Of a stretch of 64,000 nucleotides of DNA, positions 1 to 64,000 are shown in pieces. The translations under genes and the position numbers were made by a program. The notes beneath the pieces are model-generated. The model was not told where the DNA came from. It was given only the letters and a program-made list of their open reading frames with translations, and searched no databases. Location of the stretch: contig NC_042999.1 of NCBI RefSeq assembly GCF_006345805.1, positions 67,022,001-67,086,000 on the forward strand. Direction: 5' to 3'. The first letter of the stretch is position 1. Each line of letters begins with the position of its first letter. The stretch is from Octopus sinensis. Its lineage: Eukaryota.

Positions 1-686
1 AGTGGGTGGTGGCGATCCCTGCTGTACTTTTTCGTCACAACTTTCTCTCACTCTTTCTTCTGTTGGCCTGCTCGCTTAGCCATCGTCCTTTGTAGGCTAA
101 AACAATGCGAAGCGCATTGTGACCAGCGATGTGTAGCAACATCATCTGATAGGTTGGTCGGTCACGCTTTTACACGGTTGTGGCAACGATAGTTATCTCT
201 TGCAGCAGGCGTTCAAAGAGCTACTATTCAAGTTAACACATGCTTTCATTCCATCATGGAATTTTCCATTGATTGTTTTGTCATTTTCGATATTGACCAA
301 CCACTATATACAACGCATAATAGAGGTGTTAAAAATCAAATGATGCCTGTACTTGAAGCTTTTTAAAATGAGGTAAAGCCTTGCATAAGACCAAATCTAC
401 TTTCTAAACAATGCGCACCTTTGCCCTAAAGGAAGATCTGATCAACATTATTAGATACAAACAAAGTTGCAGGTGTTACATCTTCGTTTTCCTTCTCCTA
501 AAGAGGGATCTAAACAAAAACTAGGTATCTCTCACTTCCAGCTGTTGGGTGGTTGTTGATTATTGAGTTAATTCGTCCTCTGACAAGTTTTGTTCTTCGT
601 CCTGCAGAGTGTCCAACGAAAACCACACTCCTTGACAAGCAGGCTTGGTAGGGTTTCCGTTTCGCCACCGGCAAAACACACTCGTG

Positions 687-718
<32 letters not shown>

Positions 719-884
719 CACAGATAGACAGATAGATATAGATACATACATGTGTGTGTGCATGCGTGTATATATGTATGTATGTATGTACGTATGTATG
801 TATGTATGTATATTCGCATATAAGGATGTGATGCAAAATCGCATTAGCATGAAACTCAAACCGCGAAATAAGAATTCAGTTTTG

Positions 885-991
<107 letters not shown>

Positions 992-1659
992 CGTGCGTCC
1001 ATGTGTCATTAGGCGTTATTCCCTAGACTAATCGCGCATATACACTAAGCGCCAAATTTAGAATACAAGATTCCTATTTTGAAACTTGTCCGGGATCGTG
1101 TACCAGAATACGCAGAAATGAAACAGTTAATGATAATCGGAAATCGAACTGATCTAAATTTTAAAAAATTCATCATCATCAACAACATCATCATCGCTAT
1201 CATCTCCATCTTAAACACTTTGCATCTGTTTTCTGTGTCGTCATGGGTTGGTCAGTAAGATCTAAATCAGTTCTTATTCAGAATTAATGTTCGTTCTCAC
1301 AGGAGGATATGAATATTGTTGATGTTTACTCTAAAAATAAGTCTAACAATCCATAAAATTATAAGTAAATATATATGCTACAAAGGAGATTCATTGAATC
1401 AATCGATTAATCAATCAAAATCGATAACCTAAGGACACTGAGGAACATTGCAAGAGACACAACATCCTTTCTCTATTTCTCCCGATAATCAAATAATTAC
1501 ATATTTCCACCATCTTCCACCCCGGCCATGTTTTTTATATTTATCCGATTACCCATTTCATGGTTTTCGTTGTCTTACACTCAGTCATTCAGTCCATCTT
1601 GAACATTTTGGTGTATCAGACAGCTGTTCTCTAGTGTTCTATTTTCTTATTTTTTTTCT

Positions 1660-1790
1660 TGACAGTCTTCAGTTTCTCTTGAATGGTTCGAAATCGTGGT
1701 GTTCTTCGGTTCCTCTTTCCTGCTGCTACCCATTTCAATACTGTCCTTGCATCCTGATGATTTAGCTCCTGCAGAGGGTAACTAACCAAT
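1660..1790 (-). mobile_element. Degraded RTE-like LINE ORF C-terminus
   Basis: NHQDARTVLKWVAAGKRNRRTPRFRTIQEKLK resembles the RTE W.P.GKR.RGRP...W.RT motif. Confidence 0.45.
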
Positions 1791-1860
1791 TGCATCTTTA
1801 TTACACGATCACGTCCTGGAGCCTTCGCTCTTCCAAGGATTTCTTTGTTTCTCAGAAATT

Positions 1861-2089
1861 ACTCTTACTCGCTTTACTTGTTTCAGTCATTTGACTGCGG
1901 CCATGCTGGAGCACCGCCTTTAGTCAATCGAGTAAATCGACCCCAGGACTTATTCTTTGTAAGCCTAGTACTTATTCTATCGGTCTCTTTTGCCGAACCG
2001 CTAAGTTACGGGGACGTAAACACACCAGCATCAGTTGTCAATTGATGTTGGGGAAACAAACACACAAACATATACACACACTTACAATA

Positions 2090-2140
<51 letters not shown>

Positions 2141-2319
2141 TTATATATATATATACATATATAGGATGGGCTTCTTTCAGTTTCCGTTTACCAAATCCAC
2201 TCACAAGGCTTTGGTGGCCCAAGGCTATAGTAGAAGACACTTGTCCAAGGTGCCACACAGTGGGACTGAACCTGGAACCATGTGGTTGGTAAGCAAGTTA
2301 CTTACCACACAGCCACTCC
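1861..2319 (-). mobile_element. tRNA-derived SINE family A (internal TA/TG microsatellite)
   Basis: Head ggagtggctgtgtggtaag..ggttcagtcccactg and tail gactgaaacaagtaaa. More than 12 copies in the window. Confidence 0.85.
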
Positions 2320-3291
2320 ATTCTCGATTTTTAGTAAAAGTGTTTTTGGTAAAAGACATTTTGGTGACATTTTTCGCAGTTTTCTTCCTTGTTTTCCTCG
2401 GATATAGAACCTCTTTTTAGTACAAATGCAAAATTATTATGTAGGAGAATCTTGATACTGATGCCCAATGTGTCCATGAACCAATTTTTTTACAGATGCT
2501 GAAATACAGCTGTCACCGCCCAGATTGACATAAAGTGCTTAATAATTCATAAAACTATAATCTTAATAAACTGCATAATCAACAATGAAACATGTATTGC
2601 AGACTTACTTCACCTGGATCTTACCACTATTCTACATCAATTCACAGAATTAACTATTACGCTATTCTAAATAACATTGGCCCAATGCCTAGTCAAAATC
2701 AATCGCACACCTCAATAAATTTTGCTTGATTGAACTGAGAAGATCTTGATTAAATATGTAATAGGTAGACACTCCTGTAACTGTCCCTTTGCCAAGTACA
2801 TACAGGTTTGATAAGTGCGGTTGGCAGGAAAAAACATGAGGTTGCTAGTATTTTGTTGCGTTCAAACTTTTGATATCCCTTTCCTGACAACCAGCTCACC
2901 AAACAAACAATCAATCCATAAATAAAACCAAGATTAGTTCCAATAAAAAGTTGTTTCGTAATACCCTCGTATTTACAGTTGCATACATAATACTCTGCTA
3001 GCAAACATAGATACATAATTTATATATTTATACATACGAGTGTACACGTACGAAGGCGCTTGACCTGGTGGTTAATGTATTGCATTAAGGAGCACTGGGT
3101 CGTGGTTTCAATTCTCAGACCAGCGGTATGTTGCGCTCTTGAACAAAATATTTCACTTTCAAGTTACTAGGCACGTTCATTAAAGATTTCCTTTGACCCA
3201 CATCCGGTTATTGCAGGAAACGGAACTTGTACAGGTATAATTATACGTCATTTACATTCGATGGATATTTGCCCTCATCTTGTTTGCTTTT

Positions 3292-3337
3292 AACACAACG
3301 TTTCAGCTGATATACCCTCCAGCCTTCATCAGGTGTC
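3292..3337 (-). ncRNA. Minimal type I hammerhead ribozyme
   Basis: Minus strand: acac-CTGATGA-a-ggctg-gagggtatat-cagct-GAAAC-GTT-gtgt, with palindromic AACGTT stem III. Confidence 0.78.
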
Positions 3338-3392
3338 TTGAGGAAATTTTGAACCTGGATTCTCATTCCTAAGGTATTTTTCGATGTTGTTA

Positions 3393-3432
<40 letters not shown>

Positions 3433-3441
3433 TATTATTAT

Positions 3442-3482
<41 letters not shown>

Positions 3483-3563
3483 TCATGCTCGTGGACATAT
3501 GGCTTAGTGGTTAAGAGCACGGGCTACTAACCCCAAGATTCCGAGTTCGATTCCAGGCAATGA

Positions 3564-3620
<57 letters not shown>

Positions 3621-3687
3621 CTACAACAACAACAACAACATCGAAAAATACCTTAGGAATGAGAACCCAGGTTCGAAATTTCCTCAA

Positions 3688-3733
3688 GACACCTGATGAA
3701 GGCTGGAGGGTATATCAGCCGAAATGTTGTGTT
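3688..3733 (+). ncRNA. Minimal type I hammerhead ribozyme (one CpG-decay change)
   Basis: acac-CTGATGA(3693-3699)-a-ggctg...cagcc-GAAA(3721-3724)-T-GTT-gtgt. Confidence 0.72.
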
Positions 3734-5259
3734 AAAAACAAACAAGATGAGGGCAAATATCTATCGAATGTAAATAATGTAAAAAATTACATAATTCCTC
3801 ATCTCTTAAATATAGAACTGTATAATTATACGTCTCTACATGTCACATTGTAAATTGTAGCTTTCCGCTAGTATTCGTTTGTCTTTTACGACAGTTGAAG
3901 TGGACTAAGGTGTTATAACAGAGGCAGTTGAATGTAGATCCGTGATCAGGTTCTTATAATTGATAGGTCGTACACCAAGAGACTTTCAAGGAGATTAAAG
4001 AAGGTTATGGTGACGATACACCATCATACAACGTAGTCAAATGCCAGCATCGCTAGTTAAAATGTGGTCGGACATCAGTGGAAACTGCTCCTATTCCTGG
4101 ACGACCACATTCCGCCATTGATGACGATACCATCCATAAAGTGGAAGCCTCCATTTTGGAGGATCACCGCATAATTATTCGGTAACTAGCCCAAGAAGTG
4201 AAGATAAGAGTAGGTTCCGTGGAAAAAAAAATATTCATGACCATTTGCACATGCGGAAATTGTCTACACGATGGATTACCCAGATGTTCACACCTTTTCA
4301 GAAGCAGGAATGAGTCAATCGTTCCCAGTCACTTTTTGGTAATGTGCCAAGAAAATGTGAAGGACTTTTTCGGAAGACTTATCACACAGGATGAAACATA
4401 GGTCTATCACTATGATCTTGAGACTAAAGTCCAGTTGAAGCAATGGAAACGTAATAACTCACCACCTCCAAAGAAGGCTTGTGTCCAACCTTCAGCAGGC
4501 ATGGTGATACTCAGTCTTTTGAGACCAGCGCGGAGTAGTGCCGATGGATTTTCTGGCAATGGGCACCACAATTAACGAGGCATATTATGCTTCTCTGCTG
4601 CAGAAATTGCAGGGCGCCCTCAAAGCAAAGAGGCGTGGCATGCTGACCAAAGAAGTCCACCTCCTCCAAAACAATGCCGCAGTTCACAATGCACATGTTG
4701 CTCAGACGAAAGCATACTCTTGCAACTATGAAATCTTTCTTCATCTTCCTTATTCTTCCGATCTTGCACCATCTGACTTCCTCCTCTTTCCAACCATGAA
4801 GTCTTTTTTTGAAGGGGAAGCACTTTTCAGATGATGATGACCTTATTTCCGAAGTAAAGTCTTGGCTCCAGACGCAACCTACCAGCTTCTCAACAGACGA
4901 GGTCTTCACAGCTTCATAAAGCAATGAGAGAAGTGTGTCACCATTGGTGGTGACTATGTAGAGAAGGATTAATAATTATGTCAAGTTTCGTTTATCCCAG
5001 TCCTTGGGAAGTGGGTCATGGGAAAACTTTAATGAACGCCCCTCGTACCCCAGTCCAGTCAAATATAAATCGGTAACGGACTGGAGACAGAATGTTGGCC
5101 TGCTTGCCTAACCAGTGGGGTGGCATCATTCAAAAGCTACCGCAATACGAGGAAGCGCATCGTGACCAATGGTGTATAATAACATATGATAATCTAGTCG
5201 ATACAGTGATATAAATTCATATATATATACATACATACATACATATAAAGATATATATA

Positions 5260-5319
<60 letters not shown>

Positions 5320-5323
<4 letters not shown>

Positions 5324-5530
5324 ATCCAAACATGAAAACATAAAGAGAAAACACAACAACGCAGGGACGTGGAACAAGTATAGTGTTATGGACGCTCAGG
5401 AAAGGAAAGAAAGAAGGAGAACTTAACGTTTCGAGCGGAGCTCTTCGTCAGAAACATAGAAGGAAAGATCCAAGGAAGGGAAGACGGAGGGAAAAAATCA
5501 CCAACGGTACACACACGGTCACATTTTGAA
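5320..5530 (-). mobile_element. Solo pLTR-like fragment with minimal HHR (~5422-5454) abutting (TA)n
   Basis: Minus strand: ttt-CTGACGA-a-gagc-tcc-gctc-GAAAC-GTT-aag. The 3' end runs into (TA)n. Confidence 0.72.
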
Positions 5531-6245
5531 TATACACATACATACATACATACATACATACATACATACATACATACATACATACATACATACATACATA
5601 CATACATACATACGTACATACATATATACATACATACAGGCAAACACACACCAATGGCTACTACTTTGTGTGTGTGTAAGTGCTAATTTCTGGACAGGGT
5701 TATGTGCTGTGTTCTTGACCAAAACGCTTCAGTTCACGTTACACCAATCCATTCAAATGGCGAAAATGAGCAGAGCTTCAAACATCATCGTTGGCGCGAT
5801 GGAAGGCAGACATAAAGATTGTAGAAATGTTAGATTGGAGGCGATTAGATGTGGCCTGCATATAAGGCAAGATTGGGGATGGCCTTAGCCATGTTACTCA
5901 TGAGCAAGGAACACAGATATATAGATAGAACATATTTATAATTACCTTACGGTAAAGCATCCGAGACATCTAGATGTTTTTGCGGCTACTCGCTTTTTCG
6001 GTCGGTGTTCAGTGAGACAGGTTCCCATGAATTATCGCTATAAATAGCAAATAGCAGTGGCCACGAGGGGTTGAATATAATGAAAACAAACTGAGTGCGT
6101 TTATGTATATCCAACTAAAGAAAATCCTATCTTGGCCGAGGTAGTAAAAATCCCTCCAAAGTGTTCTACAAGAAAAGATATCAAGTTAAAAAAAATTGTT
6201 AATGTCTAGGAACGATTTTAGATTATGATAATGATGATGACGTTA

Positions 6246-6280
<35 letters not shown>

Positions 6281-6926
6281 AATGATGATGATGATGATGA
6301 TGACGATGACGACGACGACAACAACGATAATGATGATGATGATGATGATGACGGCGGTGACGACGACGACGATGATGATTGTGATGATATGACGATGGCG
6401 ACGAGGATATTTTCTTTATTAGCTGCAAGGGCTCTAAGATAGAAAAAAAAATAATACAAAGCTTGCACACGCGTTGTGTCCTTGAGCAAGACACTCTATT
6501 TCAAGTTGCTCCAGCCTGTTCAACTGGCAAAAGTGAGCCGTACCTGTGAAAAATGCGTTTACAGTATATGAAAGGAAGAGATGAGACACACCCTCACACA
6601 CACATGTATATGCAAATATACATATAGTTGCATGGAAAAAGGTACATAAAACATAAACTAATTAAAACTAGATATAATTAAAGGAAATCAAACATGAAAG
6701 ATTACTGGTAACGTTATGTTAAGGTACTCTACGACACTGTTCCCGTAATCCTTTCTCAAATTGTGCATGAGTGCAATCTAATGCACCAGTAAGATTTTTT
6801 TATACACTTGGTACTGAAAAAAAGCAACATATTGAATGCGGTCGCTTTTAAATTCTGTGTAATGTCTTAGTTTTAATTTTATCAACAAGTTATCTTTAAC
6901 ATGTTGTTTATATTCTGATTTGGTGA

Positions 6927-7195
6927 GCACGCATGGCTCAGTAGTTAGAGCGTCAGGCTCATAATCACGAGGTAATGGGTTCGATTCCCAGCCGGGGTGT
7001 GTGTTGTGTTCTTGAGCAAGACACTTTATTTCATGTTGTTCCACTTCACTCATCTGTAGAAATGAGCTGCGACGCCACTGGTGCCAAATTGTATCGGCTT
7101 TTGCCTTTCCTTTGGATAACATCGGTGGCGTGGAGAGGAGAGGCTGGTATGCATGGGCAACTGCTGGTCTTCCATAAACAACCTTCCCCTGATAC
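6927..7195 (+). mobile_element. tRNA-derived SINE family C
   Basis: A/B boxes tggctcagtagttagagc / gggttcgattccc, then gtgttcttgagcaagacactttatttc. Copies at ~10185-10510(+), 46478-46810(+) and 48335-48650(-). Confidence 0.8.
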
Positions 7196-7590
7196 TTAGC
7201 ATTCGAGTACTAATCCGAAAATCTTCGCTGTTCCCAGTAGAGCAGATTTCTGAGCATGTTCTACTCTCTTGTCAATCCCAATATCTCCAACAAATCTCTC
7301 CAAACAGGTTTTTAATGCTCCCAGAGGTCCAACAACTTTTTTATTGCCCTCTCCCCCTCTCTCTCTCTCTCTCTCTCTCTTCGTATATATCTTTTTTTGT
7401 TCTGTTTTTTTTTGTAGTTTCTCTTGTAAGGCAGAAAGCAGTCATGCACAACATAGTGACTCGTTGAACTTAGTGTACTATTGTAATGAAGGGTACCTAG
7501 TTAGAAGTTTAGACTCACCAACAACATGTCTAGGAGGGCAGTACCTCTCCTGAGCCCAGGAAAACAGTAACTTTAAACAACAACAAAAAA

Positions 7591-7820
7591 AGGCGGCAAG
7601 CTGGCAGAAACGTTAGCACGCCGGGCGCAATACTTTGTGGTATTTCGTCCGTCACTGCATTCTGAGTTCAAATTCCGCCAAGGTTGACTGCCTTTCATCC
7701 TTTCGGGATCGAAAAATTAAGTACCAGTTACGCACTGGGGTCGATGTAATCGACTTAATTCCTTTGTCTGTCCTTGTTTGTCCCCTCTATGTTTAGCACC
7801 TTGTGGGCAATAAAGAAATA
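7591..7820 (+). mobile_element. tRNA-derived SINE family B
   Basis: ggcggcaagctggcagaaacgttagc..gagttcaaattccgcc..gcctttcatcctttcggg. Flanking duplication agtaactttaaaca (7567-7580, 7821-7834). Other copies at ~44780, 48010, 49365(-), 56930 and 62270. Confidence 0.85.
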
Positions 7821-7990
7821 AGTAACTTTAAACAGAAATTTTCATAGAGGCATAGACTGTGGTAGCTGTAATGAAGATAATCTTTCTGGGAGAGTAACAT
7901 CTCTGAATAAAAGTCATTACAGGGTAGAAGGGAAACTTCAGTCCTTTCAGAAATACAAGAAAAATAGAGGAAAGAGAGATCTATAACATG

Positions 7991-8305
7991 CAGGGGTTGG
8001 ACAAAATAATGGAAACACCAGTTTTTATTTAACTATTTTTTTCTCTATTGGCAATATAATGAATTGGAAACCATTCTAGCTTGTATATATATGAATATAT
8101 GCATTATGTATGCCTTGTACTTCATGATGTAACTTTCCATTTTTCTTTTCTTGCAGATAAGTTAAAATGTGTAACCTATCTAATTTCCAAAGAGAACAAA
8201 CTGTTGGAGCTCAGCTGGCGGGAGCTTCAGTCACAAAAATTGGTGAATAGTTTTATGTTTCAAGAAGTGCTGTCTCTAAAATCATGTTAACATTCCAAAA
8301 AGGAA
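7991..8305 (+). mobile_element. Tc1-like transposon 5' fragment
   Basis: TIR-like caggggttggacaaaataatggaaacacc, then MCNLSNFQREQTVGAQLAGASVTKIGE*FYVSRSAVSKIM (Tc1 N-terminal HTH). Confidence 0.75.
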
Positions 8306-9322
8306 GTAAATCCAGCTTTGACAAGCATAATTCTGGACAGAAGGCAAAGCCAATAGGGAAGGACAGAAGGAAAAGTTGATAGGAGAAAACAGAAGGCAAA
8401 GCTGGTAGGGAAGACAGAAGGCACTGAAACCATATATATACATTGTATTACTAAGGATGTATGCAATGCATATACTATATAGAATGTAATACATTTAGAA
8501 TAGTGTATGTAATAGATCTAGTGTACAGTACGTACATAATACATATGCTATATAGTATGCTAGACATATGGGAATCTTGTATGTAATACAACTAGTATAT
8601 GGTATGTAATACATATATATAATATGTAATACCTCTAGAGGATAGCTTGGAATGCCTTATGGGATGTAATACACATAGTATATAGTAAGTACTACATACA
8701 GAATATAGTGTGTAATGCATCTACTACCCTCTTCATCATCATCACCATTTAACATCCACTTTTCCATGCTTGCATGGGTCAGACAGAATTTGTTGAAGCA
8801 GATATTTTTCTACAACCAGATGCTCTTCCTGTTGCCAACCCTCAGATATTTCCGAGCAAGGCAATATTTTCTCAAGGCCAGACATGTTCTTCATGAGAAA
8901 ATGGAAAAGAATAAGCTCATTTGTATGATAATGATGCTCATTTGCTGTCATCAAGTGGTGTCTAGACAAGGGTACACACGAAAATATACACACATATACA
9001 TTTCAGTTTCCTCTGCCAAATCAACTCCCAAGGCTTTGATTGGCCTGGAGTGATACTTACTCACTATGCTGCACAGTAGGACTGAAGCAAGTTTCTTAAC
9101 CACACAGCAACACCTGCACCTATATATATATATACACTCACACACACACTGAGCCCCCACATTGTTAGGCAAATCAACCTTCTCTCAATAAATGACTATA
9201 TATCTGCAAATTCTGTTAAAATAAATTGGATCTGCACAGATGAAAACAAACATCAGCCATTATTGTGTAGCAGCAATCTGCTGTTCCAAATTATTAGGTG
9301 GGTGCCCAATTTAAATGTCATT

Positions 9323-9426
9323 ATGGGTCAGAAATGTGATTTTACTTCGAATGAGAAATCTACCATTGTGTCAGAGCTTGGAAAAGGAAAAAAAAAACCA
9401 TAGAAATATCAAAAATATTGGGAAGA
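9323..9426 (+). mobile_element. Tc1-like transposase N-terminal fragment
   Basis: MGQKCDFTSNEKSTIVSELGKG...IEISKILGR. Confidence 0.55.
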
Positions 9427-9686
9427 ATATTGAAAAACAAGTTTTACACTACTAAATTAGCATTTGTTGAAAGATGAATATTTCTTCAGAATATCAAAAT
9501 TGTGCATGTAACAAATATAATTTAGGTTTTAGTTGATTTTTGCTAGATTTCACAGGTTAAACTTAAAGATTACCAAACATTATATGGGAATTTGAATCAA
9601 TAAAAATTATTGAGAAGATCAAAATTATTCATTTAATCTTTTATAGCTGAAATGAGTGCCAGAATATAGAAAACTTTGCAGGTTAT

Positions 9687-9737
<51 letters not shown>

Positions 9738-11245
9738 ATACATTCGAGCGTGGCCATTGCCAGTGCCATCTGACTGGCTCCTGTGCCAGTGACATGTAAA
9801 AAGCACCATTCGAGCATGGTCGTTGCCAGTGCCACCTGACTAGCCCTTGGGGCAGTGGCACATAAAAAACACCCACTACACTCTTGGGGTTATAGAAAAC
9901 CTTGCTAGAGCAGATTGGAGCCTGGTACAGCCTTCTGGCTTGACAGTCCACAGTCAAACCATCCAACCCATGCCAGCATGGAAAGCAGACGTTAAACGAC
10001 GACGACGATGATGGTGATGATGATGATGATGATAACGACAATGACGATGATGATGATGATGACGACAACGACGATGATGATGATGATGACAACAACGATG
10101 ATGATGGCGACGACGACGACAACAGCGGTGATGATGATACTAGTCATCTAGTATATGTAACTTGTGTATACTATGAAGTGTGTGAAGGCACATGGCTTAG
10201 TAGTTAGGGTATTTGGCTTATAGTTATAAGGTTGTGGGTTTGATTCCTGGTAGTATGTTGTGTCCTTGAGCAAGACACTTTATTTCATGTTGCTCCAGTC
10301 CACTCAGCTGGCAAAAATTAAGTTGTACCTGGAATTCAAAGGGGCCAGCATTATCACATTTGGTGTGCCATGCTGAATCTCCCTGAGAACTACATTAAGT
10401 ACAGATGTGATTGTGTAGTACTCAACCACCTGCATGTTAATTTTAAGAGCAGGCTGTGCCACAGTCCAGATCAACAGGAACACAAATCATCATAACCAAC
10501 GAAGTGCCAGTTACTATGAAGTGCATATATTACATCTAGTATATAGTATGTGTGAAAGAGTATGGCCTTGTGGTTGAGGCATGGGCTGGCAATAGTTAGA
10601 TCATGGGTTCAATCCCCAGGCCAGGTCACATGTAGTTTACTTGAATAAGTTACTTCATTTTACATTGTGCCAATCAATTTAGTTAAGACGAGTCCCAGTA
10701 AAGTACTGGGGTAGTTGTGCTATTTTAGATGTTCCACAGGGTCATTGACACCTCCTCAGACTTTCCAGTGGTCATTGGCCCTACTTCAGGCACTGGAAAG
10801 GGCCAAGGGATCTCAATGTCTGCTTACAATTGCACAGATGTCAAAACCAAAGCTTGAATGCATGGTACATGATACCAGGTTATACTGAAAATATGAGAGG
10901 CATACATTTAATCTATTGTGTGAAATAATCTAGTACATACCATGTACTACATCTGCTATGTAATATGCACTAGTTAATATATAGCTTAACAAGTACATAG
11001 ATCATGGAGTATAAACTATAAATGTATACACACACAGACTCAGACACACAAACACATGCATGCACACACACACACACACACATACACATACACATATATA
11101 TGTATATATATATATATATATATTAACAATTAAGGAACGGCCATAATAGGCCATTCACCCACTAGAAATAACAGCCAAAGCTTCTACCGCAAATAAAGAT
11201 TAATTCCGTAAACAGGAGAAAATTAAAAAAAACATTTACCCTGTA

Positions 11246-11352
11246 ATTTCTTGTACGGTATACCGTTTCATCCGCTGTTTAATGGTAAACTAACCTGATT
11301 AAATTAAATCAAGCCAATCTTCCATAAGCCCTCGGATTCTTCAGCAAGAAAT
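11246..11352 (-). ncRNA. Type I hammerhead ribozyme, array copy 1
   Basis: Minus strand: atttcttg-CTGAAGA-atccg...cggat-GAAAC-ggtatacc-GTA-caagaaat (stem I, core, stem II, GAAA, palindromic stem III, GUA site, stem I'). Confidence 0.88.
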
Positions 11353-11735
11353 AGCTCAAGTCGGAACAGATATTTACACGAGGCATACCCAATCTTGCCA
11401 AGGCAATATCTGACCTAAAATTTTCAAATCGTCGCACTCGCGCCAAATTTATCGGCAGCAATAAATATCAGCCGTCGATTCCATTACGGAATTAACCAAA
11501 AAATTCATAATTAATCAATATAGGGTGGCAAGGAAAATTTTGTGGAATTTTTTGCCACCAGCGGCCCAGTGGGAAAAAATTAAATAGTCATAGACCATTT
11601 TTAAGTTCAACATTAACAATTAAGGAACGGCCATAATAGGCCATTCACCCACTAGAAATAACAGCCAAAGCTTCTACCCGCAAATAAAGATTAATTCCGT
11701 AAACAGGAGAAAATTAAAAAAACATTTACCCTGTA

Positions 11736-11842
11736 ATTTCTTGTACGGTATACCGTTTCATCCGCTGTTTAATGGTAAACTAACCTGATTAAATTAAATC
11801 AAGCCAATCTTCCATAAGCCCTCGGATTCTTCAGCAAGAAAT
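11736..11842 (-). ncRNA. Type I hammerhead ribozyme, array copy 2
   Basis: Same motif as copy 1, 490 bp away. Confidence 0.88.
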
Positions 11843-12226
11843 AGCTCAAGTCGGAACAGATATTTACACGAGGCATACCCAATCTTGCCAAGGCAATATC
11901 TGACCTAAAATTTTCAAATCGTCGCACTCGCGCCAAATTTATCGGCAGCAAATAAATATCAGCCGTCGATTCCATTACGGAATTAACCAAAAAATTCATA
12001 ATTAATCAATATAGGGTGGCAAGGAAAATTTTGTAGAATTTTATTGCCACCAGCGGCCCAGTGGGAAAAAAATTAAATAGTCATAGACCATTTTTAAGTT
12101 CAACATTAACAATTAAGGAACGGCCATAATAGGCCATTCACCCACTAGAAATAACAGCCAAAGCTTCTACCGCAAATAAAGATTAATTCCGTAAACAGGA
12201 GAAAATTAAAAAACATTTACCCTGTA

Positions 12227-12333
12227 ATTTCTTGTACGGTATACCGTTTCATCCGCTGTTTAATGGTAAACTAACCTGATTAAATTAAATCAAGCCAATC
12301 TTCCATAAGCCCTCGGATTCTTCAGCAAGAAAT
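12227..12333 (-). ncRNA. Type I hammerhead ribozyme, array copy 3
   Basis: Same motif as copy 1. Confidence 0.88.
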
Positions 12334-12804
12334 AGCTCAAGTCGGAACAGATATTTACACGAGGCATACCCAATCTTGCCAAGGCAATATCTGACCTAAA
12401 ATTTTCAAATCGTCGCACTCGCGCCAAATTTATTTTTTTTAATTTTCTCCTGTTTACGGAATTAATCTTTATTTGCGGTAGAAGCTTTGGCTGTTATTTC
12501 TAGTGGGTGAATGGCCTATTATGGCCGTTCCTTAATTGTTAATGTTGAACTTAAAAATGGTCTATGACTATTTAATTTTTTCCCACTGGGCCGCTGGTGG
12601 CAATAAAATTCTACAAAATTTTCCTTGCCACCCTATATTGATTAATTATGAATTTTTTGGTTAATTCCGTAATGGAATCGACGGCTGATATTTATTTGCT
12701 GCCGATAAATTTGGCGCGAGTGCGACGATTTGAAAATTTTAGGTCAGATATTGCCTTGGCAAGATTGGGTATGCCTCGTGTAAATATCTGTTCCGACTTG
12801 AGCT

Positions 12805-12910
12805 ATTTCTTGCTGAAGAATCCGAGGGCTTATGGAAGATTGGCTTGATTTAATTTAATCAGGTTAGTTACCATTAAACAGCGGATGAAACGGTATACCG
12901 TACAAGAAAT
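12805..12910 (+). ncRNA. Type I hammerhead ribozyme, array copy 4
   Basis: atttcttg 12805-12812, CTGAAGA 12813-12819, atccg 12820-12824 pairing with cggat 12882-12886, GAAA 12887-12890, GTA 12900-12902, caagaaat 12903-12910. Confidence 0.88.
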
Positions 12911-13294
12911 TATAGGGTAAATGTTTTTTTAATTTTCTCCTGTTTACGGAATTAATCTTTATTTGCGGTAGAAGCTTTGGCTGTTATTTCTAGTGGGTGA
13001 ATGGCCTATTATGGCCGTTCCTTAATTGTTAATGTTGAACTTAAAAATGGTCTATGACTATTTAATTTTTTCCCACTGGGCCGCTGGTGGCAATAAAATT
13101 CTACAAAATTTTCCTTGCCACCCTATATTGATTAATTATGAATTTTTTGGTTAATTCCGTAATGGAATCGACGGCTGATATTTATTTGCTGCCGATAAAT
13201 TTGGCGCGAGTGCGACGATTTGAAAATTTTAGGTCAGATATTGCCTTGGCAAGATTGGCTATGCCTCGTGTAAATATCTGTTCCGACTTGAGCT

Positions 13295-13401
13295 ATTTCT
13301 TGCTGAAGAATCCGAGGGCTTATGGAAGATTGGCTTGATTTAATTTAATCAGGTTAGTTTACCATTAAACAGCGGATGAAACGGTATACCGTACAAGAAA
13401 T
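13295..13401 (+). ncRNA. Type I hammerhead ribozyme, array copy 5
   Basis: CTGAAGA 13303-13309, GAAA 13378-13381, GTA 13391-13393; stems as in copy 4. Confidence 0.88.
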
Positions 13402-13652
13402 TACAGGGTAAATGTTTTTTTAATTTTCTCCTGTTTACGGAATTAATCTTTATTTGCGGTAGAAGCTTTGGCTGTTATTTCTAGTGGGTGAATGGCCTAT
13501 TATGGCCGTTCCTTAATTGTTAATGTTGAACTTAAAAATGGTCTATGACTATTTAATTTTTCCCACTGGGCCGCTGGTGGCAATAAAATTCTACAAAATT
13601 TTCCTTGCCACCCTATATTGATTAATTATATATATATATATATATATATAAG

Positions 13653-13695
<43 letters not shown>

Positions 13696-13856
13696 GTATA
13701 TAAGGGCATCCAGCTGTAGAAACACTGCCAGATCAGACTGGAGCCTGGGGCAGCCCCTGGCTCCCCAGACCCCGGTCGAACCGTCCAACCCGTGCTAGCA
13801 CGGAAAACGGACGTTAAACGATGATGATGATGATGATGATGATATATGTATATATG

Positions 13857-13888
<32 letters not shown>

Positions 13889-15609
13889 ATAGAGAGAGAG
13901 AGAGAGTGTGTGTGCAAGTGAGGGAGCGTGTGCGTGTGCGTGTGTGTGTGGGTGGGTGTGTGCATTTGTTAGTTTAACAAGTTTAACCAAGTGAAACCAA
14001 CGTTTCACACTTCACTTATTGATTGCAGGCAACTCTTGTGAATCCTGCTTCATATATGTAGTACACACAAACTTGTACATGTATATATAAATATATATAT
14101 GAATGTGTGTGTGTGTGTGTGCATATATATGTGTGTGTGTATGTGTGTGTGTGTACATGTGTGCATGTATAAGACAAATATCATACATATAAATATATGT
14201 ATAAACGTGTATGCATGTATATATATATATATATACACACAACACACACACACATATATATATATACACACACACACTCACACATATATAGGCACATGTG
14301 TCAACATATATCCATACCCACATGTGTGTACATGTATATATTCAGCCAGAATATGTTTTAAAATATATACAATTGCAGATTCATATATCAAGCACAATAA
14401 CCAAAGAAGAAAGAAATGATATATTTTTTTCAAAATATAAAAATGATGAATAATTATTTCAAAAACAGTGTAAAGAAAGATAATGCAAATAACAAATATT
14501 GTATAAGAACAATACTGTATAAAAAAAATTTGTCAATAATGGAAAAAAAAAATTCAATGGTAATATTTATGGGTAAACCTTAACTTTAACCTACAAAACT
14601 TAAAACTATACAGTTATCTTTATATATCCATATTGCATTTGTTGAAAGATGAATATTTCTTCAGAATATCAAAATTGTGCATGTAACAAATATGATTTAG
14701 GTTTTAGTTGATTTTTGCTAGATTTCACAGGTTAAACTTAAAGATTACCAAACATTATATGGGAATTTGAATCAATAAAAATTATTGAGAAGATCAAAAT
14801 TATTCGTTTAATCTTTTATAGCTGAAATGAGTGCCGGAATATAGAAAGGTTTGCAGATTAATCTTAATGGTTATCTCGTATTATTTATAAATTTGTGACA
14901 ATAAAACTGTATTTATTGGGAATACCAGCATTTTCTATGCAATTTAATACAGCTAAAATCTGAGCTGAAATGCAGATTGTTTTTCAAGTTTATCTAAACC
15001 TATATCATCATCATCATCATCATCGTTTAGCGTCCGTTTTCCATGCTAGCATGGGTTGGACGGTTCTACTGGGGTCTGTGAAGCCAGAAGGCTTCATCAG
15101 GCCCAGTCAAATCTGGCAGTGTTTCTACGGCTGGATGCCCTTCCTAACGCCAACCAACTATATGAAAATTAAAAATAAAATAAAACTAAAAATAAAAATT
15201 AAAAATGAAATAAAATAAAAATTAAAAATATAATAAAACAAAAATTAAAAATAAAATTAAAATTAAAAATAAAAATAAACTAAATAAAATAAAATAAAAC
15301 TGTATTTCTTTTATCTTTTATCTTTTATCGTTTACTTGTTTCAGTCATTTGACTGCGGCCATGCTGGGGCACTGCCTTGAAGAATTTTAGTCAAAGAAAT
15401 CAACACTAGTACTTCAATTTTTTTATAAGCCTGGTTCATATTCTATCAGTATCTTTTGCTGAAACACTAAGTTATAGGCATGTAGACATATCTGTGCTGG
15501 TTGTCAGGCAGTGATAGGGAACAAACACATACACACATAGATATACATATACATATACATGATCATCATCGTTTAACGTCCACTTTCCATGCTGGCATGA
15601 GTTGGACAG

Positions 15610-15752
15610 ATATACATATGTGTGTGTGTGTGTGTGTGCATGTGTGTGTGTGCGTGTGTGTGTTTTTATATATTATATGTGCATATATATACATATATGT
15701 GTGTGTGTGTGCGTGTATATATATATATGTATGTATATATATATTTATGTAT

Positions 15753-15848
<96 letters not shown>

Positions 15849-15886
15849 GTGTATATATATATACGTGTATGTATATATATATATAT

Positions 15887-15939
<53 letters not shown>

Positions 15940-15954
15940 CATATATATATATAC

Positions 15955-15987
<33 letters not shown>

Positions 15988-15990
15988 CAA
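15610..15990. repeat. Compound (TG)n/(TA)n/(TATG)n microsatellite (similar tracts at ~690-990, 5215-5320, 14090-14340, 18490-18830, 25930-26235, 26730-26920, 36300-36423, 43870-44160)
   Basis: Directly visible; source of most YI/CV/HT-rich ORFs. Confidence 0.95.
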
Positions 15991-16990
15991 TGGACTTCTT
16001 TCAACTTCTGTCTACCAAATCCACTCACATGGCTTTGGTGAGCCCAAAGCTAGAGCAGAAGACACTTGGCCAAGGTACCACACACTGGGACTGAACTCAG
16101 AACTATGTAGTTGGGAAGCAAACTTCTTACCATGTAGCCGCATATCAGAAATTTCTACTTAATAATATTTAGTTGAAATAAGAGCGAGATTAATAGATTT
16201 TGTAGGTTAAAATTAACGATTACCCAACATCATATGGGAAATTTGTATCAAAAAAATTTATGTATTTGTAATAATAAAAATTTACCATTTAACAAATTGT
16301 ACTTTAAATAAGAACTGACTTTAGTTGGGTTTTGTAGGTTAAACTTAAAGATTAACTTAATATTGAATGGAAAATCGAGTCAATAATTGTAACACAACAT
16401 AGGACCAAAAACACTTACATCTCTATTTCTGTGATTCTATCTTCATCCCTTCCCAGTGACTCTGGCAAGAGCTGGTGTGTATTTGCCAATGAAGCTGGTT
16501 TAATCAACTCTCCTTCATTGAAGACGGAAAAAACATGCCACGACGTGAAATAGCGCGTGTGATAGAAACATGTGATTACATACAGAAACTCCTACAAACA
16601 TATGCACATACATACAGACATGCATGGATACATATATATACACATATGTGCATTTGTATACTTACATACAACACAGTACACAGATTTATAAATACATATG
16701 AACATATGTAGATGTGTGTGCATATATCCACATATAGACAGACGCTTACATGCATATATGCATTCATACATTTATTCACACAGATATGTAGTTATACACA
16801 CACATTGATGTATGTATATGTAAACAGGTGTGTGCATAGAAATATATGTAGATACAGGCATATTTATACATACACATGTGCAGAAGATGTAGATATTTAC
16901 ATATTAATAGACAGAGATTGCCATATATATACATAATTACAAACTCAAGTGTATATTCCATACATCCTTGGTAATTATATAAGTACTATC

Positions 16991-17395
16991 AGGAGTGGCT
17001 GTGTGGTAAGTAGCTTGCTAACCAGCCACATGGTTCCGGGTTCAGTCCCACTGCGTGACATCTTGGGCAAGTGTCTTCTGCTATAGCCCCGGACCGACCA
17101 ATGCCTTGTGAGTGGATTTGGTAGACGGAAACTGAAAGAAGCCTGTCGTATATATGTATATATATATGTGTGTGTGTGTGGGAGGGGGGTGTCTGTGTTT
17201 GTCTCCCTAGCATTGCTTGACAACCGATGCTGATGTGTTTACATCCCCGTCACTTAGCGGTTCGGCAAAAGAGACCGATAGAATAAGTACTGGGCTTACA
17301 AAGAATAAGTCCCGGGGTCGATTTGATCGACTAAAGGCGATGCTCCAGCATGGCTGCAGTCAAATGAGTGAAACAAGTAAAAGAGTAAAAGAGTA
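16991..17395 (+). mobile_element. SINE family A
   Basis: Full-length copy matching 1861-2319. Confidence 0.85.
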
Positions 17396-17637
17396 TACCT
17401 CTATGCACATTCTATACTCACATATAATCTCACGTTTTTATGTATACACTATTACATAGATTCTCTCTTCCTTCTGTTATAATCTTTCTTGCTTCAAATG
17501 TGTGTGCATCTATGTCTACATATTTGTGTAAGTACATACACACATACATACATAAGTGTGCACACATACACACACATGCACATATATATACACACAGAGA
17601 GAGTGACATCTATATATGCATCTTATATATATATATA

Positions 17638-18275
17638 TCAGGTCATCCCATAAGTTCTGTCCGATTTTACCTTTCTTAAAATTGAATGATATTTAATAGT
17701 ATTTTAGAATGTCTAATGGATTTTAAAATTATTTTTATGTATTTATGTACATTTAAACTAATTAAATATTATTTTACAGAATAATAGAATTAAAATAGAA
17801 GATTTGAGGCACATAATGCTTTATGAATACAAAAAAGGAAACTCTGCAGCCGAAACGATTCGAAACGTACACTCAGTTTATGGGAAAGAATGCTTGAACG
17901 AAAGAACTTGCAGATGATGGTTTGCAAAATTCAGAAGTGGAGATTTCAGACATGAAGATGAAGATTGAACAGGACATCTAGTTGAGTTTGCTGATAAGCT
18001 CCTTGAGGCATTACTTGAAGAAAATCCTGCATTATCATTTGAAGAATTGGCAATAAAGCTTAGTTCAAACCATACAATTGTTCATCGTCATCTTCAACAA
18101 CTTGGAAAGGTTCCTAAACTTGGAAAATGAATGCCTCATGAATTGTCCGAAAGCAACTGCAAATCCCGAGTTGACATCTACTCTTCTCTCCATTCTCGCG
18201 AACTCATTTCACCCTTTTTGGATAGACTTGTGACTGGTAATGAAAATTGGATCTTCTATCTAAATGTTAAGTGTT
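17638..18275 (+). mobile_element. Mariner 5' half, degenerate
   Basis: TIR-like start after TA. LRHIMLYEYKKGNSAAET..WFAKFRSGDF..MPHELS..FLDRLVTGNENWI, with in-frame stops. Confidence 0.85.
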
Positions 18276-19209
18276 GGAAACACTGTTTAATACTGGTATC
18301 AGTCATGACTATGATCTCAAGGTGTGATATATCACCAAAGGCCTCGGTCACCTGTCACTGAATTCATGAGGCCAAACGTTCGAAGTGTTATTTATGTGCC
18401 ACTGGTACAGGTGCCTGTTACATGGCCCTGGTATCAGCCATGACTAAGGTTTCAGAATGAGAATGATTATATATAGACAACCATGCACAGCTGTGTGTGT
18501 GTGTGTGGTGTGTGTGTGCACGCGTGCTTGTGTGTTTATGCGTGCATGTGTGTATGTGAGTTTTGTTGTGAGCGTGCATGTGTGTGTGTGTATGTGTGAG
18601 TGTATGTGTGTGTGCATGCATGCGTGTGTGTGTGTGAGTATGTATGTGTGTGCATGTGTGTATATGTGAGTGTGCCTGCATGTGTGTGTATGTGTGAGTA
18701 TGAGTGTGTGTGTGTGTGTGTAAGTGCATGTGTGTAGGTGTGTGTGTTAGTGTGTGTATGAGTGCATGTGTGTGTGCGCGCGCATGCATGCGTAAGTGTG
18801 TGAGTGTAAGTGAGTGTGTCTTTGCATTTGTATTTGTAAGTACTAGGGTTAATTTGTTTGGCCAAACCATGGAAGGGATAGACTACATAGCAGCTCAGTA
18901 GTGAAACTGGGCCATTGAACTGTGACTTTCTTTACTCAATTGAAACCATCTAGGACTAGCATCCCAAATAAAATGCTTGGTGGCATTCTTTTGGCATTGA
19001 AGCAAAGATGATTTACTGTGATTATGTATGAGATGTTTTCATTTTAGGATATCGGCTCCACAAGCCTTTTCATTCCAGTAGGTCACATGACCTTGTGATT
19101 AACTGAAATTGTTGTTTGCATTGGTCAGTTTCCAGCCATCCAATCGTGTTAGTGCAACAGTTGTTTTTCTTACATGGGAAATTAATCACCAGCTCTAGGA
19201 GCCTATTGA

Positions 19210-19505
19210 TCATCATCATCATCATCATCATCATCATCGTTTAATGTCCGCTTTCCATGCTAGCATGGGTTGGACGATTTTGACTGAGGGCTGGTGAACC
19301 AGATGGCTGCACTAGGCTCCAATCTTGATTTGGCGGAGTTTCTACAGCTGGATGCTCTTCCTAACACCAACCACTCTGAGAGCGTAGTGGGTGCTTTTTA
19401 CATGCCACCGGCACGGGGGCCAGTCAGGCGGTACTGGCAATGACCTCGCTCGAATCTTTTTACACATGCCACCAGCACAGGTGCCAGTAAGGCGACGTTG
19501 GTAAG
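19210..19505 (-). mobile_element. (GAT)n-tailed non-autonomous repeat family D
   Basis: (cat)n-cgtttaa.gtccg.tttccatgctagcatgggttggac. Copies at ~9745-10000(+), 13703-13845(+), 15005-15155, 30920-31270, 36052-36295, 36857-37037, 37555-37840, 51010-51268(+) and 52200-52310(+). Confidence 0.8.
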
Positions 19506-19929
19506 AATGACAGTTCTCAACCGCTCTAGGTCTTTGACACACACCACTGACCACACGCAACTCATCTCCAGCAACGATGTATCTGATACAAGCCAGTCTC
19601 CGTTTTCATCTTCCCCACCTGATGCCTGCCTACATCATTGCTGTATGACAATCACACAAACTAACAGACCAATGGTGACCTCTACACATCACCAAACAGT
19701 ATGTCAACTACGTGTACAAGATCAACATTCCAGCCTAACCATGAAGTCTCTCACATATCCTTGTGTGAAAGACTCATGCTATGTTATTTTGATTCATGTA
19801 TGGCAATCATTGTAGTTTATAACAGAGAATAAATCGTCACTTACCAGTACATTTCATCTCAAGTCATATATCCATTTTCACATTTCCTTTATTTACCATC
19901 TTCATTATAGCATCATGTCCTAAGTTCAT

Positions 19930-22300
19930 ATTCCATCGAGGTCGATTTTGCCTGTCATCATTTCAGGGGTCAATAAAATAATTACCAGCTGAGCATTGGA
20001 AGCAAAGTAATCAACTAGCACCACTCCCTCAAAATTCTTTCTCTCACATAATATAACACTTATTTATTTATTTATTTATTTATTTATTTTATCTAGTTTC
20101 AGCTCACGAGCTGTGGCCATGCTGAGGCACCGCCATTTTATTTTTTTTTAAGTCGATTATATCGACCCCAGTGCGTAACTGGTACTTATTTAATCGACCC
20201 CGAAAGGATGAAAGGTAAAGTTGACCTCGGCGGAATTTGAACTCAGAACATAGCAGCAGACGAAATACCGCTAAGCATTTCACCTGACATGCTAACGGTT
20301 CTGCCAGCTCACTTGTTTTCAACTCTTTTGTTTTAGTTCTAAGCAAAAATGTGTCTTAGTTGACATTCTTACAACAAATAAAGATAACCTTATAATTAAT
20401 ATTAGTTGTATATTCTTTTCTACTCTAGGCACAAGGCTTAAAATTTTGGGGGAGGGAGTCAGTCGATTAGATCAACCTCAGTATGCAACTGGTACTTAAT
20501 TTATTGACCCCAAAAGGATGAAAGACAAAGTTGACCTCAGTGGAATTTGAACTCAGAAAATATTAGTTGTATATTATTGATATTAGTAATAAGAGTAAGG
20601 TGGTGAGCTGGCAGAACTGTTAGCATGCCAGGCAAAATGCATAGCAACATTTCATCCATCTTGACGTTCTGAGTTCAAATTCTACCAAGGTTGGCTTTGT
20701 CTGTCTTCCTTCCAAGGTCAATAAAATAAGTAGCAGTTGAACACTAGGTTGATGTAATCGATATACCTACAGCACCAAAATTTGCTGGCCTTGTGCCAAA
20801 ATTTAAAACCAGTATTAGTTGTATGTTATTAATATTGATTTCAAATTTTGGCACAAGGCCAACAATTCTGTGTAAGCAGCGAAGTCAATTCATCGACCCC
20901 AGTGCTCAACTGGTATTTATTTCATCAAACCCAAAAGGACGAAAGGCAAAGGCTACCTCAGAGAAATTTGAACCCAGAATCTAAAGATGGAGAAAATGCC
21001 ACAAACTATTTTGCCCAGTGTGCTAATGATCCTGCCAGCTTGCTGCCCTAGTATATTATTAATGTTAATAATTCTTTCTACTGAAGGCACAAGGCCTGCA
21101 ATTTGGCAGAGTCAGGACTAGTCAATTACATTAACCCCAGTGTTTCACTGGTACTTAATTTTATCGACCCTGAAAGGATGAAAGGCAAAGTCAACTGCAG
21201 TGGAATTTGAACTCAGAACAAAGATAGACAAAATGTCTCATGCATTTTGTCCAGCATGCTATCAATTCAATCAGCTCACCAACTTGTTTGTTCCTTCTCG
21301 AGCCATGCCTGGCTCATTAGGGCTGGTTTCCCGGTTTCCCAGTTTCCTTGGTGTATAGGTTCCCCACCAGGATGGGATGCCAGTCCGTCGCAGGTGAGCT
21401 GCAAGATGCAGGAGGAAAGAGTGAGAGAAAGTTGTGGCGAAAGAGTCAGCAGAAGTTCACCATTACCTTCTTCCAGAGTTGCGTGGAGCTCAGGTGTTTC
21501 GCTCATAAATACACACATCGCCCAGTCTGAGATTCGAACCTGCGATCCCTCAACCGCAAGTCTGCTGCTCTAACTACTAGGCCATGTGCTTCCACAGCTC
21601 ACCAACTTAGTATGTTATTAATATTAGTTTCAAATTTTAGCAAAGGTCAGTAATTTTAGAGGAGGGGTAAGTCAATTACATTGACCCACTGCCTAACTGG
21701 TACTCACTTTATTGACCCCAAAAGGATGAAAGGCAAAGTTGACTTTGGCAGAATTTGAACTCAGAATGTAAAGATAGACGAAATGCCACAAACCATTTTG
21801 CCCGGCACAGTAACGATTCTGCCAGCTCACCACATTTAGTATGTTATTAATTAATATTAATAATAAAAGTAAGGTAACGAGCTAGAAGAATTGTTAGCAC
21901 ATCGGGCGAAATGCTTAGCAGTATTTCATCTGTCTTTACATTTTGTGTTCAAATTCCACTGAGGTTGACTTTACCTTTCATCTTTTCAGGGTCAATAAAT
22001 TAAGCACTACTGGGGTCAATCTAATCGACTGGCTCCCTCCCCAAAAATTTCGGGCCTTGTGGCTAGAGTAGAAAATAATATGTTTCGAAGGGCAGTGAGC
22101 TAGAAGAAACGTTAGCACACTAGCCAAAATACTTAGTGGTATTTTGCCCATCACTATGTTCTGAGTTCAAATTCCGCCGAGGTCAACTTTGTTTTCATAC
22201 TTTCTGGGTCAAGAAAGTAAGTACAAGTTGTGTACTGGGGTCGATCTAATCGACTGCCCCCACCTCCCCCAAAAATTTCGGGCCTTGTGCCAAGAGTAGG
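19930..22300. mobile_element. Dense cluster of ~9 SINE family B copies in both orientations
   Basis: Repeated gagttcaaatt/aatttgaactc and cctttcatcc/ggatgaaagg motifs separated by short AT-rich spacers. Confidence 0.8.
21286..21594 (-). mobile_element. tRNA-derived SINE family E (V-domain-like body) nested in a family-B copy
   Basis: 14-bp TSD cagctcaccaactt (21272-21285, 21595-21608), B box ggttcgaatctc, and gactggcatcccatcc motif. A related fragment lies at 1-170. Confidence 0.75.
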
Positions 22301-22666
22301 AAAGGACATTAATAATAAAAGTATTATATCAGATACTTGTTTATGAAGATCTTGTAAATGTTGTAATCGTTGTTGTTATTTCTGGATGAGTGGGTGTTCG
22401 TTGTTGCTATGGTATTTATCGCCATCAACATCAGTGGATGCAGGCATCAACTGAATGCTTTCTTAACAAACCTTATATTTATTTGGTATATGTATGCACT
22501 CATATGTATGCATGTGTGTGTATGCGTACATGTGTGTGTGTGTGTATGTGTGGGTGTTCATTTATATGTAAACCAAGCATAAGTGCATGTATATCTGTAC
22601 ATGCATTTACATTTGTAGATATGCATAGAATAAACTTTTGTATACACAAACATATATACACAGGTA

Positions 22667-22720
<54 letters not shown>

Positions 22721-22724
22721 TATG

Positions 22725-22758
<34 letters not shown>

Positions 22759-22762
22759 CGTA

Positions 22763-23004
22763 TACTCTTTACTCTCTCTTTTACTCGTTTCAGTCATTTG
22801 ACTGTGGCCATGCTGGAGCACCGCCTTTAGTCGAGCAAATCAACCCCAGAACTTATTCTTTGTAAGCATAGTACTTATTCTATCAGTCTCTTTTGCCGAA
22901 CCACTAAGTTACGGGGAGGTAAACACACCAGCACTGGTTGTCAAGCGACACGCAAACATATAGACATGCAAACATATACACACACATACACACACACACA
23001 CACT

Positions 23005-23044
<40 letters not shown>

Positions 23045-24591
23045 CATATATACGACGGGCTTCTTTCAGTTTCCATCTACCAAATCCACTCACAAGGCTT
23101 TGGTTGGCCTGAGGCTATAGTTGAAGACACTTGCCCAAGGTGCCACACAGTGGGTCTGAACCCGGAACCATGTGGCTGGTAAGCAAGCTACTTACCCCGC
23201 AGCCACTCCAATAAGGAAGCAAAGTGTACATACGCTGCTATATATATATATATAAAACACAAAATGGAACAAGAACGCAAAACATCCAGACAACTAGGTG
23301 ATACAAAAAGGGACACCAAAACATCCAGATAGACGATACAAAGAAAACAAGGACGGGTCATTCGAAGTTTTCTATCTTCAGTCATGAACCAGATTATCCT
23401 CGCAATTTCAGCTGATTATTCTTGAGATTGCTCCAATCTGGCCAGCCGCAAGGAAAAACTAAGCTAAGAGCATTAGATTCCTTGCAAGAAAGCAACGGAT
23501 GTATACAAAAACAAGGATGGAAAAAACGGACAAAGTTACACGAATATAAATACAATAATACATACAATAAAAATAATAACAGAACATAACAACAGGGTCT
23601 TTCGACTAAGGATGAATTGAATTAAGCTGATGCATGTGGAAATGAAGCCTTACGACAGAGATACAAAAATTTCACAAACACAGGGAAGAATATCAATGTT
23701 GCACGGATGGTGGTCAGACCAAGAAAGAAAGAACAGGCTAGGCTGACTGTGCCGTCACGTGGGAAGAGAAGAGAGAGAAGTAGAAGCAGAGAGACAGAAG
23801 AATTAAAGAGGGGCGAGAAAAAAGGACAGGGACACATTGAAGTGAAAAGTGGAGGGAAAGTGAGTAAGAAGAGAAAGCAAAGAAATGTGAGTGAGAGGGA
23901 AAAATAGAATGAAGAGTGGAATGAATGAATAAGTGTGAAAGGACAGCCCCAAGGAAAAACTAAGCTAAGAGCATTAGATTCCTTGGAAGAAAGCAATGAA
24001 TGTATACAAAAACAAGGATGAAAAAGCATCTTTTACAAAACCACTAAGTTACAGAGAACATAAATGTACCAACACAAGTTGGCAACTGGTAGGGAAGACA
24101 AAGAAAAATACATAGACATACATGCACACAAGCACACACACACGCACACACACATGCACACACACACACACATGCACACACAAACACATGGATATAGTTA
24201 TGTATGTCAGGCTTCCATGCAGTTTCCATTTACCAAATTCATTGACAAAACATTGATCAGTATGGGACTACATTAGTAGACACTTGCTCAAGGTGCCATG
24301 TAGTAGGACTGAAACTGAAACCTCATGGTTCGAAAGTGAGCTCCTTAATCATACGACCATGCCTGTGCCTTTTTTATCTTTTATCTTTTTACCTGTTTCA
24401 GTCATTAGACTGTGGCCATGCTGGAGCACCACCTTTAGTCAAGCAAATCGACCCCAGGACTTATTCGTTGTAAGCATAGTACTTGTTTTATCGGTCTCTT
24501 TTTGCCGAACCGTTAAGTTACAGGGACGTAAACATACCACCATTGGTTATCAAGCGATGTTGGGGAGGGGGGGGCAAACACAGACACACAA

Positions 24592-24632
<41 letters not shown>

Positions 24633-25600
24633 ACACACACACACATATATATAGACCTATACGATGGGCTTCTTTCAGTTTCCGTCTACCAAATCCACTC
24701 ACGAGGCTTTGGTCGACCCAAGGCTATAGTAGAAGACACTTGCCCAAATTGTCACACAGTGGGAATGAACTCGGAATCCTGCAGTTGGTAAGCAAGCTAC
24801 TTACTGCACAGCCACTCCTGCGCCTATATGTGCCTTTTTATCTTGTATCTTTTTACTTGTTTCAGTCGTTAGACTGTGGCCATGCTGGGGCACTGCCTTG
24901 AAGAACTTTTAGTCAAATGAATCAATCCCAGTACTTTTTTCCATTTTTTTTTAACTAGATACCTATTCTATTATTTTCATTTGACAAACCACTAAGTTAC
25001 AGGGATGAAAACACACCAAAACCAGTTGTCAAGTAATGAGGTGGGGAACAAACACAGACACACACACACATAGATATATAAATGGCTGCGTGGTAAGTAG
25101 CTTGCTTACAAGCCACATGGTTCCGGGTTCAGTCCCACTGCGTGGCACCTTGGGCAAGTGTTTTCTACTAAAGCCTTGTGAGTGGATTTGGTAGACGGAA
25201 ACTGAAAGAAGCCAGTCGTATATTGTTTGTGTGCCTGTGTTTGTCCCCCCAACATTGCTTGGCAACCGATGGTGGTGTGTTTATGTCCCCGTAACTTAGC
25301 GGTTCAGCAAAAGAGACTGATAGATTAAGTACTAGGCTTCCAAAGAATAAGTCCTGGGGTCGATATATCGACTAAAGGTGCTGCTCTGGCCACAGCCAAA
25401 TGACTGAAACAAGTAAAAGATTAAAAAAGTATATATACGATGGGATTCTATCAGTTTCTGTTAACCAAATCCACTGACAAGGTGTTAGTTGACCTGAAGC
25501 AATAGTAGAAGACATCTTGCACAAGGTGCTATGCAGTAAGACTGAACCTAAACCCATCTGGTTGGGAAGCAAGCGTCTTACCTCACAGCCACGTCTGTGA
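22763..25600. mobile_element. Cluster of SINE family A copies (22763-23209 -, 24045-24370 -, 24379-24823 -, 24845-25070 -, 25083-25427 +, 25440-25595 -)
   Basis: Repeated family-A head and tail motifs. Confidence 0.8.
23245..24025 (-). mobile_element. (TA)n-anchored element with ~78-bp direct repeats (pLTR-like layout)
   Basis: cagcc.caaggaaaaactaagctaagagcattagattcc at ~23443 and ~23944. A related end segment at ~44400-44600 also follows (TA)n. Confidence 0.5.
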
Positions 25601-25943
25601 CTATTTAACTATTTTCACATAGGTCATAATACTGCAAAGACCTTGAAAGACCAATAGGGAGCAAATTGGCAGGGTCTTCATGGTATTTATTTTGGCTGTT
25701 AGCATTCTGATTTCAAATCATGCCAAGGTCAGCTTTGCGTTTCATCCTTCAGGAGATCAATAAAATAAAGTACCAATCTGGGGAAAAGAACCAGCAGCTG
25801 AATCAGTAGAGTGTAATGCGTTATGTACCTACATGCTGTGTTTCAAATAAAACATCATCAGTGTATAACGGCCATTTGTTTGAAGTATTTGTGATCAAAA
25901 GGAAAGTTATTCCCCACAAACAGAAAAATAGAGAGAGAGAGAG

Positions 25944-26020
<77 letters not shown>

Positions 26021-26823
26021 GTGTGTGTGTGTGTGTGTGTGTGTGTGTGGATATATATATATATATGGATATATATATATGGATATATATATATATATAT
26101 CCATATATATGTACATACATATATGCATATATATATATATGTACATATATATGTACATATATATATACATATATATATATATATGTATATATATATACAA
26201 ATAGATATACATACACACACATATATATATACATAATTGTAAATGATATTTATAAAGGGAGTCTAAGGGAGTGCGTATGGTATTCAGTGATGTGTAAATT
26301 GTTTCCTCATATGTGTAAATAAAAGAAATAAAAATGACAAAATGACATGAAACACAAAAATCTAAGTAAAAGAACATTCTGTGTGTGTATGTGCATGTGT
26401 ATGTATGTGCATGCATGTGTGTGTATGTGTGTGTATGCGTGCTTGTGAGTGAGTATTTGTGTGAGTGTAAATTTGTGAATGGGCACATGTGTGTATGTGT
26501 GCGTGTGAGTGTAAATTTGTGAATGGGCGTGTGTGTGTATGTGTGTGTTCGACCAGATGAAAGAGAAACGAAACAATGGCAACCACTCCATCCAATTATT
26601 AAGTCTTTACATGGTTGATCTATGGTAATGTTGGCATCGGCAGCGATGGTGTTCTTGGTGAAGTCATTAAGCTCTTTATTGTTGGTGCATCTCTTCCTCT
26701 TCCTTTTTCTCATTCTCCCGCCATCCCAATATATATATATAGTTTTACACACATATACAAATATATATATATATACATACACATATAAATATATATATAT
26801 ATGTATGTATATAAATATATATA

Positions 26824-26900
<77 letters not shown>

Positions 26901-27225
26901 ATATATATACACACACACATACAAACCTGTGTGTGGTATGGTTGTTGTCGTATGGTGTGCTGTCATGTTGAACGTATAACTCCAGCCAGGAGTATAAACA
27001 TAATATAAAGACTTTAAATGATTTCTATAAATACTATACCTTCAAGCTGATTTAATCTATGTTTGTCGATGTGTAGTGTGTATTATTAGATCTGAAAAAA
27101 AAAAATATGACCAGATTATATCATTATATTGCAAGAATGGAATTATTACAATAAAGATTTCTATCTTTGGTGTACGTGTGTGACATTTACCTACCTCACA
27201 GAGAACATGCTCCTCCTATGTGTGT

Positions 27226-27258
<33 letters not shown>

Positions 27259-27699
27259 CATAGTTGTGAGTGTGTGTGTGTGTGCATAGTTGTGAGTGTG
27301 TGTGTATGTGTGTTTGTATGTTAACATATGTTTATGAATGTTTGTGTATATCATTGACACCATCATCATTATTGTTTTAATGCCCACTTTTCCATACTCA
27401 AACAGGTTGGGGCAGGGCTTGAATTTTGTTGAGGTAGATTTTTTTTCTCTACAGCCAGATACCCTTCCTGTTGCCAATCCTCACCTATTTCCAAGTTAGG
27501 TAATATTTCCCCATGATCAGACAGCTTCATCAAAGATTAGAAACAAGGACACCATTTGAATGACATATATGTGTTTCAAACTCTCATACAATATCAGAAC
27601 AAGCAGAGAAAAACACACACACACACACACATACATGTCAAGAGTTCTGGATGAGCCTACCTCATAGCAAGAGACATAGATGATGGCAGCAACATCAAA

Positions 27700-28350
27700 C
27701 TCCCTCCTTCACCAAATACCCCATATCACAGGAGGTTTCAAGCAGTGAAGGTGTAGCAAAGCTAACAGCAATACCCCAGCTTGGTCACAGCTCAAAAATA
27801 ATGCCCCTGTTTCACCGCATGACTTCAACTGCAGACATTTTTCTAACTAAACATTTAATGGGGTTGTCTTAAAAATTCTTTTGCATACCAAGCGGGAGTG
27901 AAGTTGATTGATGTCGCAGTACCAAATAGGATTGACTATAAACAACTTTGAAAAATGATTCTGCTCACACAAACATTCATGTATTAATCTGGATTCCACA
28001 AGCCCTCCACAAATACTCCACAAGCCTCTCCAATTATATTTGGAAGCTAAGGGATAACAGTGAAAGGGCCTTCAAATTTTTTGTAAAAATTTGAAATACA
28101 GATCTGTTTACAATATTATTGGATGAAACAAATGCAACCAATTTCTGATGGCTTACTTTTGAAGTGTACACAGATGTACATACAACTGAATTTCACTTTT
28201 CACAAATATGTTCATCAAGTATACCAAAGGAATCTGAACAAGCAGATTCCAAGAAATAGCACTGATTATGTGCAAATTTGAATGAAAGATTTGGATGCTA
28301 TGGGAGATGTCCAAGTTTTAAGAGATGCAGCATTTGACATATTTTATTAA
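27700..28350 (+). pseudogene. Degenerate Penelope-like element GIY-YIG endonuclease region
   Basis: Frameshifted pieces FNCR...CLKNSFAYQAGV, IGLTINNFEK*FCSHKHS (from 27926) and KYSTSLSNYIWKLRDN (from 28011) fit the PLE GIY-YIG pattern. Confidence 0.75.
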
Positions 28351-28592
28351 CTTTATACACTAACATGTATTTACATTTATTTACCTACTCCATAATGAAT
28401 TAATCAGTTTCACAATAATACTATATTTGAATTTTTTAGTTTGTAACCTTTAATAATATTAATGTCTTTAACTTAGGGATTACATTACAGGTTTTGTTTC
28501 TTTATATATATTTTTTTATTTCTTATTTTTTTTATTCCTTATCATATTATGAGGTATGTTAAACTTTTAGTTTTTAAATTTATTTTAGGAAT

Positions 28593-28713
28593 TTGACCTG
28601 AGGAGTGACCGCTTTTGGGAGTAAAATCATTTTTTTGTTCTAATGAACTCAGATATGGTTTTCTTATATGATTTTATATAGTCCTGACCCAGCCATGAAA
28701 TGTGTGTAGTCAA
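28593..28713 (+). ncRNA. Decayed type I HHR with long stem II insert, 3' of the Penelope remnant
   Basis: ttgac-CTGAGGA(28598-28604)-gtgac...~80 nt...gccat-GAAA(28697-28700)-tgtgt-GTA-gtcaa. Stem I ttgac/gtcaa is perfect; stem III reads as CpG-decayed ACGCGCGT. Confidence 0.6.
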
Positions 28714-29434
28714 TGTACAAGTACTTACTTTTATAAATTATATTATTGCATTAATTTTTATTTTTCAATTTACACTTAATTCGACTTTAGATTAATATTT
28801 TTATGATGAATGTTTCTTTGTATGGTATTCACTGTGATTTTAAAAGTCTTTGCTCTTATATATTATATGATTGCAATAATCTTACTGTTCAATATTACAT
28901 ATTATTAAAATTTTAGATTAGTTTTTGTATGGTGTATGTCTCACAGAATGGCTTTGGATGGGTTTTCCATTGACAGAGTTGTGAAGTGGTGGTTCGTCTC
29001 TAAGTTGATGTGTTTACATCCCTGTCACTTAGCAGTTTGGCAAAAACAAGCCAATAGAATAAGTATTAGGCTTACAAAGAATAAGTCCTGGGGTTGATTT
29101 CTTCAACTACAAGGTGGTGCTCCAGCATGGCCACAGTCATATTACTGAAACAAATAAAAGAATATATATATAAATATATATATATATACAGAGAGAGAGA
29201 GAGAATGAGAGAGTGAGCAAGATGTAGATATATACATATATGTATACTTGTACATATGTACGTATCCATAAAGGATGGATGTAACTCTGTTGTTATGGTG
29301 AACCTGTTTGTTATGTCCAACCTACAGTGTTTTCAAAAACAGACGTGATTTCTATGTTCATTGAAGCATATCAGACCAACACTTGTTATATTTTTCTGTC
29401 CTTAACTGGCAGGAAATGAATCAAATGTGGCCAA

Positions 29435-29656
29435 CATCATCATCATCATCATCATCATCATTGTTATCATCATCATCATCATCATCATCATTATCATCAT
29501 CATCATCATTATCATCATCATCGTTGTCGTCGTCGTTGTCATCATCATCATCACCATCATCATCATTATCATCGTCATCGTCGTCGTCGTCGTCATCGTC
29601 ATCATCATCATCATCATCATCATCATTACCATCATCATCGCTGTTGTCATCATCAT
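29435..29656. repeat. (CAT/CGT)n trinucleotide tract (others at ~6225-6400, 10000-10140, 30919-30995, 47185-47380, 58150-58340)
   Basis: Directly visible. Confidence 0.95.
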
Positions 29657-30049
29657 GAAGGCTAAACTGTTTTAAGTATCTCTTTTATATACCTTACATG
29701 AGTGCGTGCAAGTGTATCTATATATATGCATGTTTGTACATATGTATATGTACACACACATACACGTGCACATGCACACACATTTACACACACACAGAGA
29801 CACGCATGCACATACACACACACACTCATGTGTATATTTATAAATGCATATCTGTATATGTATATACATATATGCATATCTGTATATATGCTTATCTGTA
29901 TATGCATATCTGTATATATGCATATCTGTATATGTATATACACCCATACACATACATGCACATTAATACTTATATTTATATAAATGTATGTACACACACA
30001 TATATATACACGTGGTATATACACACATACATGCACACACACACACATA

Positions 30050-30255
30050 TACTCACATGTGGAAAAATTCCTGGCTTAAGGGCTTTAAGGATATTACACA
30101 ACCTTCCGAGTTCTTTTACAGGGCTTGCAAAAACTGAAGGACCACTGCAATAAGTGTGTGAATCTGAGAGAGGAATACATTTAATGAAAACATAATTAAC
30201 TGATCCCCCATATTTTCTTTTACCCAAAGCCAGGAACTTTTCCACATGTGAGTAT
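30050..30255 (+). mobile_element. Short mariner-derived MITE
   Basis: TIRs gaaaaattcctggctt / aagccaggaactttt. Interior reads QGLQKLKDHCNKCVNLREEYI*, like a mariner transposase C-terminus. Confidence 0.65.
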
Positions 30256-30916
30256 GTGTGTGTGTGTGTGTGCATGTATGTGTGTATATACCACGTGTAT
30301 ATATATGTGTGTGTACATACATTTATATAAATATAAATATTAATGTGCATGTATGTGTATGGGTGTATATACATATGCATTGCTATGTATGTGCATATAT
30401 ATAAATATAAGCATTAAGGTGCATGTGTGTATGCGTGTATTTGTGTGTGTGTATGTGTGTGTGTGTGTGTGCATGTGGATGCGTGTATGTGTGCTCAGGT
30501 TTCTGTGTGTGTGTGTATGCAAGCATTTTCTTTTACATCCACTTTTCCATGCTGGCATGAGTCGGGGGAGTCACCACAGTCCAAATCAGTTGTTATTCAG
30601 TATTACTTAACTCTAGGTATTTGGGAGATTGCATCACAACCACATCTTCCATTTTTATTCATATGATCTCTAACATTCATTTAACTTCCTGCCACAAAAC
30701 ACTCCACAGAATTTACGAGGTGCATCTTATCAAAGTCACTAGCAGTGGAAAGTAGTAAAAGCCATAGGGTCCACTCTACTGAAGGTGGTTTCTAAGCATT
30801 GTTCACAGAACTTGAGTGGTTGCCTCACACCCAACAAAACTAAAGAGTGAACTAATGTATGGTTAGCATGCAAAGCAGCTGACTTTGGTACGTTTACACC
30901 TTTTTCCTAAAGTGAG

Positions 30917-30995
<79 letters not shown>

Positions 30996-31273
30996 GCTTA
31001 ACGTCTGCTTTCCATGCTAGCATGGGTTGGACAATTTGACTGAGGACTGGCGAACCAGATGGCTGCACCATCCGGTCTGATCTGGCAGAGTTTCTACTGC
31101 TGGATGCCCTTCCTAACACCAACCACTCTGAGAATGTAGTGGGTGCTTTTACGTGCCACTGGCACAAGGGCCAGTCTGGCAGTACTGGCAACAGCCACGC
31201 TCAAATGGTGTTTTTTACATGCCACCTGCACAGGAATCAGTCCAGTGGCACAGGCAACAACCTCACTCAAATG

Positions 31274-31554
31274 TTATTATTATTCAGGTCACTGCCTGAA
31301 ATTGAACTCGGAATCTTGGGGTTAGTAGACTGCGCTCTTAACTCGGAATCTTGGGGTTAGTAGACCAAGCTCTTAACCACTACACCATATGCCCACGGGC
31401 ATATGGAGTAGTGGTTAAGAACGCGGGCTACTAACCCCAAGATTCCAAGCCTGATTGCAGGCAGTGAATAATAGTAATAATAATAATAATAATAACTTCG
31501 AAAAATACCTTAAGAATGAGAACCCAGGTTTGAAATTTCCCCAAGACACCTGAT
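31274..31554. mobile_element. Second copy of the tRNA-head/HHR-tail element: two heads head-to-head, tail truncated in the HHR core
   Basis: Palindrome catatgccc-ac-gggcatatg centred at 31395/31396. Same ggctactaaccccaagattcc head and gaaaaatacc...gagaacccagg tail as 3490-3700. Ends at acacCTGAT. Confidence 0.8.
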
Positions 31555-31935
31555 TTTTTAAAATTGAGCATGCCTCTTCATGTCTTGAGTAACCTGAATA
31601 TCTGCTGTTATTATTTTCTGAAACATAAATTACATAAGGTTAATTTAAAACAGTAATTCCTCAAAAAAAAAAAGTAATTACTCATGCAAACAGTAATTCC
31701 TCAAAAATATGATGTTCTTAAATAGCCTGCACACCCTGTCTTAACAAAGACTTTCTTTCACCTGAAGACATAGCTTAAATTCTGCATTATTTTGAAGTAG
31801 TTTTTGCATTAATGTAGACATGTAAGTAATTTATTTATCATTAAATATAATATAAATTATTTATATGTTAAGTTATAAAATTATTTGTTTTGATATTAGA
31901 ATTTTCTTATTGTTAAATAAAACTTCATCAAACTA

Positions 31936-32489
31936 TTGGGTTGTCCGGAAAGCTCGTGTTGATTTTTAAAGGAAAGCAAAAGGCCAATAAATACCTGCCA
32001 TTACATTTTTAATCAACCAAGTATGAACCATTTTATTGCACAATGGTTCATACTTGGAAAATACCCTCTTCCCAGAATTGAGGTGGTTTCATGGCAAAGA
32101 ATTCATCAAGGTATCTTATTACGTCATCCAAGCAATTGAAATTTTTACCATTAGGACTATTCTGCAGAGACCTGAATTAGTGGAAATCCAAAGGAGCAAT
32201 ATCTGGGGAATATGGAGGGTGGGGTAACACATCCCAGCCGAGCTGCAGCAATTTTTGTCTGGTTCCCAAAGCATCAAGTGCCGAAAATGAACTTTCTTTC
32301 CTTCCATTTTAAAGGGTTACAGAATTAACACAGGTTATAGGAACATAAATCTTCTGCCACGAAAAGATAGCTTAAACTGTCTCTAAATGGGGGGTGTAGT
32401 CAAATCCTGTTTTATGGACTCAAACATGTTCTAAAATAAGTCAAAAGGTAAGCTACAATAAATCGGCACAAACTTTCCAGACAACCCAA
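31936..32489 (-). mobile_element. Internally deleted mariner (MITE)
   Basis: TIRs ttgggttgtccggaaag / ctttccagacaacccaa with TA duplication. Remnants KVHFRHLMLWE and PTLHIPQILLLWI on the minus strand. Confidence 0.85.
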
Positions 32490-32499
32490 TATTTCTCTG

Positions 32500-32890
32500 T
32501 CATTTATAGGAACAAATTCTTGATACACAATACCACATTTTTGGGGTTGTCCCTTGTGGCAGGTTGTCCAGATCACTCATTGTCTTCCAAGGACGTCCTT
32601 CTGCTTCTGAAGTACCTGTGCCATTCAAAACATTGTGTACAACCCATTGTCCCATTGCTTAATGTCTCTGTAGTAGACTTCCCAAGTTTAACGCAAAATT
32701 TCCTATTGACTCTTTGTCTCTGTCTATCATAGACTACACCATACATGTGATCACAAAAACACAAGTCTCACAACTTGCAAAGTAAATACAGTGATGTGCT
32801 TGGCAGTGCTAACTCTCATGGCACACACAAGAATGTGATGCCATCTGTTGGCATGCTACAGAACTAGTCCGGAAAATTTTCAATACCACT
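32500..32890 (-). mobile_element. Mariner 5' fragment
   Basis: QRVNRKFCVKLGKSTTET..CFEWHRYFRSRRTSLEDNE (ORF 32573-32764). Confidence 0.75.
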
Positions 32891-33189
32891 AAACTAGAAT
32901 TAGTAAAGATGTCATCTCCCTCATCACATTGTAATTACCTTATTCAGGTACGCAGCTCACACATTGGCATACAAGCACACTTCCCGGCACTTCCAGACAG
33001 GTGTAACAGTTATTCTTTGAAAATTTCAGTATCCAATATGAGCAATTCTCTAGCCGGACAATGATTCATACACAAAGGAAAGAATTTTTGGAAAGGTGGC
33101 AGACTGGAAAACGACAGTCATTGGTTCTGATATGTATTTTTAGTATGAATATCGTTAAACGATGATGATGATGATGATGATGATGCCAT

Positions 33190-33370
33190 GATAGATCGTT
33201 AGCCACTACACACATTTTTTTCTCTCCTTGTTTTTTCTGTGTCCCTTTCTGTAGAAGAGCATAGGCTCGAAACATAAAAGACTTTTTCTGTTCCTGAGCT
33301 TTTTACTAATACATCTGTTTGTTTTGTACACCACCTGTCTTCGTCTTGTTTTTTTCGTAAACTCTCCCTA
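33190..33370 (+). mobile_element. Solo pLTR-like fragment with variant minimal HHR (33245-33280) abutting (TA)n
   Basis: cttt-CTGTAGA-a-gagc-atag-gctc-GAAAC-ATA-aaag. Shares the downstream ttcctgagc motif and layout with 5320-5530. The core deviates (CUGUAGA). Confidence 0.6.
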
Positions 33371-33476
33371 TATATATATATAAATAAGGATAAGATGGTT
33401 AATTTAAATTAAATAACGATCTTATCAAGTGGTCAGCATGGAAATAAAAACCTTCAAAGGTAATAATTATTATTAA

Positions 33477-33710
33477 AATTATAATTTAGGGTATCTACAA
33501 GATACTACCATGCTGAAAATAGCAGCCAAAATCTGATTCTAAAACCACATTAAATCCTCATACAGCACAAAGAGAGAAGACGCTAGTTTTATTTTGTCTT
33601 TTTGTTTTCTCTCCTTATGCTGTATGAGCATTTAATGTGGTTTTAGAGTCAGATTTTGGCTGCTATTTTCAGCATGGCGGTATCTCGTAGATACCCTAAA
33701 TTATAATTGT
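33477..33710. repeat. ~105-bp-arm inverted repeat between (TA)n tracts
   Basis: aattataatttagggtatctac...gagagaa is mirrored by ttctctcc...gtagataccctaaattataatt. Confidence 0.85.
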
Positions 33711-33732
33711 ATATATATATACATATGTATAC

Positions 33733-33787
<55 letters not shown>

Positions 33788-34580
33788 AATCAAAGTAATT
33801 CACTGCTATATACCAGACTGTAAGAATGCACTTTTATTTTTATGGCTTCTAGGCCTATAATCACTACATGTGTGTGTGTGTATGTGCATGTATGTGTGTG
33901 TCTGTCTGTCTGTCTGTGTATGAGTATGAATATATACAGACACAAAATTCAGATACACATAAAACTAATACACACACACACACCTGTAAATGAACATATA
34001 TATATATATATAATGTACTATACTATCAATTATTGAATCAATAACTATTTCACATAGTCTGATAAATGTAATCAATTACTTCATAATGGAAGTGGTTATT
34101 GGCTGATTAAGTGTATTGATTTATAACTAGGTGGACTGTGCTTAAATTTCTTGAGCACAGATGCAATAAGTGGAACGATGCTATTAAGACTCGAGTGTCT
34201 TGTCAATAGTTAAGGTGCAAGCCCTGGTGGTCAAGATGTTGTACTGACGATCGTACAGTTGAAAGTTCAAATCCTGGACTAGGTGAGGCATTGTGTGTTT
34301 TAATATCACTCAAGTGTAATTAGTTCAAGTAAGTACTGATTGGGCAATGGTGTTGTCCTCTTTTCCTCCAGCTGTCTCTTCCTCGATGTTCCTGGGTCAA
34401 GAGAAGCAGAGCCAACAGAATGTCAATATCTGCTCTACACAACAAAGACACTTAAAACAATTACTGAAAACATGGCTCATGTTACAAGTCAGACTCCCTT
34501 GCATATGATGGCCAAAGATACTTTTTTTTTTATCTTGTCCATAGACAAATAATTCCAGGTGACATCTGCAAAGAGTTACT

Positions 34581-34825
34581 ATGCCACACACAAAAAATTC
34601 AGCAGAACTGTCAGATTTTCAAAGAGGTCATATTGTTGGGCAATCTGAGGCTGGTCTTAGCCAGCAAAAAATTGACGAAGATCTTCAAATTCCTCTTGCT
34701 ACTGTTAATAGAATTATAGTGCAATTCAAAAGTCAAGGAAAAGCATCAACAGATTCTCATCCCGGCCAACCTGGGCCCTCAAAAAGGAAACTTCGCTGTT
34801 TGAAGAGAATTGTGGAAAACAAAGT
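34581..34825 (+). mobile_element. Tc1-like transposase N-terminal fragment
   Basis: ELSDFQRGHIVGQSEAGLSQQKI..IPLATVNRIIVQFK..RKLRCLKRIV. Confidence 0.75.
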
Positions 34826-36300
34826 CCTTGTCATGTCTTGCCAAATTGCTTGCCTTTCCTCACTACTTTAACCTATACCTACTGACTCAAAGGAAGCCAC
34901 CTATAGCTGTTTTAAACAAGGCAATCACATAACCACAACTTCAACTGCTGTTCAAACTGGAATTTTGGTGGTGCACCTATTTGAGCACTCAGAACACATA
35001 CCTATTAATTTGAGTCATCTTGATGAAAACTCCTCATATCTTTTATATATAGATGATAGGCTTCCACACAGTTTCTGTTCACCAAATAATTCACTCACAA
35101 GGCATTGGTCAGCCTGGGGCTAGAGTAGAAGACATTTTCCCAAGGTGCCATGCAGTGGGACTGAACCCAAAATCCACGTGGTCGCAAAACAGGCTTCTTA
35201 ACCACACAGCCATGCCTGCACCTTCTGGCATATAAACTCATCTATCTTTTTTAATGCTTAATATACTCTAGAAAGATGAGTAATGAAAAAAGGATTATTT
35301 CTAAATACAAATTTAAAAGGGAAGTTATAAGCAAATGTTCCAAAACACATACACATACACAAACACACACGTGTGCACACATGCACACACACACACACAT
35401 GAACACACATGCACATACACACAGAGGCACATACACACACATGCACACTCTTTTTTATGTTCTTATCTATAATAATAAATGATGTTTCTTTTAAAGAAAA
35501 ATAAATAATATTTTTTTTAAATATAAAAGAACAGAGAAGGAATTATGTTACTGAAATGTATTCCATTTTATGAATTTTATGAATACACAATAGAAAGTTG
35601 ACAGAAAAATCCAATAATATTATTTTTTAAAGAACAAATTCAAAAATTTAATGAGGTGTCACGAAACACATTAATATTTCATTTTCTAAAATTTATTTTA
35701 TTCAACAGAATAAACATACAGCTGCAGATATGACTATGAAGTTACAAAGCACACTTCACACCCATAAGGCTTCAGATTCCCTCTCACTTCATGGAACCTT
35801 CGGCAAGTGTCTTCTACTTCTGTGATAGCCTCAGGCCAACCAAAACCTTATGATTGAATTTGGTAGGTGGAAATTGTGTGGAAGCCCATCGTATCGTCAT
35901 TATCATCATTTAATGTCTGCGTTCCATGGTGGCACAGATTGGATTGATTGACAGGATTTGATGTATCCAAGAACTACATCTTGCTCTAATTCTGCTTTGG
36001 CATGGTTTCTACAGCTGGATGCTCTTCCTAATATCATATATACATACATACATCATCATCATCATCATCATCATCGTTTAGCGTCCGTTTTCCATGCTAG
36101 CATGGGTTGGACGGTTCAACTGGGGTCTGTGAAGCCGGAAGGCTTCATCAGGCCTAGTCAGATCTGGCAGTGTTTCTACGGCTGGATGCCCTTCCTAACG
36201 CCAACCACTCCATGAGTGTAGTGAGTGCTTTTTATGTGCCACCCGCAAAGGTGCCAGACAGAGCTGGCAAACGGCCACGAATGGATGGTGCTTTTTATAC

Positions 36301-36427
<127 letters not shown>

Positions 36428-36606
36428 AAAGTAAGATAGGGTTTATGGGTGTAGCCCACTATGGGATATCATTTATCCAATATACTGTTGGTAAAGTACC
36501 CAAATTTTTAATACATAAATGTTTTTGATTGCAAAGCAATTAGTTCATTTATTGTATTAAACGGGTGAAGGTAAAAAAATATTTTTACCGTAAATTTATA
36601 ATAAAA

Positions 36607-36833
36607 ATAAGAAAATAGAGAAACAAAATTAGTTTGTTCATCAACCTATGGATATCATAATGTTGGATTATTTATTCAATTTACAAATGAGAACATTAAA
36701 AGCATACAAAAATATTATATAAATAATATTTTGTATGCTTTTGATGTTCTCATTTGTAAAATGAATAAATAATCCAACATTATAATATCCGTAAGTTGAT
36801 GAACAAACCAAATTTGTTTCTCCATTTTCTTAT
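36607..36833. repeat. ~110-bp-arm palindrome between (TA)n tracts
   Basis: taagaaaatagagaaac...gcatacaaaaatatt is mirrored about ~36720. Confidence 0.85.
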
Positions 36834-37142
36834 ATATATATGTATGTATATATGTATCATCATCATCATCATCATCGTTTAGCGTCCGTTTTCCATGCTA
36901 GCATGGGTTGGACGGTTCTACTGGGGTCTGTGAAGCCAGAAGGCTTCATCAGGCCCAGTCAAATCTGGCAGTGTTTCTACGGCTGGATGCCCTTCCTAAC
37001 GCCAACCACTCCGTGAGTGTAGTGGGTGCTTTTTACGTATATAAATATGAGATATATGTATATAAATAGAGATAGATAGATCTTAATATTAATAATAATA
37101 AAGAATATGGAGACTTGTACATCCACACAATTTATTTTATAA

Positions 37143-39470
37143 CTAGCAGTAATACCTGTCGTTTCTTGGGTATATCATATAGAAGAATAGCTTTATGGAA
37201 TCCAGTTGACTGCAATGGCAATGAAAAGGTTGCAGGTCAAGTGGAACATCAATGTTCCCATAGCAAAAGCATTGCACATCGTGCATTTGTTTGCTATTTG
37301 TTTTTTAGGGTCTCTTTTTAGCAGACATGTTTTTGGTTAGGGATATCAGTAAATAATAGTGAAATGAAATTACAAATAATTGTGTCAGTGCACAATTAGT
37401 GTTATACCATTGTGTAATTTTTGTTGAGACAAATTTGGCAATAGCATAATAGGAGACATACAAGAAGCATTACTTGTGTGCGCTGGTTTGGTGTTCGTGT
37501 TTTTTGACAGTCTCTCTTTAGTAGACATTTTTGCATTAGGAATATCAGTAAGTAATATCATCATCATCATCATCATCATCATTTAACGCCTGCTTTCCAT
37601 GCTAGCATGGGTTGGACGAATGACTGAGGGCTGGCAAACCAGATGGTTGCACCAGGCTTCAATCTTGATCTGGCAGAGTTTCTACAGCTGGATACCCTTC
37701 TTAACGCCAACCACTCCGAGAGTGTAGAGGGTGCTTTTACGTGCCACTGGCACGGGGGCCAGTCAGGCGGTACTGGCAACGACCTCGCTCGAACCTTTTA
37801 CACATGCCACCGGCACAGGTACCAGTAAGGCGATGCTGGTGAAATGAAATTACAAATGCTGTGTCCTGTTACTGTTGGTGCTGAAATTCTGACGATATAA
37901 TACAGGAATGGAAGGCAAGGTAACAGTAAGTAAAAGCCCATTGAAATTACAAATGCTGTGCCCTGTCAGTAAGATTTAGGTTTACTCATCCTGTATGTGT
38001 GTATTATATAAGAGAAAAGCATGTAATAATTGAAGCAGAAAAAAGATGGATTTCATATACAAACTTTTACTTCTTCTTCAAGTTGCAATCCAACAACTTT
38101 TAGTGTCTGGCCCTGACTTTTATTAATGCTCATATCAGAACCAAGAAGCTAGAAAAATGGGTATATCATATAGAAGAATAGCTTTATGGAATCCAGGTGA
38201 GTGCAAAGGCACTGAAAAGGCTACAGGTCAAGTGGAACATCCATTTGTCACTGTTCCTTTTGAAGTTTGAATAGGTGGTGGTATATCATGAATGAAGCTA
38301 GAAGAATAGCTATATCATATAGAAGAATAGCTTCAGGGAATCCAGGTGACTGTGCGATGGCACTGAGAAGGCCACAGGTGAAGTGGAAGACCCATTTGTT
38401 ATGGTTTCTTTTTACATTTGAATAGGCCGTATGCCCAAGGAGAATTGAAAGATTCAGTTTTAAATCTGAACCAGAGTGAGACTATGACTACAGATTTAGG
38501 CTTGTCCATGTCTCATCCTCATTTTCTGCTACACTTCATGCATTTTTTTGATGTTCGTTTTTTGACAGTCTTTTTTTAGTAGACAAATGCTGTGTCCTGT
38601 CACTGTTAGTGCTAAAATTCTGTCACTATATTACAGGAATGGAAGGCAAGGTAACAGTAAGTAAAAGCCCATTGAAATTACAAATGCTGTGTCCTGTCTG
38701 TCAGATTTAGGTTTACTTGTCCTGTATGTGTGTATTATATAAGAGAAAAACCTGTAATAATTGAAGTAGTAAAAAGAAGGATTTCATACACGAACTTCTG
38801 TCTGTTTAAGTTGGAATCCAGCAACTTTTATTGTTTGACCCTGACTTTTATTAATGCTCATGGCAAAAGAAAGTGGGATAAAATAAAATAAATAATGAAA
38901 TTATTGTATACAGTGCTCAGGTGCACCACAACTTGTCAGAAAGTGCATATAAAGTACATGCAGTAATGTAAAAATGTCTGGAAAGCGAACAATGTATGAG
39001 TCAGATACATGCCTGTGTGTGTATGGAGAGAGAAAATCAGGTGTAGTGTTGGCGAATCTCAGAAAGCATGGAAGTTTTGAAGGATGCAGTGCTCCGACAA
39101 CTAACAACTGATGCCGGCAGTTTGTTCCATGCTTCAGCAACTCTCAGCGTGAAAAAATGTTTCCTGAAGTCATGGGAGCTGTGCTGTTTTCTGACTTTGT
39201 AAATATGTCCATAGGTGTTAGATGGGTGGAGTTTGAAAAGGTGCTCAGAGTTATTGTTTGTACGATGGTTGATAATTTTATGGATAGGAAACTGTAAGAG
39301 CTTAGATTTGAATGGGACAATAGATGGTATAACTGGTATGCAAGGAACAAAGACAGAGTCACGTTTACCACAACCAGTGAGAATATTTGCTTCAATGCAG
39401 TTCATCATAGACTTGTGCACAATTAGTGTTGCCTCCCTTGAACCATTTACTTTCACTTTATGGGTCAAAC
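37143..39470 (-). mobile_element. Helitron remnant with PIF1-like helicase motifs and internal ~0.7-kb duplications
   Basis: NCIEANILTGCG..VFVPCIPVIPS..LLQFPI (~39285-39470) continues after a CR1 insertion as LSFAMSINKSQGQT (~38832-38875). A second MSINKSQGQT lies at ~38102-38133. The 3' end tattactgCTAG|t is at 37143. Confidence 0.8.
38893..39283 (-). mobile_element. CR1-clade LINE 3' fragment inserted in the Helitron
   Basis: Same family as 41491-42108 (RKHFFTLRVAEAWNKLP). Confidence 0.85.
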
Positions 39471-40622
39471 AAACATATGAAAGGACAGAATTTCATTTTT
39501 ATATATATAAATTATATACAGCATATTATAATGACCTACACGTGTTTCTGCTGCAGTGACTTACTCACTGTTGCAAATGCAACACTGCAATATAGTAATG
39601 TTGTCAGTGCAGCTTGTAGGGGGGTGGGGTGTATGTAAATATGTTTTTATGTTTGTACTACCCACATCTTGACAGCCAGTGTTAGTTTAGATCTCTGTAA
39701 CTTAGCAGCTTAGCAAAAGAGAATAAGTACTGAAGATGATTTATTCAGTTAAAAACCCCTTCAAGGTGATGCTCCAGCATGGCTGCAACCTAATGACTGA
39801 AAGAAATAAAAGATAAAGATTTAAAAATCCCTTTTATGACTGCATCTTTAATGAAAGTGAGTTTTTTTTTTTTTCAAATAACATGCTAAGAGAGGTAACT
39901 CAAATATGCCACAGGCATGAATTTTGTTAGATAAGTTACTAAGAAATTTACTGAATACTGTATGTAAAAATTCTTTTAATTTATGGGAATTTCTCTCTAA
40001 GTTAGAGTAAGAAAACAAAAACAAGTGACAATTCTTAAAGAAAAAAAGGAGACGATTTTTAAAAATATGAATTTATCACTCAGATTTGATCTTTATAAAT
40101 AAGGGACAACTATGGACATGTTTCAGTCCATTAGGTCTCTTCAACAGAATACAGTTTGTTCAAGCATACCTGATCAGCTAACAAAGATTTTTTACATATG
40201 GGGTAAAAAAACAGTTATGCATAATTTTTGTAAGAAATTGCACTACCAATTTGTCTCTAGTACTTTCAGAAGTAATCCAAATATTTAGCTGCATTTAGTA
40301 AAATAAATAAATTTTTATGTTTAAAGCTGGTATCTTGAACTTAAAATTATCATGAAATATTTTAATTAAAATATAAACAGTTGCAACAAATAGTTTTGTA
40401 TTAAAGAACCAAAGATACTATCAGCATATTTTCTTTTAATTGCTTAGTTAGAAGAGAAATAGCTATGTCCATTAACTTTTCTATAGCTGATTGGTTGAGA
40501 AATTCACTTCACAACCACAAGGTCCTGGGTTCAATCCTATTGAGGGGTATCTTTAGCAAATATCGTTCTCTATAGCCTTGAGTTAACCGATATCTTGTAA
40601 GAAAAATTTGGTATGCTCTTTT

Positions 40623-41002
40623 TCTCTCTTTACTCTTTTACTTGTTTCAGTCATTTGACATTGGCCATGCTGGAGTACCACCTTTAGTCGAGCAAATCGA
40701 CCCCAGGACTTTGTAAGCCTAGTATGTATTCTATTGGTCTCTTTTGCCAAACCGCTAAGTTACAGGGACGTAAACACATCAGCATCAGTTGTCAAGCGAT
40801 GTAGGGGGGACAAACACAGACACACAAACATATACACACACATGCATATATATCATTATCATCATCATCATTTAATGTCCGCTTTCCATGGTAGCATGGG
40901 TTGGACGATTTGACTGCGGTCTGGTGAACCAAACTCCAATCTGATCTGGCAGAGTTTCTACAGCTGGATGCCCTTCTTAATGCCAACCACTCCGAGAGTG
41001 TA

Positions 41003-41049
<47 letters not shown>

Positions 41050-41212
41050 CGATGGACTTCTTTCAGTTTCTGTCTACCAAATCCACTCACAAGACTTTGG
41101 TCGACCCGAGGCTATAGTAAAAGACACTTACCCAACGTGCGACACAGTGGGACTGAACCCAGAATCATGTGGTTCATAAGCAAGCTACTTACCACACAGC
41201 CACTCCTACGCC
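40623..41212 (-). mobile_element. SINE family A with nested (CAT)n element fragment
   Basis: Family-A halves flank a catcatcatttaatgtccgctttccatg segment (~40855-41003). Confidence 0.8.
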
Positions 41213-41490
41213 TATATACAAAAAATTATATAGAAACCTGATGGTTGGATTGTGATTGCAATTCAAAAAGTACGGTCTTGCCACACCCTATGTCATACAG
41301 ATACAACCTGAGAATTGCATAAGCTCTTCAGCATTTTGAACAACCATACCAGGCCCAAATATTCTACTTGTTTTATGTTCAAGCCAGTCACATTTGACCA
41401 CTTATGCCTACCCTACTGTGTTACTCTAAAAATAAACTATCACAACATCGAAATTTTGAAACTATAAGATTAATTCAAATAAATGTGCAT

Positions 41491-42108
41491 AAACTGAGGC
41501 TTTATATAGCTATGGTGCAGCCTCACCTGGAATTTGCATCACCGGTCTGGAACCCCTATCTTGCCCAGGATATTAATAATCTGGAAACCGTTCAGTGACA
41601 TGCAACCAAGAGAATACCCTCCATCAGGCATTTGCATTATTCTGAATGCCTTACTTCCCTGGGCATGGATACATTGAAACTCCAACGTCAAGCAACTGAC
41701 TTGGCACACACCCATAAAATTATTAACCATTTTACTAACAATAACTCTGAGCACCTTTTCAAACTCCACCTGTCTAACACCCGTGGACACGTTTACAAAA
41801 TCAGAAAACAGCACAGCTCCCATGACTTTCGGAAACATTTTTTCACGCTAAGAGTCGCTGAAGTGTGGAACAAACTACCAACATCAGTTGTTTGTTGTCA
41901 GAGCACTGCATCCTTCAAAACTTCCATGCTTCCTGAGATTCGCCAACACTACACCTGATTTTCTCCCCTCCATACACACGCATGCATATATCTGACTCAC
42001 ACACTGTTCGCTTTCCAGACATTTGTACATTACTGCATATACTTTATAAGCAATTTTGACAAGTTGTGGTGCACCAGAGCACTGTATACAATAATTTCAT
42101 TATTATTC
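41491..42108 (+). mobile_element. CR1-clade LINE 3' fragment
   Basis: LYIAMVQPHLEFASPVWNPY..TRGHVYKI..RKHFFTLRVAEVWNKLP..FKTS, then the 3' UTR ending aatttcattattatt. Confidence 0.88.
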
Positions 42109-42869
42109 TTTAAATAAGCATTACATTTTACAGAGTAATCTGGTGATAAAGGGTTAAAGGTTCAAACATCTCTAGAATGCTCAGTGACTTATATGCTAAT
42201 TCAACTGACCAAACAGCTGAATCCTCTTCATTGAATGATGGAGCCACACCATAACTGACAGATGAAAGGATGGAAATTAATTCTTAGCTCAAAAGCAGAG
42301 CTCAAATTCTTCCAACACTAAAGACTCTGCTAAAAGCACCAAATGACCCTTACTGGTGTTAAATAACACATCATAATAACTCAAATCCCAGAAGGGTTAA
42401 ATACAAGTTTTCTCCTGCAGAAAAAATACAGTTAATAGAAAAGGGTTATATTATATTACACAAATTGAGTTCAAAGAAGGAGGTGATGTCTTAAACTTCA
42501 TCTGCGCAGGATTTTGTTTCAGCAAAAGTTGATATTATACTGTTGCTGGTTTTCTCTTGAGCAACAGACTTCCTGTTAAACATAGATTTGGAGATAACTG
42601 GAATTCCTGTACATATTACACCACTATGCAAATATGTAAATATCTTTTTATCTAACATACGAAAGAGAGCTTTCAGTGTAATCCTTCTCAAAGCTGCTAA
42701 TAGTACATCAAGGTGTGTTGATATCTTTGTAAGTTCATGTGTAAGTGTGTGTATATATATATATATAAACCCATATACATATGTATGTGGTGTGTATGCG
42801 TGAGCGTGTTTGTGCGTATGTGTTGTATAAATAAATATGTATATATGCATATACATATACATATATGTA

Positions 42870-43360
42870 GAGTGAGAGAGGAAGAGAGACAGACAGAGAG
42901 AGAGGGAGAGACTGACAAAGAGAGAGGGAAAGACAGACAGAGAGAGAGGGAGAGACAGCCAGAGAGAGAGGGAGAGACAGACAGACAGAGAGTGAGAGAC
43001 AGAGAGAGAGGGTGAGACAGACAGAGAGAGAGGGAGAGACAGACAGAGAGAGAGGGAGAGACAGCCAGAGAGAGAGGGAGAGACAGACAGAGAGAGATGG
43101 TGAGACAGACAGAGAGAGAGGGAGAGACAGCCAGAGAGAGAGGGAGAGATAGACAGAGAGGGAGAGACAGACACAGAGAGAGGGAGAGACAAACAGAGAG
43201 AGAGGGAGAGACAGACAGAGAGAGAGGGTGAGACAGACAGAGAGAGAGGGAGAGACAGCCAGAGAGAGAGGGAGAGACAGACAGACAGAGAGGGTGAGAC
43301 AGAGAGAGAGAGGGTGAGACAGACAGAAAAAGAGAGAGGGAGAGACAAAGAGAGAGAGAG
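42870..43360. repeat. GA-rich minisatellite (~20-26 bp, gggagagacagacagagagaga)
   Basis: Directly visible; explains the Ser/Leu-rich ORFs in 42491-43399. Confidence 0.95.
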
Positions 43361-45731
43361 ATGTGTTTGTATACATATACATATATTATCTATATACACT
43401 CATATATATGCATAACACACACACACACACACGCACAAATTTATACATGCATGTATATTTATAACATGTACGTCCTTATAAATGAAACCTCCCTAATACT
43501 AAATAGGAAATATACATAGTAGATATCATACCTCCATACCCACAGTTTGCACAGGTAGAGTAAAATAGTTAGTGGACTGTTATGTAGATAGATGTATGTA
43601 TGTGTGTGTGTGGGTGTGAGTGTGTGTATACACATGCTTTGTTTTTTTGTATGTAAGCATATGGATATGAAAATAAACAGATCAACATACAGACGGATAG
43701 GTACAGAGATTATAAGAACAGTCAAGCACACATGCGCAAATGATGGAGACTGAAACAAATGACCACATACACACATACACACTTTACTCCACACAAGGAC
43801 ACGTATGGGAACACGGACCCACACATATAGAGATACACATCCATACATACAAACATGGTACATAGTTGCAAAACACACACACACACGCACACACAGATGC
43901 ATACATATACAAACACATGCTCACACACACACACATACATAGAAAGTACACAAACACAGTCATGCAAGCACATGAATACGCAGGATACATACACATGCAC
44001 ACACATACATACATATATACATATGCATACACACACACATATATACATACACACATGCATACATACATACATAAACACATACATACACACATACATACAT
44101 ATGTACATGCATGCATGCATAGGCACACACACACACTCTGACCCACACACATGCGCACAAACAAACAAAAAGGAATGCAGTGTAAATAACAGACAGAGTC
44201 AAGACTATTGAAAAAGTTGCAAGACGCAATGAAAGTTTTAGGAAAATAAAAATAAGAAATAAGTGGAAATTTTACCAGTGACTGTGTTACATTATAAGGC
44301 ACAAAAAGAAAATGACTCTCCCCAGACACAACAGAATATGCTTCAACACACGAACTCATATAAAGAATCTTGCAAACCAAATCCAAAAATGAAATATATA
44401 TATATAAATGGAACAAAAACGCAATAGAGGACATTAAAACATTCAGACAGATAGGTGATACAAAGGTGGACAAAAGAAACAACAAATAGAAGGACAGGTA
44501 AAAAAAGGCGGGTCATTCGTGGTTTTCTTTCTTCAGTCAAGTTCCAGAAGTCACAACCATTTCGGGCAGTTACACTTGAGATGGTTCGATCTAGTTATAC
44601 ACGTGAGTGGACAAACAAAAGAAGGGCACTTGACCATTTGGTTGACAACTAGCTTTGCGCTTGAAACTCAAGAGTACGAACGAATTTGAATCAAACTGTT
44701 TTGATCCAAATATATATATATACACACACACATGCACATGCAACAGGCTTCAACATGATTTCAAACAAATTAAGGTGGCAAGGAGCTGGCAGAATCGTTA
44801 GCACACTAGATGAAATATTTAATGGTATTTCGACTGTCGCTATGTTCCAAGTTCAAATTCTGCCGAGGTCAACTTTGCCTTTCATCCTCTTGGGGTCAAT
44901 AAATTAAGTACCAGTTATGCACTGGGGTCGATGTAATCAACTTAATCCCTTTGTCTGTCCTTGTTTGTCCCTTCTATGTTTAACCCCTTGTGGGCAATAA
45001 AGAAAAATGATTTCTAATAAATTCACTCACAGGATATTGGTCAGCCAGGGCTATAGGAGAAGACACTTTCCCCAGGTGCCATGCAATAAGACTGAACTTG
45101 AAACCACATGGTTGCGGGGTAAGCTTCTTAACCACACAACCTTCCCTGCTTATAAACCTAATTTTCAGTAGGGGCATAATGATTACATGTTTGTATCTAC
45201 ATTACTAACCAGAGTTTTAGGATGCATAAATTTAAAATATGTTTGTATCCACAACATTAGTGTATGTTTACAATATTTATACCTACACTTCAAATTCCAC
45301 CAAGGTTGACTTTGGCTTTTATCCTTTTGTGGTCAATGAAATAAGTACCAGCTGAGTACTGGGGTTGATGTAATTGACTTTCCTCTTCCTACAAAAATAC
45401 TGGCCTTCTTGCTAAAATTTGAAATTAATATTTATCCCTACACTCTGGTTAACCCATATATGCCCATAAAAAAAATGAAGTCTTAAAATTTCACTGTAAT
45501 TAGATTAAACGTTATGGTAAGCTTTCACAATCTGGAAGAGAAGGAGAGTATGCAACGGTTAGCTACAGGTGTTGACTACCTGCTGAACATTTCATATGCT
45601 TGGTCAGATGCTTCCCGGCAAGTTAATATCCAAACAAGCATAAGCAGGTTTTACATTGCAAAAATGCAACCAGGGGTATATATGGGTTCATATGTTTCAT
45701 ATCTGATCATTGTCTTATACCTGAATAGGAG

Positions 45732-45889
45732 CAGGAGTGGCTGTGTGGCAAGTAGCTTGCTTACCAACCACATGGTTCCAGGTTCAGTCCCACTGCGTGG
45801 CACCTTGGGCAAATGTCTTCTACTATAGCCTTGGGCCAACCAAAGCCTTGTCAGTGGATTTGGTAGATGGAAACTGAAAGAAGCCCGTC

Positions 45890-45927
<38 letters not shown>

Positions 45928-46154
45928 CTGTCTGTCTGTGTGTGTCTGTGTTTGTCCTCCCAACATCGCTTGACAACCGATGCTGGAGTGTTTACGTCCC
46001 TGTCACTTAGCGGTTCGGCAAGAAAGACCGATAGAATAAGTACTAGGCTTACAAAGAATAAGTCCTGGGGTTGATTTGCTCAACTAAAGGTGGTGCTCCA
46101 GCATGGCCACAGTCAAATGATTGAAACAAATTAAAGAATAAAAGAATAAAAGAA
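45732..46154 (+). mobile_element. SINE family A
   Basis: Full-length copy. Further copies at ~15330-16140(-), 48720-49120(+), 55814-56217(+), 57146-57533(-), 59276-59659(-) and 60238-60505(+). Confidence 0.85.
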
Positions 46155-49100
46155 TATGTACCATGCTGCCTACAACTACACCAGAACTAGGATTCTCGTT
46201 TTCTATTTAAAGAATACTAATGTCCCTATCATTCTGAACTACAGATAAACTCAACTGAAACAGTGTAAATATAAATATTGTAAATATCCACTCCAATGAT
46301 CAACTTAATAGTCTGGAAAATGATTATGTCGTAAAGCTTTATGTTCAAACTATTTTTAAATACAATTTATGAAATAATATAATGTTTTCATTTGATTTAG
46401 CTCAATTCTGTAGAATTAAGAGAATTGGAAATTGTGATATTCATGTCTTTCCTAAGATCATTGATAGCTGTAAGTGAAGGCACATGGCTCAGTGGTTAGA
46501 GCATAGAGCTTACGATCATGAGGTTGTGAGTTCGATTCCTGGACCGGGCTGCATGTTGTGTTCTTGAGCAAGACACTTTATTTCACGTTGCTCCAGTTCA
46601 CTCAGCTGTAGAAATGAGGTGTGGCGTCACATGTGCCAAGCTGTATCGGCCTTTGCCTTTCACTTGGATAACATCAGTGGTGTGGAGAGGGGAGGCTGGT
46701 ATACATGGGTGACTGCTGGTCTTCCATAAACAACCTTGCCCAGACTTGTGCCTCGGAGGGTAACTTTCTATGTGCAATCTCATGGTCATTCATGACTGAA
46801 GTGGGTCTCCTCCTGATAGCTGTAGTTAGGAATGTCAATATCATGGATAGGTGTTTGTCATGTGGTTAAGAAGCCTGCTTCCCAACCATGTGGTCTTAGG
46901 TTCAGTCCCACTGTGCAGCACCTGGAACAAGTGTCTTTTACAATCGCCCCAGGCTGACCAAAACTTTGTGAATGTATTTGATAAATGGAAACTGAAAGAA
47001 TCTTATCGTTTATGTGTGTGTATGTGTGTACATCATGTGATGGTTGTAAATAATCATCATCAGAGGAGGAGGAGTGAGGCTATTTGTTTCCAGGTTCTGT
47101 GAAAAAAAAAAGGAAAATGTCAGCCAAATGGGAAACCACTTTCCTTGAAAACATGGGAAAATGGACATTAAATCTTAATGAGTATGAGGGTGGTGGTGGT
47201 GGTTGTGGTGGCGGCGGCGGAGACAACAATACTGACGATGCTGAAGACGATGGTGGTGGTGGTCATGATCATGATCATGATAATGTTGTTGCTGCTGATG
47301 ATGATGATGGCAGCAATGATGATAATGATGACAGTGATGGTGACGATGATGATGATGACAACAACGACGACAACAACGAGGTGGTTTATTAATTTGGATC
47401 AGTGTTACATTTCTACTTTTAAGCATGGATGGTGCCATGAATCTACCATCAAGTAATGCATACAAGATGGCAGCTGGTCAATTTCAGTACATTTTTCATT
47501 CTCAGCATGGTACCAGACAGACATGTCATAACACATTATTAGATAATTAGCAATTTTAAAGGAACGTGTGTGGTCAAGGAAGATGCAAAGCTCTTCCAAA
47601 GAGCAGATCCACAAAAGCAACTTGTAGAAGAACATTATTCAAAACTTCGGAGAAATTTACCAAAGTAATTAACCCTGTAATGATATATCTGTGTGGTGTG
47701 GGTTAACAGTGTGACAATTTGATATTGAGTTGTTACAGATCAAAAGAACACAGATTCTGTTGAGATTTTAAATGAAAATGCATTTATTTCTTTGTGATTA
47801 TCAAAATATAGGATATTGCTTCTATAAATGGCAGAACAGGTATATACACCAAGTTAGTTCAAATTTTGTATGAGATGTTGCTGGATCAGATATAAGAGTA
47901 GAAGCCATCAGGTATTTCTTGGAACTGACTGGTCAGGCTGTGTCACTGCCACTGCTGCTACTCCACTATTGTCATTGTTGCTGCCATCATCCATTGGTAT
48001 TACTGACAAGCGGCGATCTGGCTGAAACATTAGTACGCCGGGCGAAATGCGTAGCTGTATTTCGTCTGCCGTTACATTCTGACTTCAAATTCCGCCGAGG
48101 TCGACTTTACCTTTCATCCTTTTGGAGTTGATAAATTAAGTACAAGTTATGCACTGAGGTCGATATAATCGACTTAATCCCTTTGTCTGTCCTTGTTTGT
48201 CCCCTCTGTGTTTAGCCCCTTGTGGGTAGTAAAGAAATAGGTATTACAATCAAGTATGTGCTGTTACTGTCTCACAAATCCTTTGCTCTGATCAGCTTCA
48301 CTGCTCTCTGCTGGTTATAGACTCAAGGGTATAGACCCCCTTCAGTCATGAATACCCATGGGATTGCACAAGGAAAGTTACCCTCCAAGGCACAAGTCTG
48401 GGCAAGATTGTTTATAGAAGACCAGCAGTCAACCATACATATCAGTCAGCCCTTTCCAAACCACCAATATTATTCAAGGGAAAGGCAAAGGGGCCGATAC
48501 AGCCTGGCACCAGTGACATTGCAAATTATTTCTATAGCAGAGTGAACTGGAGCAACATGAAATAAAGTATCTTGCTCAAGAACATAACAGGAATCAAACT
48601 CACTACCTCATGATCATGAGCCTGACATTCTAACCACTGAGCCATGCTACATATTTAGTGCTAAAAAGCACTAAATATATAGCTGGTGTTCTTATCAGAA
48701 AAAGTGCATCAAAGGCTCAGGCATGGCTACATGGTAAGAAATTTGCTTCCAAACTACGTGGTTCCAGGTTCAGCCCTACTGCATAGGATTTTGGGCAAGT
48801 GTCTTCAACTAAAGCCTTGGGCCAACCAAAGCCTTGCAAGTGGATTCAGTAGAATGAAAGAAGCCTGTCGTGTGTGTGTGTGTGTGTGTGTCTGAGCCCA
48901 TGTTTGTGTTTGTCCCCTACCACCACCTGACAGTTGGGATTGGTAAATTTATAGTTCCTTAACTTCATGGTTCAGCAAGAGATACCAATAAAATAAGAAC
49001 CAGCCTTTAAAAATTAAGTACCAGGGTCAAATCATTCACTAAATTTTTTTCAAAACAGTGAATCAACATGGTCACAGTCTGATGGCTAAAACAAGTAAAA

Positions 49101-50731
49101 GAATAAAAGAATAAAAGAATAATAGAAAGATGCAATTCTATTCCACCAGAAATTTGAATGGTTAGTGTTTTGATGATGTCAGCAATGTTTAAGTGAATTG
49201 TGCTCATGTTGTTGTTTTTGTATCGAGTGCTGGTGCCATGTGAAGAGCACTCCGTCCACTCTACAGAGTGACTGATGTTAGGAAGGGCATCCAACCGTAA
49301 AATCCTGTATAAATTATACAGTAGCCTGGGGTAGCCTTCTGCCTGGCTGGCTCCTGTCAAACCTATTTCTTTGCTACCCAGAAGGGGCTAAACACAGAGG
49401 GGACAAACAAGGACAGACAAGCAGATTAAGCCGATTACATCGATCCCAGTGCGTAACTGGTACTTAATTTATCAACCCTGAAAGGATGACAGGCAAAGTC
49501 GACCTTGGCGGAATTTGAACTCAGAACATAACAGCAGACGAAATACTGCTAAGCATTTCGCCCGGCGTTCTAACGTTTCGGCCAGTTCGCCGTCAAACCG
49601 TCCAACCCATACCTGCATGAAGGTGGACTTTATACGATAATGATACAGTGATCCAGGTTCGATTCTAAGTGCTTTGCAACTGCCAAATATTTCTGCTACA
49701 ACACCTTCTCCACACATACCTACAGATACATAATGCATAGAGAAGGTGCAGGCATGACTAGGTGGTTAAAAAGCTTGCTTTCGAACCATAAGATTTCAGG
49801 TTCAGTCCCACTGCGTGACACCTTGGACAAGTGTCTTCTGTTATAGCCCAAAGCCAATAAAGCCTTATGTGTGAATTTGGTAGATGGAAACTGAAAGAAG
49901 CCCATCACTCCTGATGGATGGATGGATGGATGGATGGATGAATGGATATGTGTGTGTGTGTGTGTGTGTGTGTCTGGGAGTAGGGAATGCATGATTGTGT
50001 GTGTGTCTGGGAGTAGGGAATGCATGATTGTGTGTGTGTGTATGGGAGTAGGGAATGCATGATTGTGTGTGTGTGTGTGATGTCTGTATCGCCACATCAT
50101 TCCATTGCATGAGGATTGTAAATGAGTGTCAAATTTCCACTTGATTATTTTTATTTTCTTAAAATTTTCGTTGCCTCTTGCAACCTTTTCAATAGTCAAA
50201 TTTCCACTTATTTTCCTAAAATTTTCGTTGTGTCTTGCAACCTTTTCGATAGTCTTGACTATTGAAAAGGTACCAAGATGCAACGAAAATTTTAGAAAAA
50301 TGAAAATAAGAAATAAGTGGAAATTTTACCGGTGAGTGTGTTAAATTATAAGACACAAAAAGAAAATGACTCTCCCCAGACACAACAGAATATGCTTCAA
50401 CACACGAATTTATATCAAGAATCTTGCAAACCAAATCCAAAAACGAAAGATTAGTTAGTTAATTGTTGTTTTAATATCATATCAGAAATTTCCCAAAGGC
50501 AAAATTACATTATCTTATTCTTTTATTAATTCCTCTGGTTCGACTGCGACCATGCTAGCGTCTGCAGAAGCTTTGTCGATCTATATTCATGGGTTTATGG
50601 AATTAAGACAGAATTATTGCCCTTTAGAGAGTTACTTCCCTTTAGGCAGTGAATATCATTGGTCATTAGCACTAATATTTGTACATTAATATACAACTCA
50701 TGCGTCTGTGTGTGTAATATAATAATAATGA

Positions 50732-51670
50732 TGATGAAATTATTGTATACAGTGCTCAGGTGCACCACAACTTGTCAAAAGTGCGTATAAAGTATATTCA
50801 GTAATGTACAAATGTCTGGAAAGCGAACAGTGTATGAGTCAGATACATGTGTGTGTATGGAGAGGAGAAAATCAGGTGTAGTGTTGGCGAATCTCAGGAA
50901 GCATGGAAGTTTTGAAGGATTCAGTGTTCCGACAACTAACAACTGATGCCGGCAGTTTGTTCCATGCTTCAGCAACCCTTAGCGTGAAAAAATGTTTCCG
51001 AAAGTCATGCCACCTGTGCCGGTGGCATGTGTAAAAAGATTCAAGCGAGGTCATTGCCAGTACTGCCTGACTGGCTTCCCGTGCTGGTGGCACATAAAAG
51101 CACCCATTATACTCTCGGAGTGGTTGGCGTTAGGAAGGGCATCCAGCTGTAGAAACACTGCCAGATCAAGACTGGAGCCTGGTGCAGCCATCTGGTTCGC
51201 CAGCCCTCAGTCGAAATCGTCCAACCCAAGCTAGCACGGAAAGCGGACATTAAACGATGATGATGATGGGAGCTATGCTGTTTTCTGATTTTGTAAACAT
51301 GTCCACGGGTGTTAGACAGGCGGAGTTTAAAAAGGTGCTCAGAGTTATTGTTTGTAAGATGGTTAATAATTTTATGGGTATCTACCAAGTCAGCTGCCAG
51401 ACGTTGGAGTTTCAATGTATCCATGCCCAGGGAAGTAAGGCGTTCAGAATATGGCAGATGCCTGAAGGCGGGTATTCTCTTGGTTGCACGTCGCTGAATG
51501 GCTTCCAGACAATTAATATCCTGGGCAAGATAGGGGTTCCAGATTTGTGATGCAAATTCCAGGTGAGGTCATACCATAGCTATATACAGCCGCAGATAGA
51601 TAGCCGGAGAGTGGCTCACAAAGGACTTGGTGAGTAATGCCAAAACACCCTCAGCCTTCTTGGCAATTTT
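50732..51670 (-). mobile_element. CR1-clade LINE 3' fragment interrupted by a (GAT)n-tailed element (~51010-51268)
   Basis: Same family. The ORF tracks 51107-51424 and 50872-51093 rejoin across the insertion. Confidence 0.85.
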
Positions 51671-52882
51671 AGCGATGTGTTTTGTCCAACGCAAATGTGT
51701 GTGTGTGCACGTGAGTAAGTATGTTGATGTGTGTGTTTGTATGCGAATGTTGGTGTTTCTTTTATCTTGACAGCGTGCAAGGTTTGTAAACGAGCATCAT
51801 TGTGATACAAGCTGTGCCATTCGTTTCCATCCTGCTATGAAAACATATCATATCTGACTAGGAGGAAATATTACGTTGCTTGGAAGCGCCATCTGGCCGT
51901 AGGAAATGTGCCTAAACGAATTTTACCTGACCAATACAAGCATGGCATAGTGGAGTTTGAAAAACAAAATGATGATGATGTTAACTGCCAAATTTCATTT
52001 GTCTTATACTAGTTTATTAACAACTCTAGTAGAATACACTTGCTCCAATGTGCTGTAAAGTAGGATTGAACCCAAACCACAAGGCTGTGAAGCAAACTTC
52101 TTAACTATTTATCTTTGTCTGAACCTTTTTCTTTTTTTTTTTTGCTTTTGTTTGTTTTCTTATTTTTTTAAATCTGCGTTTTTGAAATTTGACTTGGGAC
52201 TGCCAGATCAGATTGGAGCCTGGTGCAGCCATCTGGCTCACCAGTCCCCAGTCAAACCATCCTACCCATGCCAGCATGGAAAGCGGACGTTAAACGATGA
52301 TAATGATGATGATCGTGGTGCTGAGATTCAAGCATGACTATGTGTTAATAGGTTTGCTTCTCAACCACATGGCTCTGGATTTAGTTCCACTGGGTGGAAC
52401 CTTTAGCAAGTATAATCTGCTCTAGCTTCAGGCAACCAATGCCTTGAGATAAACAGCACATGACCTTGCAGGTGGGGTCCAGTTAGTATTTTCTTCAGGT
52501 CGAGTAGCCCATCGCAATCAAAAGGTCCTTGAATAAGGGTTGTTTAATGGTGTTGAATGAAACACCCATGTTTCCAAAGATGAATTATCCAAACCCCAAA
52601 GAATTCCTCTCAACACATGGCTATGATGCTCCCCCACTACTTCTGCTCGTGATCAGAGATGCACATATCGCCAGCCATTAAGGAACATGCTCAACTGGTT
52701 AAAGTCAAACAACTGACAAGCAAATCTGTGGTATTGAGCAGAATATTTTCTGTAGTTCATCTTTTATACCAAGACAAAACAATGTACATGATAATACTTC
52801 CAATCAGTTAAGATCAGAAGCCATGAGAGCCACTGTGTGGTACCACATCAGGGCATTTATTGTAGTTGTTGTTGTTGTATAA

Positions 52883-53676
52883 GGTGATGAGCCAGCAGAA
52901 TCATTAATACACTAGAGAAAATACTTAAGCAGCATTCCATCCATTTTTACATTCTGAGTTCAAATTCCACCAAATTTGCCTTTCATCCTTTCAGGGTTGA
53001 TGAAATAAGCACCAGTTGAGCACTGGGGTTGATAAGCAGCTAGTTTCCTGCTCAAAAATTTCAGGCCTTGTGTCTACAGTAGAAAAGATTATTATCATTA
53101 TTATAATATATCAGGTGGCAAACTGGCAGAACCATTAGCACACCAGACAAAATGCTTAGTAGCATTTCTTCCAGCTCTACATACTAAGTTCATATTCTGT
53201 TGAGGTTGGCTCTGCTTTCCATCCTTTTGGGGTTGATAAAATAAAAAACCAGTTGAGTACAAGAGTTGATATAGTCAACTAACACCATTCCCCAAAATTT
53301 CTTGCCTTGTGCTTATAGTAAAAAATTTATTATTATTATTATCATTCAGTAGTTTTATTTTTATAACGTACTTTCACTTCACTACCGAGCACAGCTCTGT
53401 TTGCCTTGGGTATGTGCTGTGATTTGTTGTGATGCTCTGATGGTTACTGTATTGAAAGTGTTCTGCGTAGGATGTGTGCAGTGCCTAGTAGTGCAATTTT
53501 CTGTATGTTATATGTGTTTGTAAGTCCTGGTGTATTTGTTATGTATTTATCTGAATATTTTTTTATCATGCCTAATGCACCTACTATGATAGGAATCGTT
53601 TCTAGTTTTAGATTCCACATTCTAGTCACCTCTATTTCCAGGTCTATTATTATTTTTATTATTATCATTATTATTG

Positions 53677-53738
<62 letters not shown>

Positions 53739-54195
53739 TATAAAGTGGTGAGCTGGCAGAATCGTTAGAATGCCAGGTGAAATGCTTTGTGGTATTTCGT
53801 CCTTCTTTCCATTCTGAGTTCAAATTCCAGTGAGGTTGACTTTGCCTTTCATTCTTTCAGGGTTGATGAAATAAGCACCAGTTGAAAACTAGGGCTGATG
53901 AAATTGCCTAGCCCCCTCCCCTCAAATTTAGGGCCTTGTGCTAATAGTAGAAAGTTTTGTTATTATTATTATTATTATTTATAGGTGGTAAACTGGCAGA
54001 ATCATTAATATGCCAAGCAAAATGCTCAGCAGCATTTCATCTGTTTACACATCCCGAGTTCAAATTCTGCCAAGGTCAACTTTGCCTTTCATCCTCTCAA
54101 GGTCAATAAAATAAGCACCCATTGAGCACTGGGGTCAATGTAACCAACTTACCCCCTCTCCCAAACTTGCTGGCCTTGTGTCAAAATTTGAAACC
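52883..54195 (+). mobile_element. Four head-to-tail SINE family B copies separated by (TTA)n
   Basis: Starts at ~52883, 53113, 53745 and 53983, each preceded by att/gtt repeats. Confidence 0.8.
53345..53646 (-). mobile_element. R4/Dong-clade LINE 3' fragment (restriction-like endonuclease end plus 3' UTR) in (TAA)n
   Basis: DLEIEVTRMW..IPIIVGALG..IQKIALLGTAHILRRTL*, flanked on both sides by TTA repeats. Confidence 0.8.
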
Positions 54196-55554
54196 ATTAT
54201 CATAATTGTTTATGATTGAGTGTTAAGTTATACAATCAATGTGTATCGTACAAGGGTGACACATTAATATCAAGATTGTGTTAACAAGTTGTGCCCAGTG
54301 TCAAAACTGTTGAAAGCAGCATCAGCTTTCTGGTGGATGTAGTTATGATGGAATGTTTCACTAACAGAATGCTGGATCTCAAGGAATTTATCAAAAGTCA
54401 TTTTGATTCTTTGGACTATTATCCTCATCTAATATGTTACTATTTTTACCTGCTAAATCTCTGGTGATCAGGAGATGAATTAGCAGAGTCATTAGACCAT
54501 AAAAACAGCTTGCTGCTTATAATTCAAAGCTATGCACTCCAATGTCAAATCCTGCCAAGGGTAGCTTTGCTTTTCATTCTTCTGGGGTTTATCAAAAAGG
54601 TACAAATCCAGACCAGTGGATTGGTGGAACTACAAGATGGTTTGGAGTATTTGTTCTGGATCTTTGCATTCTGAGTTCAAATAATGTCATTACCTACACA
54701 GATGGTAGATTTTGACCATGACTTGGTTTAACACTACAATCATACACATTAGGTGCCTTCAGCAGAGTTTGCTTTGTTATAAGCTTTTGGAACAGAGTCC
54801 AGTCACAGGATACTTTCCTCCCTCCCTCCCACTTATCTCAGAGGCTCTTTAAAAGCTCATAATTACTGCCTTCCATCCAAACTGAAAGATAAAAGAAAAC
54901 TCTGGTGTCTTATTCTTGGATGTATACATAGTACCTGACTAGATTCTTAACCATTATTTCTTTAGAAAAAAGATTCCAATTTCAAATCCAATCAGGTGTT
55001 ATGTACACATCCTGGAATAAGATAACTGACAACAATGAAAGATCAAACCAATTGAAATGTAATGTAGATTTAAATATTAAAATATTATTTTATCTCTAAA
55101 GTTGAGGTTAATAGTCTGAAAATTTCTAAATAAATGTATTTATAGATTTCATTATAAACTCCTTAACACAGCTCTATTTGCACAATCTATTTACATACAG
55201 ATAGACAGATATATATATATACTTAGCTCTAGTCTTTTAATATAATAACTTTCACATCTAGAATGTATTATAGGAATATTAAAATAAAATGTAGTGGGAA
55301 TCATCTAATGTCACTATTCATTAGAATATAGCCCACATAATTAACAACATCTGACCAACCATGACTTTGTATGGAATGGGCTCCAATGACAATCTTGTTG
55401 ATAAACACAATTTTATTCTTTTATTTTTTTGCTTGTTTCAGTCATCTGACTGAGGCCACGCTGGAGCACCGCCTTGAAGGGTTTTAACTGAACAAATCGG
55501 CCCCAGAACTTATCTTTTGGTGCTCTTCCTTTTGAGCCTATCAACCAGTATTAC

Positions 55555-55680
55555 TTCAACGCACTGTGACTAGTAGAAAGACAGCTTTGAGCTGAAGCAG
55601 AGAGAGCATTGACAGACACTGGAGGAGATGGCCAACAGAGGCAGTGGACACCAGCTGATAACACAGAGGCAATGAACAGT
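55555..55680 (+). mobile_element. Degraded RTE-like LINE ORF end
   Basis: QRTV.. and QTLEEMANRG..W-type fragments in shifted frames. Confidence 0.3.
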
Positions 55681-56411
55681 CACAGGACGAAATCAGTAGC
55701 CAGCAAGCATCTAAAAACACTTTATCTGTTGCTACAACTACACCAAGAACAATAGTATTCAAAATTCTCTCAGCGTTTTGTCATTTGTAGCAACAACATT
55801 TGTTTTTTGCTCAGGCATAGCTGTGTGGTAAATAGCTTGCTTACCAACCACATGGTTCCAGGTTCAGTCCTTCTGTGTGGCACCTTGGGCAAGTGTATTC
55901 TACTACAGCCTCAGGTCGACCAAACCCTTGTGAGTTGATTTGGTAGAGAGAAATTGAAAAAAGCCCATCATATGTGTGTGTGTATGCATGTATTTATCCA
56001 TGTGTGTGTGTCTTTCTGTCTGTGTTTGTCCTCCAATCACCACTTGACAGCTGGTGTTGATGTGTTTACGTCCCAGTAACTTAGCAGTTTGGCAAAAAGA
56101 GACTGACAGAATAAGTATTAGGCTTAAGAAATAAGTCCTGGGGGCGATTTGTTTCACTACAACCCTCCAAGGCGGTGCTCTAGCATGGCCACAGTCAAAT
56201 GATTGAAACAAATAAAAATTTTGTTCATCAAAATTTCCAACAGACTCCAGTGTTCTTCTTTGAACAAAAATAATATCAGCCATGAATTTGAAACCTGACT
56301 GGTATTTTATCTCAGCATCTCTGGAAAGATGAAGATACAGAAGCTGACTTAAACAGTACTTTAACTCAGAATGTAAGGAGGTGTAAGGCATTTTGTCCAA
56401 GGTTAATTACC

Positions 56412-56778
56412 TCTATATATATAAACGGCAAAATGTCAGTCTGTGTGTGTGTCCTTTATACAAATCCACAATTTTTCAGTTAGAGGGCTCGCACTTTCTA
56501 TGGTCATTCAGAACCATCCAAGGGTGGTCGTGCACATCTTTACATTTCCCCAGTCACACCGCAAAGCCATTAAAAAAATCAATAGAAGTGACTTTTTTGT
56601 GAATTTTCTATCCAAAACCCAATCAAAATGCCCGAAACTTGATACGCCAATTGAATGCCAGCTAGCTGTATGTGATTGGTCAGAGATTTGGACAGTACTC
56701 ATGTGTATGTGCGCATGCACGCAGCTGTATATGCATGCACTAGCACTATGACCAGGCAACGCCGGGTCATATTGCTAC
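56412..56778 (+). mobile_element. Non-autonomous Helitron
   Basis: 5' tctatatatataaa, subterminal hairpin ccaggcaacgccggg, 3' ctac (CTAG variant). Confidence 0.65.
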
Positions 56779-58796
56779 TTATATAATATTTTACTAACGG
56801 CATTTGTGTTAATTACTCGGTGTCCTCTGGATGGCTATTAATATAAAGGGAGGTAATTAACTCCTCACAGCATGAGGCAGAACAAGAAATTTGAATTTGA
56901 AATCAAGGAATGCAAAGAGTTTTCATATATAATGCTTAGTGGTGTTTCGTCTGTTGTTACGTTCTGAGTTCAAATTCCACCGAGGTCGACTTTGCCTTTC
57001 ATCCTCTCGGGGTTGATAAATAAAGTACCAGTTTCGCACTGGGTCGATGTAATCGACTTAATGCGTTTGTCTGTCCTTGTTTGTCCCCTCTATGTTTAGC
57101 CCATTGTGGGTAGTAAAGAAATGTATATAATTCTTTGCATCTATACTCTTTTACTCTTTTACTTGTTTCAGTCATTTGACTGTGGCCATGCTGGAGCACC
57201 ACCTTTTAGTCGAGCAAATCAACCCCAGGACTTATTCTTTGTAAGCCTAGTACTTATTCTATCGGTCTCATTTTGCCGAACCATTAAGTTACAGGGACGT
57301 GAACACACCAACACCGGTTGCCAAGCAATGGGGGGGGGGACAAACACAGATACACACACACATTACATATATATACGACGGGCTTCTTTCGATTTCCATC
57401 TACCAAATCCACTCACAAGGCTTTGTTCAGCCCGAGGCTATGGTAGAAGACACTTGCCCAAAGTACCACATAGTGGTACTGAACCCAGAGCCATATGGTT
57501 GGTAAGCAAGCTACTTACCACACAGCCACTCCTGCACTTATATGGTGAAGATTTTACAATTTCTAGTCAGTGGTAATTATGTATTGTATCAGTTTATCCT
57601 TTTTAGGAATCTTAAGCATGACTTGAGATGTAAATTTGTTAATTGGATATATATTACAAAGACAGGAATTACAGTATAATTAAATACAATGTTAATTACA
57701 GCCCAGTGGAATTTTGCAATTTTGATATAACATTGTAGGTTTAGGTTCGGTTACAAATTTTTCTGGTGATAAAGTTTACCACACATCTCTTTCGTGATAT
57801 TGCCTGGCCATTATGAAACAACCGCATTGTAACAGAAAAACAGCAGATTTGTTGTTTTCCTTTTTCATTCTTTCTTTTTTTTTTTTTTGTATGATTTTCA
57901 AAATACAAAGCTTCTTTGAATTTGACTTGTGAATTATTTGGAAACATAATATTAAATGAAAAAGAAAATAAATGATAATTTATTTATTTATTCTGCTATG
58001 CTTAATATATACTTGAATGTGAGTTATAAATATTGGTTTGGTGTCGCCTGAGAGAAATGAGCAAGATTTTGAAAGACAAAGGGTCAGAAGTACTTTATCT
58101 GATAAAGTCACAATAGCAGTTGGTCTTTGACGTTGGACTCATCAATCACCTTCATCATCATCACCAATATTTTCACCACCATCACTATCATCGTTATCAT
58201 TACTGCCACCAACCACACCACCTCCACCAACACCACCACCCTCATTATAATTAACATCGTTTCATCATCATCATCATCATCACCAGTACCAACACTGCCA
58301 CCGCCACCACCACCACCACCACCATCATCATCATCATATTATGTTTGTCTTTCTATGTTGGCATGAGTCATTCTGGTTATCATGGTTTGAATTAGTTCTT
58401 ATTCAGAGCAACTACTGTCCTAGATGGGTAGGTGGACAACTTATCATTTTCAACACCCAGATACACATTTGTATGTGTGTAAGTACACACACACACGCAC
58501 ACACACATGTGCACAGCATCATCATTTAACATCCACTTTGGGTAAGAGTTCATATGAAGCAGACTTTCTATGACTGCATGCTCTTCCTGTCACCAACCCT
58601 CATCTGTTTCCAAGCAACATAATCATTCACCATGGCCGGCCATGTCTTTTATGGAAGACTGGAAACAAATGACTTTGCTTATATGACAGTGATGCTCGTT
58701 TACAACAACCATGTAATAACTCAATAAGGATACACACACACACACATACATGCATACATACACACATACAAACATACATATATAAAATACATATAT

Positions 58797-58831
<35 letters not shown>

Positions 58832-59121
58832 CTTGAAAAAGGATGCCTGGCGTTCAATTCATATATATATGATGGGCTTTTTTCAGTTTCCGTCTACCAA
58901 ATCAACTCACAAGGCTTTGGTCGGCCCGAGGCTATAGTTGGAGACACTTGCCCAAGGTGCCACACAGAGGGACTAAACCTGGACTTCTTTCAGTTTCCAT
59001 CAAGCAAATCCACTCACAACACTTTGGTTGGCCTAGGGCTATAGAAAAAGACACTTGCCCTGAACTCAAAACCATATGGTTGTGAAGCAAACTTTTTATT
59101 ACTCTGCCATGTTTGCACCTA

Positions 59122-59924
59122 CAGTTGTGGCCAAAAGTCTGGAACATTTTTTAAAGAATTAAAATTGTTATTCCCAAATACAATTTCATTCAAATACATA
59201 CAAATGTAGAGATAGACCTACCTAATTATTTTCAGACTTATGTTCCAGACTGTTGGACAAGAAATAATTTTTTTTTACTTGTTTCAGTATTTGACTGTGG
59301 CCATGCTGGAGCACTGCCTTTAGTTGAGCAAATCAACCCCAGGACTTATTCTTTGTAAGCCTAGTACTTATTCTATTGGTCCCTTTTACCAAACCACTAA
59401 GTTACAGGGACATAAACACACCAGCATCAGTTGTCAAGCGATGTTGGAGGGACAAACACAGACACACAAACATGTACACATATATATATATACATATATA
59501 CGACAGGCTTCTTTCAGTTTCCATCTACCAAATCCACTCACAAGGCTTTGGTCAGCCAGAGGCTTTAATAGAAGACACTTGCCCTAGGTGCCATGCAGTG
59601 GGACTGAACCTGGAACCATGTGGTTTGCAAGCAAGCTACTTACCACATAGCCACTCCTACACCTATGTTGCAAATCAAAAAAACTTTAGCATTTAATATG
59701 AAAATTCTAATTTTCAAACCTATGTTCCAAAGTTTGGGCCAAGGAATATTATATAGCAAATGAAATATAACTTTGGGCATTTAATATAAAAATTCTAATT
59801 TTCAAACCTATGTTCTAAATTTGGGGCCAAGGAATAATATATAGCAAATGAAATATAACTTTGGGCATTTAATATAAAAATTCTAATTTTCAAACCTATG
59901 TTCCAAAGTTTTGGCCATGACTAT
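59122..59924. mobile_element. Tc1-type MITE with nested SINE and three ~90-bp subterminal tandem repeats
   Basis: TIRs cagttgtggccaaaagtctggaacat / atgttccaaagttttggccatgacta. Repeats at ~59690-59920. SINE at 59276-59659. Confidence 0.6.
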
Positions 59925-61794
59925 ATTCAATAAAATAAATAGTGAGCAGTCTTATCAAGTAGCATAATCCACTAGATGTAGCTAAAAGAACTTACTTTGA
60001 TCATGAACACTATAACACCTGAGTTGTCTGATAACCTAATAACACATTTATGAATAAACCATTGCTGGATGAACCAATGAAGGAACCTGTATTCAAAGAC
60101 AAAGAGTGAAGAATATCTTAAGTACCAGGAGCACATTGCAATCCTATTTGGATGCACCTCTGCTAAGAAAAACTAGGTAGAATTTAAGGAAAGTACCTCA
60201 CTCTACTCCATTACTTTTGTCTCTTGAAATTTTGTTCTTGTGAGTGGATTTGGTAGATGGAAACTGAAAGAAGCTCATTGTATATATGTATATATATATG
60301 TGTATGTGTTTGTGTGTCTGTGTTTATCCCTCCAACATCGCTTGACAACCGATGCTGGTGTGTTTATGTCCCCCGTAGCTTAGTGGTTTGGCAAAAGAGA
60401 CCAATAGAATAAGTACTAGTCTTACAAAGAATAAGTCCTGGGGTTGATTTGCTCAACTAAAGGCAGTGCTCCAGCATGGCCACAGTCAAATGACTGAAAC
60501 AAGTAAAAAAAAAATTATTTCTTGGCCAAAAGTCTGGAACATAGGTCTGATAATAATTAGGTAGGTCTTTCTCTACATTGTATATATTTGAATGAAATAT
60601 TTGTCCAGGTTTCTATTATTTAAATTTTGTAGATTATAATTCTGCAAAACAATTTGCAATTTATTTCTAAAATTTCAACTTTTAATTTTTTCTTTTTTTT
60701 TTTAACAGTTCCACCATTACAAACTTTTTTCGTCATCTCAAAGTTCACATATATTTTACCTTTTCTGACAGTTTTCGATTTTTTCTCAAAAGAGATCACA
60801 ATTCTATAGTAAAAAAAAATCTCAAATTCAATCAAATTCTTTAAAAATCTAACCCATGTTCTCTGTTTCAAAGTATGCAACCAACAGCAGCTTTTTAGCT
60901 TCTAATTTTTAGGAAACGGTTTTTTCTTCTTTGAATGCAATAAATAAATGCATGCTTAAATAAATGGTGCTTATTCTGTAATTTTGTTGGAAAAATAAGT
61001 TTACAAATTCAGTGTTATGTAGCTTATGCTAAATAAGTATTCTGGCCCAAAAGATTGAATCGGTTTTTTAATGGATTTCAAGAAAATTTTGTTGTCGAAT
61101 GATTTCAGATTTGAAATTTCTCCCGGTGGTGAGGGGTTTCATAGCCTTGGTCTAAGCCACTCATAAGACACTGCTCCTTATCAGGTGAGCTGCACAGCAA
61201 AAAACAAAACCAAAAAACCTCAAGGTAATTTTTCGTTAGGTGTACGATTTAGAATGTCTCACAGGCCACAGTTTGCCCATGATTGGAAGTGGTCATATAA
61301 TCTACAGAAAATAGCAGCCAGAACCTTTCTCAAACCATACCAGTAAGAACTTGAAAAAGGGTAAATTAAAGAAAGAAGACGTAGTTAAACTATGTCTAAA
61401 TAGAAGACGTGATGGTCATGGTTGAAACACTTTTGTTCAAAGGTCTACTTGAACAGTGCTAACTTAGAACACAATAACAAAACCAAGTCTTTTCTGAATT
61501 GGGGAAAAGATTTTTTCCCTCGCGTCATGAGTTTCCTAGTAGGGGTTATCCCCCTTACATTTGACAAAAATCTTAATAAACAATCCATTGCATTTTTTTA
61601 ATACAAACATGGGCAACTTTTTTGGAGAAGCAGACCGAATGAAATATAGCTCATCAACAGTTGAGCCGCACCACTAAAAGAAACTGAAAGTGATTTTCCT
61701 TTAGGCGTGTCATTCATAAAGACCCTCGGACTGCAATTTTCACATTACTGGAGGCAGCCTTATGGTTGTATGGTGTGACGTGAGGTAGAAGTTT

Positions 61795-62218
61795 GGATCT
61801 TTACGGTTTGAACGGCAGTTTTTAACATAATTTCTAGGTAACTAAAAAATTTTAAACTTCGTATACTCATAGAATGTGTTTATAAAACATGATTTTCTCT
61901 TGGCTTTATTGAGAAAATTCTATAGTTTGTAAGATATTTGTTGTTGTTTTTTTTTTCAATTTCTGCAATTTCAACCAATCACTGACGTCTATTGAGGTGG
62001 GAAAAAACATTCAGTGCCGTATGAATATGTCCCTCGTTTAAGAAACAGATTGGGTTTATTTACATTTGTGAAAAAAAAAAGACACCCTTCCCCCCTAACC
62101 CTAATCCTAACCCTAAAACAGACTGAAATGCAATAGATCGATACTAAGGTCATATTTATGGGTGACAATTTCATATGACACCACTAGAAAAAAACTGCCG
62201 TTCAAACCGAAAAGATCC
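61795..62218. mobile_element. Merlin-like MITE
   Basis: ~30-bp TIRs ggatcttt.cggtttgaacggcagttttt and an 8-bp TSD agaagttt (61787-61794, 62219-62226). GG termini plus 8-bp TSD fit Merlin. A second right-end fragment lies at ~62615-62669. Confidence 0.75.
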
Positions 62219-62673
62219 AGAAGTTTCACTCTCCACCAGGAATTATAAAGTTTATTAAATATTTAAGACAGCGAGCTGGCAGAATCATTAGCACACCGGA
62301 TAAAATGCTTAGTGGCAATACTTCCGTCCCTACATTCTGAGTGCTAATTCCGCCGAAGTCGACTTTGCCTTTCATCTCTTCGGAGTCGATAAAATAAGTA
62401 TTAGTTGAGTACTAGAGTTGATGCTAATCGACTAGCTCTTGTCACCCAAAATTTTAGGTCTTGTACTGACAGTAGAAATAAATACTATAAAAGAAAAACC
62501 AGCATTAGTGTTACAACTTCCCATCTCATATTAACAGGAAGAATTAGACGTGGTTTTCTTTTTCATTAAGTTTCTTGATTGGAATAGATTCGTCAATCCG
62601 GTTTCAATTCTGGGAGACAATTTCATATGACATCACTAAAAAAAACTGCCGTTCAAACCGAAAAGATCCCAAA

Positions 62674-63058
62674 TCTTTATATATAAAAGAGAGGTTGTGT
62701 GTCTGTCTCCTACGATTTAGATTCCTAACTACTCCCACATTTTGCGGTGCAGTTTAACCAAAACCGGGTATCTTATAGTCGAGCCCTTCTGGGTATTAGC
62801 GCGCGTCTACGTTGAGTCTACGATTTAAAAAAAAAATTACCATAAATTTTTCCATTTTAATGCATTTTTTCGCTATTATATAAGGGAAGTAACTCTCTAA
62901 AAATGTCTACGATGAGTCAACGATTTTTAAAAAAAAATTACCATCATTTTTTTTCCATTTTTAATGCATTTTTTGTTATTTTTTGGCTATAACTCTCTAA
63001 AAATGCTTATATAGTTATTTCCCTTACAAACTCGAGCAACGCCAGGCGATACTGCTAG
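62674..63058 (+). mobile_element. Non-autonomous Helitron
   Basis: A|TCtttatatataaaa start, subterminal GC hairpin-like segment, CTAG|T end, no TSD. Confidence 0.8.
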
Positions 63059-64000
63059 TTTCTAATAAAAAAAAAAATTGCTGGGCCATTTTGTTACCTT
63101 TACATCTCTGATGGACTTTAAATATATTTGTCTTTCATAGAACGATAAGTTAGGAATCGGAATAACGAAAACAGTTTATGCTAACAAATAAGAGCTGAGA
63201 AAAACTGGACGGAAACGAAGAGCCTATAAACATCCTGTTGCTAATATCTATCACAGTGGTATTAATCATTAAGGTTAAAGGTGGGGAACTGGTAGAATTG
63301 TTAGCAAATCGGACAAAAACGGCAGTAAGTTCAAATACTGCTAAGGTTAGTTTTACCTTTCACCCGTTTGAAATATTGGAGTCGACAGAATCGAATTCTA
63401 TCCAAAAATCTTTGGCCTTGTGTTACAATTTGAAACAATAAAACATTAATATTTGATAGTTTGTGTTCATGCGTTTACTTATTTTGATTATTTTCCACTA
63501 AGCTGCACTATTTGTTGTTTAACTGAAATTTGTGTTTAATTTTTGGTTCAGTTTTGTTGATTTTATACTCGAGTGGAGCATGAAAATATTCAGTAAACCA
63601 ATTGAAACCGACTGAAAATCTTTGTTCTACGAGGTCACCCGATTTGATTGAAACAACAACCAACTCATCCTCAAATAATACTTTATTGTTTTTGAATATA
63701 GAAAACACAGCATGGATTAGTTGTGACTTGATCGACTTTTTGATAATGCTTTCAGAACCAAGCCTTACCTGTGGTTAAATAACAATATCAGTCAACTAAA
63801 CGAATGTGTGAAGTTCTAAATAGTTACTCGCCGATGTGGTAATAGCAATAAAATCCTCCTTAAATTACGCCTTACCATCTTAAATACGATGTGTCTCAAG
63901 AAAAGACTGTATACCTGTTGACGAAAGCCTTTCCAGGGATGCTCGATCCAGACTAACTTGGGAGTAAACAAGATAGTGATGTAAAAGTAACAAGGACCAG

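Follow-up and report, generated by a model that had tools for sequence, protein, structure and literature searches.

Structure of the insertion

In the window, by which we mean the whole 64,000-nucleotide stretch of Octopus sinensis DNA that was analysed, a 570-bp insert is flanked by perfect direct repeats on the plus strand at 3235–3249 and 3820–3834, identical at 15 of 15 positions, which an earlier sequence-only reading had taken for a perfect 15-bp target site duplication (TSD). The repeat stands, but since the right repeat shares as many as 3 nt with the element's own end, the true TSD measures 12–15 bp. Between the repeats lie two inverted arms, 90% complementary over 3241–3455 and 3570–3784, with five non-majority bases common to both. 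The left arm (3250–3482, minus strand) consists of the microsatellite linker and tail positions 1 to about 140, without the head, and includes a minimal hammerhead at 3292–3337 (minus strand) with an intact core (CUGAUGA..GAAACGUU) and features as described in PMC4209133. All the remaining features are on the plus strand: the leftover of a short palindrome (3485–3492), which sits 5' of the head in the autonomous parent described below and at the arm-to-arm junction in many copies; a tRNA-derived head (3493–3567); an (AAT)n/(AAC)n linker whose length differs among copies (3568–3640); and the first 161 nt of the reading frame of the parent, a Penelope-like element (PLE), from its first ATG at 3659 to 3819, which would be the distal start of reverse transcription. 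The parent frame runs through the right-arm minimal hammerhead (3688–3733), in which position 15.2 is U rather than C and a cut is predicted after 3728. Judging by the arm ends, 3781–3819 is the PLE 'tail', the 30–40 nt found on one arm only (PMC11167929, PMC8557442).

The head contains an A box (3500–3510), the anticodon-like arm ggg-ctactaa-ccc (3521–3533) and a B box (3545–3554), as the sequence-only reading had recognised, along with the (AAT)n linker, the tail with its minimal hammerhead and the inverted arm with a hammerhead of its own. The Rfam tRNA alignment includes both boxes and scores 17.6 bits, under the gathering cut-off of 29 (E 2.6). ARAGORN, run on the window, called no tRNA at the head, and comparison with 30 host tRNA loci, from six isotypes, brought out no clear best match for a donor. 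The head is best read as a decayed tRNA-derived sequence and not as a tRNA.

To the right, the insertion adjoins a decayed mariner-type transposase region (3835–4898, plus strand), a host element outside the family, with a PF01359 match at 4523–4831 (E 8e-8). The earlier placing of the insert inside an older mariner draws on its position in this mariner-like flank, immediately 5' of the decayed transposase; an empty paralogous mariner site was not present among the fetched loci. Just left of the insertion, at 3060–3125, a further tRNA-like stretch with A and B boxes can be read by eye and is probably a different SINE head. A distinct short T-rich repeat at 5335–5470 (minus strand) has its own minimal hammerhead and a (TA)n end; it has 2,050 candidates, and an ORF was absent in the 30 loci at which it was tried as a control family. 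The window also holds a second copy of the family, at 31280–31554 (no strand assigned), with two head-to-head heads, one of them internally duplicated, and a tail truncated at the first bases of the hammerhead.

The autonomous parent element

A search for a longer 3' extension common to the short copies found none, and the same search exposed the parent: at three of the 30 loci found with a tail-end pattern, a decayed RT/GIY-YIG frame runs into the head. The parent is 2.7 kb long, in the order head, (AAT)n, hammerhead, ORF with RT and GIY-YIG, a 35-nt UTR, and then head, (AAT)n, hammerhead and tail once more. An RT search gave 474 candidates, from which 40 RT-anchored copies were analysed. The repeat flanks the ORF at either end in two copies (L148 and L125), and in L146 the 5' repeat continues into the ORF. 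Nineteen of the 40 reach the ORF end; in 16 of these the head follows within 110 nt, in one it is partial, and two stop short of it. None of the 19 shows a headless parent end.

An open piece of 551 aa in one copy (L149) has 1,659 homologues with RVT_1 at E ≤ 1e-20; RVT_1 matches 21 of the 23 aligned members, and the decayed L149 piece on its own has no Pfam match. An intact 847-aa relative keeps the frame of the tail, with 40% identity across 211 aa that begin at the PKRC motif encoded by the hammerhead (E 8e-47). At the ORF end there is a GIY-YIG motif, YSIPCSCG..Y.GET; of the 23 aligned members two match PF01541 (E 0.0013 at best), so that the predicted GIY-YIG domain is weak by Pfam and clear by alignment. 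A PDB search returned weak matches to group II intron RTs only. By its PLE RT, its GIY-YIG domain, its terminal repeats (pLTRs) with minimal hammerheads, and its inverted arm and one-sided tail, the parent is to be classed as an EN+ Penelope-like element. It may belong to the Penelope/Poseidon clade, judging by its motifs and its distance (26–33%) to the other PLE ORFs of the genome.

The tail of the short element is thus the start of a PLE ORF, Penelope-type and not LINE-type as the sequence-only reading had proposed, and the pLTR that it suggested looking for in autonomous PLEs is present in the parent, in the same genome. Its picture of a SINE with a PLE as partner survives only in part: a PLE does the mobilising, but the head is carried by the autonomous PLE itself, in its pLTR, and a separate SINE is not supported. 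When 43 ORF-linked heads were compared with 73 short ones, the majority base was the same in every compared column; seven columns differed at P ≤ 0.01 in frequency only, and none survives about 260 tests. With one majority sequence common to both kinds of head, a SINE lineage of its own is not apparent, and the short element is the parent's pLTR plus 125–165 nt of ORF. Divergence is 0.057–0.067 for short copies and 0.077–0.085 for ORF-linked ones, a comparison biased by exact-match anchoring.

Proteins 53% identical to the RT-EN region of the parent are annotated in a barnacle (P0006 cluster), with others at 54–68% in further assemblies, so the clade of the parent extends beyond its octopus host. 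Contigs of four further organisms carry the parent 3' region at high depth; among the matches listed, one contig bridges UTR and head. A search by GIY-YIG family did not lead to the parent, its top 30 loci being other PLE types or host genes without the tail, and 19 of them served as within-genome PLE controls. Another PLE type of the genome (L067, L068 and GIY-YIG loci) has many long open frames of 780 aa and is probably younger; a pattern search found no canonical hammerhead after its GIY-YIG.

Copies of the family and their ends

Genome searches gave 2,780 candidates for the tail and 2,022 for the head, 40 of each being scored. A 19-nt head word has 5,401 exact matches in the genome (control, 0), and a word 53 nt upstream of it has 959, which puts short copies at about five to one over ORF-linked copies. 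In 28 of 30 genome-order copies the tail lies downstream of the head (two pairs being both arms of one insertion), and the linkage of head and tail that the earlier reading assumed holds genome-wide. The (AAT)n linker often hosts later repeat insertions (L041, L047, L096, L100, L109), in L041 a non-LTR RT fragment.

Most insertions are inverted pairs. In 61 of 68 two-arm insertions one arm ends at tail positions 140–162 and the other at 182–184; inverted arms whose ends differ by about 35 nt are a hallmark of PLE insertions. The one-sided tail of 30–40 nt is a signature of PLEs (PMC8557442), and in the Anolis PLE it marks two internal start sites of reverse transcription (PMC11167929). TSDs of at least 10 nt are present in 47 of the 68, against a shuffled mean of 2, with a mode of 12–13 nt and an AT content of 74%. 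The two arms of an insertion share 40 variants where the null gives 20.4 (22 against 8.3 for non-CpG variants), which gene conversion could explain. Sixteen complete junctions have the centres GT (7), AC (5) and AT (4), with arm orientation fixed. Simple fold-back as the only origin of the arms can be dismissed, since a single arm orientation shows both junction centres and the arms have only some tenth of their variants in common.

The 5' ends of the copies concentrate at the head. Of 30 genome-order copies, 23 end within −22 to +30 of tRNA +1, 12 of the 30 ends lying inside the head (+2 to +30), and 20 copies that were anchored a little upstream and extend past the tRNA start have their ends from −46 to −1455 (median −322); by arithmetic from these counts the rate of ending is about ten-fold higher at the head. 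Along the tail, 51 5' ends are spread out. The full-length copy L148 (the same as L441) begins exactly at tRNA +1, and it alone of the four copies with a 5' repeat keeps the start of the head.

An older sister PLE family, about 73% identical to the parent family, was recovered at 30 loci (about 77% identity) and at 17 loci with ORF ends. Its order is stop, palindrome, head, spacer, hammerhead and tail, as in the parent, a longer spacer replacing (AAT)n, and its head keeps both the A and the B box, the middle of the head having diverged. The match obtained in the first search for this family turned out to be an unrelated inserted repeat. At L094:440-925 a young element is inserted within a sister element; sister loci also include L231-L260 and L401-L417.

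The hammerheads

The hammerhead cores of the window are located at 3693 (plus strand) and 3332 (minus strand). The right one folds with helix I of 5 bp and helix II of 6 bp (z −1.43), and its core reads GAAAUGUU; the GAAACGUH core given for it earlier is intact in the left arm only, and as the right core reads GAAAUGUU, helix III of its dimer would be broken. Position 15.2 has C as its majority base, in 61% of 196 arms. The hammerhead of the parent has an extra base after A9, a G10.1–C11.1 pair and palindromic 15.2–16.2.

The predicted cut falls 91 nt before the long end of the element. Of the 51 tail-internal 5' ends, five are at the cut (positions 93–97), after a gap at 70–92, and they form no clear cluster. 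Three RNA-seq runs gave no pile-up of read ends at the cut, and the CpG sites of the hammerhead core decay freely across copies. Predicted self-cleavage does not set the copy ends, and the hammerhead is inherited. Since the cut falls 70 nt after the first ATG of the parent ORF, cleavage would remove that ATG. Tail position 90 (window 3725), which is hammerhead position 15.2, is lost in 23 of 52 short copies and in 5 of 33 ORF-linked ones (P 0.0085, uncorrected). Loss of ribozyme activity might leave head and reverse-transcription start together on one RNA.

Lack of TTTT in the sense strand

TTTT is the stop signal of Pol III. In 30 copies of the parent its sense strand contains 14 TTTT in 46,454 nt, with no site in more than two copies, and 12 further copies add 8 in 18,836 nt; the total of 22 in 65,290 aligned nt (0.34 per kb) comes from 42 copies that are one lineage and not independent, the 5' third resting on three to six copies. 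The ORF pieces of the sister family have 0 TTTT in 3,661 nt from 17 loci, which cover only 1,131 positions with a T content of 0.20, and its repeat has no TTTT column common to more than 4 of 30. Elsewhere the motif is frequent. Other PLE ORFs of the same genome have 48 in 15,114 nt (19 of 30 loci), and 80 outside relatives have 614 in 135,995 nt, 3 of the 80 being without TTTT in the matched ORF; 36 T-matched relatives average 3.07 per kb. All 21 outside units of ORF plus pLTR contain at least 5 TTTT each, and in none does a B box precede the hammerhead. A negative-binomial fit to the 80 relatives puts the probability of zero at 2–6e-4, where 'no shared TTTT' is counted as zero and the controls are single copies.

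A4 runs abound in the parent sense strand, which thus shows no general avoidance of homopolymers. Part of the lack of TTTT sits in codon use, the share of TTT being 0.26 against 0.53. Shuffling synonymous codons in three single-copy pieces gave differences that are not significant (0 observed against 1.0, 2 against 2.7 and 0 against 1.0). One outside PLE (L261; L309 is of the same family) has no TTTT in an ORF of 1,906 nt and no tRNA head, with a T-rich pLTR containing six, and another relative (L328) has none in 1,122 nt. A tRNA head was sought in outside relatives: the sole tRNA match in 10 loci (L318) lies ahead of T-runs and does not belong to the element.

How the copies may be made

The window insert is a two-armed copy of the pLTR, and its template RNA probably came from a Pol III start at the head. 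Two results speak for Pol III, the concentration of 5' ends at the tRNA start and the scarcity of TTTT, and the older sister family has both the head and this scarcity. At about even odds, the whole 2.7-kb coding RNA may be made by Pol III, in which case a tRNA promoter would have been swapped in, TTTT purged from the ORF, and thousands of SINE-like pLTR copies produced via internal initiation of reverse transcription, the protein being made without a cap and perhaps with help from the hammerhead. Pol III would start about 6 nt before the tRNA-like sequence. From the 5' repeat such a start would give a full-length RNA, which is possible because the sense strand lacks TTTT, and from the 3' repeats or the short copies it would give short RNAs ending in the flank. 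Both strands of the target would be cut by the PLE protein, with reverse transcription beginning within the RNA at two points, near +125 and +161 of the ORF. Internal starts of this kind occur with the Anolis element in vitro, and they would make a defined 3' end of the RNA unnecessary. The two cDNAs would then join head to head, often via the self-complementary 5' palindrome, and joining there would fit both the mix of GT, AC and AT centres and the modest excess of variants shared between arms. The short form would be SINE-like in behaviour, yet a by-product of the parent's own promoter. Depth in the three RNA-seq runs, which are unstranded and filed under a related label, is equal on both strands and follows genomic copy number, with 69–74% of reads continuing into unlike sequence and no pile-up of starts or ends.

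The main rival to a Pol III start is stalling of reverse transcription at the 5' hairpin, which is located at the 5' pile-up and could stall RT on any RNA. The head would then be a passive relic, a piece of SINE or tRNA caught once in the pLTR of a Pol II element, and the short copies would be 5'-truncations at such stalls. This accords with the heavy 5'-truncation of PLEs (PMC8557442), with the LINE-like internal promoter of D. virilis Penelope (PMC2377424), with the ends inside the head and along the tail, with the non-significant codon shuffles, and with an ORF such as that of L261, free of TTTT though headless. Nevertheless we consider it unlikely: under it one would expect neither TTTT to be nine-fold depleted across ORF and pLTR in two families nor both boxes to be kept while the head changed in its middle, and the folding of the head is not stable (z −0.29 and −1.0).

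A lineage of tRNA SINEs in its own right, with a tail borrowed from a PLE and moved in trans by a headless one, would suit the excess of short over ORF-linked copies, their slightly lower divergence (subject to the anchoring bias) and the non-majority bases common to both window arms, as if these came from a diverged source. It is already mostly refuted, and we give it little credence, as the parent itself has the head, headless parent ends are absent among the 19 and the heads hold no diagnostic SINE variants. Least credible of all is a retrozyme or Sm-alpha-like unit whose mobile form would be tandem monomers or circles cut by the hammerhead. The dimer-type features of the minimal hammerhead (PMC4209133) and the few 5' ends at 93–97 would agree with it, but the copies are inverted pairs and not head-to-tail arrays, their ends are not at the predicted cut, the CpG sites of the core decay freely, and the main substrate in Anolis is uncleaved RNA (PMC11167929).

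Relation to known elements

From their published descriptions, the EN+ PLEs of Anolis (PAc, PMC11167929) and D. virilis (Penelope, PMC2377424) resemble the octopus element in having one ORF with RT and, at its C terminus, GIY-YIG, a pLTR with a minimal hammerhead overlapping the ORF start, an inverted 5'-truncated arm, a one-sided tail of 30–40 nt and AT-rich targets. Unlike theirs, as far as those descriptions go, the octopus pLTR begins with a tRNA-derived head containing A and B boxes, the sense strand of the element is without TTTT, the ORF starts 37 nt before the hammerhead AUG and in another frame, and very many copies start at the head. Sm-alpha and Sj-alpha of Schistosoma, as described in PMC6765202, are likewise short non-coding retroelements in which a Pol III promoter is followed by a hammerhead; theirs are tandem units cut to monomers, whereas the octopus copies are inverted pairs with a minimal hammerhead and end at what would be PLE RT start sites, and the head is also found in an autonomous parent. 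The TRIMp3 elements Cassandra, Helenus and Ajax also have a Pol III promoter derived from a small RNA within a terminal repeat, but by the account in PMC10886601 they are non-autonomous LTR elements whose autonomous partners are argued to need Pol II, whereas in octopus the coding element itself holds the head.

Non-LTR retrozymes (PMC7229834; bioRxiv 10.64898/2026.07.22.740005) are, like the short octopus element, short, non-coding, hammerhead-bearing, related to pLTRs and dependent on PLEs; they are described as tandem and without a tRNA head, in contrast to the headed inverted pairs of octopus, and in the available text of the preprint both 'tRNA' and 'polymerase III' have 0 mentions. By the SINEBase definition (PMC3531059) tRNA-derived SINEs share a length of less than 700 bp, a tRNA head, a tail derived from the mobiliser and TSDs, and differ in that the octopus partner is a PLE, with no simple-repeat 3' tail and no lineage of its own. 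Our literature searches turned up neither a paper on a PLE with a tRNA head nor one on a coding retrotransposon made by Pol III, and repeat catalogues may already hold the family. The octopus SINEs OR1, OR2 and OK were reportedly described by Ohshima and Okada in 1994.

The accepted view, as PMC10886601 states it, has autonomous retrotransposons transcribed by Pol II and regards Pol III as too short-winded for them. On the sequence of its copies, we consider this PLE variant, whose pLTR has a tRNA-derived head, to be real. At the least, a numerous 'SINE' of this genome is the terminal repeat of a Penelope element. If the wider proposal is true, a protein-coding element adapted to Pol III would violate the Pol II-only rule for autonomous retrotransposons, would reveal one way in which SINE-like elements come straight from an autonomous one, and would offer a natural case for cap-independent translation beside a hammerhead, to be compared with the cap-independent translation after self-cleavage described for viruses (PMC13725137).

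What the first reader, a model, noticed from the sequence alone, without database searches (positions are those of the whole stretch)
11122..13629. Young retrozyme-like array: ~490-nt non-coding units carrying five complete hammerhead ribozymes
Seen: about 5.1 near-identical ~490-bp units with no meaningful ORF. Five copies of stem I (atttcttg/caagaaat), core CUGAAGA, stem II (atccg/cggat), GAAA, palindromic stem III (ACGGUAUACCGU) and a GUA cleavage triplet are present. Each unit has further hairpins (e.g. ggtggcaa 12015-12022 / ttgccacc 12044-12051). CpGs are retained, unlike in the flanks. Established: tandem type I HHR repeats (non-LTR retrozymes, Penelope pLTRs) are transcribed, self-cleave to monomers, can circularise, and are thought to be mobilised by Penelope-like RTs. 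Inference: this is a recently active family producing ~490-nt linear or circular RNA. The unit is long compared with the few-hundred-nt animal retrozyme monomers I know of, and may be undescribed in this lineage.
Basis: partly seen in the sequence, partly recalled or inferred. Interest (0 to 1): 0.92.

Follow-up and report, generated by a model that had tools for sequence, protein, structure and literature searches.

The report
Octopus hammerhead retrozyme with two-ended insertions
This is a young octopus jumping element made of a 491-base self-cutting RNA, and its genomic copies carry the footprint of a Penelope-type reverse transcriptase that appears to copy one circular RNA from both broken DNA ends at once, possibly writing RNA edits back into the genome.

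Summary
The five type I hammerheads are real (3 on -, 2 on +), with compensatory changes in all stems. The stretch is not a plain tandem: it is one insertion with two divergent arms (2.7 and 2.4 units) in a (TA)n tract. The host is Octopus; the family has 488 exact ribozyme cores. It is a non-LTR retrozyme, a known class, and 491 nt is within the known size range.

The new part is the insertion anatomy, from 62 insertions. Arms end at two fixed internal sites, about 131 and 237 nt past the cut. 45 of 48 inverted insertions use one site at each end; none uses the same site twice. This matches the Penelope-like (PLE) 'tail' signature, and two young autonomous PLEs here share the target and two-site ends. 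All units in both arms share one haplotype while loci differ, and joins across the cut site are seamless. That points to rolling-circle reverse transcription of one circular monomer. Locus-fixed changes are biased to A>G on the RNA strand (17 vs 6), as ADAR editing would give. Expression, cleavage, the circle and the helper's identity are not shown.

The parts
11122..12433 (-). Left arm, 2.67 units. Its RNA-sense 3' end (11122) is at priming site S1 (monomer nt 131, counting from the cut); its inner end is at monomer nt 293
12434..13629 (+). Right arm, 2.44 units. Its inner end is at monomer nt 22; its RNA-sense 3' end (13629) is at priming site S2 (monomer nt 237)
12433..12434 (.). Inversion junction between the two arms, blunt, inside a T run
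12903..13393 (+). One cut-to-cut monomer, 491 nt; folds at -148.7 kcal/mol (z -4.6) as a line and -144 kcal/mol (z -6.4) as a circle
12805..12910 (+). Type I hammerhead 4; predicted cut after 12902
13295..13401 (+). Type I hammerhead 5; predicted cut after 13393
12227..12333 (-). Type I hammerhead 3; predicted cut after 12235
11736..11842 (-). Type I hammerhead 2; predicted cut after 11744
11246..11352 (-). Type I hammerhead 1; predicted cut after 11254
13315..13372 (+). 58-nt insert in stem II of hammerhead 5, predicted to fold into a long hairpin (98% of cells paired, but no two-sided change)
13381..13392 (+). 12-nt palindromic stem III; 4-bp hairpin (-2.9 kcal/mol) or 12-bp intermolecular duplex (-18.8 kcal/mol)
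11122..11156 (-). S1 end used here: an 8-bp hairpin followed by the strand that in the full monomer leads into a 7-nt loop of a multibranch domain; a similar fold is predicted in subfamily A2 and family B
13576..13629 (+). S2 end used here: GGTGGCAA/TTGCCACC hairpin, then the unpaired CACCC-AT-rich motif shared with family B (23 of 26 nt)
11094..11121 (.). Left (TA)n target tract
13630..13702 (.). Right (TA)n target tract

Best explanation
A non-autonomous non-LTR retrozyme. Steps: (1) arrays are transcribed and the hammerheads cut the RNA to 491-nt monomers, probably as double hammerheads through the palindromic stem III [structure shown; cleavage inferred]. (2) A monomer is ligated to a circle [inferred]. 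(3) A Neptune/Nematis-type PLE protein (RT plus GIY-YIG) cuts both strands of a (TA)n tract and primes reverse transcription from both DNA ends, one at site S1 and the other at site S2, 106 nt apart on the RNA [end pattern shown; enzyme inferred]. (4) Both cDNAs run round the same circle 0.1 to 11.6 times, giving two arms of one haplotype [haplotype pattern and seamless joins shown; circle inferred]. (5) The two inner ends are joined by microhomology or short templated inserts, as in end-joining repair [junctions shown; pathway inferred]. A sub-claim at about 0.5: part of the variation between insertions is A-to-I editing of the RNA, copied into DNA.
For: Hammerhead covariation: 8 pairs with two-sided change, 97.9% of cells paired against 26-42% for slid controls (mainly one A-versus-A2 contrast). 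103 of 106 arm 3' ends lie at nt 120-135 or 228-247, none at the cut. 48 of 62 insertions are inverted; 45 of 48 are S1 plus S2 and 0 repeat a site; in the other 3, one end lies at neither site. In the 34 loci taken in genome order, 28 are inverted. 93 of 106 outer flanks are TA-rich. The same split is seen in 5 of 5 family B insertions with both ends fetched and 2 of 2 inverted PLE-B insertions. Two young intact RT+GIY-YIG families end in (TA)n at two sites about 40 nt apart. A purified PLE cuts and extends both strands and starts at two internal sites (PMC11167929). Differences at 44 polymorphic sites: 0.34 per unit pair within an arm, 0.30 between arms, 4.2 between loci; 74 of 74 locus-fixed variants covered by both arms are in both; 25 of 41 are private to one locus; 30 haplotypes in 42 loci. 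Indel rate across the cut site is ordinary, 0.068 against a median of 0.055, over 278 joins. Fixed A>G 17 against T>C 6, p 0.0016; 13 against 4 when polarised with A2, p 0.004; 5' U enriched, p 0.019; no such excess in single-unit changes (9 vs 17) or in PLE copies.
Against: No expression, cleavage or circle is shown. Only 1 of 9 predicted Xenopus retrozyme dimers cut in vitro. Rfam score is below cut-off. Position 10.1-11.1 is A-U, not the usual G-C, and is unpaired in the 5 A2 rows. No significant sequence similarity links family A to either PLE, and no hammerhead was found in the 4 PLE units scanned, so the helper is not identified. In vitro the anole PLE showed no difference in start site between strands and started without homology to the target, whereas here the sites are split between ends and end in AT. 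28 of 106 inner ends fall 1-30 nt past the cut (p 3e-11), which fits run-off from a cut linear RNA as well as pausing at stem I on a circle. The A>G test rests on 23 sites; 5' G depletion is not significant (p 0.075). The assembly has visible indel noise.
Confidence: 0.72

Rival explanations
1. Same element and PLE helper, but the template is a long linear multimeric transcript from a homogeneous donor array, 5'-trimmed by one hammerhead cut and primed at both target ends; no circle is needed.
For: 28 of 106 inner ends lie 1-30 nt after the cut. Hammerhead cleavage is not needed for insertion by the anole PLE in vitro, where unprocessed RNA is the main substrate. Seamless joins fit this model too.
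Against: It cannot fix a new mutation in every unit, yet 25 of 41 locus-fixed variants are private and 30 haplotypes occur in 42 loci. A monomer bottleneck is needed at most generations.
Confidence: 0.13
2. Mobilised by a microsatellite-targeting LINE through twin priming rather than by a PLE.
For: Family A shares no significant sequence with PLE-A or PLE-B. Recently active Dong-R4, CR1, RTE and L1-Tx1 LINEs are listed for Octopus vulgaris. Twin priming gives 5' inversions in L1 (recalled).
Against: Two fixed internal 3' ends, no poly(A) or repeat tail, and about 80% inversion match the PLE 'tail' and inverted structures, described as not seen in LINE TPRT. The local PLEs show the same ends and target.
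Confidence: 0.06
3. Short insertions later expanded and homogenised at DNA level (unequal crossing-over, gene conversion), as for a satellite.
For: Proposed for retrozyme tandems in 10.64898/2026.07.22.740005. One locus shows a DNA-level duplication that includes its TA flank (L061).
Against: Copies are 96-99.7% identical for most arms, both inverted arms share the haplotype (74 of 74), and arrays are dispersed over many contigs with intact S1 and S2 ends. It does not explain the strand-biased A>G.
Confidence: 0.06
4. The inversions are artefacts of long-read fold-back or collapsed assembly.
For: The assembly has indel noise, and one duplicated segment was met (L113/L114).
Against: Flanks are not mirrored, the two arms end at different fixed sites, inner ends differ, and junctions carry templated inserts.
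Confidence: 0.02

Closest known systems
Metazoan non-LTR retrozymes (coral, Mytilus, axolotl; PMC7229834; vertebrate survey 10.64898/2026.07.22.740005)
   Same: Non-coding tandem units, low GC, one type I hammerhead per unit, highly paired monomer, dispersed, coexisting with PLEs; size within 51-972 bp.
   Different: Divergent two-arm insertions, two fixed priming sites, (TA)n targeting and one haplotype per insertion are not described in the parts read ('inverted' occurs 0 times in PMC7229834). PMC7761336 says these repeats show no motif that points to their helper. Stem II here holds a 58-nt insert. No cephalopod was sampled in the text read.
EN+ Penelope-like elements (Poseidon PAc, PMC11167929; Neptune, Nematis, Naiad, PMC8557442)
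   Same: Partial tandems, an inverted 5'-truncated copy, AT-rich or (TA)n targets, two internal reverse-transcription start sites downstream of a hammerhead, tail often on one end only.
   Different: No ORF. The tail is 106 nt rather than 30-40 nt. The one-site-per-end rule is counted here (45 of 48, none same-site); PAc in vitro showed no strand difference in start site. No sequence similarity to the two local PLEs.
Non-autonomous Chlamys elements such as MRC1 (PMC8557442)
   Same: Non-autonomous PLE partners with multicopy head-to-tail insertions.
   Different: Those share 3' sequence with their helper and lack canonical hammerheads; this family has a hammerhead and no detectable helper sequence.
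Dimer-cleaving type I hammerheads of newt satellite 2 and PLE min-HHRs (PMC4209133)
   Same: Palindromic stem III able to form a double hammerhead.
   Different: Stem III here is longer (12-nt palindrome, 4 bp possible as a monomer), stem I is 8 bp, and stem II is extended.

Membership tests
Type I hammerhead ribozyme | Conserved core CUGANGA, GAAA, UH with three helices and open stem I | tested here: met
   5 of 5 copies; 0 hits in 5 shuffled windows
Type I hammerhead ribozyme | Covariation in the helices | tested here: met
   Two-sided changes in 4 stem I, 2 stem II and 2 stem III pairs across 14 rows; same changes in public contigs. Mostly a single A-versus-A2 contrast.
Type I hammerhead ribozyme (Rfam RF00163) | Score at or above the gathering cut-off | tested here: not met
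   21.5 and 21.4 bits against 34; the 58-nt insert is penalised
Type I hammerhead ribozyme | Self-cleavage at the NUH triplet | not testable with these tools
   Needs in vitro transcription; the fold costs 3.2 kcal/mol over the minimum in the circle
Non-LTR retrozyme | Tandem non-coding units, each with a type I hammerhead, at least two in a row | tested here: met
Non-LTR retrozyme | Dispersed multicopy family | tested here: met
   488 exact cores, control 0; 266 matches in 35 of 993 candidates scored
Non-LTR retrozyme | Highly self-paired monomer | tested here: met
   z -4.6 linear, z -6.4 circular
Non-LTR retrozyme | Accumulates as linear and circular monomer RNA | tested here: inconclusive
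   Only assembled contigs of guessed type were available; they cannot show ends, strand or level
Non-LTR retrozyme | Target-site duplication | tested here: inconclusive
   Insertions sit in (TA)n, so a duplication cannot be read
PLE-mobilised element | Two internal 3' ends (tail signature) | tested here: met
   103 of 106 ends at S1 or S2
PLE-mobilised element | Tandem plus inverted 5'-truncated copy; AT-rich or microsatellite target | tested here: met
   48 of 62 inverted; 93 of 106 TA-rich flanks
PLE-mobilised element | Active autonomous PLE in the same genome | tested here: met
   Two families with intact 775-781 aa RT+GIY-YIG frames, best copies 98-100% identical
Derivative of a PLE pseudo-LTR | Sequence similarity to a PLE terminus | tested here: not met
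   Family A against PLE-A and PLE-B: 4 of 30 and 23 of 30 shuffles score as high. Only these two families were tested in full; others exist.
Autonomous PLE | RT and GIY-YIG ORF | tested here: not met
   No frame over 68 aa inside the array

The most novel reading that the evidence does not exclude
A circular ribozyme RNA, edited by the octopus's ADAR, is reverse-transcribed by rolling circle by a dimeric Penelope-type RT that primes the two ends of one (TA)n break at two structurally defined sites on the same circle. RNA edits are thereby copied into every unit of each new germline insertion. At least three sequence-unrelated retrozyme families in this genome have converged on the same two-site handle, which gives a general rule for PLE integration (one start site per DNA end) and a route from RNA editing to heritable DNA change.
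Probability: 0.3. Interest if true: 0.88.

Novelty: new variant of a known kind. Interest (0 to 1): 0.68.

Why it matters
How animal retrozymes are mobilised, and whether the circle is the template, are stated as open hypotheses in the papers read. How PLEs make their tandem, inverted and tailed insertions is also open. This family gives genomic evidence on all three and names the reagents for a direct test: a 491-nt RNA with two mapped start sites, a (TA)n target and two intact candidate proteins. If the A>G bias is ADAR editing, it would be a measurable case of RNA edits entering the germline genome in an animal group known (from memory) for very heavy editing.

Tried and rejected
Expression: no RNA holder listed. 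The 4 of 19 runs laid were contigs of guessed or unknown type. One 521-nt contig closes on itself (490+31), which fits a circle or a tandem equally; not used as evidence. A>G outnumbered T>C in one run (28 vs 11) and not in another (10 vs 19); not used.

An 18-nt antisense match between S1 and the PLE-A ORF (17 of 18 nt, E 0.53) was rejected as chance (4 of 30 shuffles as high). Family B against PLE-B exceeded 30 of 30 shuffles by a small margin (35 vs 32) and was not followed up.

Template jumping between linear monomers was rejected: joins across the cut have no excess of indels. Two independent insertions back to back were rejected: shared haplotypes, no TA between the arms, no same-site pairs. 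RT error bias as the source of A>G is weakened by the PLE controls.

Rfam found no ribozyme in four PLE-bearing loci, only low-complexity miRNA noise; it also missed the family B and C hammerheads that lie in two of them. Minimal-hammerhead scans of 4 PLE units were empty. The window has no evident host gene (frames listed, not scanned against Pfam). Earlier scan notes: nothing.

Literature searches listed no paper whose title or abstract describes a cephalopod retrozyme, inverted retrozyme insertions or ADAR-edited retrozyme copies. Dfam and Repbase could not be searched. Older subfamily and family B/C loci were fetched only as short stretches, so several ends are cut off.
Full report
Observation. 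The window holds five complete type I hammerhead motifs and no others by my descriptor; five shuffled windows gave none. Tandem Repeats Finder splits the stretch into 11122-12433 (period 491, 2.7 copies) and 12434-13629 (period 490, 2.4 copies). These lie on opposite strands, with the RNA-sense 3' ends pointing outward into (TA)n tracts. CpG o/e is 1.14 against 0.47 for the window. The cut-to-cut monomer is 491 nt and folds better than all 100 shuffles (z -4.6; circular z -6.4). Rfam misses it at gathering score and gives Hammerhead_1 21.5 of 34 bits.

The ribozyme fold is conserved. In an alignment of 9 family A rows and 5 rows of an older subfamily A2 (83% identical), 97.9% of cells pair, with two-sided changes in 4 stem I, 2 stem II and 2 stem III pairs; slid controls pair at 26-42%. 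This is largely one A-versus-A2 contrast, so it counts as 8 changes, not 36. One change is at the centre of the palindrome (AU to GC), which matters only if two hammerheads pair with each other; the duplex is -18.8 kcal/mol against -2.9 for the hairpin. A double hammerhead is therefore likely (inference; mechanism described in PMC4209133, passages). The 10.1-11.1 pair is A-U and is broken in the A2 rows. Cleavage is untested, and only 1 of 9 predicted Xenopus dimers cut in vitro.

Host and family. An SLX1 exon from this genome is 100% identical over 61 aa to an Octopus vulgaris protein, and 79% to Argonauta, so the host is an Octopus. The exact 26-nt core occurs 488 times, control 0. The first 100 cores fall in 34 loci, which extrapolates to about 165 insertions (my arithmetic). 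Contigs from two other organism codes cover all 29 bins of the unit. Unit length is not unusual: 51-972 bp in 10.64898/2026.07.22.740005 (parts 1-3 of 5 read; supplements not seen).

Insertion anatomy. I fetched 60 loci: 34 from the best-scoring candidates and 26 more from the genome-ordered list. With the window they hold 62 insertions at 90% identity or more. Numbering from the cut, 103 of 106 arm 3' ends lie at nt 120-135 (S1, mode 131; 53) or 228-247 (S2, mode 237; 50); none lies at the cut. 48 of 62 insertions are inverted, always divergent (43 with two long arms, 5 with a 14-21 nt second arm); 13 are single-armed and 1 is a direct duplication. 45 of the 48 have S1 at one end and S2 at the other; none has the same site twice. 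Independent choice would give this with probability about 3e-14 (my arithmetic). The other 3 have one end at neither site, beside an assembly gap or non-TA sequence. In the 34 genome-ordered loci, 28 are inverted. 93 of 106 outer flanks are TA-rich. Of 43 inner junctions, 25 show 1-20 nt overlap, 5 are blunt, 5 have 1-5 nt inserts and 8 have longer inserts largely copied from nearby.

The PLE signature. PMC11167929 (parts 1-2 of 4, passages, and a text search of supplements; figures not seen) shows that a PLE protein cuts and extends both strands of AT-rich DNA and starts at two internal RNA sites that define a 30-40 nt tail. PMC8557442 (passages) describes partial tandems, inverted 5'-truncated copies, a tail often on one end only, and (TA)n preference. 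This genome has two young families with intact RT plus C-terminal GIY-YIG frames (781 and 775 aa; Pfam RVT_1 just under cut-off, GIY-YIG over). Both carry a CxxxxCxxC linker, as in Neptune/Nematis; no tree was built. Both end in (TA)n at two sites about 40 nt apart, and both inverted PLE-B insertions seen (L133, L140) use one site at each end. PLE-B ends resemble the retrozyme ends by eye (TTAAT at S1; CACCC then AT-rich at S2), but overall similarity is not significant and neither PLE has a detectable hammerhead. The helper is a candidate, not identified.

Other families do the same. Family B (534 nt, unrelated except 23 of 26 nt at S2) splits S1 and S2 in 5 of 5 insertions with both ends fetched (6 examined). 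A2 does so in 2 of 2 with both ends fetched (9 examined). Family C does so in 5 of 6 read by eye. A, A2 and B are predicted to fold alike around S1: a multibranch domain with S1 at a 7-nt loop, then a hairpin ending at S2. This suggests recognition by shape (inference). PMC7761336 (passages) states that animal retrozymes show no motif that points to their helper.

One monomer per insertion. Among 217 near-full units, differences at 44 polymorphic sites average 0.34 within an arm, 0.30 between the two arms and 4.2 between loci. All 74 locus-fixed variants covered by both arms occur in both. 25 of 41 fixed variants are private to one locus, and 42 multi-unit loci hold 30 haplotypes. A private change can fill every unit only through a single-monomer bottleneck. 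The 278 joins across the cut site have an ordinary indel rate, which argues against end-to-end jumping. A continuous template plus a monomer bottleneck is most simply a circle, the model proposed in PMC7229834 (parts 2-4 of 6 and passages; supplement unreadable, and it may bear on cephalopods). Against this, 28 of 106 inner ends lie 1-30 nt after the cut (expected about 6.5; the best other 30-nt window has 10). The mode at nt 8-9 is the edge of stem I, so pausing on a circle and run-off from a cut RNA both fit.

Possible editing. Of 41 locus-fixed changes, 17 are A>G and 6 T>C on the ribozyme strand, although the unit has 129 A and 183 T (p 0.0016). Polarised with A2 the count is 13 to 4 (p 0.004). 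The A>G sites favour a 5' U (p 0.019) and paired surroundings (p 0.025); 5' G depletion is not significant (p 0.075). Single-unit changes (9 vs 17) and PLE-A and PLE-B copies show no A>G excess. A_deamin domains are present in the genome (17 matches; ADAR and ADAT were not separated). ADAR's neighbour preferences and heavy cephalopod editing are recalled, not from a call. The sample is small and several tests were run on the same sites; I put this at about 0.5.

Novelty. The class is known. Searches listed no paper on cephalopod retrozymes, inverted retrozyme insertions or edited copies. The O. vulgaris repeat paper PMC13282606 (passages and one supplement) never uses 'ribozyme' or 'retrozyme', but its library, Dfam and Repbase were not searchable and may hold the unit under another label. 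Inversions and tails are known for PLEs. What appears new is their strict, countable form in a retrozyme, the evidence for a monomer template, and the editing signal.

Noticed in passing
L113 7255-8375; L151-L155: Family B: 534-nt retrozyme, type I hammerhead with 43-nt stem II insert and GUC triplet, copies about 99% alike, 544 search candidates; same inverted two-site insertions.
   Followed up: partly
L118 7790-8880; L156-L160; related motifs at L114 1851 and L067 3855: Family C: hammerhead repeat with 42-nt stem II insert, 3713 candidates, 94-97% alike, mostly single units with a short inverted arm; unit length not determined.
   Followed up: partly
L066 3535 and 3883 (-); L118 7521 (+); L031 3549; L048 2120; L094 2621: Further type I hammerheads: a canonical short-loop family with about 350-nt spacing and three other motifs. 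Every family seen has a palindromic or near-palindromic stem III.
   Followed up: no
L111-L115, L119-L129: PLE-A: young 781-aa RT+GIY-YIG family with an upstream overlapping 479-aa frame and a long 3' UTR with internal repeats; no hammerhead found.
   Followed up: partly
L118, L131-L142: PLE-B: young 775-aa family; nearest listed proteins are 64-65% identical and named relatives are bivalve; several are filed under bacterial gill-symbiont names, probably host contamination.
   Followed up: partly
L113 and L114 (C6, about 26.5 kb apart): Two 9.8-kb stretches 98.6% identical: a recent segmental duplication or an assembly duplicate.
   Followed up: no
L054, L068, L071: Older A2-like insertions lie within about 1 kb of young family A insertions, and retrozymes lie next to PLE copies (L113, L118): repeated use of the same TA-rich sites.
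   Followed up: no
L093, L108: Decayed GIY-YIG elements of another type, unlike PLE-A and PLE-B, so further PLE clades are present.
   Followed up: no
window 4514-4975, 34563-34868, 39040-39492, 41599-41955, 51110-51568: Frames that look like decayed transposase and LINE C-terminal fragments, by eye; not scanned.
   Followed up: no
window 42874-43360; 38145-38426; 53719-54180; 59670-59917: Other tandem repeats with periods 22, 151, 240 and 88 nt; none carries a hammerhead by the descriptor.
   Followed up: no

Follow-up and report, generated by a model that had tools for sequence, protein, structure and literature searches.

A hammerhead ribozyme motif with a long structured insert in stem II and a fully self-complementary stem III lies on the plus strand of Octopus sinensis contig NC_042999.1, at positions 12805-12910 of the 64,000-nt stretch that was analysed (contig positions 67,022,001 to 67,086,000; here called the window). 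The question raised by this locus is which role such an extension can have in a self-cleaving RNA. The first-pass annotation had suggested that it may supply tertiary contacts, a handle for reverse transcriptase (RT) binding or a switch controlling cleavage, and that the palindromic stem III may pair between neighbouring units.

Architecture of the Hammerhead

Positions 12799-12910 are assigned to the type I hammerheads by sequence, with the core CUGANGA...GAAA...UH, a three-helix junction and an open stem I. The following features were identified.

12799..12804, plus strand: 5' flank of stem I, UGAGCU; predicted pseudoknot strand with the core AGC at 12801-12803
12805..12812, plus strand: stem I, 5' strand; pairs with 12903-12910, two-sided changes in 4/5 counted pairs
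12813..12819, plus strand: catalytic core CUGAAGA (C3-A9), from the sequence and the Rfam alignment
12820..12824, plus strand: 5' strand of proximal stem II, AUCCG, paired to 12882-12886
12825..12831, plus strand: internal loop, 5' strand; predicted to pair in the pseudoknot through GCU at 12828-12830, at most GGCUUA at 12827-12832
12832..12874, plus strand: distal hairpin with UAAUUU apex; 17 bp predicted for the window copy, versus 19 alignment positions counted
12875..12881, plus strand: internal loop, 3' strand UAAACAG; A-rich in every family viewed
12887..12890, plus strand: catalytic core GAAA (G12-A15.1), from the sequence and the Rfam alignment
12890..12901, plus strand: stem III, 12-nt palindrome; 4 bp and a UAUA loop in the monomer, a 12-bp duplex between neighbouring units
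12900..12902, plus strand: GUA cleavage triplet, from the hammerhead consensus; predicted cut at 12902/12903
12903..12910, plus strand: stem I, 3' strand; pairs with 12805-12812

Every element named in the first-pass annotation was present at its place when the sequence was checked. ATCCG (12820-12824) and CGGAT (12882-12886) flank a 57-nt insert (12825-12881), which forms an extended imperfect hairpin from atgg/ccat (12832-35/12871-74), ttggc/gttag (12840-44/12863-67) and ttgatt/aatcag (12845-50/12857-62) around the loop taattt (12851-56), and stem III, ACGGTATACCGT (12890-12901), is a perfect 12-nt palindrome. The insert length of 57 nt is correct for the copy at 12805-12910, but not as the family norm: this copy is one T short, and an insert of 58 nt was found in 4/5 window copies and in most of the 53 near-identical genomic copies that were extracted (30 identical).

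The minimum free energy (MFE) structure of 12800-12915 is the hammerhead, at -33.4 kcal/mol (z -4.06; 1/200 shuffles as good), which confirms the fold. Stem II by itself reached z -4.95 (0/200 shuffles as good) and the 57-nt insert by itself z -2.93 (3/200). The Rfam model Hammerhead_1 (RF00163) aligns to 12807-12908 with 21.5 bits, below its gathering score of 34 because of the insert, and a search of the whole window with Rfam gave no hammerhead family among the matches listed (150 of 159). Rfam microRNA matches within the window were rejected as TA/CA microsatellites.

The Element Carrying the Ribozyme

The hammerhead is part of an insertion at 11122-13629, in which tandem units of 491 bp are organized in two inverted arms with their 5' ends meeting at 12433/12434, inside a (TA)n microsatellite.

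11122..12433, minus strand: left arm, 2.7 tandem copies of the 491-bp unit with three hammerheads; the outer boundary is unit position 131 past the cut site, next to (TA)n
11246..11358, minus strand: left-arm hammerhead copy
11736..11848, minus strand: left-arm hammerhead copy
12227..12339, minus strand: left-arm hammerhead copy
12434..13629, plus strand: right arm, 2.4 tandem copies with two hammerheads; outer end at unit position 237, next to (TA)n
13289..13401, plus strand: second plus-strand hammerhead (58-nt insert), predicted dimer partner

The unit has a GC content of 0.363; its longest ATG open reading frame (ORF) codes for 66 aa and is disrupted in some copies, and no tRNA was found when looked for in the unit. 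A DNA search of the genome with the unit gave 953 candidates, and the 40 of these that were scored are 97-100% identical. Thirty loci at 97-100% identity correspond to 13 distinct insertions, and in 10/13 of these the two-armed layout was identified, one arm terminating 129-133 nt and the second 234-241 nt beyond the cut site, in (TA)n. Partial tandems, an inverted 5'-truncated copy, two alternative 3' ends (a tail) and a microsatellite target are thus all present, as in elements mobilised by PLEs; partial tandems, inverted copy and tail are described as the PLE layout in the consulted parts of PMC8557442 and PMC11167929. The PLE tail is given there as 30-40 bp (PMC8557442), and that of the octopus element is longer, about 105 nt. 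Because of this layout, and since at least two type I hammerhead units are present in a non-coding, dispersed element, the insertion is classified as a non-LTR retrozyme of Penelope style.

An autonomous partner was looked for in 30 GIY-YIG loci (out of 147 matches, 5,029 candidates): homology to the unit was absent from all 30, and none of them matched in a scan for canonical hammerheads. One locus (L180), in which a decayed GIY-YIG ORF is followed about 840 nt downstream by a long-stem-II hammerhead, was considered as evidence that autonomous PLEs bear the long stem and was rejected, because the ORF is present in only 1/20 copies and the other copies lose the match about 185 nt upstream. A PLE family with a C-terminal GIY-YIG domain and a CxxxxC linker (L038, L047) carries a hammerhead-like core about 650 nt past the ORF stop, just before (TA)n, in which U3-A8 replaces C3-G8 as judged by eye. 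The window contains a second head-to-head pair of cores at 3332 (minus strand) and 3693 (plus strand), with a stem II of 21 nt and a stem III of 2 nt, resembling the minimal PLE hammerheads. One contig from a run guessed to be RNA wraps round the unit, which equally fits a tandem transcript, DNA or a circle.

Stem-loops were identified at 12999-13020 and 13086-13122 (also at 13490-13511 and 13576-13612), with the fixed arm ends 13-17 nt 3' of each; the first of these two arm-end hairpins covaries strongly. The stem-loops are candidate RT start signals.

Relatives and Conservation of the Stem II Extension

The 53 near-identical young copies were too alike to be informative for covariation. Variant letters in public contigs indicated sister subfamilies, and relatives were collected by pattern searches of the genome. 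Cores with a stem II of 53-83 nt numbered 5,607 (29 in controls) and cores with a stem II of 5-52 nt only 213 (48 in controls); homologous cores among the 213 mostly retain the internal loop and a shorter hairpin. A further 3,340 cores had a second stem III type. Of the roughly 5,600 copies in the genome, 57-62 related ones made up the covariation set, drawn from the matches listed (first 100 per pattern) and mostly from two contigs, C1 and C2. The 36 representatives chosen first share about 64-97% identity with the window unit across much of its length. Alignment A1 was an unedited MAFFT alignment of 37 representatives, and the tree was built on the sequence downstream of the ribozyme, that is, outside it.

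The core CUGAAGA is invariant in A1 except for N7, the core having been included in the search patterns, and the cleavage triplet of the relatives is GUA or GUC. In stems I-III, two-sided changes were found in 4/5, 3/3 and 2/4 counted pairs, respectively. The first pair of proximal stem II, A-U in the window copy, is unpaired in 14/37 relatives.

For the 19 distal pairs of the extension, 90.0% of 701 cells of A1 are paired and two-sided changes occur in 7/19. The covariation score of the distal helix exceeded 500/500 shuffles, and slid partners pair at 16-52%. Since shuffles ignore kinship, changes were also counted on the tree. On internal branches, 22/25 changes from the paired state keep the pair, against 0.35 expected from an estimated substitution spectrum, with 6/37 register-shifted rows left out of the count; on terminal branches the pair is kept in 16/24 changes. 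Two of the 22 pair-keeping events are direct two-sided swaps and the remainder proceed via G-U. A lack of covariation had been named in the first-pass annotation as one of the outcomes that would speak against a role of the insert; the insert does covary, and the comparison of its copies establishes the stem II extension as being under selection for pairing.

Length and apex vary. Stem II measures 67-68 nt in the window copies and 36-73 nt across families. The apex TTTAATTTAAT is present in 36/61 representatives, 18 of which were fetched by a pattern requiring it, and the apex pattern was found in 1,500 genomic cores versus 1 control. Short D-like families and the distant family K have different apices, retain the internal loop and have also spread. 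An invariant apex acting as a specific handle, apparent in A1, was dropped after these families had been included. Because hairpin length and apex sequence vary, the apex is a poor candidate for a handle specific to an RT, and the arms do not terminate at stem II but 131 and 237 nt further downstream, counted from the cut; the RT-binding role proposed earlier thus found no support here.

Several further observations concern the relatives. The tree forms a ladder of subfamilies with stem II going from about 44 to 68 nt, a direction that the midpoint root only suggests. Two tandem copies (G000:C7:75364615 and 75365077) are without the 3' half of the distal hairpin and represent a natural deletion variant. 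Other families (L122, L125, L138, L140, L141, L142, L150, L164, L176, L272-L290) have long AU-rich stems II of 52-84 nt; their stem III is a palindrome of 8 nt, a GCC/GGC pseudoknot is not obvious in them, and in some the internal loop is a tandem AG/GA. CUGAAGA...GAAAC also occurs in an abundant family, represented by G000:C1:841449 and many further matches. In two contig runs guessed to be RNA, A-to-G changes dominate (8/14 and 5/10 changed places; 1/10 in run X16), with sites at 12832, 12837, 12861 and 12866. This excess, in RNA-labelled runs with no matched DNA, is a hint of A-to-I editing of the element RNA.

A Predicted Pseudoknot between Stem I Flank and Internal Loop

The 5' flank of stem I (12801-12803) and the internal loop of stem II (12828-12830) can form a candidate helix of 3-6 bp, which in the window is extendable to 6 bp with -4.8 kcal/mol as a duplex. 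The pairs are AGC/GCU in the window, GGC/GCC in most subfamilies and GGU/ACC in family B. Among 54 anchored copies, the three central positions are Watson-Crick paired in 52, 52 and 48, with 0, 1 and 5 additional G-U pairs. The register of the loop was taken from the MAFFT columns and that of the flank from a separate flank-only rule, because MAFFT left the flank unaligned; 3/57 copies had no anchor. In this register 89% of positions pair, versus 19-55% for slid controls.

Among 20 copies fetched after the match had been noticed, 16 were above a fixed threshold, and the mean of this out-of-sample set narrowly exceeded the maximum of 1,000 shuffles (9.0 versus 8.7). The distant family K, which has another apex, shows AGG/CCU in 24/26 matches, with A-G at the adjoining end position in 7/26, the loci overlapping and not being de-duplicated. 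In a ranking of 6,602 column helices of three bp, each with two or more varying pairs, the flank/loop helix tied for first place with a Watson-Crick fraction of 0.938, the other top-ranked helix being an ordinary local hairpin. When G-U is admitted, 5/6,602 attain 95% pairing at two varying pairs, two of the five resembling chance matches, and four helices besides the flank/loop one come to similar values. A haplotype tally gave 410/444 fully paired copies and was not counted as support, the loci overlapping and the loop rule presupposing RCY.

On the tree, three double changes were identified: G-C to A-U in the window subfamily, C-G to U-A by way of U-G, and U-A to A-U by way of U-U, two of the three with a visible intermediate. 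One position is invariant and carries no covariation signal, and an A-C mismatch is inherited in a clade of two copies (L188, L200; support 92). The positions of flank and loop move together with stem length (Spearman -0.48, kinship ignored). Since three bases of each strand change in step, the internal loop and the stem I flank are likely to pair as a short pseudoknot, the core of which is only 3 bp and which rests on three double-change events. The tertiary contact joining stem I to stem II that the first-pass annotation had envisaged is thereby supported and located, as a covarying helix of 12828-12830 with 12801-12803. On the opposite side of the internal loop, UAAACAG (12875-12881) possibly serves as an A-minor strand.

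Stem III and a Possible Double Hammerhead

All six stem III pairs are possible in 60/61 representatives, with the loops UGCA, UAUA and AUAU. Palindromy of the loop could be judged freely in only 23 representatives (18 + 5), the other set having been fetched with U..A fixed in the stem III loop; in 23/23 the loop is palindromic. As a duplex, stem III was calculated at -18.8 kcal/mol versus -2.9 kcal/mol for the hairpin. In a two-unit transcript the inter-unit pairing of stem III has a probability of 0.997, and the constrained dimer lies 4.8 kcal/mol below two monomers. Since a monomer hairpin needs no self-complementary loop, these data point to selection on the inter-unit duplex, and the retention of a palindromic loop through three sequence states, together with the modelled energies, favours cleavage as a double hammerhead in tandem transcripts. 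The monomer may cleave as well, since models of a short construct continue to form its 4-bp stem (P 0.96). The dimer option of the first-pass annotation is hence upheld next to a monomer form, but the term "minimal PLE hammerhead", which implies a helix III that is lacking or of 1-2 bp and no tertiary contact, does not suit a ribozyme with a 4-bp stem III and a candidate pseudoknot.

Folding in the Longer Context

When the motif was folded in the context of the window, a competing pairing of flank and core (12797-12803 with 12812-12818, P about 0.95) was predicted, which is exclusive with the pseudoknot. Stem I reached P > 0.5 in only 5/62 representatives, with a median gap of 4.4 kcal/mol, in secondary-structure models that omit the energy of the pseudoknot, itself of the same size as this gap. 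The active dimer lies 6.4 kcal/mol above the MFE, the circle is predicted without stem I, and the unit as a whole has a strong fold (circular MFE z -5.3 versus 30 shuffles). According to these models, a switch is possible. However, the flank-core pairing is mismatched in 15/54 copies, and C3 is predicted to be paired upstream in only 18/62; the flank-core hairpin was therefore rejected as a conserved off switch. Of the switch suggested earlier, a competing hairpin in the window subfamily is left, and its pairing is not shared by the 15/54 mismatched relatives.

Comparison with Known Hammerheads

Metazoan non-LTR retrozymes, as described in the consulted parts of PMC7229834 and bioRxiv 10.64898/2026.07.22.740005, are likewise built of non-coding units repeated in tandem, with a type I hammerhead in every unit, a GC content below 50% (here 0.36), thousands of dispersed copies and a link to PLEs. 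Their units are 170-400 nt (PMC7229834) or 51-972 bp long (bioRxiv 10.64898/2026.07.22.740005), compared to 491 bp here. Stem II has about 4 bp and a loop in these retrozymes versus 67-68 nt in the octopus element, stem III 1-2 bp versus a 12-nt palindrome (both sources, in part), and the canonical loop-loop contact described for them is here replaced by a predicted Watson-Crick pseudoknot. For frog retrozyme dimers, in vitro cleavage is reported in only 1/9 (bioRxiv 10.64898/2026.07.22.740005, part of the text).

Pseudoknots between stems I and II are described in the available part of PMC3088659 for about 40% of hammerheads, where they activate cleavage; there, too, and especially in type II, a short helix links the peripheries of both stems. 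In type II, as judged from that text, the partner is the strand that leads on from stem II past the CUGANGA core and so corresponds to the one used here, whereas the octopus ribozyme is type I and a long hairpin closes its loop strand. According to the same part of PMC3088659, the stem-length analysis of that study left out type I representatives that are highly repetitive. A covarying Watson-Crick helix between the two peripheries, the kind of criterion used by Perreault 2011, was found here with some exceptions.

The type III hammerheads of toad and termite HDV-like RNAs, dipteran genomes and satCYDV-RPV have an internal loop GCCR with an extra cap hairpin that pairs with YGGC (PMC7936874, in part), the same pair as in most subfamilies here. 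The arrangement is a mirror image: internal loop and cap are described there on helix I with YGGC as loop II, while in the octopus family they are located on helix II and YGGC flanks helix I. Those ribozymes are type III with a monomer-type stem III, in contrast to the type I ribozyme with a palindromic stem III found here. The minimal PLE hammerheads acting as dimers share the type I topology, the palindromic stem III and the tandem and inverted PLE-style layout. In the parts of PMC4209133 and PMC6765202 that were available, they have little or no helix III, their helix II measures 6-8 bp and a tertiary contact is not recognisable in them, whereas stem I has 8 bp, the monomer stem III 4 bp and a candidate tertiary helix is present here. 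The "long helix II" in the accessible part of PMC13725137 is one of 6-8 bp.

Proposed Mechanism and Alternatives

The explanation that we consider rather probable is that of a type I retrozyme hammerhead in which an internal loop with a long conserved hairpin on top takes the place of the usual small loop II, and in which the likely pseudoknot with the stem I flank would supply the contact for fast cleavage. The pseudoknot would be the stem I-stem II contact that fast cleavage requires, and it could form in monomer or dimer because flank, core and stem II share one unit. The distal hairpin would mainly act as a clamp, closing the internal loop and holding it in position, and for this reason its pairing would matter, its length and apex not. 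In tandem transcripts, neighbouring palindromic stems III would pair over 12 bp and cleavage would proceed via the double hammerhead, freeing 491-nt monomers able to circularise; a Penelope-like RT/endonuclease would then copy the RNA into (TA)n.

The same pseudoknot might instead form as a brake or switch, so that either it or the flank-core hairpin keeps monomer or circle inactive and cleavage occurs only in the double hammerhead or with a Penelope protein. This agrees with the exclusive flank-core pairing predicted in the window and with the predicted circle without stem I. The satRPV pseudoknot is inhibitory. In the consulted parts of the literature, loop I-II interactions "somehow controlled" satRPV cleavage (PMC6155905), satRPV RNA requires the double hammerhead, and the Poseidon_Ac hammerhead cleaves only with protein (PMC11167929). 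However, while the flank-core pairing fails in the mismatched relatives and seldom reaches C3, the flank-loop pairing is almost always kept; flank and loop shift together with stem length, as a fixed stem I-II geometry predicts; and the pseudoknot alone cannot distinguish monomer from dimer because it is formed within one unit. A brake is accordingly held to be unlikely.

The two other alternatives concern the extension itself. The distal hairpin could be a separate module, a site for a Penelope protein, a dsRNA-binding protein or ADAR that is merely located in stem II. Its conserved pairing, at up to 19 positions, far exceeds the need of closing an internal loop, the common apex with its near absence from controls, the A-to-G excess at distal-helix sites and the long AU-rich stems II of other, apparently unrelated families are also in line with a module; yet stem II ranges over 36-73 nt, the families with another apex spread as well, the insertion ends lie near other stem-loops downstream of the cut, and the head-to-head arms yield long dsRNA anyway, so that this role appears quite improbable. 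That the extension is a tolerated, near-neutral expansion of loop II by slippage of AU-rich pentamers, paired only via selection on folding of the whole RNA, with the flank/loop match arising from coincidence and kinship, is regarded as very improbable. The strong fold of the whole unit and the chance-like helices among the 6,602 would be compatible with such an expansion, and mussel retrozyme hammerheads cleave without archetypal loop contacts (PMC7229834, in part). Against it, the flank/loop match is Watson-Crick, sits where hammerheads make the stem I-II contact, passed the out-of-sample test and includes three double changes, and members free of the extension are rare, the homologues among the 213 short cores mostly keeping internal loop and hairpin.

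Implications

Retrozymes are known, as are dimers through a palindromic stem III and hammerheads with a pseudoknot, and their combination, as deduced from the sequences, is apparently new. In the full-text literature, with supplements outside the scope and subscription journals largely missing, no type I retrozyme hammerhead combining a long capped stem II with this pseudoknot was found. Because all ingredients are known, the gain is a new architecture and a test system, not a new principle. The motif scores below the Rfam threshold and falls outside the spacers of 7-17 nt used in the published PLE core search, as given in the available part of PMC8557442, which leaves a detection gap; genome cores with spacers of 52-82 nt number 9,173 versus 541 in controls.

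In a bolder and doubtful reading, which we put no higher than the brake, a large animal retrozyme superfamily employs a so far undescribed hammerhead with two locks, in which the pseudoknot pre-folds the enzyme half, the 12-bp palindrome ties cleavage to the tandem neighbour and the distal hairpin, as a module sensitive to protein or ADAR, couples cleavage to transposition. Were this true, long-stem-II hammerheads, with about 9,000 cores in the genome, would represent a class escaping the standard searches.

The octopus family provides a natural compensatory set, with AGC/GCU, GGC/GCC and GGU/ACC, stems II of 36-73 nt and three palindromic loops. Some animal retrozyme and PLE hammerheads are without the standard loop-loop contact and slow in vitro, and the octopus family offers a candidate for a replacement contact.
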